From Limnochordia bacterium (GTDB lineage Bacteria; Bacillota; Limnochordia; DTU080): a DNA stretch of 64,000 nt. The stretch is from NCBI GenBank assembly GCA_050951545.1, contig JBMNJG010000010.1:1-64000 (forward strand), in the 5' to 3' direction. How positions within the stretch are numbered: position 1 is the first letter of the stretch; every line of letters begins with the position of its first letter. Both the position numbers and the translations under genes were made by a program. This document shows positions 1-64,000 of this stretch, piece after piece. The notes under the pieces were generated by a model. That model ran no database searches. It was not told the DNA's origin and worked only from the letters and a program-made list of their open reading frames with translations.

Positions 1-2
1 CT

Positions 3-935
3 GCTGATAAGTGCTTCTTGGAGGTAGCTGTGAAGGGATTCCAAGCATCCATTCAGCGGCAGAGCGGTCGACTGGGGAGCTCTAATTTGGGTAAGATCGT
101 GGCCCAGGCACTCAGGCATACTCCCCAATCCTTGGCGGTACTTATGCAGCCCAAAGAGATGATTCTGCGTGGACCCGGTAGTGTAAGCGTGGCCCGTGCC
201 GGTGCAACTGAGGCGGCTGTGACCATCACACGTTTGCATACCGCGGAATCGCTACGGGGAACTCTCACGACTCGGGATCTACCGCACGGATTGCGCGTCA
301 TCCCGCCTCAGATCGCCTATGTGCTGGAACCTGGGGAAAAACAGACCTCTCTCCAACTCGCCATAGAGCCCAGCGCAACCACCCCACCGGGAAGCTATGA
401 GCTGGTCTTGGCAGACACCGCGCACGATGAGCTGATGCTGTCGTTGCCAGTCATCGTACCGGGCTGGCGTGTCGTGGACGATTTCCGACCTCCACAAGTG
501 CATGGCTGGTTTGGGGAAGCGGCTTTCCAGGTACATGAAGAGCAGTCTGAAGGCTGGGAGTACTCCACAACAGGCGCTGATGAGTTTTTCTCTGACCCCA
601 ATCGTCTCTACCGCAGCGCAGCCAGCGAGGAGTACCTAGTCTATGACGCCCCAGGGCTCTTTGACTTCGCCCTGACCTTCTACGCTCCGGTTTCGCAGAA
701 GGAGCAGGTAGCGACCCAGATCCAAGTGTGCATGATCACCGACCAAACACACCCACAAGCCATTCCTACCGAGCTTGCCTGGACGATGCCTAATACGGGA
801 GAGTACGCCATGGGCGTCATCACGCCCAGAGAGCGGATCTTCCGTGGTGATGGGAAACTCAAGGTTACGGTGGCTGCTGGCGGGGATCCTGTATTCCCCC
901 AGCTTGGACGATTGGAGATCTCGGGTTGGCAGTAA
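3..935 (+). CDS. 5'-partial large secreted protein, C-terminal part (Ig/NEW3-like module plus conserved C-terminal domain); paralog of 966..5690
   Basis: Frame is open from the window start. The last ~270 aa align by eye with the C-terminus of the next ORF (W..D.FRxP..WFG..EQSxGWE..EExLxYDxPGLxDFxLTxYAP..PQxxRxEIxGW). Confidence 0.8.
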   Translation, partial: ADKCFLEVAVKGFQASIQRQSGRLGSSNLGKIVAQALRHTPQSLAVLMQPKEMILRGPGSVSVARAGATEAAVTITRLHTAESLRGTLTTRDLPHGLRVIPPQIAYVLEPGEKQTSLQLAIEPSATTPPGSYELVLADTAHDELMLSLPVIVPGWRVVDDFRPPQVHGWFGEAAFQVHEEQSEGWEYSTTGADEFFSDPNRLYRSAASEEYLVYDAPGLFDFALTFYAPVSQKEQVATQIQVCMITDQTHPQAIPTELAWTMPNTGEYAMGVITPRERIFRGDGKLKVTVAAGGDPVFPQLGRLEISGWQ

Positions 936-965
936 GAGAAGCTGAGAGAAAGCTGGTGACGCTTT

Positions 966-3900
966 ATGGAACGAGCCTTCACTCGCAGTGGCGTGCTCCG
1001 CTTGCTGGGCACAGGTCTCGTCACCTGTGCGTTAGTAATCCTCATGATGAGCGCGGCGTGGGCCTCTGACGAGCGCGTGTTACTGATTGGTGCCACGGGC
1101 GACAGAACGCACCGAGCTCTGACCGAGCTAGGGTATGAACCGCTGGTGGTCGCCCCTACCGCAGGAGCCCTACGCCAAGTAAACTTGTTTACCTACGGGC
1201 TGATCATCTCGGGCATTGACGTACGTCGTGATGTGCTCGACACACCCGAGGTACGCGCCAAGCTCGTAGGTGCTATCGAGCAAGGCAGTGTCTTCGTGGG
1301 TTTCCGCGACTGGGGCGGCCTCGATGCCTGGTTGCCAGTACCCGTAGAGAAGGACGCTGCCTTTGTAGTCGACACGACCGCGACGGCAGAGCATCCTATT
1401 CTGCATACACCTCACCCGCTAACGGTAAGTGCCTTGAGGCGTATCCATGCTGGCTACATGTATGATGCCTTTATCCATTTGGGGGAAGGTTGGCAGCCCA
1501 TCGTGGGCGGTCAGCAGGCTTGTGCCTGGTACATCGATCAAAGAGGCCAGCCTAAGTACCCAACCGAGATGCATTACGGCTTGATAGAGCTACCCCATGG
1601 CAGAGGGCGCATCATCCTGTGCCAGCTTATCCCGGAGCACGATTGGTTCGAGGACAACAAAGGGCGAGACAGTGCTGTCGGCAAGCTGCTTTTGGAGAAC
1701 TTGCTGCACTATGCTGTCCAACAGGTGGCCACAAAGCGTACCTATGATGACCCCCCCTCCGTGCCGGAGGCCTACGCCCCTGCATTGAGCACAGTGCTCG
1801 ATGTGGCCCGGCGTCCTGTTCAGGATCAGATGCAGCTCGACCAATGGCAAGCGGAAACCGCAGGGCTTTACGAGGTTACCTGGGACGATCGTGACCTGCT
1901 CACCGTGCGCCATCCAGACCAACCCTCGCAGCAAGGCGGCTATGCTCGCTTGAGTCGGACATTCGACGTCGAGACCACGCCCGCCGATGGGCGAACGCTT
2001 CTTTCCTTCTATTGCACGGATGATTACCAAGGTGGTCCAGAACCGCAGTATGACGGCGACCGCTCCGTCGGTCAAGTGCAGAATATGAAAGAAGGGTACC
2101 GCTTCGTTGAGGTGAGCATCGACGGCAACCTGGTATGGGAACAGGACGTGCTAGGTGCCAACCCCTATGAGTGGCCACACCTGTTCCAGACCATAGACAT
2201 TACGGAACACACACACGGCAAAGACACGATCAATGTCTGCGTCAGTGTAGTTGATCGGCGTGATAGTACTGAGCCTTTCTGGACGGATGTCTTCGTCAGC
2301 CGTGTGCAGGTGCTGCAGGGGATTGCTGGTCTGGAAGGTCCGGGCACACTGGCGGCACCCTATGCGGGCGAATTCACCCCTGCGGTCTTAGTACATGATG
2401 CACCCTCAGAGCGAAGCACTCTGGTAGCCAGACGCGAAGAAGAGTCGGCACCGCTCATGGCAGTGCGCCTGACAGCCGATGATCTTGCGACGCACTGGGT
2501 TGTGGGAGAGTCCACATCGCTTGCCAAAGGCGAGCGGCTGGTCGTAGAGCTACAGCGTGAGCCTGGAAGCCACCATGATGAGCATGTGCAAACCGTGTAC
2601 TTGTTCCCCACCTCGTATCTGGCCGATGCGCAACCCACGGTGTTACCTGACGTACGGAGTTGGTTCGCTGCCTCGCAAGCACCAGAGCGCATCAGCATGG
2701 AGGTGAAAGGCCCCGTCGGAGCAGATACTGCGGGCCCAGTGACCCACGGTGTCCCGTTTGCGCCAGGACAGGTCCTTCCTTCCCAGTTGGAGCGAGTAAA
2801 GCTGCGAAACGGCCCAGAACAGCGGGTGCCCATGCAGACTAGACCTCTGGCCTTCTGGCCCGATGGTTCAGTGAAATGGCTGTTGCTCAGCTTCCAGGGC
2901 CATCCTGGTCCCTACAGCTTGGTTCTATCAGACTGTACCGAAGAAATGCCAAAGGTACCTCTGGTACGACAAGTGGACCAGCGATCTTTCGTAGTGGATA
3001 CGGGCCGCCTGGAGATGCACCTCAACCTGCTGACAGGGGTCCAAGCAGACAAAGTGATCGTAGACGGGCATGGCGTCGGTCCCTCGGCGTTTGACCTTGC
3101 CGTAACCTACACGAATGGCCAACGGCTTTCCCTCAAAGACTCCGTCTTGGACGAGGTGCGGCTCATCGAAAACGGCAACGAGCGGGCTGTGCTATGGATG
3201 CGCGGTCACTATCTGAGAGATGGCCGCCCAGACCTGGAGTTCACGTGGCAGTGGTACTTCCACCGAGACCAGCCAGTGGCGCTCGTCGATGTGGCTTTCA
3301 CCAACCGCCTCGGCATGAAAGTGGAACTGTCTGATGTCCGCTTTCATGTGAGCGGCGATTACGGCAGGTTGCTTGGCCTACCCGCTGATGGAGGGCTGGC
3401 TGCTGCCACGAAAGACGTCTCGGTGGTGGCAGAGGAGCTCCAGTACTACGATCTAGAAGGCATCGCCGAAACCTGGTCGTTGGTCCAAAGCGACGATCGC
3501 ACCTATACGGTGCATCATGATGGAGGGGATGCCAAGAAGGGCGTGCGTTTCCCCGGCTGGCTTACCCTCAGCAATAAGGATGCCGGTTCGAGCGACATGA
3601 CCTTTGTGGCTGCGGTTCGCCATTTCTGGCAGCAAGCACCTAAGTCTGTGGCGGTCACAGATAGCGGAGTTGAATTCGGCCTGTGGGCAGCGGAAGCGGA
3701 CCAAGTGCTTCAAGTGGCCAATGGCTTTCAGAAGACCCACCAGGTCATGCTGGGATGGGTGAAGCCCGATGAGGCACCAGTCTGGCAGGCCTTGCTGTCG
3801 CAGCCCTATCTGCTAGTCGTCGATCCGCACTATCTTGCGGGCACGCAAGCTTTGGGCGTGCTATCTCTTCCCAATCCTCTGCTGTCACAGGCCTTTCCTT

Positions 3901-5690
3901 TGGGCTCCATCTATGAGAGAAGCGTATTATCCACGTATCATGGCTATCTGGAGAAAAGAGAGCAGCGAAGCGAGTATGGCATGGAATCGTTCGGCGACGA
4001 TACGTTCCAGTGGGGTTACGGCCCTGTGTACACCTTCTGGAGCAACCAGGAGTATGATCACCACTATGGATTCCTGCTCCAGTACCTGCGGGGACAGGAT
4101 GAGCGATTCTGGCAGCTTGGGGATCAAGCTGCACTGCATTACCGCGACGTGGATGTCATCCACCACTCGACCAACCCGCTGCATGTAGGAGCACCGCGCG
4201 CTCACAACACCAAGCACGTGGTAGATGAAGGCTGGTATCCCGATCACAATCTGGGGGGAGTCTCTGTTACCCATGCCTGGGTGGAGGGACTGTGGCTTCA
4301 CTACTTGCTCACGGGTGATGAGCTGACCCACGAGGCCGCTCGCCAAGCGAGTGACTGGTTTGTCGCCGAGATCGAGCGCGGACGTTGGGGAGCCGGCGGG
4401 CCAGAGCGCGGACCAGGCTGGAGCCTCATCGCTCTCACAGGAGCCTATCGAGCGACGAGCGACGAGCGATACCTGCTAGCGGCTCAAAAGGTGGCCGAAG
4501 AAGTGTACTCTCACCAAGACCCAGTGCGAGGTGTCTACTCGGTACCCATCAGTGAACAGCGCAGCTACGAGGGCGGAACGACGTTCATGACCGGGATCAT
4601 GGGGCGGGGCCTCGCTCACCTGTACTTAGAGACAGGTGACCAGCGGGCCGCCCTGGCCACAGCCCGCTTGTACGACTGGCTGACGCGCGAAGCCCGATAC
4701 CAGGACAACCAGTTCTTGTACAAACAGGCCCCGAACTGGCGGCGGCCCACTCGTGACAATCAGGTCGTCTCGCTGCTCGGCTACGGTCTGGCCTTCCGTA
4801 ACCGCAAAGAAGACTGGCCAATGATCATCCAGGCTGCCAATCTCAGTGCAAACGTGCGGAGCATGTCGTGGATGCCGGAGGCCCTCGCCATTTTCGAGCG
4901 GCTATACGGTATGTACATTCCTTTGCGGGTCGTGCACCCGGACCAGACGCCAGTGACGGTCGGACGCGAAGGCTCTGCTAAGGCGACGCTCTCTTTGGTG
5001 AGACTGCAAGCGACGCAAGCAGCGGATGGAGTGCTCTGCGTTGAAGAGCTGCCTGCTGGCATCACGGTCTCGCCACAGCGTGTGGAGTATCGGCTCGACA
5101 TCGGGCAGCAGCAGATGTCGTTTCCCGTGACAGTTGAGGTGGCACCGACCGTTGCCCCTGGTGCTTACACGCTCACCGTAAGCGATCTCACGCGAGATGA
5201 TGTATCGCTGACACTGCCTGTCAGTGTGCCCAGCTGGGGTATTACCGACTCCTTCAGAGCTCCAACGAAAAGCACGTGGTTCGGCGACTTTGAGCTCTAC
5301 TCGCGTCCTACCGAGAAGCAATCTGCTGGCTGGGAGCATGTCCAAGTGGATAACACCGACCGCCTGCAGCGCACGAGCTCATCAGAAGAGCATCTCCTAT
5401 ACGATACGCCTGGTCTGTACGATTTCACGCTGACCATCTACGCCCCACATGCACAGATGGCAGAAGTGGAGAAGCTGATCGAAATATCCACGGTGGACGG
5501 TGAAGACACCGACAAGGTGGCTACGCACATCACCTGGGAGAGAGACTCGGGTGGCGAATCCGCCAAAGGTGTCGTCACCCCACGGGAGAAGTACGTCCGC
5601 GACGATGTGAAACTGAAGGTGACTGTGCTGGCAGGCGGCAGCCCGGACGCGCCGCAATTCGCTCGCATGGAGATCAGGGGATGGCGGTAG
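966..5690 (+). CDS. 1574-aa secreted multidomain protein with a YetA/PcRGLX-like (exo-rhamnogalacturonan lyase-like) core
   Basis: Signal peptide ending AAWA. PVTHGVPF...VPMQTRPLAFWPDGSVKWLLL is the N-terminal motif typical of YetA/PcRGLX-like proteins. It is followed by a helical toroid-like region (HAWVEGLWLHYLLTGD, YRATSDERYL) and the shared C-terminal domain. Confidence 0.7.
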   Translation: MERAFTRSGVLRLLGTGLVTCALVILMMSAAWASDERVLLIGATGDRTHRALTELGYEPLVVAPTAGALRQVNLFTYGLIISGIDVRRDVLDTPEVRAKLVGAIEQGSVFVGFRDWGGLDAWLPVPVEKDAAFVVDTTATAEHPILHTPHPLTVSALRRIHAGYMYDAFIHLGEGWQPIVGGQQACAWYIDQRGQPKYPTEMHYGLIELPHGRGRIILCQLIPEHDWFEDNKGRDSAVGKLLLENLLHYAVQQVATKRTYDDPPSVPEAYAPALSTVLDVARRPVQDQMQLDQWQAETAGLYEVTWDDRDLLTVRHPDQPSQQGGYARLSRTFDVETTPADGRTLLSFYCTDDYQGGPEPQYDGDRSVGQVQNMKEGYRFVEVSIDGNLVWEQDVLGANPYEWPHLFQTIDITEHTHGKDTINVCVSVVDRRDSTEPFWTDVFVSRVQVLQGIAGLEGPGTLAAPYAGEFTPAVLVHDAPSERSTLVARREEESAPLMAVRLTADDLATHWVVGESTSLAKGERLVVELQREPGSHHDEHVQTVYLFPTSYLADAQPTVLPDVRSWFAASQAPERISMEVKGPVGADTAGPVTHGVPFAPGQVLPSQLERVKLRNGPEQRVPMQTRPLAFWPDGSVKWLLLSFQGHPGPYSLVLSDCTEEMPKVPLVRQVDQRSFVVDTGRLEMHLNLLTGVQADKVIVDGHGVGPSAFDLAVTYTNGQRLSLKDSVLDEVRLIENGNERAVLWMRGHYLRDGRPDLEFTWQWYFHRDQPVALVDVAFTNRLGMKVELSDVRFHVSGDYGRLLGLPADGGLAAATKDVSVVAEELQYYDLEGIAETWSLVQSDDRTYTVHHDGGDAKKGVRFPGWLTLSNKDAGSSDMTFVAAVRHFWQQAPKSVAVTDSGVEFGLWAAEADQVLQVANGFQKTHQVMLGWVKPDEAPVWQALLSQPYLLVVDPHYLAGTQALGVLSLPNPLLSQAFPLGSIYERSVLSTYHGYLEKREQRSEYGMESFGDDTFQWGYGPVYTFWSNQEYDHHYGFLLQYLRGQDERFWQLGDQAALHYRDVDVIHHSTNPLHVGAPRAHNTKHVVDEGWYPDHNLGGVSVTHAWVEGLWLHYLLTGDELTHEAARQASDWFVAEIERGRWGAGGPERGPGWSLIALTGAYRATSDERYLLAAQKVAEEVYSHQDPVRGVYSVPISEQRSYEGGTTFMTGIMGRGLAHLYLETGDQRAALATARLYDWLTREARYQDNQFLYKQAPNWRRPTRDNQVVSLLGYGLAFRNRKEDWPMIIQAANLSANVRSMSWMPEALAIFERLYGMYIPLRVVHPDQTPVTVGREGSAKATLSLVRLQATQAADGVLCVEELPAGITVSPQRVEYRLDIGQQQMSFPVTVEVAPTVAPGAYTLTVSDLTRDDVSLTLPVSVPSWGITDSFRAPTKSTWFGDFELYSRPTEKQSAGWEHVQVDNTDRLQRTSSSEEHLLYDTPGLYDFTLTIYAPHAQMAEVEKLIEISTVDGEDTDKVATHITWERDSGGESAKGVVTPREKYVRDDVKLKVTVLAGGSPDAPQFARMEIRGWR

Positions 5691-5729
5691 GGATTGCGAG
5701 CCCTAACCATGGTACAAGGAGGGTCAAGC

Positions 5730-7034
5730 ATGAGTACGGCGAAACCAACGTTCAACCTCTCTGACCAACGTGCTCTCGTTGTCGTTATCTGCGTCTCTGT
5801 GCTTTTTACGTTGTCCTTGTCTATGTACGCTGCTCGAAGCACCATTGAGTTTCTCTACTCCGGCGGCCAGACCTATGAGGAAGCGATTTCGGGCATCTTG
5901 GCCACTTTTGAAGAGGCCAATCCGGATGTAAAGGTCGACAGAATTCGCGTGCAAGGTAGCTATCGGGACAAACTCATCGCCCTGATGGCAGCTGGTACCG
6001 TTCCCGACGTGGTGGAGGTCGACATGCATGACATCATGGCCTTTCATGATGAACGTTTCTTCTATGATCTTGCGCCATTGGCCCAGAAGACCCCCGCCTA
6101 CCAGGTGCAACAGATTGCCACGCCGATGCTCGACATGTACACGGTCGATGGCAAGCTCGTCGCGGTCCCGAGCCTGGCCAATCCTTCGCTGTATGTGTAT
6201 AACGTAGACGTATTTGACCAGTCCGGGCTAGCCTATCCCGCTGACTTGTACAAGAAGAATGCCTGGACCTGGTCTGCCTTTCGCGATATGGCGAGAAAGG
6301 CCACTCGCAAGGAAGCCGATGGTAGGTTCTCAGTAGTGGGTGCGTCACTACACCTTCCCCGCACCTGGCTGTTTTCAAATGGAGGTGCCGAGTTCGACGA
6401 CCCTAAGAGGCCCACGCAGACCTTCTTAGATAGCGAGACAAGCCTGGAGACTATGCAGTTTCTCCACAGCATGATCTGGGAAGACCAAGCTCTACTACCA
6501 GCTGGCCGCATGCCAGCTGAGATAGGCGCCAATGACGAGATAGGCTTTAGTCAAGGCAAGATAGGAATGGCCAGTCGCTGGATCTCATCTGTTCCGGCCT
6601 ATGGCAGGGGCGCCTCTGATATCGGTCTTGTGCCCTACCCGAAAGGGCCAGGTCCGCACGGACGTTACGCAACCGACCTGGGGAGTTGGGGCATCGCTAT
6701 CACTCGACAGACAAAAGACGTAGAAGCTGCCTGGCGCTTTGTGTCGTCGATCACCGGCCCAGCAGCCTCTGCCACTTGGGCTAAGCTGCCTGGGCAGACT
6801 CCTCCTCGCCCTGTACAGCTCGCCTGGCTGCCCGAGAAGGTGCATAATCCGGGGATCTATTGGGATTTACTCTCCTACGGTACCATGCGCGTCATCTCTC
6901 GAGACCGCCTGAATCTCCAGCGGGTTATCGATGCTGGACTAAACTCCGTTTGGAGCAATATGGTTGAACCCAAGTCCGCTCTCAGTGAGATCAGTCGGCA
7001 GATACGAGCTTTTCTTAAGGAGAACCCCCAGTAG
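5730..7034 (+). CDS. ABC transporter sugar-binding protein (SBP_bac_1/8 family)
   Basis: AAGGAGG RBS before ATG 5730; signal peptide; AAGTVPDVV, YVYNVDVFDQSGLAYP, WTW and AAWRFV motifs. Confidence 0.9.
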   Translation: MSTAKPTFNLSDQRALVVVICVSVLFTLSLSMYAARSTIEFLYSGGQTYEEAISGILATFEEANPDVKVDRIRVQGSYRDKLIALMAAGTVPDVVEVDMHDIMAFHDERFFYDLAPLAQKTPAYQVQQIATPMLDMYTVDGKLVAVPSLANPSLYVYNVDVFDQSGLAYPADLYKKNAWTWSAFRDMARKATRKEADGRFSVVGASLHLPRTWLFSNGGAEFDDPKRPTQTFLDSETSLETMQFLHSMIWEDQALLPAGRMPAEIGANDEIGFSQGKIGMASRWISSVPAYGRGASDIGLVPYPKGPGPHGRYATDLGSWGIAITRQTKDVEAAWRFVSSITGPAASATWAKLPGQTPPRPVQLAWLPEKVHNPGIYWDLLSYGTMRVISRDRLNLQRVIDAGLNSVWSNMVEPKSALSEISRQIRAFLKENPQ

Positions 7035-7050
7035 CTGACCCGCAATCGCT

Positions 7051-7090
7051 AAGCGGACCGACACCTTTGGGTATCGGTCCGCTTTTCTTC
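7051..7090. terminator. Rho-independent terminator between convergent SBP genes
   Basis: AAGCGGACCGA (7051-61) / TCGGTCCGCTT (7074-84) stem followed by a T-rich tract. Confidence 0.75.
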
Positions 7091-7123
7091 TACCCCTATT
7101 TCACTCTTGTCTAGGCCACCCGC

Positions 7124-8407
7124 TCATTTCACATAGAGTTTGTCGAGCTCCACCTGCATTTGAGTCTGCATGTTCTCCAGAAAACTATCTAGCGCCAGGC
7201 CACCATTGAGAACCTGGTTGAAGGCGGGAGCAAAGAACCGGTTGATGGCTCCCTCGGCCCGCGTCAGAGTCCGCGGAAAGCCGTCGGCATCTGTTGAGGC
7301 GTCTCTCACCTGTATCAGAAAGCTACGAGTTCGCGAGTCCTGACTCCCCAGGAACTGCTCCAGTTTACGCAAAGTAGAATAGTGCCCTGGAATCCGACCT
7401 GTGGCTCTCATCATCTGCACTTGCGACTCCTCATTGAACGCCAGGAACGAGATCCAGCGGAAAGCCCAGGCCTGCTGCTCAGACGCGGCTGGCACATGGT
7501 AGGGACCAAACACCGTGGTACCGCCGCGCCGCACCGGCCCTTTTGGCTGCACCACAGCCTCGAAATCGTCCGATGTCGAAGCGAAGTAGCTATAGTTGGC
7601 GCCTGCGGCCGCCAGAGTGATTGCTGCTTCACGTTTGGTGTAGAAGCCGGCACCTGCACCTCGTGGCACACCCCAATCGCGTTGACACAGCTCGACGTAA
7701 AAGCCCAGGCCCTCGCGTACGGGTTCTGTGGTCATGAGGGCGCGCCGTGGTTCCAGATACGCATCAAACATGCTACCACCTGCCTGATGGACTGGCTGGG
7801 CGAGGTTGTAGAGTGCAGTAGAGAAACTGACGCCCCAGGTCACAGGTACACCATCACCACTAGCCTTCGTCAGGCGAGCAGCATTAGCTCGCAACCAATC
7901 CCAGTTCCACGCCCCGCCCAGACTACGCAGTGGCGCAACACCCATCTCGTCGAAGTATGTACGATTATAGGCGGCTACCACCCCAAAGAGCTGACTAGGG
8001 ATACCCAAGAGCCTGTCGCCCTTCATGAGAACTCGTCTGGCAAAGCCTAGCATCTCCCGATCGAGATTGACCCTCTCAGCCTTGACGCAAGGCATCAGGT
8101 CTGCTAGACAGTCTGCACCCGCAAAGGCCATGAAGCTACTCGTGGAATCGAGAACATCGACCTGGCTACCACCAGCTATCATGAGCTGTACCTTGGTGGT
8201 GTAATCACCCTGTTGCGCAAGCACCTCCACCTCTACTTCGGGGAATGTCTCGTGAAAGGCCACTGCCCGTTCCTTCAGGAACTGGAAAAACGGCTCACCA
8301 TGATTAGCCATTACATGAACCACTTTCACGGGCGCAGCATTCACCACTGATACGATCGCCAAGCATATCAGCAATACTGAAAGCAAGCAGGTCATCGCTC
8401 TTGTCAT
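7124..8407 (-). CDS. ABC sugar-binding protein (paralog 1 of tandem trio)
   Basis: RBS GGAGAGGAG before ATG 8407; signal peptide; IAGGSQVDVLD, YNRTYFDEMG, WNWDWL. Confidence 0.9.
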   Translation of the reverse strand: MTRAMTCLLSVLLICLAIVSVVNAAPVKVVHVMANHGEPFFQFLKERAVAFHETFPEVEVEVLAQQGDYTTKVQLMIAGGSQVDVLDSTSSFMAFAGADCLADLMPCVKAERVNLDREMLGFARRVLMKGDRLLGIPSQLFGVVAAYNRTYFDEMGVAPLRSLGGAWNWDWLRANAARLTKASGDGVPVTWGVSFSTALYNLAQPVHQAGGSMFDAYLEPRRALMTTEPVREGLGFYVELCQRDWGVPRGAGAGFYTKREAAITLAAAGANYSYFASTSDDFEAVVQPKGPVRRGGTTVFGPYHVPAASEQQAWAFRWISFLAFNEESQVQMMRATGRIPGHYSTLRKLEQFLGSQDSRTRSFLIQVRDASTDADGFPRTLTRAEGAINRFFAPAFNQVLNGGLALDSFLENMQTQMQVELDKLYVK

Positions 8408-8572
8408 CGGCTTAATCTCCTCTCCAACTGCAATCGCATCATCAATCACAGTTCGGTCGCTTTCTCAACTAGGCTCTTCCGCTTTCCTGCTGCTTCTGGC
8501 GATCGTTCATCTGGCACCCGCTACGGCCTGGAACGCATGATGTACGAGCGCCCACACCGTTGGTGTTTGGTT

Positions 8573-8703
8573 CCGCGGCTATTCCTGCCGCCATATTTCT
8601 AGTTATCTCACTTAGTGCCCGCGCAAACAACACACTCGTTTGCCTAATCACGAACGTTTTCTTGTATGCGCATTTGTGCAGCGCACAGGTAGTCATTCGA
8701 AGG
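8573..8703 (-). promoter_or_regulatory. Duplicated upstream regulatory segment, copy 1 (copy 2 at ~11333-11464), with an AACGTT-centred operator-like motif
   Basis: Collinear similarity, e.g. CGCGGCTATT.CTG.CG.CAT, TTATCTCA.TTAGTGCCC and TTTGCCTAA..A.GAACGTTTT (8652-60 vs 11411-19). Confidence 0.55.
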
Positions 8704-8727
8704 GTGGCGGAGGTATTTCACTCTCGC

Positions 8728-10023
8728 CTACTTCATGAACAGCTTATCAAGTTCCGCCTGCATCAGAGGCTGCATCGTTTCGAGGAAGTTCTCGAGAGCA
8801 GTGGTCCCCCTCAGCACATTGCTCCATGCTGGGCTAAAGAACCTTCCAATGGCCCCTTCCGCTTCGGTCAAGGTATGTGGATAGCTATCGGCATGGGTAC
8901 AGGCATCCCTAATCTGCAGAATGCCGTTACGCATGTGCGGCGCGTAGGCCCCCATGTGGGTTTCCAATCGTCGCAAGGTTGAGGGATGGCCCGGTACACG
9001 CCCCGTCACTTCCATCATCTTGGCCTGTGATTCCTCCGTCAGAGCTAGAAACGCAATCCAGCGGAAGGCCCACTCCTGCTGCTTTGAAGCGGCAGGGACA
9101 TGGAACGGTCCGAAGTAAATCATGCCGCCCGCCTGCACCGGACCCTTGGGATGGGCTACAAACTCAAACTCGTCGCTAGAGTCATCGAGATATCTGAGAT
9201 CGGAAGCTCCGATGTGCAGAGCAATGGCCGACTGGCGTTTTCCGAAATATGTCGCCGTGTTTTGGGTAGTGCCAAAGCCGCGCTGAATCAGCTCCGCGAA
9301 AAACCCCAGTCCTGTGCGCACGGGTGCAGTGTTCATCAGTGCCTTGCGGGGGTGAATGTAACTGTCGAACATGCTCCCACCCGCTTGATGAATCGCTGAT
9401 GAAATCCTGGTAAAGGCGCTGGAAAAACTCACACCATAGGTATCCGGGACACCATCACCATCGATATCCCTGGTCAGCCGCGGCCCGTTGGCCCGCAGCC
9501 AATCCCAAGACCATTGGTCTCCGATACTCCTTAGCGGCGCCATGCCCACCTCGTCAAAATACGTGCGATTATAGGAGGGAACTGGTGCATAGATCTGGCT
9601 TGGGATGCCCAGAAGCTGACCGTCTTTCAGAAGCACTGGCTTGGCAAAAGCGAGCATCTCACGATCCAAGTTGAGCTTGGCCCCCCTAGAGTAAGGCATG
9701 AGATCTGCTAGGGCGTCGGCAAACGAGAACACCATGAAGCTGTGTGTAGAGTCAAGCACATCCACGGCGATGCCACCAGCGATCATCAACTGCACCTTGG
9801 TAACGTAGTCTGCCGGTTGATAAAGAACCTCAACCTCAACACCGGGATGCTTGGCCTCAAAAGCTTCTTTCCGTTCGTTGAGGAAATTCAGGAACGGTTC
9901 GGCATGATTCGCCACCACGTGAACAACCTTCACGGGAGCCGCAAGAACTGTCCAAGACACTACCATCGTCAATAACATGACTGCCAAACCGAGAAAACCG
10001 AGAAACCTTAGCCGCCTAGTCAT
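8728..10023 (-). CDS. ABC sugar-binding protein (paralog 2)
   Basis: RBS GGGAGG; near-collinear with 7124..8407 and 11646..12944. Confidence 0.9.
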   Translation of the reverse strand: MTRRLRFLGFLGLAVMLLTMVVSWTVLAAPVKVVHVVANHAEPFLNFLNERKEAFEAKHPGVEVEVLYQPADYVTKVQLMIAGGIAVDVLDSTHSFMVFSFADALADLMPYSRGAKLNLDREMLAFAKPVLLKDGQLLGIPSQIYAPVPSYNRTYFDEVGMAPLRSIGDQWSWDWLRANGPRLTRDIDGDGVPDTYGVSFSSAFTRISSAIHQAGGSMFDSYIHPRKALMNTAPVRTGLGFFAELIQRGFGTTQNTATYFGKRQSAIALHIGASDLRYLDDSSDEFEFVAHPKGPVQAGGMIYFGPFHVPAASKQQEWAFRWIAFLALTEESQAKMMEVTGRVPGHPSTLRRLETHMGAYAPHMRNGILQIRDACTHADSYPHTLTEAEGAIGRFFSPAWSNVLRGTTALENFLETMQPLMQAELDKLFMK

Positions 10024-10042
10024 TCTAGAAAAACCTCCCTTT

Positions 10043-11125
10043 CTAGCTCACTTCTTGTTCAGTCTGCTCCTGCTTCTGAGCGTCCTCGCGCCTGGCGGTT
10101 TTCGAGTCGAGAAGCCAGCGTGGCCGCTTTATGAACTCACCGTTATGGAAGCGGCTTTCAATGCGTCCAGTCTTCTCCAAGTGGTTGAAGCAGCTGCGCA
10201 TGCAGCCGCGGGATCCTTCAACCCCGTAGCTTCCACCCGCTCCCCACCGTCGGAGCATGGCATGTCCTTCGACAACATAACCCGATGGGAACTCATCCGT
10301 AGCACGCCAGCGAGCAGTCGATAGCGTCCAAGCAAACTTGTAGGCACCCTCTTCGCTTAGCTCTTGCTCCGACACATCGAAACTCCAACCAGGGAAGTCC
10401 TTGTGTAAGAACGGCGAAGTGCGCGGGTCTCCGCCATGGTACATCAGGCAGCACTTACCCAAGTCCACGTCTGCCCATTCGTACGTGTAACCCTCGATCT
10501 GAACGCTTACCGTTTTCCCTTCTCTAATGTGGGGAATGGCACCAGGGCAACCTCTCACACACTGCATACAGCGGTCACAGATAGTCCCTGGCTTGACCAG
10601 AGGAGTGGGCTCCAACGCAGCATCCGTGATCACGGCATGCAGACGCTGTCGAGGGCCGAACTGCTTGGTGAGAAAGACCTTCGACCAGCCCATCTCACCC
10701 ACGCCTGCAGCCGTAGCTGCAATACGAATCGCCAGATGAACGTTGTGAGCAACCCCGCCTTCACGCAGGGGCTCACGAGTAGGCTGTCCTTCCGGAACAC
10801 CCGAGTAGTAGGGCACTCCTTCCCAACCGTGATCCTCAAGATGACAGGCCAGATGATATACTCCCCACGGAATAAAATAGCTGTTCAGCAAGCCACTGTA
10901 ATCGAAGTAGGTATACGAAGGCCAATAGGTGCCCTCCTCAATGCCCCGCCACCCACCACGCAGGATGCGCTTGCCGACCACAATCACAGACTTCGCTCTA
11001 GGCATGATAGAAGCCGGATGCATGCGTTCTGGAGCATTCTCGAAACGCTCGATATTCGCTACGCCAAATAGGTCGAGCCCAACTGAATGGGCGTACTCCC
11101 GCAAACTCTCAGTGGTAACCGCCAC
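10043..11125 (-). CDS. Epoxyqueuosine reductase/reductive-dehalogenase-like Fe-S protein (QueG-like superfamily), function unknown
   Basis: GLDLFGVA, P.SIMPRAKSVIV, AATAAGVGEMGW, LTKQFGPRQRL..VITDA.LEP and CDRCMQCVRGCP, plus a C-terminal GCMRSC. Likely GTG start at 11125 after AAGGAG. Confidence 0.7.
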   Translation of the reverse strand: MAVTTESLREYAHSVGLDLFGVANIERFENAPERMHPASIMPRAKSVIVVGKRILRGGWRGIEEGTYWPSYTYFDYSGLLNSYFIPWGVYHLACHLEDHGWEGVPYYSGVPEGQPTREPLREGGVAHNVHLAIRIAATAAGVGEMGWSKVFLTKQFGPRQRLHAVITDAALEPTPLVKPGTICDRCMQCVRGCPGAIPHIREGKTVSVQIEGYTYEWADVDLGKCCLMYHGGDPRTSPFLHKDFPGWSFDVSEQELSEEGAYKFAWTLSTARWRATDEFPSGYVVEGHAMLRRWGAGGSYGVEGSRGCMRSCFNHLEKTGRIESRFHNGEFIKRPRWLLDSKTARREDAQKQEQTEQEVS

Positions 11126-11645
11126 GGATATTACTCCTTCCTGGTGGCTCGAAATCACAAAATAATGCAAGACATATGCTCTGTTTTGGCTCTCGTCATG
11201 ACGAGGAAACTCGTGTTTTCAGCAACCACGTTGTTTATCGTCTGATAATGCGAACTACACCGACGCTGGAGTCCACGGAAAGGCAAGACCTATGATGGAG
11301 CACCCAGACTGTTGATGTTCGGGAAGGATTTCGCGGCTATTTCTGTCGTCATCCCCTTGATTATCTCATTTAGTGCCCCGCATAAACCACACACGTTTTT
11401 GCCTAACAATGAACGTTTTTTCATATGGACAAATTATACAGAGCACAGTCGGCCATTGCATAGGCTGACAGCCAGAGTCTTGTGCACTCATGTGGAACTA
11501 GGTCTGCGTCTATCCAAACGAACGCCGTCAAACGATAGAGGGGCATCAGCTATCTGTCATGCGGGGCCAAAGAACCGCGACGATAGCTGAGCCCCTCGTG
11601 CAATCGATACTAAGAGGGGGGGCTATTACCCTCCCGCATCTTCGC

Positions 11646-12944
11646 TTACTTTACGAACAGCTTATCAAGTTCTGCCTGCATCAGAGGCTGCATCGTTTCG
11701 AGGAAGCTCTCGAGAGCCGTTGCTCCATTGATCACGCTGTTCCATGCCGGGTTGAAGAAACGAGCGATGGCCCCTTCTGCTTGGGTCAATGTCTGTGGAT
11801 AGCTGTCGGCATGGGTGCACGCATCCCTCACCTGTAACAGGAAGTTGCGCTTTCGGACATGGAACCCACCCATGTGGTTCTCAAGCCGGCGCAGTGTAGG
11901 CGGATGTGCGGGCATACGCCCTGTGTACTCCATCATCTTTACCTGCGATTCCTCGGTCAGGGCCAAGAACGATATCCAGCGGAAGGCCCACTCTTGCTGC
12001 TTGGAGTCCGCTGGCACGTGGAACGGCCCAAAAAACGTCTGACCGCCGCGACGCGCGGGTCCCTTTGGATGGACTACAGCCTCGTACTCGTCGCTCGTGT
12101 CTGCTAGGCGGTAAGTATCCGGATCGGGCGCTGCCGAGTGCAAGGCGATGGCCGAATGGCGTCTTGCGTAGTAAGCCGCGGTACTCTGAGGGATCCCAAA
12201 GCCTCTCTGCTTCAGCGACGCATAGAATCCAAGCCCTGTGCGTACGGGTAACGAATTCATGAGCGCCTTGCGGGGATGAATGTAGCTGTCGAACATACTC
12301 CCACCAGCCTGGTTAATCGCAGGTGACAGCGAGATAAACGAACTGGAAAAGCCTACGCCATAGGTCTCTGGTATGCCGTCTCCATCCACATCCTTGGTCA
12401 GCCGCGGACCGTTGGCCAACAACCAATCCCAAGTCCACTCATCTCCCAGGCTGCGCAGCGACGGGACGCCCATCTCATCAAAGTACGTGCGATTGTAGGA
12501 TGGCACAATGGCGTAGATCTGACTGGGGATACCGAGAAGCTGACCATCTTTCGTGAGCACTGGCTTCGCAAAAGCAAGCATCTCACGATCTAGGCTGAGC
12601 TTGGCGGCCCGCGCATAGGGCATCAGATCAGCTAGGGCGTCATGGAACGAGAAAGCCATGAAGCTATGCGTGGAGTCAAGCACATCGACTTGAGTCCCAC
12701 TGGCAATCATCAGCTGTACCTTCGTGGTATAGTCGGCCTGCTGAGCAAAGATCTCTATCTCTGCCCCGGGATATTTCGCCTCAAACGCCTCTTTCCGGTC
12801 CTTGAGAAACTCCAGAAACGGTTCGCCATGGTTCGCCATCACGTGAACTACCTTGACTGGCGCAGCAAACGCCATAAAGGGCATGATCATTAGCAGCAAC
12901 ATCGCCATGATCATTGGAGTCAGATATATTCGCCGTCTTGTCAC
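11646..12944 (-). CDS. ABC sugar-binding protein (paralog 3)
   Basis: Collinear high similarity to 8728..10023. Confidence 0.9.
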   Translation of the reverse strand: MTRRRIYLTPMIMAMLLLMIMPFMAFAAPVKVVHVMANHGEPFLEFLKDRKEAFEAKYPGAEIEIFAQQADYTTKVQLMIASGTQVDVLDSTHSFMAFSFHDALADLMPYARAAKLSLDREMLAFAKPVLTKDGQLLGIPSQIYAIVPSYNRTYFDEMGVPSLRSLGDEWTWDWLLANGPRLTKDVDGDGIPETYGVGFSSSFISLSPAINQAGGSMFDSYIHPRKALMNSLPVRTGLGFYASLKQRGFGIPQSTAAYYARRHSAIALHSAAPDPDTYRLADTSDEYEAVVHPKGPARRGGQTFFGPFHVPADSKQQEWAFRWISFLALTEESQVKMMEYTGRMPAHPPTLRRLENHMGGFHVRKRNFLLQVRDACTHADSYPQTLTQAEGAIARFFNPAWNSVINGATALESFLETMQPLMQAELDKLFVK

Positions 12945-13046
12945 CCTCAGTAACCCCCTCTAGAAATCGTGCTACGCTGTACGAGCATGTCGGCGATCCA
13001 GAAAGCCCCACTCCATATATAGAAATACTACGCCCTGTAAATACAC

Positions 13047-14914
13047 CTGGTTTTCCGCACCCCCTAGGATGGGCCTAGGGGTTTACCTGAACTCGTAGCA
13101 GGAGATATCTTCCAAATCGCGAACCCTTCAGAAATGCCGTAATGAAGGGACGCGTGGCGAATGGACGACATCGAAATCACGCCAGTTCATGTGGGCGCAA
13201 GCGGATTCATTGCAGCGATCTGCCGAGAACTTGGGATCGCGGGGATGATCAACCGTTCCGTGCGTTGGGATGAGAAACAGTGGAAGGTGTCGCCGGGCAC
13301 CCGGGCGGTTGCTCTGATCATCAACATTTTGGTGGCGCGGCGCCCCCTTTACCGCGTATGGGAGTCTTTCGAGCGGCTTGACCTCCCCGTTTTGTTTGAC
13401 GAGCCCGTGGAGTTGAATGACCTCAATGATGATGGGTTTGGACGTACGCTCGACAGGTTGCATGAGTCGGATGAGCTACGCAAGATCACCAGCTCGGTAG
13501 CGTTGGCTGCTACCAGGCGGTTGCCTTTGGGGATCAGATCCGTTCATGCCGATACGACCACCCTATCGCTGGCCGGCAGATACGAGCCGACCGAGAGTGA
13601 CTTGGCCTTTTTGGAGGAGAATCCAGATCGCTCTTTGCTGAACATCACCTACGGCCACAGCAAGGCTAAGCGGCCGGATCTGAAGCAAGTCTCCTATGGG
13701 CTCGTGGTCACTAGCGAAGGCATGCCTGTCTTGGGCAACGTCAACGACGGCAACCTGAGCGACAAGGTGTGGAGCAGTGAGGTTCTCGGTGAGATCGAGA
13801 CGAGCTTCCTTGATCCGGGACAGATCGTGTACGTAGCTGATTCTGCCTTGATCACTACGGGTAATCTGGAACAAATGGCCGAGCAAAAGATCCGTTTCAT
13901 CTCCCGGCTGCCAGGGACGTATGGCCTAGTTGATGACCTGAAAGAGAAGGCCTGGAAGCAGGGCCGTTGGGAATTCATTGGCCGAGTTAGCCTTAGCGAA
14001 AAAGGCGCCAAGTACCGGGCGCAAAGCCACATGGATACATTAGGGGGTCGCCCCTATCGTTTCGTCGTGGTCCATTCTGACGCCCTGGAAAAGCAGAAGG
14101 GCAGAAGCCTGCAAAAGGCGGTAAAGCGGGAGTCTCAGCTAATTGAGAAGGCACAGGCCAAGCTGCAGAAGCAACGCTTCGAGTGTATGGGCGACGCTCA
14201 GAAAGCCCTTGACGATTTCTGCAACGAACATCGCCGATCGCGTCACCAACTCAAAGGTCGTGTCATCGCCGAGAATGTCGTAAAGCGACCTCCGGGGCGC
14301 CCTGCCAAAGACGCCAAACCGCCAACGGTTGTCGAGTACAGCGTTGAAGTACAGGTAGTCGCACCATCGGAGACGGCACTACGTGTCGAGCAGGAACTGG
14401 CCGGGACCTTTGTCCTCATCACTACTTTGCCGGAGGATGAATGGAGCAACACGGAGATTCTTGAGGAGTACAAGGGCCAGACCAGCGTGGAAACCCGCTT
14501 CCGCAACCTCAAAGCCGACCCATGTATCGTGGACACCCTATACGTCAACTCATCTCGCCGGGCGGAAGCACTCGCCTACCTGTTTCTCTTGGCTTTGATT
14601 GTGGCTTCGTATATCGAAGTGCGGGTCCGCCAGGAGCTCAAAAAACGCCAAAGACCCTTTCTGGTTCCAGGGAACCGTTGGACCGAACGCCCAACGATGA
14701 GCATGATTTTCGACATTCTCAGTGGCGTTCAGATCCTCAAACTCTGCAACGGCACAATAACTCGACGAAGGTTGCCTTCGAACATCGATCCGCGCGTGTA
14801 CGAGCTCCTGGAACTCACGGGCCTTGATCACAAGGCCTACACCCATGTGAGCTATGCTACGTAACCCGTGGCCAAAAACCAGGGGGGGTCAGGCAGAAGG
14901 GTGCGGAAAACCAG
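13047..14914 (+). mobile_element. IS1634-family insertion sequence, 1868 bp, apparently intact
   Basis: Perfect 16-bp TIR CTGGTTTTCCGCACCC (13047-62) / GGGTGCGGAAAACCAG (14899-914); 6-bp target duplication ATACAC (13041-46, 14915-20). Confidence 0.92.
13161..14864 (+). CDS. IS1634-family DDE transposase
   Basis: LNDDGFGRTLDRL, HADTTT, YGHSKAKRPDLKQ, GNLSDK, YVADSAL and YKGQTSVETRFRNLK motifs. Confidence 0.92.
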   Translation: MDDIEITPVHVGASGFIAAICRELGIAGMINRSVRWDEKQWKVSPGTRAVALIINILVARRPLYRVWESFERLDLPVLFDEPVELNDLNDDGFGRTLDRLHESDELRKITSSVALAATRRLPLGIRSVHADTTTLSLAGRYEPTESDLAFLEENPDRSLLNITYGHSKAKRPDLKQVSYGLVVTSEGMPVLGNVNDGNLSDKVWSSEVLGEIETSFLDPGQIVYVADSALITTGNLEQMAEQKIRFISRLPGTYGLVDDLKEKAWKQGRWEFIGRVSLSEKGAKYRAQSHMDTLGGRPYRFVVVHSDALEKQKGRSLQKAVKRESQLIEKAQAKLQKQRFECMGDAQKALDDFCNEHRRSRHQLKGRVIAENVVKRPPGRPAKDAKPPTVVEYSVEVQVVAPSETALRVEQELAGTFVLITTLPEDEWSNTEILEEYKGQTSVETRFRNLKADPCIVDTLYVNSSRRAEALAYLFLLALIVASYIEVRVRQELKKRQRPFLVPGNRWTERPTMSMIFDILSGVQILKLCNGTITRRRLPSNIDPRVYELLELTGLDHKAYTHVSYAT

Positions 14915-15316
14915 ATACACTATTCCTGTTTCTTTTTCATTCGTTTTGGGCACCTGCACATTCTGCCGTTGATAGGCACCCACCAGACCAGATGCCGAAT
15001 CCAGCCAAATGGTTTTTCTGACGATTCTATTTATTGGTTTATGTAGAAGTCATGGGAATTGTGCAGAGCGATACTTGCTCTACAGATGACCTGCGGGCAA
15101 GCCACCCCAGTTGCCAGCCAGACACAGGCGCGTACGGAGGCCCCAAACAGAGCAGAGGTAGGCGAGGCCGCCTACCCGTTGCGCGAGTCTCTATGACCTC
15201 ATCGGCCCCCTATTGCTGCAAAAGCCCTCGCCAGTGCCATAAGGCCTCCTCCACGGCGGGTAAGATTCCCTGCTTGTTCTCGGACTCTGGATACACGCGA
15301 TCCTAACTCCTATCCG

Positions 15317-16606
15317 TTACAGATGACCAGCCAGCAACGCCATCCAGACCTGATGGATCTTTTCTGTAGTACTACCTAAGCTCTGCTTCCCAGCGAAATA
15401 CTTGCGAACTTCATCTTCGTAGACTTTTGTCAACTCCGCTGCTACCGGCGACACGAAGCTCGTTGGTTCTGCGCCGCTCATCAGTACGTCCGTGAGAGAC
15501 TCTATATGCTTGTCACCGACCGTCTCCCGCATGGCAGAAAGGAACGCGGGAAAATTGGGAACCGTAGCAGGCGGTCGCCCAGTCTTGACTGCGAAGATCC
15601 TTACAGCACGCGGATCGGCTGCCATGAACTCCATCCATTTCCAGGCCGCATCCGGCGACTTGATACCCCGCATCATTTGCAGGCCATCCGTATGCATGGC
15701 AGTGTCTGCGTTCGCTGGTCCCCGCGGCACTGGAGCCATGTTCCAGTCTGCCATGCCTGCCTGCAGAATCTGACCGATGGACCAGGGTCCCGTGAAGAAG
15801 ATACCAACTTTCCCCTCGTAGAATTTCACGCCACCCATCCACGTATTAGCCCCCTCCGGAGGCATAGCCTCCTGTTCATGAATAAGCCGATGGACGAAAG
15901 TTAGTGCCTCGCTCACATGAGACGAGTTGATCCGGCTCACCGTTGGCATGACAGAGCGATCAAAGAAAGACCCCCCGGCTTGTGTCACAAACAGCACAGC
16001 GCGCCCCATTGAAGAGGCTGTAACGTTAACACCCCAGACATCGAGCACACCGTCACCGGAAGTATCACGAGCAATTCGCTTGGCGTTCTGAGCCACGGAA
16101 TCCCAAGTCCAGTTTCCCTTGCCGTGCAACGAGAAGGGATCGAGAAGGCCCGCGTCAGCGAACAGGCCTTCATTATAGAAAGTAAGAAGCGGCTGAACAA
16201 CCAGAGGAAGCTGAATGAGGTCCCCAGCGATCCGTGAGTGCTGGACAGCTGGCGGGACGAGAAGCCTCGTCAACCGGGACCGTTCAACATAAGCATCCAA
16301 CGGGGTGAACAGTGGCGACAACTCCATTAGATTGGATCGTTGTGCCGTGGCCACATCGGGTACAATGCCGCCAGCGGCTCTCGTCAGAAGTTTGTCGTAA
16401 TAGGCAGAGGCAACGGTTACGGTCACCTCAATCTCCTCTTGAAGGCTATTGAAGAGGGCAGCGATGTCTCTGGTAGCCTCTTCCACTGCAGCACCATGCC
16501 CAGCATTGAGGAAGTGTTCAACAGGCAGCGCACAAGCCACCGGAAAGGACACCACAAGCAATCCCATCAAAACGCACATGACGTAACTTCTATGCAATAT
16601 CTTCAT
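15317..16606 (-). CDS. ABC sugar-binding protein
   Basis: Signal peptide; AAGGIVPDV, FYNEGLFADAGL, WTWD, AAWKWMEF. Confidence 0.9.
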   Translation of the reverse strand: MKILHRSYVMCVLMGLLVVSFPVACALPVEHFLNAGHGAAVEEATRDIAALFNSLQEEIEVTVTVASAYYDKLLTRAAGGIVPDVATAQRSNLMELSPLFTPLDAYVERSRLTRLLVPPAVQHSRIAGDLIQLPLVVQPLLTFYNEGLFADAGLLDPFSLHGKGNWTWDSVAQNAKRIARDTSGDGVLDVWGVNVTASSMGRAVLFVTQAGGSFFDRSVMPTVSRINSSHVSEALTFVHRLIHEQEAMPPEGANTWMGGVKFYEGKVGIFFTGPWSIGQILQAGMADWNMAPVPRGPANADTAMHTDGLQMMRGIKSPDAAWKWMEFMAADPRAVRIFAVKTGRPPATVPNFPAFLSAMRETVGDKHIESLTDVLMSGAEPTSFVSPVAAELTKVYEDEVRKYFAGKQSLGSTTEKIHQVWMALLAGHL

Positions 16607-16639
16607 TTCTTGTCACACATCCTCTCCATGATTGAGTTA

Positions 16640-16882
16640 TTCCCCTGAGGGCATTCAGTTTCCACGTCAACACTACTGCGTGCAGACACAGAAAGCTTCA
16701 GACCTGCCTACCGGCAGACTACCTCGGGAATACCAGCAATGTGCTGCAGAGCTAAAGCCGCGCGACGTATGCGACTCCAGCCCTGTTACCAGCCGTACCT
16801 TGCATACCACGACACATCCGCCAAAACTGGGAGTCTTCGACTGCCGCTCTCCCCATTTCGGTCACGACATCACTCCTCGTTA
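16640..16882 (-). pseudogene. Decayed copy of the 5' end of the Fe-S/CCG gene (46410-46660)
   Basis: AAAGCCGCGCGACGTATGCGACTCCAGCCCTGT is shared exactly (from ~16754 vs ~46529), with collinear degenerate similarity on both sides and multiple indels. Confidence 0.75.
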
Positions 16883-17598
16883 CATTATTGTCCGCCGTTG
16901 TCCCTACATTTCACCCATCGGCAATGGTTTCCTGCCTTCCAATAGCACATGAGGCGAAAATAAGTTACCACAGCTCACAACAGACCGCGCTCGGCGACGC
17001 CACACCAGACAAGATGCGACTGTGTGGAATCTACTACAACGTAGGCACCACTTATCTTCCGGGAAGTCGAGGAACCTGAGGGGACCAAGGCTTTAGTCCC
17101 CTCATCAAAGTGATGCATCTGGCGGGGTACGAGCGACCAATCGAATACCACCACAATAGCGTTGCGCTCGACACCTATGATCCGAAAAGCATCACAGCCC
17201 CGGGCTGTGAACGCACAGACTGCCAGGCAGACACTGTGATTTGCGTGCTCCGCCCCCTTGCGTATGGAGTAGCGCGGCGTTTCATCCTACACCTGGTCGC
17301 CTATTCCACGCTCTCCCGCATTGGGAAACGGGCCCCGGCATCCTTACGTGGTGGCGAGGTTAACTTTCGCCGCATCGCCATATTTTCGGGAGGAAATGTT
17401 TTTCCCGCATTGAACGCTAGAGCCAATAAGGTTTGTTGCCTTCTGTACTACCAATATGCCGACACAACTCTCCAAAAGGGGTGGACGCCTTTTCGCTGAC
17501 GATGATTTCGGCGGTCTATGCAAATTGCAGCATACACAGTCAAAAGATACCCCGGGATTACTGGCTGAATACCCGTCTGGAAAAAGGAGGTTTTAGAC

Positions 17599-18722
17599 AT
17601 GGGGAAACGTCTCTTGACCCTGTGCATGGTCGTTGGTCTGGTTACTACCTTCGTAGCTGGAACAGGCATGGCAAAGAAGATCGCCCTGTCGTATGCCCAC
17701 TGGTCTGGGGAGCCTGGTAGAAAAGAGCTCTTTGAAGACGCGTTCAATCGATCTCAGGATGAAATCGAGGTTACCTTCCGAAATATCGGATGGTCCGGCA
17801 CATTTGGGAGCGGCTACGTCGAGAAGTTAACCGTCGAGATCGCAGCGGGAACAGGCCCTGATATCTTCAGTCTGATGCTCTGGCCTTTCCCGACGAATCT
17901 TGGACTTGGAATGATGTGGCTAGCACGAGCAAGAAGCTTCTGAAGCAAGACAGCGACGGCCGGGTTGTTCAATGGGGGCTCTCAGCAGAACCCAGCTACT
18001 CCTTTGCCAACTGGCGACAGATGGACGCAATGATCATCGCTGCTGGAGGCAGTATGTATGACGCACAGCAGACGACTCTGGCCCTGCGATCAGACCCAGC
18101 TATGCGTGTGATGAACCACGTGCTCGAGGCCGTGCGCGCCAACGCCTATCAGCTGGGCGACCCCGTCTGGACCAGGAACGCAGCTGGAGTGCTCCTCTGG
18201 CAGCTGCACATGGCTGCTGAATACGGAACCAAAATGAGAGTTGGTCAGTTGCCGCCAGTCGCCTTGGAGCTGGCAGTGTCGCCAAAAGACCCGGTCACAC
18301 TGAAGCGCAAGAACCATTCTGAAATCGCTGCCGTCGGAATAAATCGCAATACACCCCATCCGGAAGCTGCTTGGAAGGTTCTCAAGTACGTTAATCTAAA
18401 CTACCCGGAAGTGTGGAAGGAATCAGTGGGCGTCCTTATGTACCCACCGCTGTTACCTAAGGATATGCACCTGTTCCTACGACCCGACGAGAAAGCGCAG
18501 GAGACCGGAATATTCCGCACCCTGCCGAGAGTCCTATCGGCCATGGCGGAGACTGCCATTCTGCAGACTCCCGTAATCAACGAGCGCACGGTCCAACTCC
18601 AGCCGGAGGTGTTCTCGGTGCTGAGCGCGGAATGGTTGCGGGTTCTCAAGCAGCAGGTCGCTCTCCCGCAATTTGTAGACACCGTAGAGCGGCAGATCAA
18701 TCCTAAGCTGTCATCACAGTAG
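17599..18722 (+). pseudogene. ABC sugar-binding protein, split by an internal deletion and frameshift near 17865-17880
   Basis: Frame 1 ends after AAGTGPDIFS. The other frame resumes at LAFPDESWTWNDVAS. The segment normally lying between these motifs in the paralogs (..YG.P..YYN..F) is missing. Confidence 0.75.
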
Positions 18723-18755
18723 CGCAAGGAGAAGTCTCTTAGGAGGGAACGGATC

Positions 18756-20768
18756 TTGTATCTTGGAGTGGCGTACTACCCCGAACACTGGGACGAGCAA
18801 AACTGGGAACGTGACGCGAGCCTCATGAGCGAAGCTGGCCTCAACATCGTGCGTCTAGCGGAGTTCGCATGGAGCCAGTGCGAACGCACCGAAGGCCAGT
18901 TCTCCTTCGATTGGCTGGATCGAGTGCTGGGCATTCTGGCTCAACGAGGGCTGAAGGCGCTGCTTTGCACTCCCACAGCGACGCCGCCACCTTGGCTCAC
19001 GCAAAAGCATCCGAGTATCCTACCAGTTGACCAGAGCGGAGTGGTCATGAGCCCTGGAAGTCGGAGGCACTACTGCCCGAGCAGCCCGATCTACCGGGAC
19101 TACGGCAGCAAAATTGTACAGGCGATGGTAGACCACGTTCGTGACAATGAGACGGTGGTAGGATGGCAGATAGATAACGAGTTTGGTTGCGGCAATACAG
19201 CGCGATGCTACTGCAACAACTGCCGCGCCGCCTTTAGGAAATGGCTCAGAAAGCGATACGGTAGCATTGACTCTCTGAACGAGGCCTGGGGTACAGACGT
19301 GTGGAGCGGGGTGTACAATAACTGGAACGAGATACCGGTTCCGCGAAAAACCACGGACCCTCACCATCCTGGCCTCCTCCTGGATTTCTACCGTTTCGCC
19401 TCTGATGCCGTAGTAGAGTTCCAGCAGCTGCAAGTCGACATTCTCAAACATGCAGCACCACATCATTTCGTGACCCACAACATGATTGCCTCATCACAGA
19501 TTGACTACTACGACCTAACGAAAGGGCTGGACTTCGCTTCATGGGACAGCTACCCCAAGCCTGAACTGCAGCCCACGCGGGCAGTGGTCCGCAGAGTTGC
19601 CCTATGGCATGACCTATTCCGTGGACTGAAAGAAAGGAACTTTTGGTTGCTGGAGCAACGATGCTCTTCCAGCCGGGCGAAGGGCGGATATGCCACACCA
19701 CCCGAGCCGGGCATGGTCCGCCTATGGACCTACCAGGCTATTGCCCATGGCGCAGATGGGATAGTATTCTTCCGTTGGCGTTCCGCTAAATCAGGTGCTG
19801 AGCAGTGCCTTGGCGGTGTACTGAGCGTCGATGGCCAGCCAACTCGCGCCTACGACGAGGTGAAACAGATCGGTGAAGAGCTGTCGGCACTGGCCCCACA
19901 GCTGCGTGGTACCACCGTGCCGACGCAGGTAGCCATTACGGTATCATATCCGGTACAATGGGCGATCGCCGTGCAACCTTCGCTGTTTGGACCAGGATTC
20001 AACTTCCACCAGCATATGTCCAAGTACTACAGGGGCTTCTTCGATGCCACAATCCCTGTTAGTATCATGAATCCTGAGGGTAACCTGAGCGCGTACAGAC
20101 TGGTTGTGGTTCCGACACTGTTTCTCACCAACGAGGCTATCTTGCGCAATCTCTACCAATACGTAGAGCAAGGCGGCATGTTAGTCGTCACGGCTCGCTC
20201 TGGCGTCAAGGACTGGGGCAACAAAGCTGTTACCACAAGCCTCCCAGGGGGCCTAGCCAACCTCTTGAAGATACGCGTCGACGAATGCGACTCACTTCTC
20301 AACCATGGTAACGAAATAAAGACCACGATCCCGGGCCTGGCTGCAGAGACGTATACCTGCCAGACATGGTGTGAGCTGATCAAGCCTGAAGGGGCGACTG
20401 TGCATGCACAGTACACACAAGGCCATTTCGCTGGCGCCGCAGCGATCACTGAGGCCAGCTACGGCAAGGGGCGTGCCCTCTACGTAGGGGCTGAGATAGC
20501 TGAGGAGCACTTCTACTCTGGCCTTACACGCTGGCTAGCCGCCGAGGCGGGGGTACAGTCGCTTCTCGCACACGCTGTGGACGATGTGGAGGTCATGCAA
20601 AGAGCCGGATCTGACACGCAACTGCTCTTTCTACTGAATCACAATCTGCGAGAGACGAGAAGCGTCAACATCAGTACGCCCCACAGAAGCCTGCTTAGCA
20701 ACCGCGTCTACGCCAGTGAGCTAACGCTAGCTCCCGGAGACGTTGAAGTGCTGTCACCTTGTGAATAA
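18756..20768 (+). CDS. GH42 beta-galactosidase
   Basis: YLGVAYYPEHW, VRLAEFAWS, TPTATPPPW, WQIDNEFGC..CYC..C, FWLLEQ, AHGADG..FFRWR. Confidence 0.92.
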   Translation: MYLGVAYYPEHWDEQNWERDASLMSEAGLNIVRLAEFAWSQCERTEGQFSFDWLDRVLGILAQRGLKALLCTPTATPPPWLTQKHPSILPVDQSGVVMSPGSRRHYCPSSPIYRDYGSKIVQAMVDHVRDNETVVGWQIDNEFGCGNTARCYCNNCRAAFRKWLRKRYGSIDSLNEAWGTDVWSGVYNNWNEIPVPRKTTDPHHPGLLLDFYRFASDAVVEFQQLQVDILKHAAPHHFVTHNMIASSQIDYYDLTKGLDFASWDSYPKPELQPTRAVVRRVALWHDLFRGLKERNFWLLEQRCSSSRAKGGYATPPEPGMVRLWTYQAIAHGADGIVFFRWRSAKSGAEQCLGGVLSVDGQPTRAYDEVKQIGEELSALAPQLRGTTVPTQVAITVSYPVQWAIAVQPSLFGPGFNFHQHMSKYYRGFFDATIPVSIMNPEGNLSAYRLVVVPTLFLTNEAILRNLYQYVEQGGMLVVTARSGVKDWGNKAVTTSLPGGLANLLKIRVDECDSLLNHGNEIKTTIPGLAAETYTCQTWCELIKPEGATVHAQYTQGHFAGAAAITEASYGKGRALYVGAEIAEEHFYSGLTRWLAAEAGVQSLLAHAVDDVEVMQRAGSDTQLLFLLNHNLRETRSVNISTPHRSLLSNRVYASELTLAPGDVEVLSPCE

Positions 20769-20799
20769 GCCGTGCTGATGAGCGGACTAGCAGAATTGC

Positions 20800-20834
20800 G
20801 CCGCCTGGGCGGGGTTCCACCCAGGCGGCCTTTC
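20800..20834 (+). terminator. Probable terminator hairpin after GH42
   Basis: GCCGCCTGGG (20800-09) / CCCAGGCGGC (20820-29), then CTTTC. Confidence 0.55.
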
Positions 20835-20979
20835 ACCGCGATGCGAATGGACACGATGCTTGCGGGATAACACGAGAAACCAGCCATGGGGTGAGTCTCT
20901 GTATGCGCGATCGCAGCCTCAATGCTGGGCATGGCGCTGCGGGCTTGACATGCGACTTGAGCACGTGAGTTATCTTTGG

Positions 20980-23900
20980 CTAGTACGTGCGAATCCCGAG
21001 GCTGACTTCTTCCATACGAAACGCGTGGGCAGCCGCCAGCGATCCTATGTCGAGCCTGAATGCGGTAGCGTCCATCCCTTGCGGCCCTTGCCCTGTTAGG
21101 ACGAACTTTGTCCATCCATCCTCTGTGGTGCCCATAGCCTCGACATCAAAGGGCAGACTGACCCACTCCGAGACGCCAACCGCCGCCATCATCTTCACGA
21201 TGGCATCGATCTGGGTTTCTTTGGAATAGACAACGACCTCAAAGCTACGCAGCCCTGGAGCCTGCCACATCAGGTACTCTTCACGATCAGATGTCTTCAC
21301 CTTACCTGTAACGCCCTGAAAAGCGGGAGCTTCCAGATCAGCAGCATAGGCCCATCCGTCGGACTCCGCCTCAGTCATGCTGTTGTCGTAGGTAATCGTC
21401 GTGCCAAAAAGCGTGATCTGCTCAGGCGGCTTCAGCTCGTCTCTCATCACTTCCCAGTTGCGCACTGTAAACGCCACGTCCCGCCGGGTTGTCGCACCCT
21501 CATCGTCGACGACCTCAACTGAGATACTGTGTTTCCCGTCTGGCAGAGACAGCGTGTCCACATGCAAGTCTAGGACTTCCTCAAGGTCGCGCGTCACCAA
21601 CACGGGCTGCCCGTCTATGGCCACTTCAAGTCGTTCAATCGCCCAAGAGGGTTCATCGCTCACAGCAGGGTACTGCGCAACGACGAGATCCACCACCATG
21701 TCCCCGGAGATCCCCCTCCCTGCAGCCGGCGAGACAATGTCGATGTGACCTCTTTGCATCTGAGCCAGCTTCTGCTGCCACTCCACCGTATTTCCAGCCT
21801 CTGCTGGCAAAATGGCCGCCTCATCGAGCCAATACGTATCGCCTTGTTTCGATGCTGATAAAGCCTCTATGCCGAGTCTCTGCAACACTTGCACGTCAGG
21901 AAACTGTTCTCGCATCAGGCGCGCATCCATGAGCAAGGTGTGCCACTCGCCATCATCAATCAGTTCGTATGGCATCGACTGACCTGAGCGAGTGCTGCGT
22001 TGGCTAGCAGTTGCCGCCACCCACATTCGTTGCCCCGCTCCGCTCATGCTCCGAAAAGCATCCAGGTATATGCCAATGGGCGTGCCGGGCAAAACTCGAT
22101 AGCGCAGGTAAATCCATGGGTAGCGATCAATATCCCATTCGGCCGGAGCCAACTTCACTGGCAAGGTCCCGCCGCCAGGGTTGGAGATCCGAAGCGCGCC
22201 GTTTCGCGACACCGGATCCAGCTCGCGCTCCCAATCAGTCGGTGTGGGCCTATACGACTTCCAGTTCCACCACCAGTCCGCGTCGTCGGCATCGAAAGTG
22301 GAATGCAGCAGAGGATCATCAATCGCCCGCGGTGCCTCCACGACGACATAGCCTGTACCACGATGGATATCACCAGATGCGGTCGTTACTCTCACACGTA
22401 TCGGATAGTCATATGACTCTGCGTAGCGATGCCTCAGCTCCGCACCAACAGCCATGGTGCCGTCTCCGAGCTGCCAGCGAATCTCCACAGGGTCATCAAT
22501 GCCGAGAAGCACCACATGCAGGCGCACTTCCTCACCTGGCTCGGCGATGAAGGGATCAGTCATGATCTGCACCGACGGCCGCCCATGTGGGCCGTACTCG
22601 TACACACCGATATCCGGGCCGTCCCCGCCCCACGGCAAGCTGACAGGCGCACCGTCGTCCCAGCGCACACTCCGATCTAGCGTCAGTTCGTTCCTCGTAC
22701 GATCAACCTTGACGACGCGTGCCGTCTTCTCGGCTCGGCCGATGGCGATCAGATCGCCAACTTCGCCTTCGATGCCGAATCCGTCATAGAAGAAACCTGC
22801 GTCTTCTACTGGGAGGACGCGTCCTTCGCCAGTGCCAACAGCCGACGTCAGAAAGCGCCCGCTGTCAAGAAGCGGACTGTCTGTAGCGAGCGCATGGTTG
22901 TACTGCGTTTCGTCGACGAACCGTGGGTCGACAGCAAGATTGCCAGCGAAGTGCACCGCCCTGTTGGACATGGAAAGCTGACCCCAACTGTCACTTTCGA
23001 CGGTGTCAACGGCCAGCGAATGGCTACCGAAACCGATCGTGGCCTCAATACTGGGGTCTTGGGCTATGACCACGTTGTTAAGAAAGCGAATACGTGGCTC
23101 CAACTCTCCCTGCGGATTGGCCTCCGGACTCCCTGTGCCAGTGAACTGAACCTGACAGTGATTCCCATGCACGTCGTTCCGAGAGAAGACATTGTTGACA
23201 TACTTCACGTCCCCAACATTCGCCGCGGAGACGCTGCCCGACAAACCGTACTCCAAGTTGCCATCGAACACGTTGTGGTAGAGACGAATCCCCCGAAATT
23301 GCCACTCGGTTCCAGGACTGGCGCTAATGGGCCCGCCCCAGTTACGGAATACCCGGTTGAAGCGGAAAATGCCACGCCGTGACAGAATCTTGGCGTTAGA
23401 CGAGGCCGAACGACCGCCGTCATAGGAATTCGTTACGATGTTTCCTTCAAAAAGCAGGTCTTGTGTGGCGAAGAACTCGAAGGCTCGCCCCCACGCAGGA
23501 TGGAACACGTTGTCTCGCACGACCACATATTGATTGGAGCCCACCGGATAAAACTGCAGTGGACTGTGGCCGGTGCGGGATATGGCATTCCCCTCAAATA
23601 GAACCCACTTCGAGTGGCTGACCCGGGCCATGTTGTGGCCCACATAGCGCCTGATCACACTGTCGCGCACTTGAACCTGCTCGCTGTTGTTGATCAAGAA
23701 AGGCATGGAGCCGCTGGCATCTTCCATCAACGCATCCGTGATGCGAATGTGTTTGGAGCCGTCAACGAGCAGCCAGCGTCCCTGTGTCGACATGGGCTTG
23801 ATATGCAGGCCTTCGATGTGGATATGCTCGACGTGCGATAGCTGCAGTGCGTATGCAGAACCATACTCCCCGACAAGCTGAGCCGTTCGGCGCTCGAGCG

Positions 23901-24744
23901 CCCTAAAGGTGATCGGCGCCGCGGCTGTTCCGCTACGCGTCGGGCGAAGCGTCCCGTGATAGACACCTGGAAGCAAGAGTACCGTGTCGCCAGGAATGGC
24001 CTGTGCCGCCGCGTGAGTGAGCGTGGCCCACGGTGCCTCCAAGGAACCCGCCTGTTGGTCGTTACCGTCGGGCGACACGTAGAAGGTGCTTGGGTCACGG
24101 TCTGGCCTTTCCACTGCGTCCTCGGAGTCGACTCTCACCAGTTCAACGTCGTCAAACCAGATCTTGCCCTCCTGCGCCAACCACGCGTATAACCCCACAT
24201 GCACACCGTAGTCGCCTGCCTCTGGCCAGGTGAACATCAGTGACGCCTGACGCCACTCCTGGCTTGGCGGCAGATCTAGGTAGAGGTTATCAGCCTTTCC
24301 CGCCAACGTTCTGCGCTCCACGGCTAGCTTCCCCAAGAGGTCGCCCTCCGTACGGTAGTACGCGAAAAACCGGTACTGCGCCCCGCGTACTGCCCTACCA
24401 TCGGCGTCCCCAACAAGCCTCTGGTGATACCAAGCCACTCTCGCTGCTTTGGCACCGGATCCCTCCAGAGCAGCGGCCACGTCGATCAAGGCCGCGAACC
24501 GCCCGCTGCGGGCCGCGGTCGATACCTGTAACCCCTTGGGCGATCCCAAAGGCGCATACCGTCCCCAGCCTACCGGATCGCCCTCGGCAACATCCTCGAA
24601 CCCCGGATACATCAGCAGATTACCGTTTTCGGCACCGCATACTGCGTGATCTAGCGTGAGCACCAGTATGCAGGTAACGATGACCAAGGCCAGATCATGA
24701 AACCGATAAGTCACACCATTCCTCCTCACGCATGCGAAGCTCAC
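20980..24744 (-). CDS. 1254-aa secreted protein: CBM4/9-like domain, right-handed beta-helix (pectate-lyase-like/DUF1565), PKD domain, Ig-like domain and conserved C-terminal domain
   Basis: NGNLL.YPGFE...IWFDDVEL; TFYVSPDGND..AGS.EAPWATL..A; PGDTVLLLPGVY; GPDIGVYE; WQLGDGT...HRY. Confidence 0.75.
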   Translation of the reverse strand: MSFACVRRNGVTYRFHDLALVIVTCILVLTLDHAVCGAENGNLLMYPGFEDVAEGDPVGWGRYAPLGSPKGLQVSTAARSGRFAALIDVAAALEGSGAKAARVAWYHQRLVGDADGRAVRGAQYRFFAYYRTEGDLLGKLAVERRTLAGKADNLYLDLPPSQEWRQASLMFTWPEAGDYGVHVGLYAWLAQEGKIWFDDVELVRVDSEDAVERPDRDPSTFYVSPDGNDQQAGSLEAPWATLTHAAAQAIPGDTVLLLPGVYHGTLRPTRSGTAAAPITFRALERRTAQLVGEYGSAYALQLSHVEHIHIEGLHIKPMSTQGRWLLVDGSKHIRITDALMEDASGSMPFLINNSEQVQVRDSVIRRYVGHNMARVSHSKWVLFEGNAISRTGHSPLQFYPVGSNQYVVVRDNVFHPAWGRAFEFFATQDLLFEGNIVTNSYDGGRSASSNAKILSRRGIFRFNRVFRNWGGPISASPGTEWQFRGIRLYHNVFDGNLEYGLSGSVSAANVGDVKYVNNVFSRNDVHGNHCQVQFTGTGSPEANPQGELEPRIRFLNNVVIAQDPSIEATIGFGSHSLAVDTVESDSWGQLSMSNRAVHFAGNLAVDPRFVDETQYNHALATDSPLLDSGRFLTSAVGTGEGRVLPVEDAGFFYDGFGIEGEVGDLIAIGRAEKTARVVKVDRTRNELTLDRSVRWDDGAPVSLPWGGDGPDIGVYEYGPHGRPSVQIMTDPFIAEPGEEVRLHVVLLGIDDPVEIRWQLGDGTMAVGAELRHRYAESYDYPIRVRVTTASGDIHRGTGYVVVEAPRAIDDPLLHSTFDADDADWWWNWKSYRPTPTDWERELDPVSRNGALRISNPGGGTLPVKLAPAEWDIDRYPWIYLRYRVLPGTPIGIYLDAFRSMSGAGQRMWVAATASQRSTRSGQSMPYELIDDGEWHTLLMDARLMREQFPDVQVLQRLGIEALSASKQGDTYWLDEAAILPAEAGNTVEWQQKLAQMQRGHIDIVSPAAGRGISGDMVVDLVVAQYPAVSDEPSWAIERLEVAIDGQPVLVTRDLEEVLDLHVDTLSLPDGKHSISVEVVDDEGATTRRDVAFTVRNWEVMRDELKPPEQITLFGTTITYDNSMTEAESDGWAYAADLEAPAFQGVTGKVKTSDREEYLMWQAPGLRSFEVVVYSKETQIDAIVKMMAAVGVSEWVSLPFDVEAMGTTEDGWTKFVLTGQGPQGMDATAFRLDIGSLAAAHAFRMEEVSLGIRTY

Positions 24745-25072
24745 CTATTTGCCCGAAAGGATGGCGTTGACCATCGCCATCCATAGGTGGCCGATTCCAG
24801 CACGGGTGCCAGGAACTCCCGTCTCTCTGCTTGATTGATACATCCCATCTTGTGCACACATTCGGCGCCTGTATTTGATATCCTTTACGTTTTACGCCTT
24901 CTTACCTTCGTAAGCCAAAGCATTGGGTACTGCAGTAAATCGTGCTCTCGGCATCTGTTGGTGAAGTGCGTTCGCGTCACTAGCAAGCCTGGTGGGATCC
25001 GCAGAGGGTTTCGAATAGAGAAGTCGAATCACGTGTCGGAAGCAAGCCTGTAGAAACAGTATGTAGGAAGGG

Positions 25073-25747
25073 TTGATCAGCTTGAACCAACGACTGTTGG
25101 TAATCGCTATGATGCTTGCTGCCTGCGGGCTTGTGATTTCTTTCGAAGTGAAAGTGCAAGCTGCAGCCAACGGAAATCTCCTCGCCTATCCGGGCTTTGA
25201 GGAGATCGCCAACGGTGCCCCAGCGGGTTGGGGACGGTACGCCCCTGTCGGTTCTCCAAAAGGGCTGCAAGTATCCACTGAGGCCCGAACCGGAAAATAC
25301 GCCGCACTGATTGATGTCGCCGCCTCTCTGGCAGACTCAGACGTCAAGGCCGCTAGAGTGGCCTGGTACCACCAGCGAATACCCGGCGATGCGGATGGCC
25401 AGGCCGAACGCGGAGCACAGTATCGCTTCTCGGCGTACTACCGGACAGAGGGCAACCTCAAAGGTACGCTGGCAGTAGAACGTAGAACGCTTGCTGGCAA
25501 ACTTGACAACGCCTATCTTGATCTGTCTCCAACCAAGGAGTGGCGACAAGCAACACTCGTCTTCACGTGGCCCGAAGCGGGCGATTATGGAGTCCACGTA
25601 GGATTGTATGCGTGGTTGGCTACAGAGGGCAAAATCTGGTTTGATGATGTCGAGCTTGTAAAGCTCGACAGAGATAGCGTGCCAGATTCCATCGCCAGAT
25701 CTGGGGGTAGCTCCACTGGATTTCGATCTAAGCAAGGCCACCTTTGA
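25073..25747 (+). CDS. Signal peptide plus CBM4/9-like domain; probably the frameshifted N-terminus of the downstream lyase
   Basis: The domain closely matches the N-terminal domain of 20980..24744. The downstream lyase frame is open from 25662. Confidence 0.65.
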   Translation: MISLNQRLLVIAMMLAACGLVISFEVKVQAAANGNLLAYPGFEEIANGAPAGWGRYAPVGSPKGLQVSTEARTGKYAALIDVAASLADSDVKAARVAWYHQRIPGDADGQAERGAQYRFSAYYRTEGNLKGTLAVERRTLAGKLDNAYLDLSPTKEWRQATLVFTWPEAGDYGVHVGLYAWLATEGKIWFDDVELVKLDRDSVPDSIARSGGSSTGFRSKQGHL

Positions 25748-25748
25748 C

Positions 25749-28016
25749 GTGCCGTCTCTATCTGAGCTGCGTGGGCGCATTCCATCTGCACACCCTCGCC
25801 TTTTCGTACGACCCGAGAGCTTGAACGACCTGCGTGAGAAACGCAAGCGATCTGCAATGGCCCAGTTGACCTGGCAAAACATCCGTGGTCAAGCGATGGG
25901 CGCTCTTCATTCAGTGATGCCCGCTGAACCACCCAACGCCAGGCCTGGTGGCGTAGGGGACATCACCGCCTGGCGAGAAGGCATCGCCATCGCGGATGAT
26001 GTCCTAAAAAGACTTCATTCCCTCGGTTTCACCTATCTGATGACAGAAGAAGAAACCTATGGACAAGCAGGAAAAAAGCTTCTGTTGCATGTGGCGGCTT
26101 GGGATCCCTACGGGACAAGCGGTCGAGCCCTCAATGATGAGATCTCCATGCGCCTGCTCTACGGCATGAGTCGAGCCTATGACTGGTTGTACCCGGTGCT
26201 GACAGAGGAAGAGCGCAACGTCGTCCGGCAGAGCATGCGTGAACGTGGCAATGACGTCTACCTGACGATGCGGCGCTCCAATTTCGAGGATCATCTACTC
26301 AATAACCATCTTGTCCGGTCCATGGGCTTTCTTGGTGAAGCCGCTATCGCCTTTTTGGGTGAGTTCCCCGAGGCGGAGATTTGGTTTGACTACATCGTTT
26401 CACTTTTTGTATTGAGATACCCGGCCTTTGGCGGCGATGAGGGTGGTTGGTCGCAGGGGGTCAGCTACTGGCAGCACTACATTTCCTGGGTCCTGGAGTT
26501 CCTGGATGCCTTTAAGATCGCTACCGAAGTTGACCTTTACCAGAAACCATTCTTCCGTAACACTGGTTACTTCAAGCTGTATGCGCATCCACCGAAGAGC
26601 AAGTTCGGCGCCTTCGGAGATCACTGCGACAGCCCACCAGGCCAGGTAGCGGCACAGGTCGTCAGCTGGCTGGCCACAGCTTTCAGTGACCCTGCACTTC
26701 AGTGGTATGCATCGGAGATCTCAGGGATGGGGCGGATACCACTCCTGCCAACGAACAGTTTCATTGGCTATATCAAAGCGTTTGAGACCCCTGATGCGCT
26801 GATTGCGCCAGCATTGCCGGACGACCTCCCGCAGTCCCGGCTTTTTAGTGATATCGGCTGGGCGCTGATGAACGTGGAAATGCGTGACTGGAACAACAAC
26901 GTCCATGTCAAGTTCAAGAGTAGCCCCTACGGCTCACATAGCCACAACCACGCAGACCAAAACAGTTTCATTATCGAAGCCTACGGCTCGCCCCTGGCCA
27001 TCTCGTCGGGCTACTATCCCTGGTATGGGAGTCCACACCACAAAACGTGGACCTGGGAAAGCAGGTCTAAGAATACGATCCTGGTCGACGGCCAGGGTCA
27101 GGGCGTCCAGAGTATCGAGGCCAAGGGCGACATCGTGGCTGCAAGCTTCGGATCGCAGTTCGATTACGTGCTCGGCGATGCCACACCCAGCTATCAGGGA
27201 CGCCTGCAGCGTTTCTTGCGCCACCTGTGGTTTGTGAAGCCAAACCTGATTGTCATCTACGACCAGCTAGAGTCGGGTGGAACGGATACCACCTACGACT
27301 GGCTCCTCCATACCCTTGACGAAATGGTGGTGGAATCGGAGCACAATCGCGTATGCGTGCCAGCCAAGACAGCTGAGATGTGGGTATCGTTTGTGACGCC
27401 TGAGCAGCTCTCCTTTGATCTGACAGACCAGTTCACGGTGCCTCCGGAAGAGCGAGATGCGCACAAACCAAACCAGTGGCATCTCACTGCCCGAGCGAAC
27501 TCTCAGACGGGTGAGGGCAGGTTTCTGACTGTGCTGGTGCCCCGCCCGATTGCTGAGGCAAAAGAGGCGCCACCTGTTGTGCGTGCCCTGCCAGCAACCA
27601 ACGGACATGGCGTCGCTGTAGATCTCAAGAACCGTTCTTTCACGATGGCTTTCCGCGACGATGCGACAGCGCCACTGGCGTTAGAGGGATTTGTGGCCGA
27701 AGCGACGGCGCTGGCCACCTGGAAGGAAGGTGCACAGGAGGGCTTGATGGTCATCGCGGGGCAGCGAGTTGAGCAAGACGGAAAGCTCCGGCTGTCTGCG
27801 GACCAGCCTGTAGACCTTGGAGCAACTTGGCAGTGTGTCGGTGAGACCGCAAGTCTCATGCTGCAAATCGCGGCGGAAACCAGTGCCACGATAGAACTCG
27901 CCTTAGCCTGCCAGCCGGAGACCGTGATGGTCAACGATCGTCCAATTGACACGTGGACGTATGAGGCAGGGATCGTGCGAGTCGAGATCCAAGAGTCAGC
28001 TAACTCGCAGCTCTAG
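25749..28016 (+). CDS. DUF4962/heparinase II/III-like polysaccharide lyase (oligoalginate-lyase-like)
   Basis: IPSAHPRLF, GGDEGGWSQGVSYW, FKSSPYGSHSHNHADQNSF, SGYYPWYGSPHH, NTILVDGQGQ. Confidence 0.85.
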   Translation: MPSLSELRGRIPSAHPRLFVRPESLNDLREKRKRSAMAQLTWQNIRGQAMGALHSVMPAEPPNARPGGVGDITAWREGIAIADDVLKRLHSLGFTYLMTEEETYGQAGKKLLLHVAAWDPYGTSGRALNDEISMRLLYGMSRAYDWLYPVLTEEERNVVRQSMRERGNDVYLTMRRSNFEDHLLNNHLVRSMGFLGEAAIAFLGEFPEAEIWFDYIVSLFVLRYPAFGGDEGGWSQGVSYWQHYISWVLEFLDAFKIATEVDLYQKPFFRNTGYFKLYAHPPKSKFGAFGDHCDSPPGQVAAQVVSWLATAFSDPALQWYASEISGMGRIPLLPTNSFIGYIKAFETPDALIAPALPDDLPQSRLFSDIGWALMNVEMRDWNNNVHVKFKSSPYGSHSHNHADQNSFIIEAYGSPLAISSGYYPWYGSPHHKTWTWESRSKNTILVDGQGQGVQSIEAKGDIVAASFGSQFDYVLGDATPSYQGRLQRFLRHLWFVKPNLIVIYDQLESGGTDTTYDWLLHTLDEMVVESEHNRVCVPAKTAEMWVSFVTPEQLSFDLTDQFTVPPEERDAHKPNQWHLTARANSQTGEGRFLTVLVPRPIAEAKEAPPVVRALPATNGHGVAVDLKNRSFTMAFRDDATAPLALEGFVAEATALATWKEGAQEGLMVIAGQRVEQDGKLRLSADQPVDLGATWQCVGETASLMLQIAAETSATIELALACQPETVMVNDRPIDTWTYEAGIVRVEIQESANSQL

Positions 28017-28276
28017 TCTGCCTCTTCGAGTCGAGTGCGTACCTTTTTCGCTATCGGCAGCAGATGCTTGCGGACAACGTCGTTGCGCACGCCCAGCTCC
28101 CGACCGACATCTGCTTGTGAGAGCCCTTGGATGTAGAGCATGGCCACCTCACGTTCCGGGTGCCTCCAATCGAAGTCGTTCGTTGCCAGGGCAAACTCCA
28201 GAACTCGGTGCAGTCGGTGAACCCTTCCCTCCCATACGTCGATCGCTGTGATCTGGAGACTGGGAGTAAAGAGCCG
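28013..28276 (-). pseudogene. Remnant of a sigma-70-family factor (region 4 HTH)
   Basis: The open frame, absent from the ORF track, reads ..HPEREVAMLYIQGLSQADVGRELGVRNDVVRKHLLPIAKKVRTRLEEAD*. It has an in-frame TAG at 28277-79 and no intact 5' part. Confidence 0.5.
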
Positions 28277-28576
28277 CTACCCACTCACCGTGTGTATGAC
28301 GTGAGGGCACAGCCCAGCTAAGTCTGGTTGAGCCAGCCGTTGCCCGCAAGCTACAGCCTATGGCGTACTCCCGCAAGCCACGGCGGGCTGAGGAGAGCGC
28401 GTCAAGCAAGCGCTCAGCTTGTCACAAACACCCAAACCCCTTAGGGCCAGATGTGCTGTGTTGCCACGTTTCGCCATGACATGCCGATTCGCCTGGCCTT
28501 GAACCCCACTGGAGGATTCACCCCTATGCCGGGATCCCCTTGAACCCCCGACGGCGACATCAGAGAGGCCACCACC

Positions 28577-30065
28577 GGGACTACACACGGAACCGCGGTG
28601 ATCCGCCTACGTTCGCTTGGATTGGTGGTAAGAACCTAGCGATGCGGTCTTCGCGAAGCCCTTTTTGCTCATTTTGACCGCCCGAAGGGCTCTTTTCCCC
28701 GCCTAAGGGCACACTTTCCCGCCTTGATTCCGCTTCTGGAGCCTCCGGGCGGTACATAACCGAACAGTGTCGCTCGCCTTTTTCCACTCAGCCGATTTGG
28801 GGTCAGCTCCCCAGTGCGCGATCACGGCGGGCTCACTCGGGTCCCTCTGCGGACCGACCCTTCGGTGTTGCCCCGGTCGGTGCATTTCGAAAAAGGTGGA
28901 CAGATGCAATGGACGCGCTCGCGAAACAGGCCCTGCAGTCAGACAACAGCCGGCTTGGTATGTGAGGCCAGGCCAAGAATCCGACCGCGATGGCAAAAGA
29001 GCCGCCTCATTAACCCCCGGGCCCAATGTACGTGGTAAAAGTGCAGCGATGCGGCCTTCGCGGAGCCCTTTTTGCTCATTTTGACCGCCCGAAGGGCTCA
29101 TTTCCCCGCCAAAGAGCACGCTTTCCCGCCTTGATTCCGCTTCTGGGGCTACCGGGCAGCACATAACCGAACGGTGGTGACTGCCTTTTTCCCACTCAGC
29201 CGATTTGGGGTCAGCTCCCCAGTGCGCGATCACGGCGGGCTCACTCAGGTCCCTCTGCGGACCGACCCTTCGGTGTTGCCCCGGTCGGTGCATTTCGAAA
29301 AAGGTGGACAGATGCAATGGACGCGCTCGCGAAACAGGCTCGGTGGTCGGACAACAGCCGGCTTGGTATGTGAGGCCAGGCTAAGGATGCGGCCGCGATG
29401 GCAAGAGAGCCGCCTCATTAGCCTCCGGGGCCAATGTACGTGGTAAAAGTGCAGCGATGCGGCCTTCGCGAAGCCCTTTTGGCTCATTTTGACCGCCCGA
29501 AGGGCCTATTTCCCCGCCTAAGGGCACGCTTTCCCGCCTTGATTTCGCTTCTGGAGCCTCCGGGCGGTACATAACCGAACAGTGTCGCTCGCCTTTTTCC
29601 ACTCAGCCGATGGGGTCAGCTCCCCAGTGCGCGATCACAGCGGGCTCGCTCGGGTCCCTCTGCGGACCGACCCTTCGCTGCTTGCCCCGGTCGGTGCATT
29701 TCGAAAGAAGGTGGACGAGATGCAATGGACGCGCTCGCGAAACAGGCCCTGCAGTCAGACACCACCCGGATTGGTACGTGAGTCGGGGCCAAGAATCCGA
29801 CCGCCATGGCAAAAGAGCCGCCTCATTAACCCCCGGGCCCAATGTACGTGGTAAAAGTGCAGCGATGCGGCCTTCGCGAAGCCCTTTTTGCTCATTTTGA
29901 CCGCCCGAAGGGCTCATTTCCCCGCCCAAGAGCACGCTTTCCCGCCTCTGGTGGCCCTTCTGGAGCTACTGGGCAGTACATAACCCGACGCCAGTGGTGA
30001 TAGCCTTTTTCCACTCAGCCGATGATCCGAGGGCGAAATGCTGTCGACTCCCAGTGGCCACCGGG
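28577..30065 (+). repeat. Tandem array A of ~408-bp units: leader, 3 full units and a partial fourth
   Basis: Anchor AGCGATGCGG at 28638, 29045, 29453 and 29861 (periods 407, 408, 408). Clear similarity ends at ~30023 and is degenerate to ~30065. Confidence 0.95.
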
Positions 30066-30106
30066 TCTTAGTCGGCAATGCGCGCGTTTTCAGCGAAAGC
30101 TGTGGA

Positions 30107-30131
30107 AGGATTCTGGCCTCACGTACCGAAG
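30107..30131 (+). promoter_or_regulatory. SigH-like promoter for the HTH-nuclease gene
   Basis: AGGA (30107-10), 17 nt, GAAG (30128-31); the same geometry recurs upstream of many genes in this window. Confidence 0.5.
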
Positions 30132-30179
30132 ATCGCATCGAGACAATCGAACACACGGTCGTTTTGTGAGGTGAGGCCC

Positions 30180-31241
30180 TTGTACTCTCTCCATGTAGAT
30201 GAGGTGAACGTGCCGCTCTCACTGCTACTGACTCGCGAGTTAAAGGCCAGCGAGAAGATCGTTTGGATGGCCTTAACGATGGATGATCAGCTGGAGGAAA
30301 GTTTCCTTTTCTCGCCCAGCCGCCTGGGGCGGCGCACGGGTATGTCCCGGCCTACCGTTCGCAGGGCGACAGCCAAGTTAACCACCGAGGGCTGGTTTGC
30401 TCCACCAGCTAGGCGGGGTCCTAGCCAGACCGCGGCACAGAAGCCATCCCCGGATAGGGTCTCCGTGCCTGTGGAGCTAGTCATGGCTACTGAAATCCAT
30501 GCACAGGCCAAATTGGTTTATGCCCTACTGCTGTCCAAACCTACGGACCCACCTCGCAAAAGGCAGTTCACATACGCTGAGTTAGCCGGCCGGATGAGTC
30601 TGAGCCCCCAGACCATCAAACACGCAGCTCGTCAGTTGGCCAAGCATGGTTGGCTGGAGATGGAGCAGGCGCACAAGCGGGCACCGATTCGCTTCACTCT
30701 CCACAACCCGGTTGATAAGCGAAATGTAAAAGAAATACTAGACGTGCAGGATGAGCTCCACCGCGCTACGCACCTCGGAGAGGCTCTCATGCAGGCTATC
30801 TTCTTGGCGCTTGTCGATTGCCTTGACTTCGACGACGGAATGCGCCCAGGTTTCATGAGGAACCCAGCAACTGGCAAGCGTCTGGAGGTCGATCTCTTCT
30901 ATTACTTGCACAATACGGCCATGGAGTTCAATGGGGCGCAACACTACCGCGTCACGGAGCGGAATTCGGCTGAGCAGGTCCATAAGCAGCAATGCCGTGA
31001 CCAGACCAAACAGCAGATCTGCGCTAAGAAGAAGATCAAGCTGATCGTGATTCAGGCTCACGAGCTGTCCTGCAATATCATCAAGCGCAAGATTCACAGG
31101 CGGCTGCCATTCCGGCGCGGTCAGGACTTCAACCGGAAGCTCATCAACTATCTCGAGTGTAGATGCGGTGAGTACCAGCAAAGAATAGATGAACGTGGCT
31201 GGGGAACCGCCAGTGAATCTGAGAGAAAGCAAGACGAGTAG
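30180..31241 (+). CDS. Tandem winged-HTH plus C-terminal Vsr/DUF559-like (PD-(D/E)XK-type) putative endonuclease, 353 aa
   Basis: Two repeats of VP..L.....L/I....K.V...L followed by a helix-turn-helix (LGRRTGMSRPTVRRATAKL..EGW; LAGRMSLSPQTIKHAARQL..HGW). C-terminal RPGFMRNPATGKRLEVDLFY..AMEFNGAQHY..QQCRDQTKQQIC..KIKLIVI. Start placed at TTG 30180 after GAGGTG. Confidence 0.75.
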   Translation: MYSLHVDEVNVPLSLLLTRELKASEKIVWMALTMDDQLEESFLFSPSRLGRRTGMSRPTVRRATAKLTTEGWFAPPARRGPSQTAAQKPSPDRVSVPVELVMATEIHAQAKLVYALLLSKPTDPPRKRQFTYAELAGRMSLSPQTIKHAARQLAKHGWLEMEQAHKRAPIRFTLHNPVDKRNVKEILDVQDELHRATHLGEALMQAIFLALVDCLDFDDGMRPGFMRNPATGKRLEVDLFYYLHNTAMEFNGAQHYRVTERNSAEQVHKQQCRDQTKQQICAKKKIKLIVIQAHELSCNIIKRKIHRRLPFRRGQDFNRKLINYLECRCGEYQQRIDERGWGTASESERKQDE

Positions 31242-31701
31242 TCACCTTGGGTTACCTTGTCCGTTTCGTCAGGGCTTACATCAGCCGTGCAGCCAATGGT
31301 ATTCCGCGTCCACCCGCTGCCGGCGATCAGAACACCCCTACACTGATTTTCACTCAGACGGCACCGTGACATAACCAGCAGTTCGTCTGGAAACGCTCAC
31401 ATGACAGACTCAGGGTTCTGGGCGCTGTTGCATTCGTAGCGAGCAAATGACGGGTGCCGTTCTGTTACGAGTCCGACGCGTACTCAGCCTACAGAACCTC
31501 GTCCACCCATACTCCCCGTGGCCCCCTTAGGCGGCAACTCTCAGGTAGCTGGCAACAAGGACCGTTAGGGGCGAAGCCTTTATCCTTGCTGCGCTGCCAG
31601 CCACCTGAGACAATGGAGCGTGTCCAGTTCACCGCCTTTCTCATGTGCAGCTGCCACCACGACGTTCGGTGATGGCCTTCATTAGGTTCATGTCCGGAGA
31701 C

Positions 31702-32973
31702 TCACCGGGTCTTGATCTTCTCCTGAAGGGCCATCTCCGCTAAGCGTTGCGTCTCCTCCAGTACTTCCAGCGGGGTCGCTCGGCCCGCGCGCATGGCGTT
31801 GAATATCGGCTCGAATATGTTCAATATGTCTGTAGAGAAAGGAGGCATGATACGCGCCGCTGGCAGCATCTGCTGAATCAAGAAGCGCTCGCGTGGGTCC
31901 TTAGCGCGCGGCTGGATGCGTCTGAAGGCACTGATGGTTGTCGGGATAGAACGGGTCTCATCAAACCATTTCACTTGAACGTCGGGATCACTCAGGTACT
32001 TGATGAACTCCACCGCAGCCTTAGCATTGCGGGCCCCCACCGGAATCGCAGGCCCCAAGGGGAACGTTGTTGAGAAGAGCTTCGCATCTGGTTTGGTGGG
32101 AATCACCCCCGCTGCGACGCGCAATGCGGGATGGGTGTCAGCCAAGTTAGCCAGAAACGTCGTGCTGTCGATGCACATGGCCACCTTCTCCTGCCGGAAC
32201 CACGAGGATCCCGATGGCCTCGTACCATAGTGATCTGCGTAGGATTTCATCCACGCCAAGGCCTCCAAATTGCGCTCTCGGTGCGCTCCGGTGAGTGCGG
32301 GAGTAAAGTTGTCATAGTCGTAGAACTCCCCGCCAAAGGCCCACAGCCAAGGCAGCCCACGCGACAGGTTATTCCCGGTTGGAACGAACCCCACCTTAAT
32401 GATCTCGCCGCTTTCGTCCCGGACGGCTAGCTTCTGAGCCGCAGCATCCAACTCGTCAATGTAACGAGGAGGTTTGGAGGGATCCATGCCTGCTTGCTCA
32501 AACATGTCAATGTTGACTAGCAGGCCGCGGACGCAAGTGCGCCAGGGCAGGCCATACCAGATACTGCCGATTTTCATCGAGTCTCTGGGCCCCGGAAGAT
32601 ACGCGTCGTCCAGTGCCTCGATCTCCTTCGGATGCAGGAGATCATTGAGTGGGATGAACCAGTCTCCCTCCAGGCTCATGTCTTTCACTGTATAGTAGTT
32701 GTGGTAGACGAGGTCCGGTGACGAACCTCCAACCACAGCTACCTTCATCGCGTCCACATATGGGTATGTGGCATGTCCCTTGAGGATCAGATTCACGTGG
32801 ATATCTGGGTGCGCGGCGTTGAACTGCTCAACGATGCCAGTCATGGAATCTACATAGGCCTTGGGAGCTTCCCCAAACCAGAATTCAACCTGCACAGGCC
32901 CGGCAACCACCACCGTGTTGAGCATAAGCAACAGAGCACAGGTGATGATTGGGCATACACGTGCTCGCATCAT
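31702..32973 (-). CDS. ABC sugar-binding protein
   Basis: Signal peptide; GGSSPDLV, WYGLPW, NIDMFEQAGMDP. Start ATG 32973 inferred. Confidence 0.88.
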   Translation of the reverse strand: MMRARVCPIITCALLLMLNTVVVAGPVQVEFWFGEAPKAYVDSMTGIVEQFNAAHPDIHVNLILKGHATYPYVDAMKVAVVGGSSPDLVYHNYYTVKDMSLEGDWFIPLNDLLHPKEIEALDDAYLPGPRDSMKIGSIWYGLPWRTCVRGLLVNIDMFEQAGMDPSKPPRYIDELDAAAQKLAVRDESGEIIKVGFVPTGNNLSRGLPWLWAFGGEFYDYDNFTPALTGAHRERNLEALAWMKSYADHYGTRPSGSSWFRQEKVAMCIDSTTFLANLADTHPALRVAAGVIPTKPDAKLFSTTFPLGPAIPVGARNAKAAVEFIKYLSDPDVQVKWFDETRSIPTTISAFRRIQPRAKDPRERFLIQQMLPAARIMPPFSTDILNIFEPIFNAMRAGRATPLEVLEETQRLAEMALQEKIKTR

Positions 32974-33020
32974 GGATAGAGGACCCCCTTTTCTATTGTC
33001 GAAAACGACGTCAAAGCCCC

Positions 33021-33923
33021 TCATAGCAACTGAAGTGCAACAACCTCACCAGACTCACGACTCATGTTTGCCGCCTCAAGGAAGGCGATCAGCTCAAGTG
33101 TCAAGGCACTATCAATCGGCGGGAGACCCGTACGGAAGAACTCAAGGATCTTGTCAAGCATGAGAGCATAGGCAGGCGGCTGGTTGATTCGTAACCCCTG
33201 TTGGATACCCTGGGATGTATAGACGGTTACCGCATAGTCGCGAAGTCCCGCATACCGATAGCCGTGTAACGTACCAATGCGCCCGCCTTCCCAGATGCCA
33301 ATGACCATGTCAGCCAGCGGCGTCTTGCGGGTGCACACTTCCTTGCAGCCTGGGCCCATCTTGCTGTAGAGAACCTCCGCAGTGTGGATGCCGTACCAGA
33401 ACAATCCCGGGAAATCATCAAGAATCGCGGCCGGGCCAGAAGCCTCGCAGGCCAATACATCGACGTTCTCTCCGAGCTCAGCCAGGCCCTTCGCATAGCG
33501 AACGGATGAGCACGATACGACTGGCGCCCCATGCTGTTGAGACAGCGCAAAGATGGCTCGAGCATCAGCCGCAGTCGTGGCCAGGGGCTTGTCGATGAAG
33601 ACTGGTTTGCCATAGGGCGCCAGCTTCCTGAACTCCTCTAGGTGTAGACGGCCATCAACGCTCACCTGCAGGATGGCGTCTGCCCGTTCGGCCACCGCTT
33701 CAACAGAGTCCAAGATCTCTACGCCAAACTTGTCACGGACCTCGCCAGTGATGCGCTTAATTCGCTCTCGGCTGAGAGAGAACTGCTCACTACCTGTGGG
33801 ACAGGCATAGACCACCCTCGCTCCGGGGACATGATGCGGATGCTCCTTGTTATTCAGCAGATCCGAGAAGGCGATGCAATGCGACGTATCGAGACCAATC
33901 ATGCCGAGCTTCAGTTCCGTCAT
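33021..33923 (-). CDS. Gfo/Idh/MocA-family oxidoreductase
   Basis: LGMIGLDTSH, SVDGRLH, KPVFIDKPLA, WYGIH. Confidence 0.85.
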   Translation of the reverse strand: MTELKLGMIGLDTSHCIAFSDLLNNKEHPHHVPGARVVYACPTGSEQFSLSRERIKRITGEVRDKFGVEILDSVEAVAERADAILQVSVDGRLHLEEFRKLAPYGKPVFIDKPLATTAADARAIFALSQQHGAPVVSCSSVRYAKGLAELGENVDVLACEASGPAAILDDFPGLFWYGIHTAEVLYSKMGPGCKEVCTRKTPLADMVIGIWEGGRIGTLHGYRYAGLRDYAVTVYTSQGIQQGLRINQPPAYALMLDKILEFFRTGLPPIDSALTLELIAFLEAANMSRESGEVVALQLL

Positions 33924-33975
33924 CTACCACCACACCTCGTCTCAATGTCTTGACGTCTCACGCGGCATTCCGCGC

Positions 33976-35256
33976 TCACTGACCGAACACCTCTGCAAAG
34001 CGAGCCTCCATGATCACTTGGACGCCTTCAAGAGCAGCTCTTGGCGTTGTCGTTCCTGCAATCACGTTGTTAAGGGCCTGGGTAAGATGGTTATGAAACT
34101 CACCGCTGAGAGGCGTACGTGGACGCGCATCAGGAAGCTGAGCGATCAGCCCTGCATAGGGCGGTGGAAGCGAAGGAGCGATTGTCCTCAACGCCTTCCA
34201 GTTGGCAGGCAGTAGCGACTCGAACTCGCGAAAGCGACGAGTCTGCACATCCGCTGTGGCGAAGTACCGCACCAGCTGGGCAGCTTCTGTATAGGCACGG
34301 CTGCTAGAGCTCGACGGCACTCCGACTGCATATCCGCCCCCCCATGTGGCATTCGAGCCCTGCGGAGGATGCGGTACCCGCCCCGTCGTGAAGCTGGTAC
34401 CTTCCCTGACTACAAGAGCAGCGTCTGATGTTGATCCAGGCAACATGGCCACTGTTCCCTTCACAAATCCACTGACGCTCAGCTGCACCGGGCTTCTGTT
34501 TCTGTCGTAGTGCTGGGCCCATTCGTCAATCCACTCGTAAGCTCTGATGTTATTGGGCAGAGCAGCGGTGGGACGTATGTGAGTGCCGGATTCGTCTATG
34601 AGTTCACCGCCAAAGGCCCAGATCCAGCCCCTAGCGTACCAGTTTCCGCTCCAGGGGACGAAGCCAACGCGTGTATAGCGCCCATCGGCTGTGGCCTCGC
34701 TGAGTCTCCTATTCCATGTCCAGAGGTCCTCTAGAGAGAGTGCGCCAAAGTAGGGATCAAGCCCCGCCTGTTCGAGCAGGTCGATGCGCTTGAACAGACC
34801 ACGAGAAGTGCAATGATACGGCGCAGCATACATCCTGCCTGCAAACGTCATCTCGAAAGTCTCGCCAGGTGTGAACTGAATCCCATCTAAGGCTCGAGTC
34901 ACATCCTGCAGCAGCCCTTGAGCAGCTAGCTGTTTCACTGTGGCCCCTTCTATCCAGGCCACGTCTGGAGCAGCACCCCCAGCACTGGCCAGGTAGATCC
35001 GTTCAGTGTACTGTAGCTGACTGCCAGCGATATGTGCGACCTCAATCTCTATGCCTGGATTCTCTGCCTGGTACCACTCGGCAATGGCCGTGAACTGCTC
35101 AACAACCTCCTGATTGGCCCAGGCCCAAAGCGTCAGCTTCGTGGCAGCGAACGCCGAAGTCGTGGCGACAGCCACCATAGTTGCTAGAACGAGAACCAAG
35201 GATAGCGTCTTCGAACACTTCACATCACGCCGACCCAAACCTCCCCTGTTTTCCAC
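33976..35256 (-). CDS. ABC sugar-binding protein
   Basis: Signal peptide; AGGAAPDVAW, LLEQAGLDP, TWGGGY. Exact start uncertain. Confidence 0.88.
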   Translation of the reverse strand: MENRGGLGRRDVKCSKTLSLVLVLATMVAVATTSAFAATKLTLWAWANQEVVEQFTAIAEWYQAENPGIEIEVAHIAGSQLQYTERIYLASAGGAAPDVAWIEGATVKQLAAQGLLQDVTRALDGIQFTPGETFEMTFAGRMYAAPYHCTSRGLFKRIDLLEQAGLDPYFGALSLEDLWTWNRRLSEATADGRYTRVGFVPWSGNWYARGWIWAFGGELIDESGTHIRPTAALPNNIRAYEWIDEWAQHYDRNRSPVQLSVSGFVKGTVAMLPGSTSDAALVVREGTSFTTGRVPHPPQGSNATWGGGYAVGVPSSSSSRAYTEAAQLVRYFATADVQTRRFREFESLLPANWKALRTIAPSLPPPYAGLIAQLPDARPRTPLSGEFHNHLTQALNNVIAGTTTPRAALEGVQVIMEARFAEVFGQ

Positions 35257-35760
35257 TGGTGAAGAGCCCCCTTCTACCTATCATTGCCTGCGGTATCTGC
35301 TACACGGGATAGCTTAAAGTGCACCTTCAAGTTGGATGTTATATATCCTTCTTGAGCACACTGTTGTTGTTAAGCCGAGGCGTCAGCACCACTGATCACT
35401 AGTTGTATTCCCTGTTTTCACATTCCTCGCTTGGCCACTCCCAAAGCTCCCGCGCCGTTTTATTTCGTCCAGAAATTGCAGCTGCAGAAGGAAATATGCG
35501 CTGCGAATCGAATAGTAGCCGCAACCGTGCATGCGTGCCCTCACCACGCCCGCACCGCCTACATCGGGATATTTCTGAAAGCGAGGTGATCAGTGAATCT
35601 TCCGTATGCCTTCTTGGCCATGTTCTGGAATCATCGTATCGGGTCAGGGGAGGCATGTGCTAGCACCTAAGTCGAGAAGTCAGCACACCTTGAACCACGA
35701 CTACGACACTCATGTGATCGACGATGCAGATCATCGACCAGAAAAACGGAGGTATCGTTC

Positions 35761-36750
35761 ATGAGTAAGGTTCGCGTAGGTCTGATCGGCTGCGGCAACA
35801 TCGCCGCTGGGCATGCCCGTCGTCTTCTCAACACACCCGAGGCACAACTCGTCGCGTTGTGTGATACTGACCCGAAAGCGTTTGGCTGGTTAAAAGAGAG
35901 AGTACCCGAGTTGCCAGACCTGCCCAAGTTCGCAGACTATCGAGAGATGCTAGATACCGTCGCTTTGGATGCAGTGCAGGTGCTGACTCCCCATACACTG
36001 CATTTCGAACACATCATGAACTCCTTGGACCGCGGGCTCCACGTGCTGACGGAGAAGCCCATGGTGTGCACAAGCGAGCACGCTCGGACGGTTATCGAAA
36101 CCAGACGCAAAGCCGACAAGGTGGTATTGGTCTCCTATCAGCGCCGCTATCAAGACAACTTCCGCTTCATACGAGACCTGCTGACTAACGGTCAAATGGG
36201 TGAAATACAGTATGTATCAGCTCTGCTCGGGCAAGACTGGCTGAATCGAACACAGGGCAAGTGGCGGCAAGATCCCGCGCTATCCGGTGGGGGTCAGCTT
36301 AACGACTCGGGTAGCCATCTGCTCGATATCATCTTGTGGGCGACTGGGGTGGAGCCAGAGACGGTGTACGCCTCTATCGAGAATTTCGGTGCGCGAGTGG
36401 ATATCAACACAGCCTTGAGCGCCGAGTGCACCAACGGAGCTCTGTTAAACATCGCGGTACTCGGCAACTCGGCTGAGTGGTGCGATGATATGACCTTCTG
36501 GGCTGAGAACGGTGTGATCTACTACCGCAATGGGCAGGTCAAAGCCAAACTGCGCAACCAGAAGGAAGAGCTGACCCCACCTACTCAGGCAGATCCGGGC
36601 AATCCCGATCGCAACTTCATCGCTGCTATCTTAGGGAAAGATACGGTGAAATCGCCTCCGGAGGATGCCTTGAGAGTGGCCCTGCTCACAGAAGCGATCT
36701 GGCGTTCGGCAGAGACGGGATCTCCTGAGACTATCCCCTGGGACTCCTAG
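35761..36750 (+). CDS. Gfo/Idh/MocA-family oxidoreductase, copy 1
   Basis: GLIGCGNIA, HVLTEKPM, SGGGQLNDSGSHLLD. Confidence 0.92.
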   Translation: MSKVRVGLIGCGNIAAGHARRLLNTPEAQLVALCDTDPKAFGWLKERVPELPDLPKFADYREMLDTVALDAVQVLTPHTLHFEHIMNSLDRGLHVLTEKPMVCTSEHARTVIETRRKADKVVLVSYQRRYQDNFRFIRDLLTNGQMGEIQYVSALLGQDWLNRTQGKWRQDPALSGGGQLNDSGSHLLDIILWATGVEPETVYASIENFGARVDINTALSAECTNGALLNIAVLGNSAEWCDDMTFWAENGVIYYRNGQVKAKLRNQKEELTPPTQADPGNPDRNFIAAILGKDTVKSPPEDALRVALLTEAIWRSAETGSPETIPWDS

Positions 36751-36823
36751 CGCATACCACTACTATGATCTGCAGGACCTGCAGTTCCCAGGAGCTTTCC
36801 GGCCCTAGGCCGGAGAGCTCCTG

Positions 36824-36876
36824 CGGCGACTCCGGACCCGTTTCAATAGCCATGGTCACCCCGGTGGTCGCTCGCG
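36824..36876 (-). pseudogene. Short fragment duplicated from the sugar-phosphate isomerase gene (47065-47116)
   Basis: CGGCGACTCCGGACCCGTTTCAATAGCCAT.GTCACCCCG(G)TGGTCGCTCGCG, with one substitution and one indel. Confidence 0.75.
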
Positions 36877-36943
36877 GTTTGCGCAGCAAATGCTTTTGCA
36901 GCGCCCTTCAACGCTCACTTTCATTGCGATGCTGCGAGATAGG

Positions 36944-36968
36944 GAAGAGGGGTGACACACCCCTCTTC
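36944..36968. terminator. Hairpin between convergent transcription units
   Basis: GAAGAGGGGTG / CACCCCTCTTC 11-bp stem. Confidence 0.45.
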
Positions 36969-37200
36969 GCTGACATCGTCATCCTTGCGAGCAGTTCTCT
37001 TCGAAAGAACTGGTTGTGCTACTCACTCTTCAGATCCTCGATAGCCAGTGTGAACTTGTGGTGCAATTGCTCTAGAAGCGGCGTCGGTCGTCGACGCTTC
37101 GATATGCGGTCCGTTCGGCGAGGACATCGACCCGCGGCCACCGTCGTGAATGGGGAAGCTCATGCCGCCACACCGGGCGGTAGGCGTGCGCCTACCACCC

Positions 37201-38049
37201 CTATGCCTTCCCCGCAGACCCCAACACCCGCATGCGAGACTGCACCTTGGCCTGCATGACAGCCCTAGCTTCAGCTAGCTGCTCCACCCCCCTCACAGTC
37301 CCCGAGGCCAGCGCCAAGCTATCCCGCAGAGTTGCCCCGAAAGCGGTCAGCGTCTCAGTGCCAACATTCACCTTGCGAATACCGAGCTTAACTGCTCTGC
37401 GGATATCCGCATCAGAAATGCCACTACTTCCATGCAGAACGAGGGGCACGTCGACCAGCTGGTTGATTTCCTCCAGTCGGGTAAAATCCAGCTTTGGCTC
37501 CTCGAGGTAGAAGCCGTGGGCATTGCCGATAGCTACAGCGAGGCAATCGACTCCCGTATCCCCCGCGAAATCAGCAGCCTCTTCCGGGCGAGTGAGCCAC
37601 TGCTCTATGCGGTCTTCACCCTTGGCTGCTATACCGACGTGTCCGATTTCGGCTTCCACTGAGATGCCGACATGGTGGGCTATCTCAACAATACGTCGGG
37701 TTGTCGCCACGTTCTCATCGTAGGGCAGACGCGACCCATCGTACATAACGCTTGTATACCCGGCGTGCATGCACCTCACCACTCGGGCGAAGCTAGCTCC
37801 ATGATCCAGATGAACAGCTACTGGCACCTGCGCCCGATTCGCGAGCACCCGGCCTACCGCGGCTGATTCATCCACACCGAAGTGATCCAGATGAGAGTCG
37901 TACATAAGCAGGATCACAGGGCTACGCTCCGCCTCAGCCGCAGCTACTACGGCCTGTGCAGTCTCGAGATTGAACACGTTGAACGCCCCGACAGCATAGC
38001 CTCCCGCTTCCGCTTCACGCAGCACATTCGACAGATTGGCCAAGCTCAA
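37201..38049 (-). CDS. Class II ketose-bisphosphate aldolase (Fba/GatY-like)
   Basis: YAVGAFN, VAVHLDHG, SVMYDGS, VEAEIGHV, AIGNAHG, PLVLHGSSG, KVNVGT. Confidence 0.92.
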   Translation of the reverse strand: MSLANLSNVLREAEAGGYAVGAFNVFNLETAQAVVAAAEAERSPVILLMYDSHLDHFGVDESAAVGRVLANRAQVPVAVHLDHGASFARVVRCMHAGYTSVMYDGSRLPYDENVATTRRIVEIAHHVGISVEAEIGHVGIAAKGEDRIEQWLTRPEEAADFAGDTGVDCLAVAIGNAHGFYLEEPKLDFTRLEEINQLVDVPLVLHGSSGISDADIRRAVKLGIRKVNVGTETLTAFGATLRDSLALASGTVRGVEQLAEARAVMQAKVQSRMRVLGSAGKA

Positions 38050-38131
38050 CTGCTAGTCCCCTTCCTTCCACACCCACGCCCGATGCCTCTGCAGGTTGGG
38101 CGACTGCGACGACCAGATCAACAAGATAGAG

Positions 38132-39070
38132 TCACGAGGCCTCTGGAGACGGCTGCTCCCACTCATCAGGCAGTTCCGCATGCAGAAACTCCAGGACCTC
38201 TGTTATCCCCGGTATGCCTTGCCTACCGCCCATCGCTCTTACCTTCAGTCCTGCGACGGCACTGGCAAACTGCGCCGCTTGCCGTATGCCATATCCGCGC
38301 AGCTTTGCAGCGATGTAAGCACCATGAAAGACATCACCACAGCCCGTGGTGTCAATCACGGGTTTCACGTCAAACGCAGGCAAAGGGAAACTCCCCTCTG
38401 CGTTAGCACAAACACATCCTCGCTCTCCCAGCGTGATTATGGCTTCCTGAGGCCCGTAGTCGAGCAACCTTTTGACAACCGTAAGAGCGCTGTCGCCCCT
38501 GGCGATATCCTCGTAAAAGAAGCGGGATGTAATGAGAATATCCACATGACTCAGCAGCGGCTCCATCCCCTTGGCCGTTGTGGCATCTAGGACAACGGTC
38601 ACCCCCGCGTCTTGGGCCACCTTCGCTGCGCCGATGCTCACCTCAAGCGATCTACCATCCAGGTGCAGAAACCGGGCAGAGCGAATCATGTCTGGATCGA
38701 TTTCATCTGTCTGCAACGGCCTTGCGCTGGCGGGGCTAGCGACAAAACCTCTTCTTCCGGTGGCCTCCTCGACCAGACAAACCATGAACTGGGATGTCGC
38801 ACCCGAGCGCACCTTCACCTGGCTGATGTCAACATCGTAGCGTCGGAAGTCCTCAAGGATAAACCGCCCAGGGGAGTCATCGCCAACCACTCCCATGAAA
38901 GCTGCCTTAGCTCCCAGTCGGCGAGCAGCCACCGTGGCAGTGGCCGCCGGACCGCCACCTTGCTCGCTTACTGCACTCATTCTGACGCTCGACTCAAATG
39001 CGGGAGCGTGCGGGACAACGGCTATGTAATCGTGCGTGCACAAACCCAAACCAACCATGTCAAAGCTCAT
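38132..39070 (-). CDS. PfkB-family carbohydrate kinase
   Basis: GGGPAATA..A..RLG, ITLGERG, DTTGCGDVFHGAY. Confidence 0.92.
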   Translation of the reverse strand: MSFDMVGLGLCTHDYIAVVPHAPAFESSVRMSAVSEQGGGPAATATVAARRLGAKAAFMGVVGDDSPGRFILEDFRRYDVDISQVKVRSGATSQFMVCLVEEATGRRGFVASPASARPLQTDEIDPDMIRSARFLHLDGRSLEVSIGAAKVAQDAGVTVVLDATTAKGMEPLLSHVDILITSRFFYEDIARGDSALTVVKRLLDYGPQEAIITLGERGCVCANAEGSFPLPAFDVKPVIDTTGCGDVFHGAYIAAKLRGYGIRQAAQFASAVAGLKVRAMGGRQGIPGITEVLEFLHAELPDEWEQPSPEAS

Positions 39071-39108
39071 TGTTCCAACCCCCTAGAATGTCGCCGTGTA
39101 AGCCCCTG

Positions 39109-40476
39109 TCAAGGCAGCCGTTCAAAGCTCAGGCCCGGCACAAACCTCGCCGCTTCGGCGAGGACGTCAGCCACATGACCGTGTACAACACTCACATGAT
39201 GGACGTAGGGCCCCTCAACAAACCTTCTCTCCCAAGCAGGCCAGTCGCTCACCTCAACCCACAGGTACGTGCCCCAGGTCTCAGGTCCATCCACGCCTCT
39301 CGCGTGACCAGCCACAAGCGAATACTGCCCGTGGTCACCGTCAAACCTCGCCACCGTGATGTCTCCACCCCGGATGCGCCAGAAGGCCTGGCCTTTCGCA
39401 GTTACCTTCGCCGGACTTACCTGATCCCACAAGCTAAACGGGAAGGGGCCGCAGTGCCACAATAGTTCCGTGTTGTCGTCTTCTGGATGACGGACCGTGA
39501 GGTCTGCAAAGAACGTAGGAGTGCTGCCCCCAACCGCCGCCTCCAACAGCACCGATGTGACTGCCCCGTGGATATCTGTCTCGCAGATGACAGGCAGACC
39601 CTCCTCTGTCAGAAAGGCATTCACCAGACACGTCCCGATGCCGTAGGAGCGGCGCAGAGCCTGCCAACACTGAATAACCACTGCACTACAACCGTTTTGC
39701 TCAGCCCACCGCGAGATGGCCAGCTTCAGAGCTGCCATCTTGTCAATGCCTTCTTTGCCGACCTGGAACACTGGTATTGTCCTCTGAAAACTCTGGGCTT
39801 GTTCTCGCTGCTCGGCAGAGCCCAGCAACTCCCTGGCGTCTTCAATGATGTCGACAAGGCTGACGGGAACAACCGTAATACCGAACTTCTCCAGGAGCTC
39901 GCCTTCGCTGTACATCATGGTCAGAAAAGGCGCAGGCCTGGTGCCAATTTGACCGATGCGTAGGCCGCGAAAGGCCTTGACCACCCTCGCCGCAGCCAAG
40001 AAGCGCTGCACTCCCTCTGCGAACTGCGAGTCATCGGCGCGGCAGTTTTCGATGTACGAAAACGGGATATCAAAGCGCCTCAGAACCTTACCCGTAGCGA
40101 ACAACCCGCACTGTCGGTCTGTGATCGACTCTACCTGCTGGCGCTCTTCGAAATCCCGCTCTCCCCAAATCAAGACAGGCTTCTTCATCTGATAGGCGAT
40201 ATGACCTACCACCTCTTCTGTTCCGAAGTTGCAGTGCGGAAAGAACAGGGCATCCACATCAGCCTCTTTGAGTTTTGCCACAGCTGGTGCCACCTGCTCA
40301 AGGGCGTACACTGTGCCACTCTCTGTCACACCGTCTACGTTTACCATATCGATGCCGAGGTCTGTTAGCCTGTCGATTACTCTGACTTTGGCGGCTGCCA
40401 TACGCTCACGATTGCCGAAGGCATAGCGCTGAGTCGGTACCACGCCGAGCTTCACTGCATATCGTTTGTGAGCCAT
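39109..40476 (-). CDS. L-fucose/L-arabinose isomerase-family protein
   Basis: HCNFGTE, DRQCGLFA, IQCW, CETDIHGA, LWHCGPFP, GPYVHH. Confidence 0.85.
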   Translation of the reverse strand: MAHKRYAVKLGVVPTQRYAFGNRERMAAAKVRVIDRLTDLGIDMVNVDGVTESGTVYALEQVAPAVAKLKEADVDALFFPHCNFGTEEVVGHIAYQMKKPVLIWGERDFEERQQVESITDRQCGLFATGKVLRRFDIPFSYIENCRADDSQFAEGVQRFLAAARVVKAFRGLRIGQIGTRPAPFLTMMYSEGELLEKFGITVVPVSLVDIIEDARELLGSAEQREQAQSFQRTIPVFQVGKEGIDKMAALKLAISRWAEQNGCSAVVIQCWQALRRSYGIGTCLVNAFLTEEGLPVICETDIHGAVTSVLLEAAVGGSTPTFFADLTVRHPEDDNTELLWHCGPFPFSLWDQVSPAKVTAKGQAFWRIRGGDITVARFDGDHGQYSLVAGHARGVDGPETWGTYLWVEVSDWPAWERRFVEGPYVHHVSVVHGHVADVLAEAARFVPGLSFERLP

Positions 40477-40741
40477 TAGTATAGATAACTCCTCTCTTGT
40501 GTGGACTGAATTTGCCCTTGATCTTCCCTATATATGAAGAAACTCCTTTTCGCAGATGAGCCTGCCTACACGCTGTCTTTTGTTTCCGCACGCTTACCCC
40601 AAAGCAGGAAAAACCGCTTCCGAAGCGAATTTGCCCTCTGCAAGAGAGTACGCGTGTCGGCAGCCAACAACACACCAGAATCCAGGCCGCCAGTATGTCC
40701 GCACAGCGTAACACGATTCTCTAGCAGGGGAGCAGCCGAAC

Positions 40742-41611
40742 ATGCCAACCAAACCACTACCAGCAGCAGAGACGACCGCTTTACTACGTATTCAGTCAGT
40801 CCGGAAAGAGTTGGCGGATGCCGAGGGACGCGTCGCCAACTTCATCTGCCAAAACCCCCGGAGTGTTATCAGAATGGCGATTACCGAACTGGCCGCCCGC
40901 TGCGAGACCAGTGAAGCCACTGTGATGCGCATGTGCCGCAAAACTGGCTTCCAGGGCTTTCAAGACCTCAAGATCACCTTGGCCCAGGATCTGGTATCGC
41001 CGGTTGAGACCATTCAGCAAGGGCTTCAAGAAGGCGATACCCCCGATACCGTGGTGGATAAGACATTCCGCTCCCTGATCGAGACCCTAGAACACACCCG
41101 CCGCCTGCTACAAATAGACGCCTTTGAGACAATCACCAGGATCCTGCGCGAGGCCCGTCAGATCGACATCTACGGCTCCGGCAACTCAGCTGCTGTTGCT
41201 CGCGATTTCCAGCACAAACTGCGACGGTTGGGCCTACAAGCCACGGCCTACGAAGACTCCCATATGCAAATTATCTCGGCGACAGCCCTGCAGGCCGAGG
41301 ATGTGGCCGTTGGGGTGTCGCAAAGTGGCAACTCCCAGTGCGTGGTCGAGGCTATCCGCATTGCCAAGAGCCAAGGTGCCACTACCGTGGCCCTGACGAG
41401 CTACGGCAACTCCCATCTGGCCACTGACTGCGACTACTGCTTGCTATCGGCCCCCGAAAGCGATAGCTTCCCTGTAGTCGGTATGAGGTCCCGTATCGCC
41501 CAGTTGGCGATTATCGCGGCTCTACATGCGAACTTGGCCCTCGGCGACATGGAACGCTTCATTCCTCAGCTGCGCAATATGGAGCGCGAGATCTCCCGCA
41601 CCAAGTTGTGA
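40742..41611 (+). CDS. MurR/RpiR-family transcriptional regulator
   Basis: ITELAARCETSEATVMRMCRKTGFQGFQDLK HTH plus SIS domain (YGSGNS, VSQSG). Confidence 0.92.
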   Translation: MPTKPLPAAETTALLRIQSVRKELADAEGRVANFICQNPRSVIRMAITELAARCETSEATVMRMCRKTGFQGFQDLKITLAQDLVSPVETIQQGLQEGDTPDTVVDKTFRSLIETLEHTRRLLQIDAFETITRILREARQIDIYGSGNSAAVARDFQHKLRRLGLQATAYEDSHMQIISATALQAEDVAVGVSQSGNSQCVVEAIRIAKSQGATTVALTSYGNSHLATDCDYCLLSAPESDSFPVVGMRSRIAQLAIIAALHANLALGDMERFIPQLRNMEREISRTKL

Positions 41612-41614
41612 ACG

Positions 41615-43141
41615 TCACTTGCAGGCCAGCACATCAGACAACCTCCTGTAGGTGCCTGCCAAGTTGTCGTGCGCTTCCTTGTAGATGTCAAAGAGTGCGG
41701 CATAGCGGTGGTGGTTCTCCATATTCGGGACCATGTGGTTCGCCATCCTGACACATTGCGTGGCGGCCATAGCTACGTCCCGAAACACCCCTATGCCGAC
41801 CCCGGCCAAAATGGCTCCGCCATACGATGAGTCTGCGGTGACGGGCTCTGACAAAGGTCGGCCGAGAACATCACTCATGATCTGACGCCACAGAGGGCTT
41901 CGGGCGCCACCGCCGATGATGCGCAGATCCTGCGGCTCCAGGCCCACTTCCTTGAAGACCGAGAGAGAGTCGAGAAGTGAAAAGGCCACTCCCTCGAGTA
42001 CGGCACGAGCAAAATGCGCTCGAGTGTGACGCATCGTAATGCCTATGAAATCACCCTTTAGGTAGGGATCGCCGTACGGTGACAGCTCACCTAACAGGTA
42101 GGGGTGAAAGACAAGGCCCTCCGCCCCCATAGGCACCTGGGCCGCTTCTTCATCAATCATCTCATAGATGCTCGTGCCGGAATCTCGGGCCAGCGCGTAC
42201 TCGTGGCTATAGAAGGCATCCCTCAGCCATCTAAAGGAAGAGGCACAGGACTTGGTACCTGTCCCTGGATACCACTTCCCGGGCACCACGTGCGGGTAGT
42301 TGAACAGATGCGGGTGAGCACAGGCCCGGTCTGTAATCACGCATATCCGGCCCGCTGTGGCTAGCTTGATCGTGCTTTGTCCCGTCTTTGCTGCCCCAGC
42401 CGCAAAAACCTCCAGTGCCGTGTCAGTGGCACCAGCGATGACCGGAGTGCCTTGTTGAAGACCTGTCATCTGTGCAGCCTGCTGTGTCACCTGACCCACC
42501 ACCTCGGCAGGCGCTACAACGGGCGGCAGTTTCTCAACAGGAAGGCCCAACAGACCACAAAGCTCCTCTGACCAGCACTCCCTGCGGGCATCGAACAGCA
42601 TAGAGCCCAAGGCTTCAATGGAATCCGTGACATATGTACCTGTAAGCCGCCAGCGTACGTAGTCCTTGGCAAACAGAACGAAGGCTACCTTCTTCCATAC
42701 CTCTGGCTCGTGCTCCTTAATCCACAGTAGTTGCGGGAGGGTCCACACCGGGTCAACTCTGTTATGGGTGATCTCGAGGATACTCTTCCCGTACTCGCGC
42801 TCCAGTCTCTCCGCCTGAGGGGCACTTCTCTGGTCGGTCCACAGTATGGCCCGCCTGAGAACGCGGAAATCGCCATCCAATAGCACAGCGGTATGCGTAG
42901 GAGCACTCAAACAGATCGCAGCAATCTCCGAGACAGGCCAGTCACATCGTTTCATCTCCGAAACCGCATCACACAAAGCGTGATACCAATCATCTGGCTT
43001 CTGCTCTGCCCATCCTGCCCGCGGATAGTAGGTAGGATACTCGTGCGCTGCTGTGTAGACTGGCCGTCCCCGAAAGTCAATGAGCGTAGTCTTGCAGGCC
43101 CCGCTGCCAATGTCTATACCTAGCAGGTATCGCAAAGACAT
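41615..43141 (-). CDS. xylB: FGGY-family sugar kinase (xylulokinase-like)
   Basis: LLGIDIGSG, GWAEQ.P, ILWTDQRS, FHPYLLGE, RAVLEGVAF, GGGARSPLWRQIMSDV. True substrate unknown. Confidence 0.8.
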   Translation of the reverse strand: MSLRYLLGIDIGSGACKTTLIDFRGRPVYTAAHEYPTYYPRAGWAEQKPDDWYHALCDAVSEMKRCDWPVSEIAAICLSAPTHTAVLLDGDFRVLRRAILWTDQRSAPQAERLEREYGKSILEITHNRVDPVWTLPQLLWIKEHEPEVWKKVAFVLFAKDYVRWRLTGTYVTDSIEALGSMLFDARRECWSEELCGLLGLPVEKLPPVVAPAEVVGQVTQQAAQMTGLQQGTPVIAGATDTALEVFAAGAAKTGQSTIKLATAGRICVITDRACAHPHLFNYPHVVPGKWYPGTGTKSCASSFRWLRDAFYSHEYALARDSGTSIYEMIDEEAAQVPMGAEGLVFHPYLLGELSPYGDPYLKGDFIGITMRHTRAHFARAVLEGVAFSLLDSLSVFKEVGLEPQDLRIIGGGARSPLWRQIMSDVLGRPLSEPVTADSSYGGAILAGVGIGVFRDVAMAATQCVRMANHMVPNMENHHRYAALFDIYKEAHDNLAGTYRRLSDVLACK

Positions 43142-43171
43142 GCTGTCACCTCGCTTTCCCGACCAGGGACG

Positions 43172-43960
43172 CTAGCAGTTGGTCACCCAAGCGTACCGGG
43201 GCTCGGGCCTGGAGAGAAACAGCCGCTTCTCGCCAGCCATGACCCACAGGATGTATAGTGCATTCCCTGGAGATGCCGCTGCCGGATGGTATCCTCTGGG
43301 AACGATCACAGTGTCATCCTGTCGTACGATGTAACTCTCATCGAGTGAGCGATCGTCCGAGTACACCATCTGAACCCCGAACCCGTCAGACGGTCTCGTG
43401 CGGAAGAAATACACCTCTTCCATATCGACCTCGTTGGGAGGATCATCCACATCATGGCAGTGAGGGGGGAATGTCCATTGGCCGGGTGCCAGAATCGTCT
43501 CACCGATATACAGGTTCTTAGCAGCAATTCTCGCATCAACAATGAAGTAGGCGTCGCGCTGCCACAGCGAGTGCCCCAGACTCTTGTGGATCACGTCATC
43601 CGAGGCTATCAGCGTGGCCTCTACCTGAGCATCGGAAGGAGCCGTGCATACGGCCACCTCTACCCAGTCTTTTGCTTTCACCTCAAACGCGGTACCAGAG
43701 GGTAGATACACTGCGTAAGGCTTGCCCCCAAACACCGACTGCCGTTCTCCGATCTCCGCAAAGCAGAAACCCTCTCCCTCGACTGTGCACGTGCCACTAA
43801 GCAACACAAGGCCTGTTTCCCTGTCACCCGTATGACCATGGTATGATCCGTTCTCCCCCAAGCGAAGCAGGCCAAAACCGATCTTCTTCATGTCCTTTTT
43901 CTCAGTATCGACGATGGGTACATAGCCGTCTTGCCGCTCGTAGCGTCGAAGAAGGATCAT
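43172..43960 (-). CDS. iolB: 5-deoxy-glucuronate isomerase-like (IolB/KduI family)
   Basis: IGERQSVFGG.PYAVYLP, WTFPPHCHD, MEEVYFF, GFGVQMVY, VPRGYHP, LWVMAG. Confidence 0.85.
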   Translation of the reverse strand: MILLRRYERQDGYVPIVDTEKKDMKKIGFGLLRLGENGSYHGHTGDRETGLVLLSGTCTVEGEGFCFAEIGERQSVFGGKPYAVYLPSGTAFEVKAKDWVEVAVCTAPSDAQVEATLIASDDVIHKSLGHSLWQRDAYFIVDARIAAKNLYIGETILAPGQWTFPPHCHDVDDPPNEVDMEEVYFFRTRPSDGFGVQMVYSDDRSLDESYIVRQDDTVIVPRGYHPAAASPGNALYILWVMAGEKRLFLSRPEPRYAWVTNC

Positions 43961-43979
43961 TGCCTCTCCTCCCTACCTT

Positions 43980-44029
43980 TGGCGCTACAGCTGTGGCTTC
44001 CACAGACCAGTGCCACAGCTGTAGCGCCA
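43980..44029. other. Perfect 18-bp intergenic stem-loop inside the operon
   Basis: TGGCGCTACAGCTGTGGC (43980-97) / GCCACAGCTGTAGCGCCA (44012-29). Confidence 0.7.
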
Positions 44030-44045
44030 TTCTTGGTTTTGCACC

Positions 44046-45506
44046 CTACAGAGGCCGCGTTGGAAAGGGAAAGCCCAGCTTCCCCGGATTCATGATCCCA
44101 TTGGGATCAAGCGCCTCCTTGAGGTGGGTCAACACATTGAAAGCTGGGCCGTACTGTTTTTCCATGAACGATGCCAGCTTCAGCCCGATACCATGGTGTT
44201 CATTAATCATGCCGCCAGCTTTCAGTGCTGCTTCGATACCGATATGCCACACCCGATTGTACAGGCGGATAGCCTCCGCGGCATCTTCAGGAGGTTCCTT
44301 GATCACAAAGCGGTCATACATCATGCAGCCCCACTCGTACCAATGAGAGAAGTGGGCCATGAAGGTGATATCCGGCGAAATCGCCTCGACCGCATCCTTC
44401 ATCGCATGGTACACGTCCTCTATGGCATCATAGGTCGCCACCGTATCCATGGTGCCGAAGGCCTCAGGCAGATCCAGTGTGTGCGGCGGGTAGTAGAAAT
44501 CAAGCTGGTGATCCCACCAGTGCTGTCCCGGCTCTTCACCCAGATCTTGTGCCCCCAGTTCGGTACATATCTCGTGGGTGCGTTGCAGTGCGAACTCAAC
44601 CGGGACCTTGTAGCCTTCGTAGCCCACCACCATGTAGGCGCCGTCTACATCGATCCCTAACACACGCTTAACCACCTTATGCGTCTCTAGCTCATCGTAC
44701 AGCCGAATGGTCGATGGCCCCAGCCTCGCAACCATCAGCCTGCGTCCGGCCTCTAGCCCAGCACTCAACGTATCGAAAAGATAGGCCCGGAAGTGGCGAG
44801 CCTCCGGTTGTGGATGTACCTTCATCGTAGCCTCAGTGATCACGCCGAGCGTCCCTTCCGAGCCTACGAAAAGCTGCGTGAGATCAGGGCCAGCTGCGTG
44901 CCGCGGGACAGGAGCGGTGCGAATGATCTCACCAGTCGGTAGCACGACTTCAAGAGACAAGACCATGTCCTCGATCTTCCCATACTTTGTCGAAAGCACG
45001 CCCGTGCCTCGGTGGGCCAGAAAGCCCCCCAGCGTAGCGCTTCGAATGGAAGCTGCGAAGTGCATCATGCTGTAATTCCGCTGCTGCAGCCACGTCTCTA
45101 GGGTCTGCTGAATGATCCCGGTCTGCGCTGTCACCGTAAGAGACTGCTCATCGAAGCGGACGATGGAATTAAGCCTCTTTAGATCGAGCACAATGCCGCC
45201 CTGGACAGGTAGGGCTCCCCCTTGAGAGCCAGAGCCGCCTCCCCATGGCGTTACAGGCAACCGATAGTGGTTAGCAATACGCAGCACGTCCGCCACTTCT
45301 TGCGTCGAACGCGGTTTGACGATCCATTGCGGCTTGGGCATGGGCATGTCTCTGTCGAACCAAAGACGGGGAACCCAGTAGTAGTCGACGGCGTAGCAGA
45401 GGCAGTCGGCATCCACGGAACGAAAGCCGTCTGGACCCACGACACTCTCCAGCTCAGCTTCGAGAATCGGTTGTAGGTAGCTATGAGGCGACTGAGCGTT
45501 CATCAT
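44046..45506 (-). CDS. FAD-binding oxidoreductase (GlcD/alkyl-DHAP-synthase family)
   Basis: PWGGGSGSQGGA, ATLGGFLA, YGKIEDMV, GSEGTLGVIT, EHHGIG, LDPNGIMNPGK. ATG 45506 overlaps the upstream stop. Confidence 0.9.
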   Translation of the reverse strand: MMNAQSPHSYLQPILEAELESVVGPDGFRSVDADCLCYAVDYYWVPRLWFDRDMPMPKPQWIVKPRSTQEVADVLRIANHYRLPVTPWGGGSGSQGGALPVQGGIVLDLKRLNSIVRFDEQSLTVTAQTGIIQQTLETWLQQRNYSMMHFAASIRSATLGGFLAHRGTGVLSTKYGKIEDMVLSLEVVLPTGEIIRTAPVPRHAAGPDLTQLFVGSEGTLGVITEATMKVHPQPEARHFRAYLFDTLSAGLEAGRRLMVARLGPSTIRLYDELETHKVVKRVLGIDVDGAYMVVGYEGYKVPVEFALQRTHEICTELGAQDLGEEPGQHWWDHQLDFYYPPHTLDLPEAFGTMDTVATYDAIEDVYHAMKDAVEAISPDITFMAHFSHWYEWGCMMYDRFVIKEPPEDAAEAIRLYNRVWHIGIEAALKAGGMINEHHGIGLKLASFMEKQYGPAFNVLTHLKEALDPNGIMNPGKLGFPFPTRPL

Positions 45507-46642
45507 GATCCAACACCTTCCACATCTTTTGTGATCTTCCCAGCCGCCAACTCTGCCAAGTGCCACACTTGAACTGGAGATGCCAGGGCCTTCTGTGCGG
45601 CGAGGAGATGGCTGGCGCAGCGAGCGCACGCCGTCACGATGCAAGGCGTCGCCTCATGATCTGCCGCCGTTTCCAGTGCCGCATCAAACAGCCTCTCGGC
45701 AGCTCCCATGGCGATGTCAGAACGCAGCAGCGGCAGCGCGCCCGTGGCTCCGCATGCGTAGGCCTGCTCACGGCAGAGGGGGAATTCCTGCCACCGCTTT
45801 GGCAGTAGCTGATCCAACACAGCGCGTGGTGTATCGTGCATGACGCTCAGCCGTGCCAAGCTAGCATCGTCATGGTAGAGCCATAGCCGACCCTCAACCG
45901 CACTGTCGGGCAAGGGGTTCACTGACAGCCCTTTCAGCCATGTGGCCACGTGAATGATTTCCACACCCTCCGGCCAGCTGATACCCCACCGCGGATAGCG
46001 ACGCAGAAACGTGTCATAGCATTGCGAACAAGCGGTCACAACCCGCTTGGCGCCGCTCGCCTTTAGACGCTCCACATACTGCTGCGCCGAGGCGACTGCG
46101 TCATCCACATAGCCTAGATCAGCGAGCACATGCTCGCACATCGGCGCAGACTCCATTACCGAAAACGCCACCCCGTGCTGCTCGGCCAGAGACTGCAAGG
46201 CCTCCACAGTGCTGGCTGCAGCCTCAGGTGTAAGCAATCCCCCGGCATCAAAGACTACCTCACCAAGGTCAGGGTGGTAGCGTTGCACCTTGGACGTACC
46301 ATCTAGAGCAGGTCCGTCGACAACTGCCGCTGCGCGAGCCTTCAACACTGCTTGGGGCTGCATCTGCCGCTGTACGAACTCCTGCCGTATCGTCAATATC
46401 GCCTCGGGCAAATCCCGCTCTGAGGCACAGGTAGCCTTGCATAGTCCACATTGCGTGCAGGCATAGAGAGCTTCCGGCCCACCTGCTGGCAGGCTGCCTC
46501 GCCTGTACCAGCGGTCTGCTAGCAAAGCAAAGCCGCGCGACGTATGCGACTCCAGCCCTGTCACCACCCCGGCCGTGCATACATCACGACACATAGGGCA
46601 AAACCGGCAGTCTTCGACTATCTGTCTCGCCGTTTCGCTCAC
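45503..46642 (-). CDS. (Fe-S)-binding protein with CCG-like domains (GlcF/GlpC/HdrD-like)
   Basis: CRFCPMCRDVC, CTQCGLCKATC, VVTACSQC, ACGA, VTACARC. Confidence 0.85.
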   Translation of the reverse strand: MSETARQIVEDCRFCPMCRDVCTAGVVTGLESHTSRGFALLADRWYRRGSLPAGGPEALYACTQCGLCKATCASERDLPEAILTIRQEFVQRQMQPQAVLKARAAAVVDGPALDGTSKVQRYHPDLGEVVFDAGGLLTPEAAASTVEALQSLAEQHGVAFSVMESAPMCEHVLADLGYVDDAVASAQQYVERLKASGAKRVVTACSQCYDTFLRRYPRWGISWPEGVEIIHVATWLKGLSVNPLPDSAVEGRLWLYHDDASLARLSVMHDTPRAVLDQLLPKRWQEFPLCREQAYACGATGALPLLRSDIAMGAAERLFDAALETAADHEATPCIVTACARCASHLLAAQKALASPVQVWHLAELAAGKITKDVEGVGS

Positions 46643-47508
46643 AACATCACCCCTCGTTCCAGAGATCGCTCCCGCTCAAGGGCGCGAAGGAAATCCACAG
46701 CTTGCTGTACCTGGGCTACCTTGTCACCGCGCTTCTCTCGCTCAATGGCTATGTAGCCGTCGAACCCGTGCATATCCAGCAGGTCGAAGAAGCGGTTCCA
46801 GCGCACCCACCCCTCGCCCAGAGGTACCTCGCAGGCCTCGCCAGCTGCATCCACCAAGGCATCCTTGGCATGCACATGAACGATGTACTGTCCGAGAGCA
46901 TTCACACCTTCTGTCGGGATAAAGCTCTCCAATGCCTCCCGCTCGCAGTAATCACTGCCGCTTCTCTTGGCTAGCAATACGGGCCAGATGACGAAGTTCG
47001 CTGGGTCATAGTTAATCCTTAGCCCTGGGCAAGAGGCCTCTTCGACAAACGATCTCAACACAAACGGCGACTCCGGACCCGTTTCAATAGCCATAGTCAC
47101 CCCGTGGTCGCTCGCGATCTGCGCTGCGGCGGACACAGAGGCCAGCATATGCGCACGCACCGGATCGGACGGGTTCTCAGGTACGACCCCAATATGTGAT
47201 ATCCAGAATGGAGCGCCCAGATCAGCCGCCAGTTGGACGACCTCCCTAGTTCGTGTCAGCAGTGCCTTGCGGCGCTCTGGGTCTTCATACACGAATTCTG
47301 GCCCACCCGCGCCCGCTGCAGTGATCTTCAGACCCAATCCGGCAATGGTCTCCTTCAGTCGCTGGCGAGCGTCTGAATCCAGCATCTCTGGGGAATGTGG
47401 ACCCGAACCAACTGTAAGCTGCACGCCGTCTAGGCCCATCTTTTGGGCCAGGGGGAGTGCTTCTTCAGGGGGTAGATTGAAGTTTTGCAGCCTCACCGAG
47501 AGTTTCAT
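46639..47508 (-). CDS. Sugar phosphate isomerase/epimerase (xylose-isomerase-like TIM barrel)
   Basis: AIETGPE, NYDPAN, HVHAKD, PLGEG.V.W, IERE. AAAGGAG before ATG 47508. Confidence 0.88.
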   Translation of the reverse strand: MKLSVRLQNFNLPPEEALPLAQKMGLDGVQLTVGSGPHSPEMLDSDARQRLKETIAGLGLKITAAGAGGPEFVYEDPERRKALLTRTREVVQLAADLGAPFWISHIGVVPENPSDPVRAHMLASVSAAAQIASDHGVTMAIETGPESPFVLRSFVEEASCPGLRINYDPANFVIWPVLLAKRSGSDYCEREALESFIPTEGVNALGQYIVHVHAKDALVDAAGEACEVPLGEGWVRWNRFFDLLDMHGFDGYIAIEREKRGDKVAQVQQAVDFLRALERERSLERGVML

Positions 47509-47569
47509 GTGTGTGTTCGCTCCTTTGCGCATCCGTCAAGCCCTTTGACGCGGCCTGCCGTAAAAGACA

Positions 47570-48790
47570 TCAAGAGGAAGATCCGGCATAGACCACCACG
47601 CCCCCAACCACCGTTGCCCGCACGTGCAGATCGGGTGAAAGAACGACTAGGTCGCCATCCTTGCCCACATCCAGCGAACCCTTGCGGTGATCTATGCCGA
47701 TTAGAGTGGCTGGCGTGAGGGACGCTGTAGTAATAGCTTCGATTATTCCAAGACCACCGTGGCCCACCACTTCTCGTACCAACTGACTCATGGTAGCGAC
47801 ACTTCCTGCGAACTTCGTTCGATCTGGCAGTTTGGCTACGCCGTCCTCTACAAGCACTGTCAGATCACCAAGATTGTAGATGCCAGGAGGCATACCTACA
47901 GCTCGCATCCCATCGGTCACCAGGCAGCAGTTCGTAACCCCTTTTCGTCGGATCACCAGGGCTGCCATCTCACCTGACAGGTGATGCCCATCCGCGATCA
48001 ACTCTGCCGTGAGATCATCGTAGATCAGCGCGTACTCGTTGATGCCCAGACTCTTCTTGCCCCGCACGTTGAGCATTCCTGAGGTGCACGAAAAAAGGTG
48101 CGTTACATGCCTACAACCCGCCCCCATAGCCTTGACAACCGTATGCCCTACGGCGTTGCTGTGACCCATGGCTATGTGCCAGCCCCGTCGTGCAGCAGCC
48201 TGGATGAGCTCCAAAGCACCAGGTAATTCCGGAGCCACGGTGATGCGCTTCACACCTGCTCCTCTCTCGAGAAGCTCATCGTAGGGCATGTCTTGCGGAT
48301 CGCGCCGGGCATTCGGATCATGAGCGCCAATCTGGTCAGGTGCCAAAAAAGGCCCCTCAATATGGAAGCCTACCAGTTCAGCACCACCTGTTTCCTTGTT
48401 GGTCATCTGCGCCGCCGCATCCACCACATCCAACATGCGTTCCCAAGGGGTAGTCACGGTGCTTCCGACGAAGGAGGTCGTGCCACCAGACGCATGGCAT
48501 TGCGCGATTTTCCTAAAGGCATCGGGTGTGGCGTCCATGAAATCGGCCCCACCGCCACCATGGAGGTGGATATCTACAAAACCGGGGGCAACGTAACCTC
48601 CACCAGCGTCCAGCTCCTGGCTCTGTGGTGGCAATGCAGGTGCCTGGTCAGTAGGGCCTACCCAGGCGATGCGCCCGTCGGCAACCAAGACAGCGCCGTT
48701 AGGCATGATCACTCGGGGCGTGACCAACGTGCCATTTCGAATGAAAAGAACCGATGACCCGTCCAAGACAAAGACCTCCCTGTTGGTCAA
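47570..48790 (-). CDS. nagA: N-acetylglucosamine-6-phosphate deacetylase
   Basis: PGFVDIHLHGGGG.DFMD, HIEGPF, GAH, APELPG, GHS, THLF, IADGHH, VTD, AGS. Confidence 0.9.
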   Translation of the reverse strand: MTNREVFVLDGSSVLFIRNGTLVTPRVIMPNGAVLVADGRIAWVGPTDQAPALPPQSQELDAGGGYVAPGFVDIHLHGGGGADFMDATPDAFRKIAQCHASGGTTSFVGSTVTTPWERMLDVVDAAAQMTNKETGGAELVGFHIEGPFLAPDQIGAHDPNARRDPQDMPYDELLERGAGVKRITVAPELPGALELIQAAARRGWHIAMGHSNAVGHTVVKAMGAGCRHVTHLFSCTSGMLNVRGKKSLGINEYALIYDDLTAELIADGHHLSGEMAALVIRRKGVTNCCLVTDGMRAVGMPPGIYNLGDLTVLVEDGVAKLPDRTKFAGSVATMSQLVREVVGHGGLGIIEAITTASLTPATLIGIDHRKGSLDVGKDGDLVVLSPDLHVRATVVGGVVVYAGSSS

Positions 48791-48803
48791 GATTCGCCAT
48801 TTC

Positions 48804-49670
48804 TCATGGCCATCGTCGTACTAGTCCGAAAGGGTCAAGGGCTCCTCTGCCACCTCTGGCGTGATCACACACGTGAACATCGGGGTGGCGCTGGAGCAGA
48901 GACGCTGGCACCTGCGGCGTTACTGGACCATGAATCCAGCGTCGGGCGACGGCTGCCTGCCAGCCTCGGTTCAGATAGATGCGGACGCTACGAGCGGCCA
49001 GAATCTCCTTCATACCAACGGTAATAGCCCAGCGGGGCATGGCCTCAAGGTTGCCTCTGGCCGCAGACATCCCATTAACGACCCGCGTGCGATAATCTAG
49101 CTCCACAACCCGTGTAGGAAGAGCGGCGAATTGCTCTACGGTCATTCCCAGTGAGGGATCGGGAGGTTCGTTGAAAGCCACATGCCCGTTAATGCCAATG
49201 CCCCCAAAACAGATATCTACTCCGCCCAGCTCTGCGATACGGGCACCGATGCTGTCTGGGGAGCTCGGATGGGGCAACAGCCTGTTCTCCCTGGCCACCT
49301 GCTTATCGGGATCGAGAAGGTTGAAAAACTCCTCGTCCATGAAGCGACGGAAGCTCAAGGGATGCGAGTAACTGATGTAATCGCTTCCCTCTCGGTTCAG
49401 GTATTCATCCATGTTGATGCAAACCACATCCCGGCACGACACGCCTTCCACGTTGCACAGCCTAGCCAACCTGCGATACTGATCTCTGGGGCCCACGGGC
49501 AGGATGAAAACAGGCGGTTGGCCTTTTTCCAAACCATCCACAATAGCATTAAACATCACACGAGCCATGTCGTGATAGAGGTCAGTCTCGCTTTCCACTG
49601 TTTCCACTTTGATTTGGGTACCCCGTCCCAATTGGTCTCCAGGGATCTTCATGAACTCCTCGTCTGTCAT
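48804..49670 (-). CDS. Glucosamine-6-phosphate isomerase/deaminase-like (NagB family, atypical subgroup)
   Basis: ILPVGP, NMDEY, HPLSF, GGVDICFGGIGINGHVAFNEP, ITVGMKEIL, PASLLQRHP. C-terminus may be frameshifted. Confidence 0.82.
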   Translation of the reverse strand: MTDEEFMKIPGDQLGRGTQIKVETVESETDLYHDMARVMFNAIVDGLEKGQPPVFILPVGPRDQYRRLARLCNVEGVSCRDVVCINMDEYLNREGSDYISYSHPLSFRRFMDEEFFNLLDPDKQVARENRLLPHPSSPDSIGARIAELGGVDICFGGIGINGHVAFNEPPDPSLGMTVEQFAALPTRVVELDYRTRVVNGMSAARGNLEAMPRWAITVGMKEILAARSVRIYLNRGWQAAVARRWIHGPVTPQVPASLLQRHPDVHVCDHARGGRGALDPFGLVRRWP

Positions 49671-49687
49671 TTGCTCATGCCACCCTC

Positions 49688-50719
49688 CTAGGGACGTATG
49701 ATGGTCTGTCCAGATTCCCCTGCCTGCAGGATCGCCTCGGCCATAGCCAGACTCCCAACGCCAGCCTCGCTGTCAACCGGAGAAACACGGCCTTCCCGCA
49801 CTGCGTCCACGAATGCCTGAATTTCGTCGCAATACATGTCGTTCTGCCTATATGGATACTGCTCTATCCCGGCCTCGCCCCCGTCGACCACAATGGCCCC
49901 CCAACCGTCATCCAAGGCTGGTAGCGTAGCGAAATCCGGACGAGCGTCACGACTGAAATACAGGGCTCCTTTGGGACCAATGATGTCGTTCGCACTCGCC
50001 CCGCGTGCACCCAGCGGCAGTCCCCAAGACCAGGAGAGCACAAGATCGTCTCCGCTAACGAAGCGGACCAAGGCGCTACCTGTATCAGCCGCTGTAGCGT
50101 CCTCACGAAACGTCATGGTGCTGGCAGCTACCTGTTGTGCCTCACCGAACATATAGCGGGCGAAATCAAGATTATGGATCGCCCCGTCTACAATAGGACC
50201 GCCTCCCTGGTCCTTTTGAACAAACCATGACCAAGGCTGTGCGCCTCCCCGTATCGCAACCACAGAGCGCCATACCACCGGACGCCCCAAAACGCCTGCC
50301 TGCACCAGCTCTCTTACCTTCATCCACCCATTGTCAAAACGGCGACACAAGGCGATCATCAAGAGCACCCCAGCACGATCGGCTGCCTCCTGCATGCGTT
50401 TGGCTGCAGGCACAGTTAGGCTCATCGGCTTCTCACAGAGAACATGCTTCCCTGCCTCTGCGGCCGCTACTGCCACCTCCTCGTGCACCCACGTGGGTGT
50501 GCACACATCTACCATATCGATGTCAGGTCGGTTCACTGCTGCCCGGTAGTCCTCGTACCAGTCGTCCATCTGATATGCGTCTTTCAGGGTCTTAGCCCTC
50601 TCCGGCACGATGTCCACAGCCACCACAGGCCTAGCACCGCGTACCTTGACGTACTTGGCCGCGTGCGTTTTACCCATACGACCAGATCCGACTATCGCTA
50701 CCCGCAATTCCTTCATCAA
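49688..50719 (-). CDS. Gfo/Idh/MocA-family oxidoreductase
   Basis: AIVGSGRMG, VCTPT, GKHVLCEKPM, GGGPIVDGAIH.LD. Confidence 0.92.
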   Translation of the reverse strand: MMKELRVAIVGSGRMGKTHAAKYVKVRGARPVVAVDIVPERAKTLKDAYQMDDWYEDYRAAVNRPDIDMVDVCTPTWVHEEVAVAAAEAGKHVLCEKPMSLTVPAAKRMQEAADRAGVLLMIALCRRFDNGWMKVRELVQAGVLGRPVVWRSVVAIRGGAQPWSWFVQKDQGGGPIVDGAIHNLDFARYMFGEAQQVAASTMTFREDATAADTGSALVRFVSGDDLVLSWSWGLPLGARGASANDIIGPKGALYFSRDARPDFATLPALDDGWGAIVVDGGEAGIEQYPYRQNDMYCDEIQAFVDAVREGRVSPVDSEAGVGSLAMAEAILQAGESGQTIIRP

Positions 50720-51101
50720 TCGTCTACCCCCTTTCTACGGAAACCCACCAGGATTCAGACAACCACTCTCCCCCCTAGCTCCTCACGTTCAACAGATGGC
50801 GGAGGTTTCCTGCCTCACTTAACGTCTTGCAGCGAAAAAAGTCTGCGTTGCTTGAAGGAAGTGACACCCTTGTGTTGAATAGACTGGCCGACGCGTCACC
50901 TTAGCTTATTTACAGTGTTACCCCAATTGCCTTGTTGCGTCACCGATAACCAACGGTTTGGCAGGGTGGGTCAGCCACAGATATATCCCATAGGGGCAGC
51001 AGGGCATCGGTACCATTCCCATGGGGGTGATGGCCTGACAGTGTCGGATGTTTTCGCACTACGGGGAGAAGTGCAATACTACGCGAGGAGCGTGATATGA
51101 G

Positions 51102-52343
51102 GTGCAGCGCCAGTCGATTGCCTTAGCTACTATAGTCCTGATTCTGGTCATGAGTCAGATGGTCATGGCCGAGACAATGGTCAACTTCGCTACATGGGGC
51201 TCAACCGAGGCACAGAAAATCTGGGAAAGAGACATCGCTGATTTCGAGCGCCAGAACCCTGATGTCAAGGTCAATCTCATCCTGTCGGACTGGAACACCT
51301 ATATTCAGCGGTTGCCGTTGATTATCGCTGGTACGCTGGAGGCCGATGTCGTTCGCATCGGAGGTCAGCATCTTCCTACATTTGCCCATCGGGGTTTCCT
51401 TTTGCCTCTAGATCCGTATGTCGCGAGGGGACAGATCAACCGACGGGAGTTTCTCGCACCTGTACTGGAATCGGCTACATATGGAGGGCTACTGTACGGT
51501 GTGCCAGATCACTTTTCCCCCTGGCTCTTGTATTACAACGTAGAGCTATTCAGACAGTTTGGACTGACCGATCCCGTTGCTTTGTATCGGGAGGGACAGT
51601 GGACGTGGGAGACATTCGAGGCCATCGGCCGAAAACTGAGGATAGACCGCTCGGGTGCTGGTACCCCAACGCAATGGGGAATTCCTAGTTCTTTCGCACC
51701 CAACAGCCCCTACACACGTCAGGCTATGAAGCTAGCCAATGGGGGTCGCGTCTACAACCCTGAGCTGACGAAGTACTACCTGGATGAAGTTCCAAGTGTC
51801 GCGGCTTTGCAGTGGCTGGCCGACCTACGCGAGCTCAGGGGGGGTGGCTGGGAAGCGGGCAACTTGGGTATGACCACGGGGTGGCCATCCGCACAGGTAG
51901 GCTGGGCTAGGACGATAAGGTTTGAGTTCGGTGCTGCTCCTTTACCCCGACCGAAGGCAGGTACCCACGCCACGGTTATGACCACGAACATCCTCTCAGT
52001 CGTGAAAGCGGCTAATAATCCAGACGCGGCCGTCAGGTACATCAACTACATTTGTGGTCCCGAGGCGCAACGAAAGCGCATCAATGATAACTATGTGGTA
52101 TCAGCGCGCACTGATGTGGCAGCTGAGTCACTTCGCGAGGGGCGGATGGCAGCGGTAAACAACCATGTGATCATGGATATCACAGCTCACACGAAACCAT
52201 GGGCAGTGCCTATCGGACACTACGATGAGGTGCCCAATCTAGTCAGCCGCGAGTTGAACGCGCTGTCCAGAGGCGACGAAGCCGCCGCCAGTGCTGCCAA
52301 GAGAATAGCCCAAATGGTAAACGCCATCCTTTCGGGCAAATAA
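51102..52343 (+). CDS. ABC sugar-binding protein
   Basis: Signal peptide; FERQNPDVKV, LYGVP, LYYNVELF, WTWE. Confidence 0.9.
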   Translation: MQRQSIALATIVLILVMSQMVMAETMVNFATWGSTEAQKIWERDIADFERQNPDVKVNLILSDWNTYIQRLPLIIAGTLEADVVRIGGQHLPTFAHRGFLLPLDPYVARGQINRREFLAPVLESATYGGLLYGVPDHFSPWLLYYNVELFRQFGLTDPVALYREGQWTWETFEAIGRKLRIDRSGAGTPTQWGIPSSFAPNSPYTRQAMKLANGGRVYNPELTKYYLDEVPSVAALQWLADLRELRGGGWEAGNLGMTTGWPSAQVGWARTIRFEFGAAPLPRPKAGTHATVMTTNILSVVKAANNPDAAVRYINYICGPEAQRKRINDNYVVSARTDVAAESLREGRMAAVNNHVIMDITAHTKPWAVPIGHYDEVPNLVSRELNALSRGDEAAASAAKRIAQMVNAILSGK

Positions 52344-52400
52344 CCGGACTTGGGATTCGGGAAAGGTGGGCTGGCAGAACGTAGGGTAGAGCTCGGTAAC

Positions 52401-52436
52401 AGGAAAGGGGCCGTGTCCTACTACGGCCCCTTTCCT
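52401..52436. terminator. Probable bidirectional terminator
   Basis: AGGAAAGGGGCCGT / ACGGCCCCTTTCCT 14-bp stem between convergent genes. Confidence 0.7.
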
Positions 52437-52513
52437 ACGCTTAACCTCTCACAAGTGGCGTCAGCGAAATGGTCTTGTGTGAGCTGTCCCCAGGTGGCAA
52501 AAGAAGCGATCTG

Positions 52514-53503
52514 CTAGGCGTCCCAAACGATATTCTCAGGAGATCCCGTCTCTGCCGAACGCCAGATCGCCTCTGTGAGCAGGGCCACTCTCAAGGCATC
52601 CTCCGGAGGCGATTTCACCGTATCTTTCCCTAAGATAGCAGCGATGAAGTTGCGATCGGGATTGCCCGGATCTGCCTGAGTAGGCGGGGTCAGCTCTTCC
52701 TTCTGGTTGCGCAGTTTGGCTTTGACCTGCCCATTGCGGTAGTAGATCACACCGTTTTCAGCCCAGAAGGTCATATCATCGCACCACTCAGCCGAGTTGC
52801 CGAGTACCGCGATATTTAACAGGGCTCCATTGGTGCACCGGGCGCTCAGAGCTGTGTTGATATCCACTCGAGCACCAAAGTTCTCGATAGAGGCGTACAC
52901 CGTCTCTGGCTCTACGCCAGTCGCCCACAGGATGATATCGAGCAGATGGCTACCCGAGTCGTTAAGTTGACCCCCACCCGATAGTGCCGGATCTTGCCGC
53001 CACTTGCCCTGTGTTCGATTCAGCCAGTCTTGCCCGAGCAGAGCTGATACATACTGTATTTCACCCATTTGGCCGTTGGTCAGCAGGTCTCGTATGAAGC
53101 GGAAGTTGTCTTGATAGCGGCGCTGATAGGAGACCAATACCACTTTGCCGGCTTTGCGTCTGGTTTCGATAACCGTTCGGGCGTGCTCGCTTGTGCACAC
53201 CATGGGCTTCTCCGTCAGCACGTGAAGCCCGCGGTCCAAGGAGTTCATGATGTGTTCGAAATGCAGTGTATGGGGAGTCAGCACCTGCACTGCATCCAAA
53301 GCGACGGTACCTAGCATCTCTCGATAGTCTGCGAACTTGGGCAGGTCTGGTAACTCGGGTACTCTCTCTCTTAACCAGCCAAACGCTTTCGGGTCAATAT
53401 CACACAACGCGACGAGTTGTGCCTCGGGTGTGTTGAGAAGACGACGGGCATGCCCAGCGGCGATGTTGCCGCAGCCGATCAGACCTACGCGAACCTTACT
53501 CAT
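52514..53503 (-). CDS. Gfo/Idh/MocA-family oxidoreductase, copy 2 (inverted near-identical copy of 35761..36750)
   Basis: Same 990-bp length; 8 aa differences in 329 by my count; GGAGG before ATG 53503. Confidence 0.92.
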   Translation of the reverse strand: MSKVRVGLIGCGNIAAGHARRLLNTPEAQLVALCDIDPKAFGWLRERVPELPDLPKFADYREMLGTVALDAVQVLTPHTLHFEHIMNSLDRGLHVLTEKPMVCTSEHARTVIETRRKAGKVVLVSYQRRYQDNFRFIRDLLTNGQMGEIQYVSALLGQDWLNRTQGKWRQDPALSGGGQLNDSGSHLLDIILWATGVEPETVYASIENFGARVDINTALSARCTNGALLNIAVLGNSAEWCDDMTFWAENGVIYYRNGQVKAKLRNQKEELTPPTQADPGNPDRNFIAAILGKDTVKSPPEDALRVALLTEAIWRSAETGSPENIVWDA

Positions 53504-53796
53504 GATAGCGACCTCCGTATTAATAGTGGATGAACTGCATCGTCGATTACACTTGCTCGTAGAGTTCAACTAGTGGCAACGGTTTCCTGCCTACACTTAG
53601 CGCACGCGACGAAATAAGTTACTGCTCCGGCCCATATGGACCGGAGCAAAGCCAGCGCAAAGCCACGCAAGCTGCACATTGCTCGATTTGCTATCCGTTG
53701 ATTATCGTCATGTCACATGGTATGGTCAATTATGTCTAGGTGTACGCGAATTGTCACAAAAGCAGTTTGCCCAACTCGAGTCTACGGAGGTAGATC

Positions 53797-55143
53797 ATGG
53801 CCCTTCTTCAGGCTGGCGTTGCAGAAGTAGACATCACACCCCCATTGGGAACGACCTTGGCGGGATCGTTTACGAACCGACCAGCGCATGATGTAGATGA
53901 TTTTCTGCGGGCCAAGGCACTAGTGATGGATGATGGCACTGTGCAGGTGGCCTTGGTGGTGCTCGATCTCGTTGGTCTGACGCGTCCCGACGTGCAAGCG
54001 GTACGCGAGTTGGTGAATGAGACAACTGGCATTCCACCTGCGCACGTGCTCATCGGATGCACCCACACGCATACAGGACCCGCCATGTTTCGTGTAAACG
54101 AAGTGGAACCGGACACAGCCTACTCCCAGTGGCTCGTGGTACGAGTGGCAGATAGCGTAAGCCTCGCCATGCGGAGGCTGCGTCCCGCTCGTATCGCCTG
54201 GGGTCGTGGAGAAGCGCACGGAATCAGCTTTTCCCGACGCTATCGGATGCGCAATGGTCATGTACAGATGAACCCAGGGCGGGGAAATCCAAACATTGTG
54301 GAGCCGACCAGCCCAATAGATCCTGCCGTCGGCGTGCTACTTGTGGAAACATGCGATGGGCAGCTAATGTCGGTGGTCGCTCAGTTTAGCCTCCATTATG
54401 TCGGCACCAACGATGGGCGGGCCATATCCGCTGACTACTACGGGCACTTCGACCGCTTCTTGCGCCGCACTTTCGGACCCAGCTGCATACCGATGCTCTT
54501 CAACGGCACATCGGGCCAGATCAATAACGTGAATGTCTTTGACCTGCATCAGGAGTCCGGGCACAAGCAAGCCAAGCGCGTGGCTGGCATTCTCGGCGGC
54601 GAGGTACTCAAGGTACTCGGTCGCATGACGCCTCAAACTGATATCCGCTTGCTCGCAGCTAGCCAACCGATAACGCTCCCCCGCAAAAAGCTGACACCAG
54701 AGGACCTAACCACCGCACGAGCCATACTGGCTGGTCAAGACCCAGACCCGCAGAGTGGCCCGTTCAGTTGGGTGGTAGGACAGCCCGTCCCCGCCGCACT
54801 TCGGCCAATGTATGCTTACGAATGCCTGCTGCTAAACGACCTTCCAGACCAGATATCCACTGAGGTGCAGGCCATTCGCATCGGCGAATCAGCGTGGGTA
54901 GGCCTTCCCGGGGAGATCTTCACTGAGATAGGCTTGGCCATCAAGCAGGCCGCGCCCTATCCGCACACCTTCGTGATCGGTCTAGCCAATGACTGCCTTG
55001 CTTATATCCCCACCGACAAAGCCTTAGAGGAGGAGGGCGGTTACGAAACCTGGGCGGCAGCCTGGAACCCAGTGGGTGTAGGTGCAGAGGGGATCTTGGT
55101 TGACACGGCAACGGCTTTGCTGCAGAACCTGTTTGCTGACTAA
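53797..55143 (+). CDS. Neutral/alkaline ceramidase-like amidohydrolase family protein
   Basis: AGVAEVDITPPLG, D.L.AKALV.DDG, CTHTHTGP, ISADY.G, GLPGEIFTEIG, GLAND..AYIPT, GGYE. Confidence 0.78.
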   Translation: MALLQAGVAEVDITPPLGTTLAGSFTNRPAHDVDDFLRAKALVMDDGTVQVALVVLDLVGLTRPDVQAVRELVNETTGIPPAHVLIGCTHTHTGPAMFRVNEVEPDTAYSQWLVVRVADSVSLAMRRLRPARIAWGRGEAHGISFSRRYRMRNGHVQMNPGRGNPNIVEPTSPIDPAVGVLLVETCDGQLMSVVAQFSLHYVGTNDGRAISADYYGHFDRFLRRTFGPSCIPMLFNGTSGQINNVNVFDLHQESGHKQAKRVAGILGGEVLKVLGRMTPQTDIRLLAASQPITLPRKKLTPEDLTTARAILAGQDPDPQSGPFSWVVGQPVPAALRPMYAYECLLLNDLPDQISTEVQAIRIGESAWVGLPGEIFTEIGLAIKQAAPYPHTFVIGLANDCLAYIPTDKALEEEGGYETWAAAWNPVGVGAEGILVDTATALLQNLFAD

Positions 55144-55218
55144 CATCTGGGAGCGACAAAGGCAGACGACATGAGGCGTTGCCACACTGACACAGTTCAA
55201 CACCCGCGCCTTCGACGC

Positions 55219-56508
55219 TCACTGGCCTCCAGCGCGAGACCACATTTCATCTAGGCTGGCCTGGTAGCGCCGATTGACGTGCTCTATGACGTCAGTTAGG
55301 TCACTCTTGCCCCACAGGCCCTGAAGGAACACGTTGCGTTCTGCCTGGATGACACCCTGTAGTCCCATAGGAGCCCCCACGCCACAATGCTGCAGTACCT
55401 GGTACCAGTCCCTCATGTAGGGTACCGCCTGGGCAAAGGTGTCGGCGACGTCATACCTGCTCGGAAGGCTTTGAGTGTAGACATGATACAACACTGTATT
55501 CTGCGGCTCCATCAGCCATTGGATGAGCTCCCAGGCAGCAGCGGGATCACGTGACGATTGCGTCATACCGATGAGCTTGTAGTAAGCAGGAGCCTTTGGT
55601 TCGGTACCTGGGGAGCGCGTAGGAGCAAAGACTCCGATCTCAGTACCGGGGCTCCGTTTCCGAGTTTCGAGGCTTAGCGCGGGTGACCAGAAGGCCATGG
55701 CTGTCACCCCATCGGCTAAGCGCATGGGGCTACCACTTGGCGGCGTCGTCACCCCCGAAAGCTCGGCCTGTACACGGGGATAGGCCGCTTGATAGAGGCG
55801 GCTGAGGTACTCGAAGGTTTCCATCGCCCGATCTGTATTCAGCCGCGCCGTGCGCCGATCCGACGAGAGCCCAGTCTCACCGTTTAGCTGCAGAAAGGTA
55901 GCCAGGATCTCGGGATGCCACCACATGGTGTCAAAGCCTTGCCGTATCGTGCGGCCGCTAAGCTTCAGCGTGAGCTTCTGGGCTATGCTCTCTAGCTCGT
56001 CCCACCCCCGGGGCGCTGCTTCGGGGTCTAGCCCAGCGCTGCTGAACGCGTTCTTGCTGTAACCAATGCCAAAAGGCGCAATCTCGATGGGCAACGTGTA
56101 CTGACTGAGCAACACTGGCCTCCCCTCAGAGAGGGTGCTGATTGGCTGAACGAAATAAGGAAAGAAACTGTTGCGACCAGACCACCGATTGAGATAGGGG
56201 GTGAGCTCAACCAGGGCATTTGCGCCCGCCAGAGTGAACATGGTGCCGTTCCAAGTGACAAGGACGTCTGGTCCCCCACCGACCAATACTCTAGCCAGAT
56301 CATCCTGGTTCATCTGCACGCTCTTGTGTGTGACAGCAATACGAGTTTCTCTTTCGAACCTAGGTAACAGCTCCTTGACCAGCATGGCGGTGATCCCATC
56401 ACCATGGCTAGTGGTCCAGAACTCGATCTGCCGCGCCAAACTGCCGGGAGTAAGCATCAAGAACACAAGCATACAACCAAGACAACGCCGAACAGAACCA
56501 GCTGACAT
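55219..56508 (-). CDS. ABC sugar-binding protein
   Basis: Signal peptide; GGGPDV, AFSSAGLDPE..P..WDEL, AAWELIQWL. Confidence 0.88.
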   Translation of the reverse strand: MSAGSVRRCLGCMLVFLMLTPGSLARQIEFWTTSHGDGITAMLVKELLPRFERETRIAVTHKSVQMNQDDLARVLVGGGPDVLVTWNGTMFTLAGANALVELTPYLNRWSGRNSFFPYFVQPISTLSEGRPVLLSQYTLPIEIAPFGIGYSKNAFSSAGLDPEAAPRGWDELESIAQKLTLKLSGRTIRQGFDTMWWHPEILATFLQLNGETGLSSDRRTARLNTDRAMETFEYLSRLYQAAYPRVQAELSGVTTPPSGSPMRLADGVTAMAFWSPALSLETRKRSPGTEIGVFAPTRSPGTEPKAPAYYKLIGMTQSSRDPAAAWELIQWLMEPQNTVLYHVYTQSLPSRYDVADTFAQAVPYMRDWYQVLQHCGVGAPMGLQGVIQAERNVFLQGLWGKSDLTDVIEHVNRRYQASLDEMWSRAGGQ

Positions 56509-56578
56509 GAAATGTCCCTCTCCCTTCTTCCGGGCGTCCCTACGCCACGGACACGTGATCAAATGCACCGCTCCACCA

Positions 56579-58153
56579 CTAACGCTCCAAGAGAAAGGCG
56601 CCCGCAGAAGCAGGATCCTGTACGGGTGGCAATACCCCCCTACTGACAGCCCTCCGCATGATGTACGCTCCCATCCCGGTACTCATGAGGTCTGCCTGGA
56701 ATCGTAGCTGTTCGTTCAGATGCCGGGGTACGTGTCTCTCAAGGACCCTAAGTATGTCATCTCTGGCGGCTACCAGTTCTCGGGAATGCCCCTCGAGGAT
56801 GTCTGTCATCACCTGACGCAGCCCATCGTAGTGGGGTCTCTGCATGTAGAGGATGTTCAAGCAGCACTTTTTGCCCTCCCGTCTTAGCCATCGCCTCTGA
56901 ATGAGTTCAGCGACTGGCTCCTGCATCACCTCTGGTACGCCAGCTGAGCCCAGCTCACCCTTTGCCACCTGGTATAGCGCTTCTACGTCGATCTTCCTGG
57001 GCTGTGGCCTCGCGTACTCGAAGACGCCGTGCAACGAATACATGGTCAGTAATGCTTTCCCATCGTGGGCACCGCGCATGTACTGCGATACGCGACATAC
57101 CTGCATGTCACGCTGTTCCCATCCATATACGAACCACCGACCTCCATCTCGTCTAGGAGGAGGTACCAGTGCCCGGTGTGAGCCCGCGGCCGTCTCCCGG
57201 AAAGCAAACGGCAACAGAGTCCATAATTGCTCGCTGAAGCTCTTGCCTGCGAAATCATAGCCAATACCTTGTATTTCGCCCCTAGCCGCAAGCACACTCG
57301 CCACGAACGGTTCAGCGATCTGCTCAGCGACGTTGCTCATCACGTCGTGCACCGCCTTGAAGCCCTCGTGGCGTAGAATCAGAAAATCGGTCAGGTATCG
57401 ATTGCCTACCTTACGCATGAGCTCATGGTCCACAAGAGCCCGGAGCTCCTCCTCGACATAGAAGGCCGGGATACCTGTCTTGCGTCCGATCTCCTCAACG
57501 GTCGCCGCTCCTTCATAGGCTGCGGCCGCGACATTCTGTGCTATGGCCCTGCTCACAAAGGAAGTGGGCCATGGGCCAATCCTGGGATAGTCACCTTCCC
57601 CAGCCATGGAAACCATTAATCTCAGCGGTCTCACCAGGCCGTGAAATGCCTGCTCCATCCCCTGCATCTCCTCTCGCACCCTCCGCCGCGCCTCAAAAAG
57701 TCTCCATTTCACAGTACCCGGAGCCAGACCAATCCTGTCGGCAATTTGCTTTACACTAAGACCTTCGTAATAGTGCATGATGATCATCTGTCGCCACTGC
57801 AGCGATAGTAGCGCCACAGATTGTGCCACCTGTCGCCTCTCCTCCTCTACCATGAGGCTCTGTATAGCGCCATCGTCGCCGAGCACTTCGGCATCTGCCA
57901 AACTGATGTTGTAGTACCTGTCCTGTCGTACCTTGTAGAGCCATCTCTTGTAAACATTGCTGGCCAAGCCCCACAACCAAGCGTGAAAGGTCTCTTCGTT
58001 GCGCAAACTAGGCAGTGACTCGACGGCCTCAAGCATAATCAGTTGAGCGAGTTCCTCGGCTTCCATGCGATTTCCAGTGCGTCTAAGGGCCCAGGCGAAA
58101 ACCTTGTCGACATAGGCCGACAGGGCATGCGTCCTCATGAGAGTTCTCCCCAT
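56579..58153 (-). CDS. ECF sigma-70 factor with a long (~360 aa) C-terminal extension
   Basis: EAEELAQ..F.AWLWGLASN (region 2); YYEGLSVKQIADRIGLAPGTVKWRLFEARRR (region 4). Confidence 0.85.
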   Translation of the reverse strand: MGRTLMRTHALSAYVDKVFAWALRRTGNRMEAEELAQLIMLEAVESLPSLRNEETFHAWLWGLASNVYKRWLYKVRQDRYYNISLADAEVLGDDGAIQSLMVEEERRQVAQSVALLSLQWRQMIIMHYYEGLSVKQIADRIGLAPGTVKWRLFEARRRVREEMQGMEQAFHGLVRPLRLMVSMAGEGDYPRIGPWPTSFVSRAIAQNVAAAAYEGAATVEEIGRKTGIPAFYVEEELRALVDHELMRKVGNRYLTDFLILRHEGFKAVHDVMSNVAEQIAEPFVASVLAARGEIQGIGYDFAGKSFSEQLWTLLPFAFRETAAGSHRALVPPPRRDGGRWFVYGWEQRDMQVCRVSQYMRGAHDGKALLTMYSLHGVFEYARPQPRKIDVEALYQVAKGELGSAGVPEVMQEPVAELIQRRWLRREGKKCCLNILYMQRPHYDGLRQVMTDILEGHSRELVAARDDILRVLERHVPRHLNEQLRFQADLMSTGMGAYIMRRAVSRGVLPPVQDPASAGAFLLER

Positions 58154-58436
58154 TCCCGATCGGCAGACCTACGCGCCCCTCATCTATATAGTGCAGTTCA
58201 GACAGCATCGGTTGGCTAAATGGCAAAACTCTTGCCTGGGTTGCAGACTTTGCCTATCATTCTCCTCCCCCCTGCCCCTATTGTGTTACGTTGAGGTCAG
58301 AGGTGTCGCCTTCCCATGCACACTCCTTACTGAGTTGGTGCTGACCCGGGAGTGGTCCCAGGCAGGACGCCAGCTATAGGGACACTGTAGTACGCATCCC
58401 TGTTATAGTATGGGCAGGGCAAGGGGGCGGCGCGAA

Positions 58437-59138
58437 TTGGAGTCAAGGTACCATGTGATGATAGTAGAAGATGATGTGAAAATAGCTGGCATCTTGCACG
58501 GTGAGCTACAGCGGTACGGCCTTGCCACCACCGTAGCGAGCGATTACGCTCACCTGAAAGAGGAAGTCCTAGCAGTGAAACCCGACCTGATACTCCTCGA
58601 TGTCAATCTGCCGTTTTACGATGGCTACTACTGGTGTCGGCAGGTGCGTACTGTGTCGAAGGTACCTATCATATTCATATCAGCGCGCTCAGGAGAAGTC
58701 GATCAAGTGCGGGGTTTGGAGGCCGGTGGGGATGACTACATCCCCAAACCGTTCAGTCTGGAGCTAGTGATGGCCAAGGTACAAAGCACCTTGCGTCGAG
58801 TGTATGGTGAGTACGCAGGTGACGCAACGAGCGACGTGATACAGGTCGGTGACCTTCAGCTAAATCGGCTCACCAACTGCGTATCAACCCGTGTTGGTTG
58901 TCGTGAGGTGTCACCAAAGGAGTTTCGACTGCTATGGGCTCTGGCTCAGCGACCGGGCGAAATAGTCAGCCGCGAGGAACTGCTCGAAGCCCTCTGGGAT
59001 GAGGTGGATTTTGTCGATGACAACACGCTGACCGTCAATGTCAGTCGGGTCCGTCGTCAGCTTGAGGAAGTGGGCCTTGCAGGGGTGATAGAAACCAAAC
59101 GGGGACAGGGGTACATGCTCCGCCTGAAAGGAAGCTGA
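58437..59138 (+). CDS. OmpR-family response regulator, BceR/GraR-like
   Basis: IVEDD, LLDVNLPFYDGYYWCRQVR, PIIFISAR, GGDDYIPKPF, FVDDNTLTVNV.R.R, IETKRGQGY. TTG start inferred from the RBS. Confidence 0.9.
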   Translation: MESRYHVMIVEDDVKIAGILHGELQRYGLATTVASDYAHLKEEVLAVKPDLILLDVNLPFYDGYYWCRQVRTVSKVPIIFISARSGEVDQVRGLEAGGDDYIPKPFSLELVMAKVQSTLRRVYGEYAGDATSDVIQVGDLQLNRLTNCVSTRVGCREVSPKEFRLLWALAQRPGEIVSREELLEALWDEVDFVDDNTLTVNVSRVRRQLEEVGLAGVIETKRGQGYMLRLKGS

Positions 59139-59145
59139 TGCTACC

Positions 59146-60249
59146 GTGTCTTGGCGCACCTATCTTCGCGATCATCTGCCCTTTGTCGCTCTGTTCGTTG
59201 GCTTTGCCCTCGTGACGGTGGCCGTGGTCGAATTGGACTTGCGCCTATCGCAGGGCACACTGCAGTGGGTTAACGCCTTATATATCCTGCTCTTCGCCCT
59301 GGTAGCCTTGAGCGGGGCCCTGCTTACTGATTACTACAGGCAGAAGCCCTTTTTGGTTCAGTTGGGCCAAGTGACTGGCAGTGAGCCCCTGGATCAGTTG
59401 GGCCTACTGGCACCAGCGCATACAGCCGCGCAAGCTCTTGTGAGCGCCGCCTGGGAGCGTCTTTACGGCCGCCTAAGGGCAGAGCTGGTGCAGGAGAGGA
59501 CTCGTAGTCGCCACCAGATCGATATCCTAAGCCAGTGGGCACACCACATGAAAACACCAGTCTCCGTGATAGACCTGGAGCTACAGAAAGCCCATCAGGA
59601 GAGCTACCCACCTGAGGTGCAGGCGGTGATGGATAGCATAAGAGAGGAAAACCAGCGGCTCAACAACTCGTTACAGGCACTACTGAACATGGTGCGGTTG
59701 GAGGACTTCGCCACCGATTTGCGCATAGAGCGAGTTGATCTAGATCAGCTAGTGCGCTCGTTGGTCAACGCGCATAAGCGCGAGTTCATCACCCGTCGAG
59801 TCTATCCGCAAGTGGAAGTAGGTCAGGGAGCAGGCACTGTCGTAGAGACTGATGCCAAGTGGCTTCGATTTGTGTTACAGCAGGTGCTGAGTAACGCCCT
59901 CAAGTACGCTGCGCCAGCGCCAGCTACCGGGCAAATCTGCTTTCGCCTCTACCAAGAACGAGGGGAGACCCTCTTGAGCGTGGAAGACAACGGACCTGGT
60001 ATACCCCCTGAGGATTTGCCGCGTGTGTGTCAGCCCTTCTTCACTGGGCAAAACGGGCGCCTTCATCCGGCTGCCACAGGCATGGGACTCTACTTTGCCG
60101 CCGAGGTTTGCAGACGCCTGGACCACCGACTGGTAGTAGAGTCGCTTGTGGGCCAAGGGACCACGGTACGCATTGGTTTTCCCGCTGGGCGCACTATTTT
60201 TTCCGATTTAGAAGAGCAGGCCCGTGAGATGCCGCTACCTCCAACATGA
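59146..60249 (+). CDS. Intramembrane-sensing histidine kinase, BceS/GraS-like
   Basis: Two N-terminal TM helices with a short loop; WAHHMKTPVS, TDAKWL.FVL.Q..SNALKY, DNGPGIP..DLPRV..PFFTG.NG, TGMGLY. Confidence 0.9.
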   Translation: MSWRTYLRDHLPFVALFVGFALVTVAVVELDLRLSQGTLQWVNALYILLFALVALSGALLTDYYRQKPFLVQLGQVTGSEPLDQLGLLAPAHTAAQALVSAAWERLYGRLRAELVQERTRSRHQIDILSQWAHHMKTPVSVIDLELQKAHQESYPPEVQAVMDSIREENQRLNNSLQALLNMVRLEDFATDLRIERVDLDQLVRSLVNAHKREFITRRVYPQVEVGQGAGTVVETDAKWLRFVLQQVLSNALKYAAPAPATGQICFRLYQERGETLLSVEDNGPGIPPEDLPRVCQPFFTGQNGRLHPAATGMGLYFAAEVCRRLDHRLVVESLVGQGTTVRIGFPAGRTIFSDLEEQAREMPLPPT

Positions 60250-60272
60250 CAGAAATGAAAGGTTGCTGCAAG
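60247..60272 (+). promoter_or_regulatory. Candidate BceR-type operator
   Basis: TGACA-GAAA-TGAAAG (60247-61), one mismatch from the TNACA-N4-TGTAA consensus, plus a second half-site TGCAAG (60267-72), directly after the kinase. Confidence 0.45.
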
Positions 60273-61515
60273 TCAGATCGATGGGGCCACGCAAAAAAAT
60301 GCGGTAATCTCCCTGCGTTCGCTGGGGTTGGTGGTAAGAACCTAGCGATGCGGTCTTCGCGAAGCCCTTTTTGCTCATTTTGATCGCCCGAAGGGCTCTT
60401 TTCCCCGCCTAAGGGCACACTTTCCCGCCTTGATTTCGCTTCTGGGGTTACCGGGCAGCACATAACCGAACGGTAGTGACTGCCTTTTCCCACTCAGACG
60501 ATTGGGTCAGCTCTCCAGTGCGCGATCACAGCGGGCTCGCTCGGATCCCTCTGCGGACCAACCCTTCGGTGTTAACCCGGTCGGTGTGTTTCGAAAAGGG
60601 TGGACGGACACCATGCACCATGCACACGCTCGCGAGACTGGCTCGGTAGTCGGACAGATGCACCCGGATTGGTACGTGAGTCGGGGCCAAGAATCCGACC
60701 ATGATGGCAAAAGAGCCGCCCCATTAACCCCCGGGCCCAATGTACGTGGTAAAAGTGCAGCGATGCGGCCTTCGCGAAGCCCTTTTTGCTCATTTTGATC
60801 GCCCGAAGGGCTCATTTCCCCGCCCAAGAGCACGCTTTCTCGTCTCAGCGGCCCTTCTGGAGCTACTGGGCAGCACATAACCGAACGGTAGTGACTGCCT
60901 TTTCCCACTCAGACGATTGGATCCGCTCTCCAGTGCGCGATCACAGCGGGCTCGCTCGGATCCCTCTGCGGACCAACCCTTCGGTGTTGCCCCGGTCGGT
61001 GCATTTCGAAAAAGGTGGGCAGACACCATGCACACGCTCGCGAGACTGGCTCGGTAGTCGGACAGATGCACCCGGATTGGTACGTGAGTCGGGGCCAAGA
61101 ATCCGACCGCGATGGCAAAAGAGCCGCCCCATTAACCCCCGGAGCCAGTGTGCGTGGTAAAAGTGCAGCGATGCGGTCTTCGCGAAGCCCTTTTTGCTCA
61201 TTTTGATCGCCCGAAGGGCTCATTTCCCCGCCCAAGAGCACGCTTTCTCGTCTCAGCGGCCCTTCTGGAGCTACCGGGCAGCACATAACCGAACGGTAGT
61301 GACTGCCTTTTCCCACTCAGACGATTGGATCCGCTCTCCAGTGCGCGATCACAGCGGGCTCGCTCGGATCCCTCTGCGGACCAACCCTTCGGTGTTGCCC
61401 CGTGTTTTTGATAGCCTCAAGTAGGGCCAAATGATCATCGAGAATGAGGCCACCAAAATTATCCAATTCCCTGTATGCTTGAGTTGCGAAACAGAGCATA
61501 CGGGGGGAAACTGGA

Positions 61516-63033
61516 GTGGTTAAGGTGGCCAAGGTTAAGGATATCATTCATCTCTACGAACGGGAAGACTGGTCCAAGCGAAAGATTGCGAAGCATTTCG
61601 GGATTTCGAGGGGGACAGTGGATCGCGTGGTGGCCAACCCCGACAGATATCTGCCAAAGTCGGAGCCTGTCGATCGCACGTCGTCAAAGATGACCACCCA
61701 GATCATGGCCTTCATCGATGGCATCATCGAGAGCGACAAGAAGATCAACCGCAAGCAGCGCCATACGAGCAGGCGGATATGGGAAAGGGTCATTGAGGAG
61801 TTTGGCGAGGACAGCTCGCCGGCAGAGTCGACGGTACGGCGGTATGTGGGTAAGGTTAAGAAGCGCAATCCCGAGCCGTTCATCCCCCTGGGCTTCGTTG
61901 CGGGGCAGAGCATGCAAGGGGATTTTGGAGAGGTCACGGTAAAGATCGACGGTGAGAAGTGCAGAGTCTATTTCTGGGCACAACGCTTGAGTTACAGCAG
62001 AGCCACATGCGTCGGCGTATACCCCCGAGCGACTCAGGAGTGCTTTCTGGACGGCCAGCAACGGGCGCTGCAGTTCTTCGATGGCGTCCCGGTGATGCAT
62101 ATCATCGACAATCTGAAGGCCGCTATCAAGAGTGGCTTAGGCAGAAACGCCGTTGAGACCGAGCGCTACGATGCCTTTCAGACTCACTACGGCTTTCGTA
62201 CGGAGGCCTGCAACGGAGCTTCAGGCAACGAAAAAGGCCAGGTAGAAAGCCTTGTGGGGTTCGTCCAGAGAAACTGGTTCTCCGGATTGCCTGAGTTCAA
62301 TGCCTGGGAAGAGCTGATCGCGTATGTGGACACGCAAAACGTGCGTTACCTAAAGCGTCACCACCCGGAGGAGCCAGGGCGTACGGTGGGCGAGCTCCTC
62401 GAAGAGGAACGCCGCGTCTTACGAGCGCTTCCACCACCTTTCCGGTGCTGCAAAGAGGGCCCGGTAACGGCTTCGAAGACCAGCCTCGTGACATATGACA
62501 CAAACCAGTATTCTGTTCCGACGGAGAAACGACTGGAAGCGCTGACTCTTAGGGCCTATCCTTGGCATGTTGAAGTCCTCTGTGACCACCAGGTGATCGC
62601 GACGCACGTCAGGTCATACGTAAAGCGGACCGTCTCCTTTGAACTATCGCATTACCTGACGGCATTACTGCGCAAACCCCGTGCTCTGCCGTTTGCGAAG
62701 CCATTCCAGCGGGCTCGCCTCGAGCCCATCATGCGGCAGCTCTATGATCGTCTGCTTGAGGTGGACCCCGATCGCGCTAATCGTCGCTGGATAGAGATTG
62801 CCATCTGGGGTCTGGAGTTGGACCCAGCCAGGTTCTACAGAACTATTGAGCAGGCACTTAAGCTGGACCGATTTGATATGGAAAGCCTTCGTTACCTCCA
62901 CACCCAGTTGGATTTGGAGCCGGGTCAGCCCAAGTCAAAACCGGCGAAGGTTGAGGATCGCCTGAGCTTCTCAATCGTACACGAATCGATCAATCGCTTC
63001 TCAGAGCTTCTTTCGGGGGGCATGGGCCTGTGA
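61516..63033 (+). CDS. istA: IS21 transposase IstA
   Basis: N-terminal HTH; RKQRHT..RIW, QGDFG, LSYSR, FFDGVP...IDNLK, GNEKGQVE..V, NQYSVP. Confidence 0.92.
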   Translation: MVKVAKVKDIIHLYEREDWSKRKIAKHFGISRGTVDRVVANPDRYLPKSEPVDRTSSKMTTQIMAFIDGIIESDKKINRKQRHTSRRIWERVIEEFGEDSSPAESTVRRYVGKVKKRNPEPFIPLGFVAGQSMQGDFGEVTVKIDGEKCRVYFWAQRLSYSRATCVGVYPRATQECFLDGQQRALQFFDGVPVMHIIDNLKAAIKSGLGRNAVETERYDAFQTHYGFRTEACNGASGNEKGQVESLVGFVQRNWFSGLPEFNAWEELIAYVDTQNVRYLKRHHPEEPGRTVGELLEEERRVLRALPPPFRCCKEGPVTASKTSLVTYDTNQYSVPTEKRLEALTLRAYPWHVEVLCDHQVIATHVRSYVKRTVSFELSHYLTALLRKPRALPFAKPFQRARLEPIMRQLYDRLLEVDPDRANRRWIEIAIWGLELDPARFYRTIEQALKLDRFDMESLRYLHTQLDLEPGQPKSKPAKVEDRLSFSIVHESINRFSELLSGGMGL

Positions 63034-63795
63034 GTACAGAGGTGATACCTTCTTTACCTCAAGACGCTTGGACTACCCGGTATTGCCCGTTCCTATGAGA
63101 AACTAGCCGCTCAGGCCCGGCGCGACCGTTGTGGATACGAGGAGTTCCTGCAGAGCCTTTTGCAGGAGGAGTTGCAGAATCGCAAAGTGTGCCGTGTTCG
63201 GACGCTCCTCAAATCGGCACGATTCCCTCTGCTGAAGCAGCTAGACACGTTTGAGTTCGACGAAATCCCTTCTCTCAACCGACAAGTGGTGAAGGAGCTC
63301 GCCAGAAATCACTACATCCCCGCTAAGGAAAACGTCCTGATCTGTGGCAACAGCGGCACGGGAAAGACACATGTCGCCACCGCGTTAGGCATATCAGCCT
63401 GCGAAGCTGGGTACCGGGTCCGTTTCACCACAACGCAAGCGCTGGCAAACGACCTGCTTGCAGCCAGGGAGGAGCATTCACTCAACCGGTACGAAAAGCA
63501 GTGGTCGAGGATCGATTTGGCGATCATCGACGAGCTGGGGTACTTGCCATTCGATGCGACTACGGCTCAACTCCTATTCCAGTTCATCTCCGCCCGCTAC
63601 GAACTCGGGAGCATCATGATCACTACCAATCTCGAGTTTGCTCAGTGGACGGAAGTCTTCGGTGATGAGCGCATGACGATTGCCCTGCTCGACAGGCTGA
63701 CCCATCGTGCACACATCCTACTCATGAACGGAGAAAGCTATCGGTTCAAGAACAACCGGCGCGCCGGCCAAGGAGGTGATGCGCCGAGCGCGTAA
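63030..63795 (+). CDS. istB: IS21 helper ATPase IstB, with an apparent +1 frameshift near 63048-63054
   Basis: GNSGTGKTH Walker A, IIDELGY, ITTN, ALLDRLTH. The IstB-like N-terminus YLKTLGLPGI..YEEFL lies in frame upstream of 63160, but the GTG at 63030 is one base out of frame. Confidence 0.85.
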
Positions 63796-64000
63796 CCCCG
63801 ACAGGGTGGCTCTATTCTGGTGATCAAATGGCCTCATTCTCGATTGACAAACACACCCCGGTCGGTGCATTTCGAAAAAGGTGGGCAGACACCATGGACA
63901 CGCTCGCGAAACAGGCCCTGCAGTCAGGCACCAGCCGGATTGGTACGTGAGTCGGGGCCAAGAATCCGACCGCCATGGCAAAAGAGCCGCCTCATTAGCC

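Follow-up and report, generated by a model that had tools for sequence, protein, structure and literature searches.

A multicopy cassette that couples a 408-bp tandem array to a gene for a putative winged-helix, Vsr-like nuclease in a Limnochordia bacterium

Most known free-standing homing endonucleases come from phages and organelles, where each has one target. At IscB and IS110 loci, a conserved non-coding unit lies directly upstream of the gene and on its strand. REP/REPIN sequences and their RAYTs are an example of a single nuclease-type gene with its own short cis-sequence family in one chromosome; RAYTs are HUH enzymes, are usually single-copy, and are flanked by hundreds of dispersed hairpins. 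At iteron origins, short iterons of about 17–22 bp, closely spaced in tandem, adjoin an AT-rich unwinding element. In FokI, to which the logic of the protein described here can be likened, a sequence reader is fused to a cutter. For the EDxHD homing endonuclease I-Bth0305I, the excerpt of the paper cited here gives the set Asp196/Asn208/His213/Asp222 (PMC3239194). SegB of phage T6, a free-standing homing endonuclease, drives a 718-bp segment beside its own gene to amplify in tandem, in a process that depends on recombination (PMC13096335).

The window, 64,000 nucleotides from the start of contig JBMNJG010000010.1, carries a copy of a cassette of roughly 2.8 kb (28577–31390; Table 1). Its neighbours are a gene for a heparinase II/III-like protein and genes for sugar-binding ABC proteins, which bears out the carbohydrate setting reported by the first-pass annotation. 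The leader of ~60 bp and the approximately 3.4 units of 407–408 bp described there were also recovered. The leader, 62 bp long and conserved, precedes both arrays of the window, and TRF gave the first array a period of 408, 3.4 copies and 89% matches. The left end of the cassette is sharp, both in the leader alignment and in the copy-number profile, which steps from 1 to 16 at about 28577. The leader can be aligned at 13 loci of the genome. Its first ~21 bp constitute a terminal motif, degenerate in the window copy, that occurs 15 times genome-wide at up to four mismatches. Its last ~20 bp are similar to the 3' end of the unit. In two copies, the terminal motif is seen again in direct orientation after the full tail.

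The terminal partial unit corresponds to unit positions 1–160, and this phase is identical in nearly all arrays. In the unit alignment, the best-conserved part is a core of ~43 bp at the junctions, the first of which contains a 10-bp palindrome (28649–28658). Each unit junction bears a core, so an array of n.4 units has n+1 cores. Unit homology ends at about 30023–30034. Sequence does follow the array, as had been observed, and the supposed degenerating tail is better seen as a segment conserved in all 15 copies. The right ends vary across copies, lying 88–600 bp beyond the stop codon, and the 3' tail of the window copy is shorter than the ~225-bp full form. A likeness of this tail to the unit, seen by eye in two short motifs, was not above chance (score 18, shuffle mean 18.2). 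A sigma-70 promoter and terminator scan returned no more sites (one promoter-like, two terminator-like) than expected from shuffled sequence, and no tRNA or tmRNA was found in the window.

Table 1. Coordinates of cassette features in the window
Feature	Position	Strand	Basis and detail
Leader (left end of cassette)	28577..28637	+	Copy-number profile and leader alignment
Tandem array	28638..30023	+	TRF; full units start at 28638, 29045 and 29453; partial unit 29861-30023
Junction core, ~43 bp, four copies	28625..28668, 29032-29075, 29440-29483, 29848-29891	+	Conservation across units
Gene-proximal non-coding segment, 186 bp	30024..30209	+	Alignment of 15 copies; kept in 15/15
CDS, 343 aa (most likely start)	30210..31241	+	Pfam HTH, AF2 model, VIA-align, PHROGs, copy comparison
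3' tail of cassette	31242..31390	+	Copy number back to 1 at ~31390
Second cassette copy	60282..61402	+	TRF, leader alignment; leader 60282-60343; interrupted inside a unit
IS21-family insertion (not cassette DNA)	61403..63855	+	istA-like 61516-63033, istB 63160-63795
Rest of interrupted unit	63856..64000	+	Unit matches

The second array does share the leader, as first reported. It is split by an IS21-family element (Pfam IstB_IS21, E 4.5e-66, plus a Mu-transposase C-terminal domain). TRF assigned period 408 and 2.6 copies to 60344–61402. The array stops at contig position 64047, 47 bp past the window, with no gene behind it. An empty-site paralog in the same contig parts from the flank of this second copy exactly where the leader begins.

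The locus is not a lone one. A unit search of the genome gave 83 matches at 24 array loci, and 15 of these end in the gene, as in the window. The 15 gene copies found by tblastn are 95–99% identical, each lying 55–85 bp past the end of an array, and 13 have an intact reading frame. The copies of the CDS are under purifying selection, with 43 synonymous and 26 nonsynonymous substitutions over 236 and 793 sites, respectively. Gene-bearing cassettes hold at least 2.1 units where measurable (one, at a contig start, shows 1.7). The leader is absent from 4 of the 15, which begin inside a unit. The nine gene-less loci have 0.3–2.6 units. There are few solo units in the genome. Unlike REP/REPIN–RAYT systems, the gene is multicopy and its cis-sequences remain in arrays beside it. 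An assembly artefact is an unlikely source of the array, because the arrays differ in unit number and sequence and lie inside long contigs with unique flanks.

We compared divergence along the cassette. The CDS and ~36 bp before it are 98–100% identical between copies, 30024–30173 is about 79–93% identical, and non-orthologous units are ~85% identical. Such values favor a history in which the 408-bp repeat is an older dispersed satellite or MITE-like sequence, later invaded by a homing endonuclease gene that cuts near unit position 160 and spreads from array to array by homologous repair. The gene also sits at one constant phase of the unit. We nevertheless regard this history as unlikely. No intact gene-free array is present, since all nine gene-less loci are fragments or deletion derivatives, either truncated or with remnants of the gene or the gene-proximal segment. 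The DNA after the gene has no likeness to the rest of the unit, and the leader and gene-proximal segment travel with the gene. Nearest-neighbor units between arrays are about 91–97% identical, near the pairwise synonymous divergence of the gene, estimated at ~5%. As unit divergence is this close, the arrays and the gene may well have spread together. A large age gap between gene and array was considered and rejected: 18% of synonymous sites are variable, as against roughly 24–33% of flank columns (the flank counted by eye), and the like-with-like comparison leaves about 1.5–2-fold.

The flanks of the 15 gene-bearing copies are unrelated, and the left flanks have no sequence in common. No common target sequence was found among them, no inverted repeats join the cassette ends, and no target-site duplication was evident in the flanks of the copies compared. 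For these reasons homing in the strict sense does not fit the cassette. Insertion sequences and transposons differ too, as the cassette has no known transposase or recombinase domain, no terminal inverted repeats and no target-site duplication.

Two paralogous gene families in the genome have arrays of their own, with periods of 94–104 bp (family 2) and about 255–262 bp (family 3). In both, the array is downstream of the gene, whereas in the window family (family 1) it is upstream. Family 2 proteins are 46–50% identical to those of the window family, and family 2 carries a single hairpin-repeat copy at the end opposite the array. Together, the three families amount to about 27 gene copies on one 3.6-Mb chromosome, and 23 of the 28 non-CRISPR arrays of period ≥90 in the genome adjoin this gene family. 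The junction core is the sole stretch that scores above shuffles against the family-3 unit (31 versus 19.4 ± 2.5). The family-2 unit did not score above shuffles against the family-1 unit (20–21 versus 17.8 ± 2.4). The terminal motif is common to both family-3 elements and is not found in family 2.

What is the array? A coding repeat was rejected: unit lengths of 392–426 nt are not multiples of three, and the units have no consistent codon phase and no shared frame. The first-pass annotation had also proposed an array of structured ncRNAs that partner the nuclease, analogous to omegaRNA arrays. Such RNAs, unit-length or processed, would act as its guides or regulators, much as omega-RNAs or bridge RNAs do. 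In favor of this, the unit is long, conserved and non-coding and lies directly upstream on the gene's strand, the gene–array link is strong, and one homolog subfamily in another genome (G009) has a common upstream block of about 350–570 bp with internal repeats. The RNA searches were all negative. Over the whole window nothing in Rfam reached its gathering threshold, and over 28500–31450 there was no match at E ≤ 1. Fold z-scores of single units were −0.10 and +0.21. Across 50 aligned units (~85% identity), RNAalifold on both strands and an all-pairs count found no helix in which compensatory pairs outnumbered broken ones; in each candidate, the broken cells equaled or exceeded the compensatory cells. 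Structured RNA was rejected on these grounds. Furthermore, the array is downstream of the gene in families 2 and 3, and the protein has two DNA-reading winged helices instead of a known guide-RNA fold. We therefore consider RNA partners very improbable. The lack of unique spacers noted initially holds, with every part of the unit homologous from unit to unit. This and the lack of conserved RNA secondary structure set the array apart from CRISPR, omega-RNA and bridge-RNA arrays. The array is probably the cassette's own binding or cutting site, multiplied.

The protein agrees with the initial description of two HTH regions and a Vsr-like nuclease. In Pfam, the 387-aa ORF matched HTH families only, at about residues 76–107 and 139–205; at E ≤ 1 the scan gave 21 families, all of HTH or winged-helix types, and no NUMOD family. 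Neither Pfam nor NCBIfam reported a DDE, HUH or serine/tyrosine recombinase domain, consistent with the first reading. The AF2 model has a pLDDT of 87 (a model from the single sequence, at 43, was unusable). It shows two winged helices at residues ~1–165 and a Vsr/EDxHD-like nuclease at ~184–301. In VIA-align, residues 184–301 aligned with Vsr (1cw0_A; Z 8.2, rmsd 3.2, 106 aligned), I-Bth0305I (3r3p_B; Z 7.8, rmsd 2.8, 93/98 aligned) and 3hrl_A (Z 7.2); residues 1–165 aligned with the Pi initiator on iteron DNA (2nra_C; Z 7.6, 157 aligned) and residues 82–168 with the plasmid initiator 4pta_D (Z 9.0), and the DnaD N-domain 2vn2_A was also matched (Z 7.8), Z values of 7–8 being moderate and in a range that may reflect merely a common arrangement. 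A Foldseek search of the PDB with the whole model returned winged-helix proteins only, at E > 0.001, and sequence searches of the PDB, whether by family profile or by the last 135 residues, reached no nuclease, Vsr and I-Bth0305I included. Among the PHROGs matches were phrog_9084, a homing endonuclease (2.2e-9), and phrog_7140, an intron-encoded nuclease (7.2e-6). BFVD matches at E ≤ 0.001 numbered 67; homing endonucleases of phages, a VSR endonuclease and DUF559 proteins were among them.

In a set of 20 sequences, residues D228, E239, N241, H245, D264 and K267 either do not vary or are conserved to at least 90%, and the leading Glu column of the composite motif is E or Q across them. Counted from the first Asp, the spacing is 13, 17, 36, versus 12, 17, 26 for I-Bth0305I in the cited excerpt (PMC3239194), a match by order and spacing and not by superposition. 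The cassette protein is like the EDxHD homing endonucleases (I-Bth0305I, PDB 3R3P; phage Hef type) in its C-terminal Vsr-like fold, in an N-terminal helix-turn-helix DNA-binding region, here in two copies, in its sequence-level matches to phage homing-endonuclease PHROGs, and in selfish, multicopy behavior; the Asp/Asn/His/Asp set, of similar order and spacing, may correspond as well. Unlike these enzymes, it has a Rep/DnaD-type double winged helix and not NUMOD at the N-terminus. Its gene lies outside introns and inteins and is not tied to a single allelic target; there are about 20 chromosomal copies at unrelated sites, and the cassette has its own leader, long-period array and terminal motif. 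As modeled, the protein resembles a DNA-binding, homing-endonuclease-like nuclease.

The N-terminal half bears on another early suggestion, an iteron-like origin or partition locus. Part of this stands, as the double winged helix does resemble the one by which iteron-binding initiators read direct repeats; it aligns with iteron-bound Pi, MDR plasmid initiators and the DnaD N-domain. Tandem winged helices and a gene beside direct repeats are shared with the iteron initiators (Pi of R6K, RepA/RepE, MDR plasmid initiators), and PHROGs also matched replication-initiation O-like and DnaD-like families. Cassettes of this kind could be relics of integrated plasmid-like elements, each an iteron-type replication or partition module of a Rep-like protein and its repeats. 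The replicon is a poor fit, because the period is 408 bp and not about 20 bp, the array has no AT-rich stretch, and about 20 copies lie in unrelated contexts of the chromosome. GC is 0.575–0.64 across the array, and the cassette minimum (0.515 in a 200-bp window) falls inside the gene. The cassette has a single gene, and the nuclease domain fused to the winged helices has a conserved active site under selection. We give this origin very little weight.

One gene does follow the array, as first described; its start was revised. The ORF as first called is 30078–31241 (387 aa). The true start is most likely GTG 30210, which yields 343 aa, judging from the sequence: a GAGG Shine–Dalgarno at 30201–30204 lies 5 nt upstream, all relatives align from 30210, and copy-to-copy identity jumps to 99–100% from about 30174. 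Ahead of the start codon, where the first-pass annotation saw a SigH-like promoter, the conserved feature is a LexA-box-like motif (30148–30161) of the same type as the operators of the host's own lexA gene. In family 1 it is present in 15 of 15 copies with one mismatch from the host lexA operator type, and this mismatch falls on a normally conserved position. Family 3 has a perfect GAAC-N4-GTTC in 4 of 4 copies, and family 2 has a one-mismatch box in 7 of 8.

These boxes, the purifying selection on the copies, and the cover of the gene body by contigs from RNA libraries of three studies would also suit host factors that have been domesticated, such as regulators or nucleases of repair or defense induced in the SOS response, with the arrays as neutral by-products of a recombination-prone region. 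Contigs of the metatranscriptome runs X3, X5 and X6, which come from three studies, cover only 30299–31252, and such cover of a gene is no proof of transcription. A further run, X1, which is probably DNA, covers array and gene. The run contigs are assembled and were taken at 90% likeness, and missing cover on a variable, repetitive array is uninformative. PADLOC gave no significant match to a defense family, its three weak rows being of HTH type (E 0.0008–0.007). About 27 paralogs in three families, together with decayed copies, form the pattern of a proliferating element and do not look like a host gene. No gene homolog was found in the two same-genus genomes searched. Host factors are a highly doubtful explanation of these data. 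The two same-genus genomes have 70–77% DNA identity to the window and align only over 26500–27782 and from about 33020, and they yielded no readable empty site.

The protein family is large, with 361 clusters at 50% identity (E ≤ 1e-30). In the 10 clusters examined, the sole annotations are 'helix-turn-helix domain-containing protein' and 'hypothetical'. Long direct repeats lie beside the gene at 4–5 of 20 homolog loci (seven other genomes). On the chance adjacency raised by the first-pass annotation the answer is mixed: every gene-less array of the present genome is a fragment or a deletion derivative, yet 15–16 of the 20 homolog loci, in other genera, have no adjoining long repeat. For the protein family as a whole, then, the array must be dispensable. 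The 408-bp unit was absent from the searched genomes among 20 relatives, and the terminal motif had no match in the homolog loci of other genera (129,508 bases, 20 loci).

We see an even chance that this is an SOS-controlled selfish nuclease cassette, in which the array is an amplified cis-site module enlarged by break repair. The winged helices would dock as a dimer on the junction core. On DNA damage, the gene would be freed from LexA and expressed, and the nuclease would nick or cut near the core. Recombinational repair between neighboring cores could then expand, contract and shuffle the array; arrays would come to differ in unit number and contain mosaic units, yet keep one phase. Such breaks, if repaired off another copy or captured elsewhere, may place the cassette at new sites. 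Joining DNA is beyond a Vsr-type nuclease by itself, so host functions would be needed for any insertion at a new site. The selfish element proposed in the first-pass annotation holds in outline, with a multicopy cassette and a recurring gene–array link, while binding and cutting of the unit are what we infer.

The proposed likeness to SegB lies in breaks near the element's own gene and in recombination that leads to adjacent tandem repeats of several hundred bp (PMC13096335, in the part cited). In the same excerpt, SegB is a GIY-YIG phage enzyme, and the cassette sits in a bacterial chromosome; the amplified SegB unit takes in its gene together with a tRNA, and it is under selection by host defense and collapses once that pressure is gone (PMC13096335). 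Unlike it, the cassette arrays are old (units about 85% alike) and exclude the gene.

We also put forward, tentatively and as the more doubtful claim, that the cassettes are an unrecognized class of autonomous bacterial mobile element. The sole protein would join a Rep-like double winged helix to a Vsr-type nuclease and would recognize the terminal motif and the ~43-bp cores reiterated at one end. Movement to unrelated sites would proceed by nuclease and host repair with no transposase or recombinase, and the arrays, with three or more cores in each gene-bearing copy, would serve as a platform for landing or assembly and not be a by-product. Full-text literature searches found no account of such a cassette type.

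In this organism, a putative Vsr-type relative has reached about 27 copies, each of its three families with its own long-period array. If the nuclease makes the arrays, most long tandem repeats of the genome would be accounted for, and the endonuclease-driven 'genomic accordion' of phage T6 (2026) would have a natural and long-lived counterpart in the cassette. Enzyme engineers, too, may find use in a modular reader-plus-cutter whose recognition module is long and carried by an array. If the cassette moves itself, it would represent a type of mobile element without a transposase.

Tandem Repeats Finder identified two period-408 arrays in the window. The unit of ~408 bp is preceded in both by a common leader of ~62 bp, so that the second leader-bearing array reported in the first-pass annotation is borne out. 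A single ORF lies downstream of array 1. This cassette sits in what had been read as an unrelated carbohydrate region, and the neighbors agree: a heparinase II/III-like protein upstream and sugar-binding ABC proteins downstream on the opposite strand. The two window copies belong to family 1, the cassettes with a 408-bp array; families 2 and 3 are paralogous cassettes of the same genome. Array 2 is interrupted within a unit by an IS21-family element and has no gene downstream. Three IS21 insertions lie in or beside these cassettes in all, the other two adjoining a family-1 array fragment (contig C14 near 1047) and a family-2-like cassette (C9 near 55300). Judged by eye, a segment in the left flank of the first cassette matches an inverted stretch of C2 that lies downstream of a family-2-like gene. 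From this likeness it may be the remnant of another cassette.

Features of the window and related loci of the same genome (window positions unless a contig is named)
Feature	Position	Details
77-aa ORF between heparinase-like gene and cassette	28051-28284 (-)	no Pfam match at E <= 1e-5
Left flank of first cassette	28301-28400	~100 bp; two occurrences in genome
First cassette	~28577-31390	extent from copy-number profile
Array 1	28638-30023	period 408, 3.4 copies, 89% matches
ORF downstream of array 1	30078-31241	
LexA-like motif	30148-30161	~50 nt upstream of start
CDS, as taken here	30210-31241	GTG start, 343 aa
Response-regulator/histidine-kinase region	58901-60285	
Array 2	60344-61402	period 408, 2.6 copies
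IS21-family element	61403-63855	istA-like + istB; IstB_IS21, E 4.5e-66
Array 2, resumed	from 63856	stops 47 bp past window end
Degraded second copy of 58901-60285	C10:65677-66354	2-2.4 kb past window end; 78-91% identical
Solo leader + 160-bp unit piece	C6:159509-159833	with 65-residue nuclease-gene fragment
Long CRISPR array	C6:153894-159109	last repeat ~400 bp before solo leader locus
~600-bp module after family-1 genes	C4:114970, C3:131455, C5:129625, C12:189509	non-coding
~300-bp module after family-1 genes	C2:124131, C7:435172, C11:347140, C16:1910	non-coding
Long-period tandem repeats away from the gene family	C2:145828, C6:82375, C7:558103, C11:82585, C16:38327	142-611 bp

One unit used as query gave 83 matches in 24 loci of the 3.64-Mb, 16-contig assembly (the IS21-split array was entered once). 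A tblastn search with the ORF returned 15 copies at 95-99% identity, each beginning 55-85 bp past the end of an array, and ~12 further paralogs at 46-55% identity. This supports in outline the initial proposal that array and gene form one system. The other nine array loci are every one truncated, at a contig end, or a deletion derivative; one is without the equivalent of window 30117-31039, and two more retain short gene pieces only. Nearly all arrays consist of n full units followed by a terminal piece that corresponds to unit positions 1-160. Complete arrays begin with the leader, the final ~20 bp of which resembles the 3' end of the unit. Four of the 15 gene-bearing copies have no leader and start inside a unit. 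Where measurable, all 15 contain at least two full units, and the gene-less loci contain 0.3-2.6. Such a minimum is compatible both with arrays as a by-product of nuclease activity and with a need for several cores. A solo leader with pieces of unit and gene was also observed close to a long CRISPR array.

The left end of the cassette is sharp in all 13 leader-carrying loci. For the second copy there is an internal control: the 52 bp just left of its leader recurs, identical, 6 kb further along the contig before an ABC-transporter gene, and the start of the leader is the exact point at which the two diverge. The recurrence stands at the end of a second, degraded response-regulator/histidine-kinase region, a configuration suggestive of an empty-site paralog or a cassette-linked rearrangement. 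The right end is ragged. Repeated DNA stops 88, 122, 145, 182, or 225 bp past the stop codon, and in other copies it continues into two short multicopy modules of ~600 and ~300 bp. In subsets of the cassettes these modules, with 4-10 and ~10-20 genome copies, respectively, follow the usual 3' tail or take its place. No terminal inverted repeats were found at the cassette ends, and no target-site duplication or common target sequence was found across the flanks.

The array is non-coding. The 50 full units aligned show a mean identity of ~85%, and a coding repeat is ruled out by their lengths (392-426 nt), the absence of a consistent codon phase, and the lack of a frame common to the units. An array of structured ncRNAs partnering the nuclease, considered in the first-pass annotation, finds no support: Rfam gave no match on the array, the unit fold z-scores (-0.10 and +0.21) gave no sign of RNA structure, and covariation over the 50 units on either strand gave no helix in which compensatory cells outnumbered broken ones. 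The best-conserved stretch spans the unit junction and holds a 10-bp palindrome. This junction core of ~43 bp is reiterated n+1 times per array, the leader/first-unit junction included. The units are mosaic, and positional orthology between arrays is absent. Nearest-neighbor units from other arrays are typically 91-97% alike, which is close to the pairwise synonymous divergence of the gene, estimated at roughly 5%. Judging from this agreement, gene and array seem to have spread together, with the arrays reshuffled since.

We take the CDS to start at GTG 30210, because the alignment of all relatives begins near residue 45 of the long ORF, this codon has a GAGG 5 nt upstream, and identity between copies climbs to 99-100% from ~30174. 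The frame is intact in 13 of 15 copies and frameshifted in two. Among the 13, variable sites number 67 of 1032. Synonymous changes total 43 over ~236 sites and nonsynonymous ones 26 over ~793, which indicates that the gene copies are under purifying selection.

Pfam and NCBIfam detected only helix-turn-helix families, in two stretches. An AlphaFold2 model from a 20-sequence alignment (pLDDT 87, pTM 0.77) was compared with PDB representatives using VIA-align. Residues 184-301 match Vsr (1cw0_A, Z 8.2), the catalytic domain of I-Bth0305I (3r3p_B, Z 7.8, 93 of 98 residues, rmsd 2.8), and a DUF559-type protein (3hrl_A, Z 7.2); these Z values are moderate, yet the domain is spanned in full by three Vsr-fold proteins. 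The model therefore favors the first-pass reading of two HTH domains plus a Vsr/DUF559-like nuclease. Sequence profiles agree with the fold assignments: PHROGs "homing endonuclease" and "intron encoded nuclease" match residues 222-297, and "replication initiation O-like" and "DnaD-like" match the N-terminus. BFVD gave 67 matches at E <= 0.001, including phage homing endonucleases, a VSR endonuclease, and DUF559 proteins. Residues D228, E239, N241, H245, D264, and K267 are fully or almost fully conserved. In order and spacing they are similar to the catalytic residues reported for I-Bth0305I (PMC3239194). Searched with a profile, 1.84 billion representatives yielded 361 full-architecture proteins at E <= 1e-30; the ten clusters looked up, from Bacillota MAGs, carry only the names "helix-turn-helix domain-containing protein" or "hypothetical protein".

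An iteron-like origin bound by Rep-like winged helices had also been suggested. The N-terminal half of the model does match the Pi initiator on iteron DNA (2nra_C, Z 7.6, 157 residues), as well as an MDR plasmid initiator (4pta_D, Z 9.0) and the DnaD N-domain, but the likeness is confined to this DNA-binding half and nothing else resembles iteron initiators. The nuclease domain is probably one of the Vsr-like (EDxHD) homing endonucleases and would work like them. Unlike these, the cassette has no single cognate site, intron, or intein, and the protein has no NUMOD motifs. The cassette lacks all hallmarks of CRISPR or omega-type RNA arrays and of known transposons. No published account of such a cassette emerged from full-text literature searches.

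The link between gene and array is recurrent. Family 2 (7-8 copies, ~1.9 kb) has a 94-104-bp array downstream of the gene, and one copy of the array's hairpin repeat stands alone at the opposite end; family 3 (4-5 copies) has a 255-262-bp array downstream of the gene. Of the genome's non-CRISPR arrays with a period of 90 or more, 23 of 28 adjoin this gene family, and the link is not chance. Families 1 and 3 have two elements in common. One is the 43-nt junction core (score 31, against 19.4 +/- 2.5 for 200 shuffles with a maximum of 30). The other is the terminal motif, the first ~21 bp of the leader, which in both family-3 elements lies inverted at the end nearer the array; in each of these two families the array lies between this motif and the gene. 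Five long-period repeats lie away from the family. The protein is present in 13 of 40 relatives searched, often in multiple copies (13 matches in relative G009, 17 in G004), and was not found in two same-genus genomes; the 408-bp unit was not found in 20 relatives searched. The expectation that homologs adjoin long repeats holds in part: direct repeats of 149-370 bp lie <1.8 kb from the gene at 4-5 of 20 homolog loci in seven genomes, but none at the other 15-16. A G009 subfamily has a common conserved upstream block of ~350-570 bp, duplicated in some copies.

Scans for sigma-70 promoters and terminators gave chance levels only. A LexA-like box is present upstream of the start in 15 of 15 family-1 copies, one mismatch from the CGAAC-N4-GTTCG-type boxes upstream of the genome's own lexA gene. 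A perfect GAAC-N4-GTTC occurs at that position in all four family-3 copies, and a one-mismatch box in 7 of 8 family-2 copies. Boxes across three families make it likely that the gene family in general is under SOS control; for family 1 this is plausible, but weaker.

We propose that the winged helices bind the palindromic core and that, upon DNA damage, the nuclease would nick or cut nearby. Recombinational repair between adjacent cores would then expand, contract, and shuffle the array. For this amplification step, phage T6 offers an experimental precedent: in a 2026 report, the homing endonuclease SegB breaks DNA near its own gene, and UvsX/UvsY-dependent recombination then makes tandem repeats of a 718-bp segment (PMC13096335). 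The cassette would spread through breaks that are repaired off other copies or captured elsewhere. Movement is the weakest step, because a Vsr-type nuclease has no ability to join DNA, the cassettes occupy unrelated sites, and each is ragged at one end. The genome carries a proliferating single-gene cassette with a reader-plus-cutter protein under selection.

Follow-up and report, generated by a model that had tools for sequence, protein, structure and literature searches.

Two arrays with the same left end

The window, a stretch of 64,000 nucleotides, carries two arrays of 408-bp units at unrelated places, and both arrays open with the same leader. An earlier note had reported this leader just upstream of unit 1 in each array, and its GCGGT was indeed found to start at 28595 and 60301. 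Of the 55 positions from GCGGT to unit 1, 6 distinguish the two leaders, and they are precisely the six that the note had masked with dots. A search with a 40-nt leader pattern (two N, up to 2 mismatches allowed) returned two matches in the window, at 28610 and 60316, and none in 100 shuffles. The internal junctions read unlike the leader, as had been said: CGTGGTAAAAGTGCAGCGATGCGG is present five times, at unit boundaries only, and is absent from the shuffles. Comparison of the copies confirms that the leader is homologous and moves its boundary, since the homology reaches about 18 nt to the left of GCGGT. The shared left end measures about 70 nt upstream of unit 1, with GGGGCCACGC at 60283 and the diverged GGGACTACACACGG at 28577 as its leftmost homology. 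Further left the sequences are unrelated, array 1 being preceded by non-coding sequence and array 2 by the final part of a histidine-kinase gene (ORF at 59146..60249, plus strand). The kinase gene lies outside the element, and this flank has degenerate duplicates at contig positions 65676-66353.

All features of the two copies lie on the plus strand. Copy 1 is composed of a diverged left repeat (GGGACTACACACGGAACCGCGG) with its leader (28577..28624), array 1 with 3.45 units (28625..30029), the last cut at unit position 183, the gene of a 353-aa protein with a TTG start after GAGGTGA (30180..31241), and a tail (31242..31383). Similarity of this tail to the other copies stops about 25 nt short of their right-repeat position, and no right repeat is recognisable after it. 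Copy 2 begins with an L-type left terminal inverted repeat, GGGGCCACGCAAAAAAATGCGG (60283..60304), retrieved by a genome search with its 20-mer core, and continues with the subterminal leader TAATCTCCCTGCGTTCGCTGGGGTTG (60305..60330), located by the pattern search. In array 2, the first two units and positions 1 to 252 of the third occupy 60331..61402, while the remainder of unit 3, from unit position 248, occupies 63856..64000. The arrays were delimited by blastn with one unit and by TRF, which gives a period of 408 for both, with 3.4 copies at 89% for array 1 and 2.6 copies at 93% for array 2.

Array 2 is a broken copy

Array 2 is interrupted within unit 3 by an IS21-family element (61403..63855, plus strand), assigned from its Pfam matches and from its ends and flanks, and resumes at 63856. 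This insertion displays every feature by which the family is recognised: istA (61516-63033, plus strand; Pfam rve and Mu-transpos_C_2) followed by istB (63160-63795, plus strand; IstB_IS21 at 4.5e-66), inverted ends particular to it (TGTTTTTGATAGCC / TGTGTTTGTCAATC) and 4-5 bp of duplicated unit sequence (CCCG). Further copies of it are found elsewhere in the genome. Array 2 continues for 47 bases past the window, to contig position 64047, where it stops abruptly after 34 nt of unit 4. The earlier note had predicted that either a paralog of the helix-turn-helix (HTH) nuclease follows this array or the copy is non-autonomous; no such paralog follows array 2 anywhere on the contig, and the second arm of the prediction holds. 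Array 2 is a dead, gene-less copy that retains the left end and 3.1 units and has lost the gene and the right end. Its left flank recurs as an identical 52-bp stretch at contig 66302-66353, which is free of the element and diverges within a GGG run.

Most complete elements are flanked by 9-bp duplications

A blastn search of the genome with one 408-bp unit gave 86 matches on 11 of the 16 contigs, which fall into 24 arrays or fragments of about 1.4 to 5.9 units. The leader is kept in 14 of these arrays, and two more have a diverged one. A near-identical gene for the 353-aa protein lies about 150 nt after the array in 15 cases (near-full copies, tblastn). The phase at which the arrays end is constant, 20 of the 24 stopping at unit position 175-186 (about 183). 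The left inverted repeat corresponds to the first 22 nt of the leader, GGGGCCACGCAAAAAACTGCGG, and its right partner, ...CGTGTGCACCC, sits 0.1-0.6 kb downstream of the gene. The two are imperfect inverted repeats: when aligned by eye, GGGGCCACGCAAAAAACTGCGG and the reverse complement GGGTGCACACGTGAAATCGCGG agree at 13 of 22 positions. A closer match exists between the reverse complement of the diverged left end of copy 1 and the right end of a different copy (CGCGGCTATTTTCCGTGTGTACTCC, C7:68.7 kb). With up to 4 mismatches allowed, the genome contains 16 matches to the 20-mer core of the left repeat, 11 of which are followed by the leader and unit 1; the 17-nt core of the right end (up to 3 mismatches) has 24 matches, about 18 of which look real and the rest like chance.

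Seven elements have both ends. Four of them are flanked by perfect 9-bp target duplications (AGCTGCTTG, CACGCCCGA, ACCTTCCCT and ACCATACGG), one by a duplication at 8/9 (GAGTAAAAT/GAGTAGAAT), one by a partial duplication and one by none. The ends are also carried by gene-less miniature derivatives, one of which is only 54 bp long with a 7/9 duplication. The arrays spread as part of a unit with a fixed left end, as had been proposed, whole elements being inserted at unrelated loci between 9-bp duplications, and the leader is a polar element end in the sense that this end is a terminal inverted repeat. Dispersed in many copies, with two defined ends, target duplications, gene-less miniatures, a single ORF and non-coding units, the element has the attributes by which IS-type elements are recognised, namely terminal inverted repeats, a duplication of fixed length and dispersed copies with the same two ends. 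We consider it probable that an IS-like transposable element of 1.9-4.1 kb has the leader as its left terminal inverted repeat plus subterminal sequence, and the 353-aa protein as its presumed mobility enzyme.

The case named in the earlier note as contrary to its proposal, arrays starting at random phases without the leader, does exist as a minority: 5 of the 24 arrays start at unit positions 81, 129, 140, 172 and 377. The gene is still present in four of these five, which we read as 5'-truncated copies. These five leaderless arrays, the one complete element in seven without a duplication and the one with a partial duplication are among the observations that stand against the explanation given here. 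Several contigs of the genome begin or finish inside 408-bp arrays, which are thus places where assemblies break. No empty site was found in the two same-genus genomes, which are about 75% alike, non-syntenic at the site and carry the flanks on separate contigs. The same genome also has a 262-bp and a 94-bp subfamily, the latter of which revealed no such ends on first look. In other genomes the state of the copies kept ends and duplications from being defined: they are 65-83% alike, as in one Limnochordia genome, or, for the few that exceed 88% elsewhere, broken off where the contig finishes.

Distribution of the family

The family is multicopy in relatives, with matches in 14 of the 41 searched genomes (G000 included) and up to 17 matches in another genome. 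It is common in metagenomes, with 150 clusters at E <= 1e-30, and record titles point to thermophilic Bacillota; the protein is annotated at source as a hypothetical protein or a MarR-type regulator. At least 14 DNA sequencing runs contain the element. Four phage records match, through the C-terminal domain only. A literature search, mainly in openly available journals and outside ISfinder, returned no description of such an element. We take it for a hitherto undescribed family, IS-like in kind, that belongs to Symbiobacteriaceae and Limnochordia relatives.

The 353-aa protein has predicted winged-helix and Vsr-like domains

The 353-aa protein is encoded by the sole ORF of the element. Its 15 near-full copies share 95-99% amino-acid identity (tblastn) and 96.8-99.4% (about 98%) nucleotide identity, and 13 of them are intact. 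In Pfam, the window protein matches HTH families only, HTH_36 among them. Its AlphaFold2 model (mean pLDDT 91.9) predicts two winged-helix domains followed by a C-terminal Vsr-like PD-(D/E)XK domain. The model matches the structures 1cw0 (Z 8.1, rmsd 3.4, 106 residues), 3r3p (Z 8.1, rmsd 2.9, 93/98 residues), 3hrl (Z 7.7) and, through its N-terminal half, 2nra_C, a complex of the pi initiator with iteron DNA (Z 8.4 across 162 residues). A Z of about 8 is borderline: according to the tool note, models that have no clear relative usually reach this value at best. At these borderline scores the Vsr core (alpha-beta-beta-beta-alpha-beta) superposes on the predicted C-terminal domain. RepE (1rep_C) is a weak match at a Foldseek E of 0.038, and Foldseek against the PDB yielded nothing at E <= 0.001. 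A PDB profile search with the protein recovered HTH proteins only.

Neither DUF559 nor DUF2726 matches the window protein at E <= 0.1; DUF2726, which we take to be a PD-(D/E)XK family, matches 9 of 64 relatives, with a best E of 4e-5. Among 64 sequences, E249 and K277 are invariant, and D238, G252, Q254, H255, R273 and D274 show conservation of 90% or more. By their conservation, the acidic and histidine residues of this set probably form a nuclease active site and would be catalytic. "HTH-nuclease", the name used in the earlier note, is a fair one for this protein. Neither a DDE fold nor a known catalytic class (DDE, DEDD, HUH, Ser, Tyr) appears among its Pfam matches or in its predicted fold.

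A possible transposition mechanism

The element would be organised, from left to right, into the left repeat (22 nt, with looser similarity out to about 40 nt), the leader, the array of 408-bp units, the 353-aa gene, a mosaic tail of 0.1-0.6 kb and the right repeat, the array having the putative form A(BA)n and always ending after the 183-nt A part. As the element's own presumed mobility enzyme, the 353-aa protein would bind the ends through its winged helices, and probably the array repeats as well, in the manner of iteron-binding initiators on their repeats. Its nuclease domain may cut the element ends and make a 9-bp staggered cut in the target, after which host repair or ligation would complete the insertion and leave 9 bp of target duplicated. 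The number of units would drift by unequal recombination between A parts, which would leave the two ends of the array fixed.

We know of no PD-(D/E)XK protein that transposes DNA alone, and a 9-bp target duplication is the signature of DDE transposases. We propose only tentatively, as something distinctly possible but short of probable, that the winged-helix/Vsr-like nuclease is a transposase of a catalytic class new among those of prokaryotes and that the array is a required cis or RNA component; the array would then serve as a multi-site landing platform or supply RNAs that work with the nuclease. If a single protein does move the element, enzymes of the restriction-endonuclease fold suffice alone for transposition, a task hitherto attributed to DDE, DEDD, HUH, serine, tyrosine and Cas1 enzymes, and the large tandem array in a transposon needs a functional explanation.

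The protein could instead be a passenger, homing-endonuclease-like or regulatory, while a conventional transposase encoded elsewhere moves the real element in trans by its repeats. This is possible, though we hold it to be rather unlikely. Inverted repeats with a 9-bp duplication are typical of DDE chemistry, the gene-less miniatures indicate that the ends work without the gene in cis, and a trans-acting transposase could be unassembled because the genome is only 94% complete (93.9%, in 16 contigs). Yet none of the other repeated elements inspected, the IS21 element and three other IS, has these ends, and the real-looking end matches across the genome all fall within this element family. The intact ORF in most copies also speaks against a passenger, as do three protein subfamilies in one genome that each travel with related ends or arrays.

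Properties of the 408-bp units

The units are 387 to 427 nt long. A coding function was ruled out by the absence of 3-periodicity, by stops in all six frames and by lengths that are not multiples of three. A special mutation spectrum was dropped as well, the transition:transversion ratio being 2.4 in the arrays and 2.7 in the gene. The sequence of the arrays is kept diverse while the gene is at 98% identity. Short motifs common to the ends and the unit, or repeated within the unit, are near chance expectation by our own estimate, so that we do no more than propose that the protein binds the array. Metatranscriptome contigs from four runs cover most of the gene and three short pieces of the array (28500-31400) at a depth of 2-7; as these contigs are strandless and may include DNA carry-over, and uncovered parts carry no information, they are not taken as evidence of transcription.

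Each unit could be a structured RNA of about 400 nt acting as a guide, scaffold or regulator for the nuclease, comparable to those of IS110/IS1111 and IS605-TnpB. The gene and the units share one strand in all three subfamilies, in which their order varies, and the units consist of invariant stretches alternating with blocks that exist in a few versions, both of which would suit an RNA. We nevertheless judge this reading unlikely. RNAalifold and our own pair counts, on both strands, detect no more structure than slid controls (compensatory pairs at 2/60 on the plus strand and 7/77 on the minus strand, with 1-8 in the controls), and the covariation term is just -2.5 kcal/mol. No known RNA family matches the window at the Rfam gathering score, and scans for promoters and terminators return 1 and 2 sites, the level of shuffled sequence.

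Another reading makes the protein a Rep-type initiator that has acquired a nuclease, and the units giant iterons belonging to a replicon now integrated; it appears very improbable. The superposition of the N-terminal half on pi, and weakly on RepE, is in its favour, together with weak Pfam matches in relatives (DnaD_N in 7 of 64, Phage_rep_O in 2 of 64) and an approximately twofold frequency of short tandem repeats in the 1-kb bin just upstream of the genes of relatives, where 16 of 44 loci have them and other 1-kb bins give 3-12 of 44. Against it, none of 72,556 plasmid records matches, the chromosome carries 15 or more copies, with target duplications, the units measure 408 bp compared with about 20 bp for iterons, and no Rep_3-type family was matched in Pfam by the protein or its relatives.

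Independent birth of each array by local slippage, with the shared leader as a coincidence or a preferred seed, can be dismissed almost entirely. In its favour, 17 of 51 full units have their closest counterpart within the array to which they belong, and identity is higher within arrays (88.9%) than between them (85.6%). Local unequal recombination does act too, as the closest counterparts and the varying number of units show. The slippage reading is contradicted by the identical ends, by a phase that is constant where arrays begin and where they stop, by the gene that regularly follows them and by the 9-bp duplications around whole elements at unrelated loci.

Comparison with known systems

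The proposed IS-like element shares individual traits with several known systems. In the account of PMC3239194, I-Bth0305I, other EDxHD homing endonucleases and Vsr combine an N-terminal sequence-specific DNA-binding region with a C-terminal Vsr-like nuclease, and genes of the I-Bth0305I type lie in group I introns or free-standing in phage genomes and home into one cognate site. The 353-aa protein likewise has an N-terminal DNA-binding part followed by a predicted Vsr-like nuclease, whose fold match takes in 93 of 98 residues in 3r3p. Unlike that type, its gene lies inside inverted repeats, at many unrelated sites and with target duplications, and it would use winged helices where I-Bth0305I-type enzymes have NUMOD motifs.

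IS110/IS1111 and IS605-TnpB have functional non-coding RNA regions within the element (PMC11187229). The present element resembles them in that a long part of it is non-coding and runs on the strand of the gene, and differs in its tandem array, in an RNA-structure signal no better than controls and in its enzyme class.

With RepE and pi (1rep, 2nra), the protein shares two tandem winged-helix domains, predicted here, and a gene adjoining direct repeats; unlike these initiators, it has no plasmid context and an extra nuclease domain, its units are 20 times the length of an iteron, and its setting is transposon-like. TnsA of Tn7 is a restriction-endonuclease-like transposition nuclease with a winged helix and acts only alongside the DDE protein TnsB and other Tns proteins. 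Both TnsA and the 353-aa protein pair a nuclease with a winged helix, in reversed domain order, and the element described here is without partner genes.

Insertion sequences of the IS4/IS5 type possess terminal inverted repeats and produce 9-bp target duplications. Like them, the present element is multicopy, 1.9-4 kb long, with imperfect end repeats, 9-bp duplications, one ORF and gene-less miniatures; unlike them, it encodes a protein without a DDE/RNase H fold or a Pfam transposase family, and about half of its length is made up of tandem non-coding 408-bp units.

Structure and distribution of the array-bearing element

The two 408-bp arrays of the window were delimited by TRF at 28638–30023 (3.4 copies, 89%) and 60344–61402 (2.6 copies, 93%). 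As claimed in the earlier note, the same leader precedes unit 1 in both, with GCGGT at 28595 and 60301 and six differing positions up to unit 1, while the flanks further left are unrelated. A 40-nt leader pattern matches the window at these two sites only, and the differing internal-junction sequence CGTGGTAAAAGTGCAGCGATGCGG matches only the five unit boundaries; neither pattern was found in shuffled sequences. The proposal that the arrays spread as a unit with a fixed left end is supported. The leader forms the left terminus of an IS-like element that is bounded by inverted repeats, duplicates 9 bp of its target, and contains the tandem array and one gene, whose product is a two-winged-helix/Vsr-like nuclease. 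No description of such an element was found in the largely open-access literature searched.

The genome spans 3.64 Mb in 16 contigs, and the window covers positions 1–64,000 of contig C10. A blastn search with a single 408-bp unit gave 86 matches spread over 11 contigs; these form 24 arrays or array fragments, each 0.3–5.9 units long. Twenty of the 24 end at unit position 175–186, indicating an array of the form A(BA)n, where A corresponds to positions 1–183. The leader stands at the start of 14 arrays, and a recognisable version is present in two further, divergent ones. Of the remaining eight, one lies at a contig start, one is abutted by an IS21 end, one is a small fragment, and five (C14:7985, C5:36951, C6:202743, C7:431542, and C7:662326) start at unit positions 81, 129, 140, 172 or 377, adjoining unrelated DNA. 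These five leaderless starts may reflect deletion, rearrangement or aberrant insertion; the gene is still found downstream in four of them.

The gene 3' of array 1 (30180–31241, plus strand; start taken as the TTG at 30180, with GAGGTGA upstream) occurs 15 times in the genome, each time directly 3' of an array end, with 95–99% amino-acid and 96.8–99.4% nucleotide identity, and the 353-codon frame is intact in 13 of these copies. Further relatives comprise two small fragments and 13 paralogues at 46–55%.

Element ends and target duplications

Homology among the copies begins on the left with GGGGCCACGCAAAAAACTGCGG, located at 60283 for array 2. For array 1 the corresponding sequence, at 28577, has diverged, and its closest resemblance is to a right end, that of the C7:68.7 kb copy, which it matches well. 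On the 3' side of the gene, about 85 nt are common to all copies and are followed by three mosaic tail classes, terminating in ...CGCCGCGATTTCACGTGTGCACCC or ...GACCGCCATTTCTCGTGTGCACTCC. When reverse-complemented, these right ends agree with the left repeat in 13 of its 22 positions, and a looser likeness continues over about 20 more bases. The same ends are absent from the other repeated elements inspected in the genome, namely the IS21 element and three IS of 1.7–1.9 kb.

Flanks were compared for the seven elements having both ends. Four show perfect 9/9 matches: those on C11 (AGCTGCTTG / AGCTGCTTG), at 118 kb on C4 (CACGCCCGA / CACGCCCGA), at 133 kb on C5 (ACCTTCCCT / ACCTTCCCT) and at 455 kb on C7 (ACCATACGG / ACCATACGG). 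The C12 element matches at 8/9 (GAGTAAAAT / GAGTAGAAT), that at 283 kb on C4 matches partially, and the C2 element has no duplication (4/9). As a perfect 9-mer match is expected by chance with a probability of about 4 × 10−6, the matches represent a 9-bp target duplication. A gene-less module of about 230–440 bp, with its own left repeat, abuts many copies or forms their tail, and a gene-less 54-bp element with the same ends is flanked by GTTACCCTC/GTTGCCCTT.

A 1.7-kb IS with a 486-codon frame and CAGGACTTCCGCAAG ends, present at C11:1517–3230 and next to the C7:660 kb element, directly abuts ends of two copies of the array element, which explains why the flanks of these two look alike. Another repeated element, of 1.87 kb (window 13047–14914; at least three genome copies, inverted ends CTGGTTTTCCGCACCC, 572-codon open frame), looks like an ordinary IS.

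The two copies of the window

Copy 1 extends from 28577 to about 31383 and consists of the diverged left repeat, the leader, 3.45 units, the intact gene and a tail in which the right repeat is not recognisable. Copy 2 starts at 60283, directly 3' of a histidine-kinase gene, and units 1 and 2 follow. Unit 3 is split by an IS21-family insertion (61403–63855), which carries istA and istB between inverted ends of its own and is flanked by a duplicated CCCG. Beyond it, the array continues with the remainder of unit 3 and 34 nt of a fourth unit, up to contig position 64047. There the array stops, followed by unrelated DNA with a converging binding-protein gene. The earlier note had predicted either a paralog of the nuclease after this array or a non-autonomous copy; the nuclease gene occurs nowhere else on the contig, and it is the second alternative that holds.

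The response regulator/histidine kinase flank of copy 2 (58901–60285) has a partial duplicate 5.4 kb downstream. The degenerate duplicates at C10:65676–66353 form three pieces (91%, 78%, and 100%, the last over 52 bp) and, lacking the element, continue directly into an operon for an ABC transporter. This element-free flank places the left boundary of copy 2 within a GGG run and indicates that the locus was rearranged around a dead copy 2.

Nature of the array

The 408-bp units do not code for protein, and this possibility was rejected. As for an RNA gene, the array matches no Rfam family, and predicted promoters and terminators are no more frequent than in shuffled sequence. RNAalifold on 51 full units predicted 60 pairs, two of them with compensatory changes (covariation term −2.5 kcal/mol), and a separate count gave 2/60 compensatory pairs on the plus strand and 7/77 on the minus strand. 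Since slid controls gave 1–8, RNA structure is not supported by this test, whose power is limited by the units being about 86% alike. We infer that the array serves as a platform to which the protein binds, and not as a gene for an RNA; short motifs common to ends and units are near chance level.

Unit diversity greatly exceeds that of the adjacent gene, though array and gene travel together (28625–30029 and 60331–64000 versus 30180–31241). Polymorphic columns amount to 182/402 (45%) in the unit versus 37/1062 (3.5%) in the gene, so that units are about 13 times richer in shared polymorphic columns; the transition bias is similar. Nearest-neighbour identity between units is 85–98%, the nearest neighbour lying in another array for 34 of 51. 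Each segment seems to exist in a small number of alternative versions, which the units combine in mosaic fashion.

Related subfamilies and spread of the family

Two more subfamilies of the protein are encoded in this genome, and they too adjoin tandem arrays, with units of 262 bp and 94 bp that share the strand of the gene; their array is 3' of the gene, whereas in the window element it is 5'. The second subfamily (C8:1294–4127, C9:76264–78831, C7:258046–260600, and C13:20683–22338; protein 54–55% identical to that of the window) carries the gene, then 2–3 units of a 255–262-bp repeat sharing the short stretches CGTGGT.AA...GCAGCGATGG and GCACATAAC with the 408-bp unit. Here the R-type repeat precedes the gene and the L-type inverted repeat follows the array, which means that gene and array have the opposite orientation to the ends. 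The third subfamily (protein 46–48% identical) has seven array loci, at C4:95.2–97.1 kb, C5:215.7–217.6 kb, C5:322.3–324.1 kb, C6:141.0–143.0 kb, C7:32.7–34.5 kb, C13:56.3–58.2 kb, and C16:77.9–79.8 kb, with 2–4.6 copies of the 94-bp unit about 300 nt past the gene and one unit-like copy before it. On preliminary inspection this subfamily is bounded by direct repeats (unit plus TGTGTRC), and neither inverted repeats nor a target duplication were seen. The tandem-repeat scan also returned CRISPR-like arrays of two repeat types (GGTCAATCCCCGCGTGTGCGGGGGAGCC, GTTTCAATCCACGCCCCCGTGCGGGGGGCGAC) at C5:2.1–3.0 kb, C6:153.9–158.4 kb, C16:153.0–157.7 kb, and C9:15.2–16.9 kb.

Relatives of the protein number 1582 in the sequence library searched at E ≤ 0.001, and 150 at the stricter limit of 1e-30, with record titles from Symbiobacteriaceae, Limnochordia, Thermaerobacter, and other Bacillota assemblies, and they are automatically annotated as 'hypothetical protein' or 'MarR family'. 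The family is multicopy in relatives, with matches in 14 of 41 related genomes searched (this one counted) and none in the two same-genus genomes searched. The plasmid records searched gave no match to the protein, and among phage records four from Staphylococcus phages matched, over the nuclease domain only. At 16/44 loci of other genomes, tandem repeats of at least 15 bp occur within 1 kb upstream of the gene, versus 3–12/44 in other 1-kb bins, and in one Limnochordia genome the shared upstream module is repeated 1–3 times.

The encoded protein

Pfam recognises only HTH families in the protein (HTH_36, MarR, GntR, and similar). Its AlphaFold2 model, built from a 64-sequence alignment, has a mean pLDDT of 91.9 and a pTM of 0.86, and has no Foldseek match in the PDB at E ≤ 0.001. 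In a wide structural search, residues 3–177 resemble proteins with winged helices, among them the pi initiator bound to iteron DNA (2nra: Z 8.4, 162 residues). Residues 196–334 resemble Vsr (1cw0: Z 8.1, 106 residues), the homing endonuclease I-Bth0305I in its catalytic domain (3r3p: Z 8.1, 93/98), and a DUF559-type protein (3hrl: Z 7.7). The search tool itself rates such Z scores as borderline, but the matches span whole domains. Within the alignment, every sequence has E249 and K277, residues D238, Q254, H255, R273, and D274 are nearly invariant, and 9 of the 64 relatives match DUF2726. The whole-domain fold matches agree with these conserved residues and DUF2726 matches in pointing to a Vsr-like nuclease. 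The protein could itself mobilise the element, a role to which we give even or somewhat lower chances. I-Bth0305I is described as an N-terminal DNA-binding region joined to a Vsr-like nuclease (PMC3239194), an arrangement that the protein of the window appears to share.
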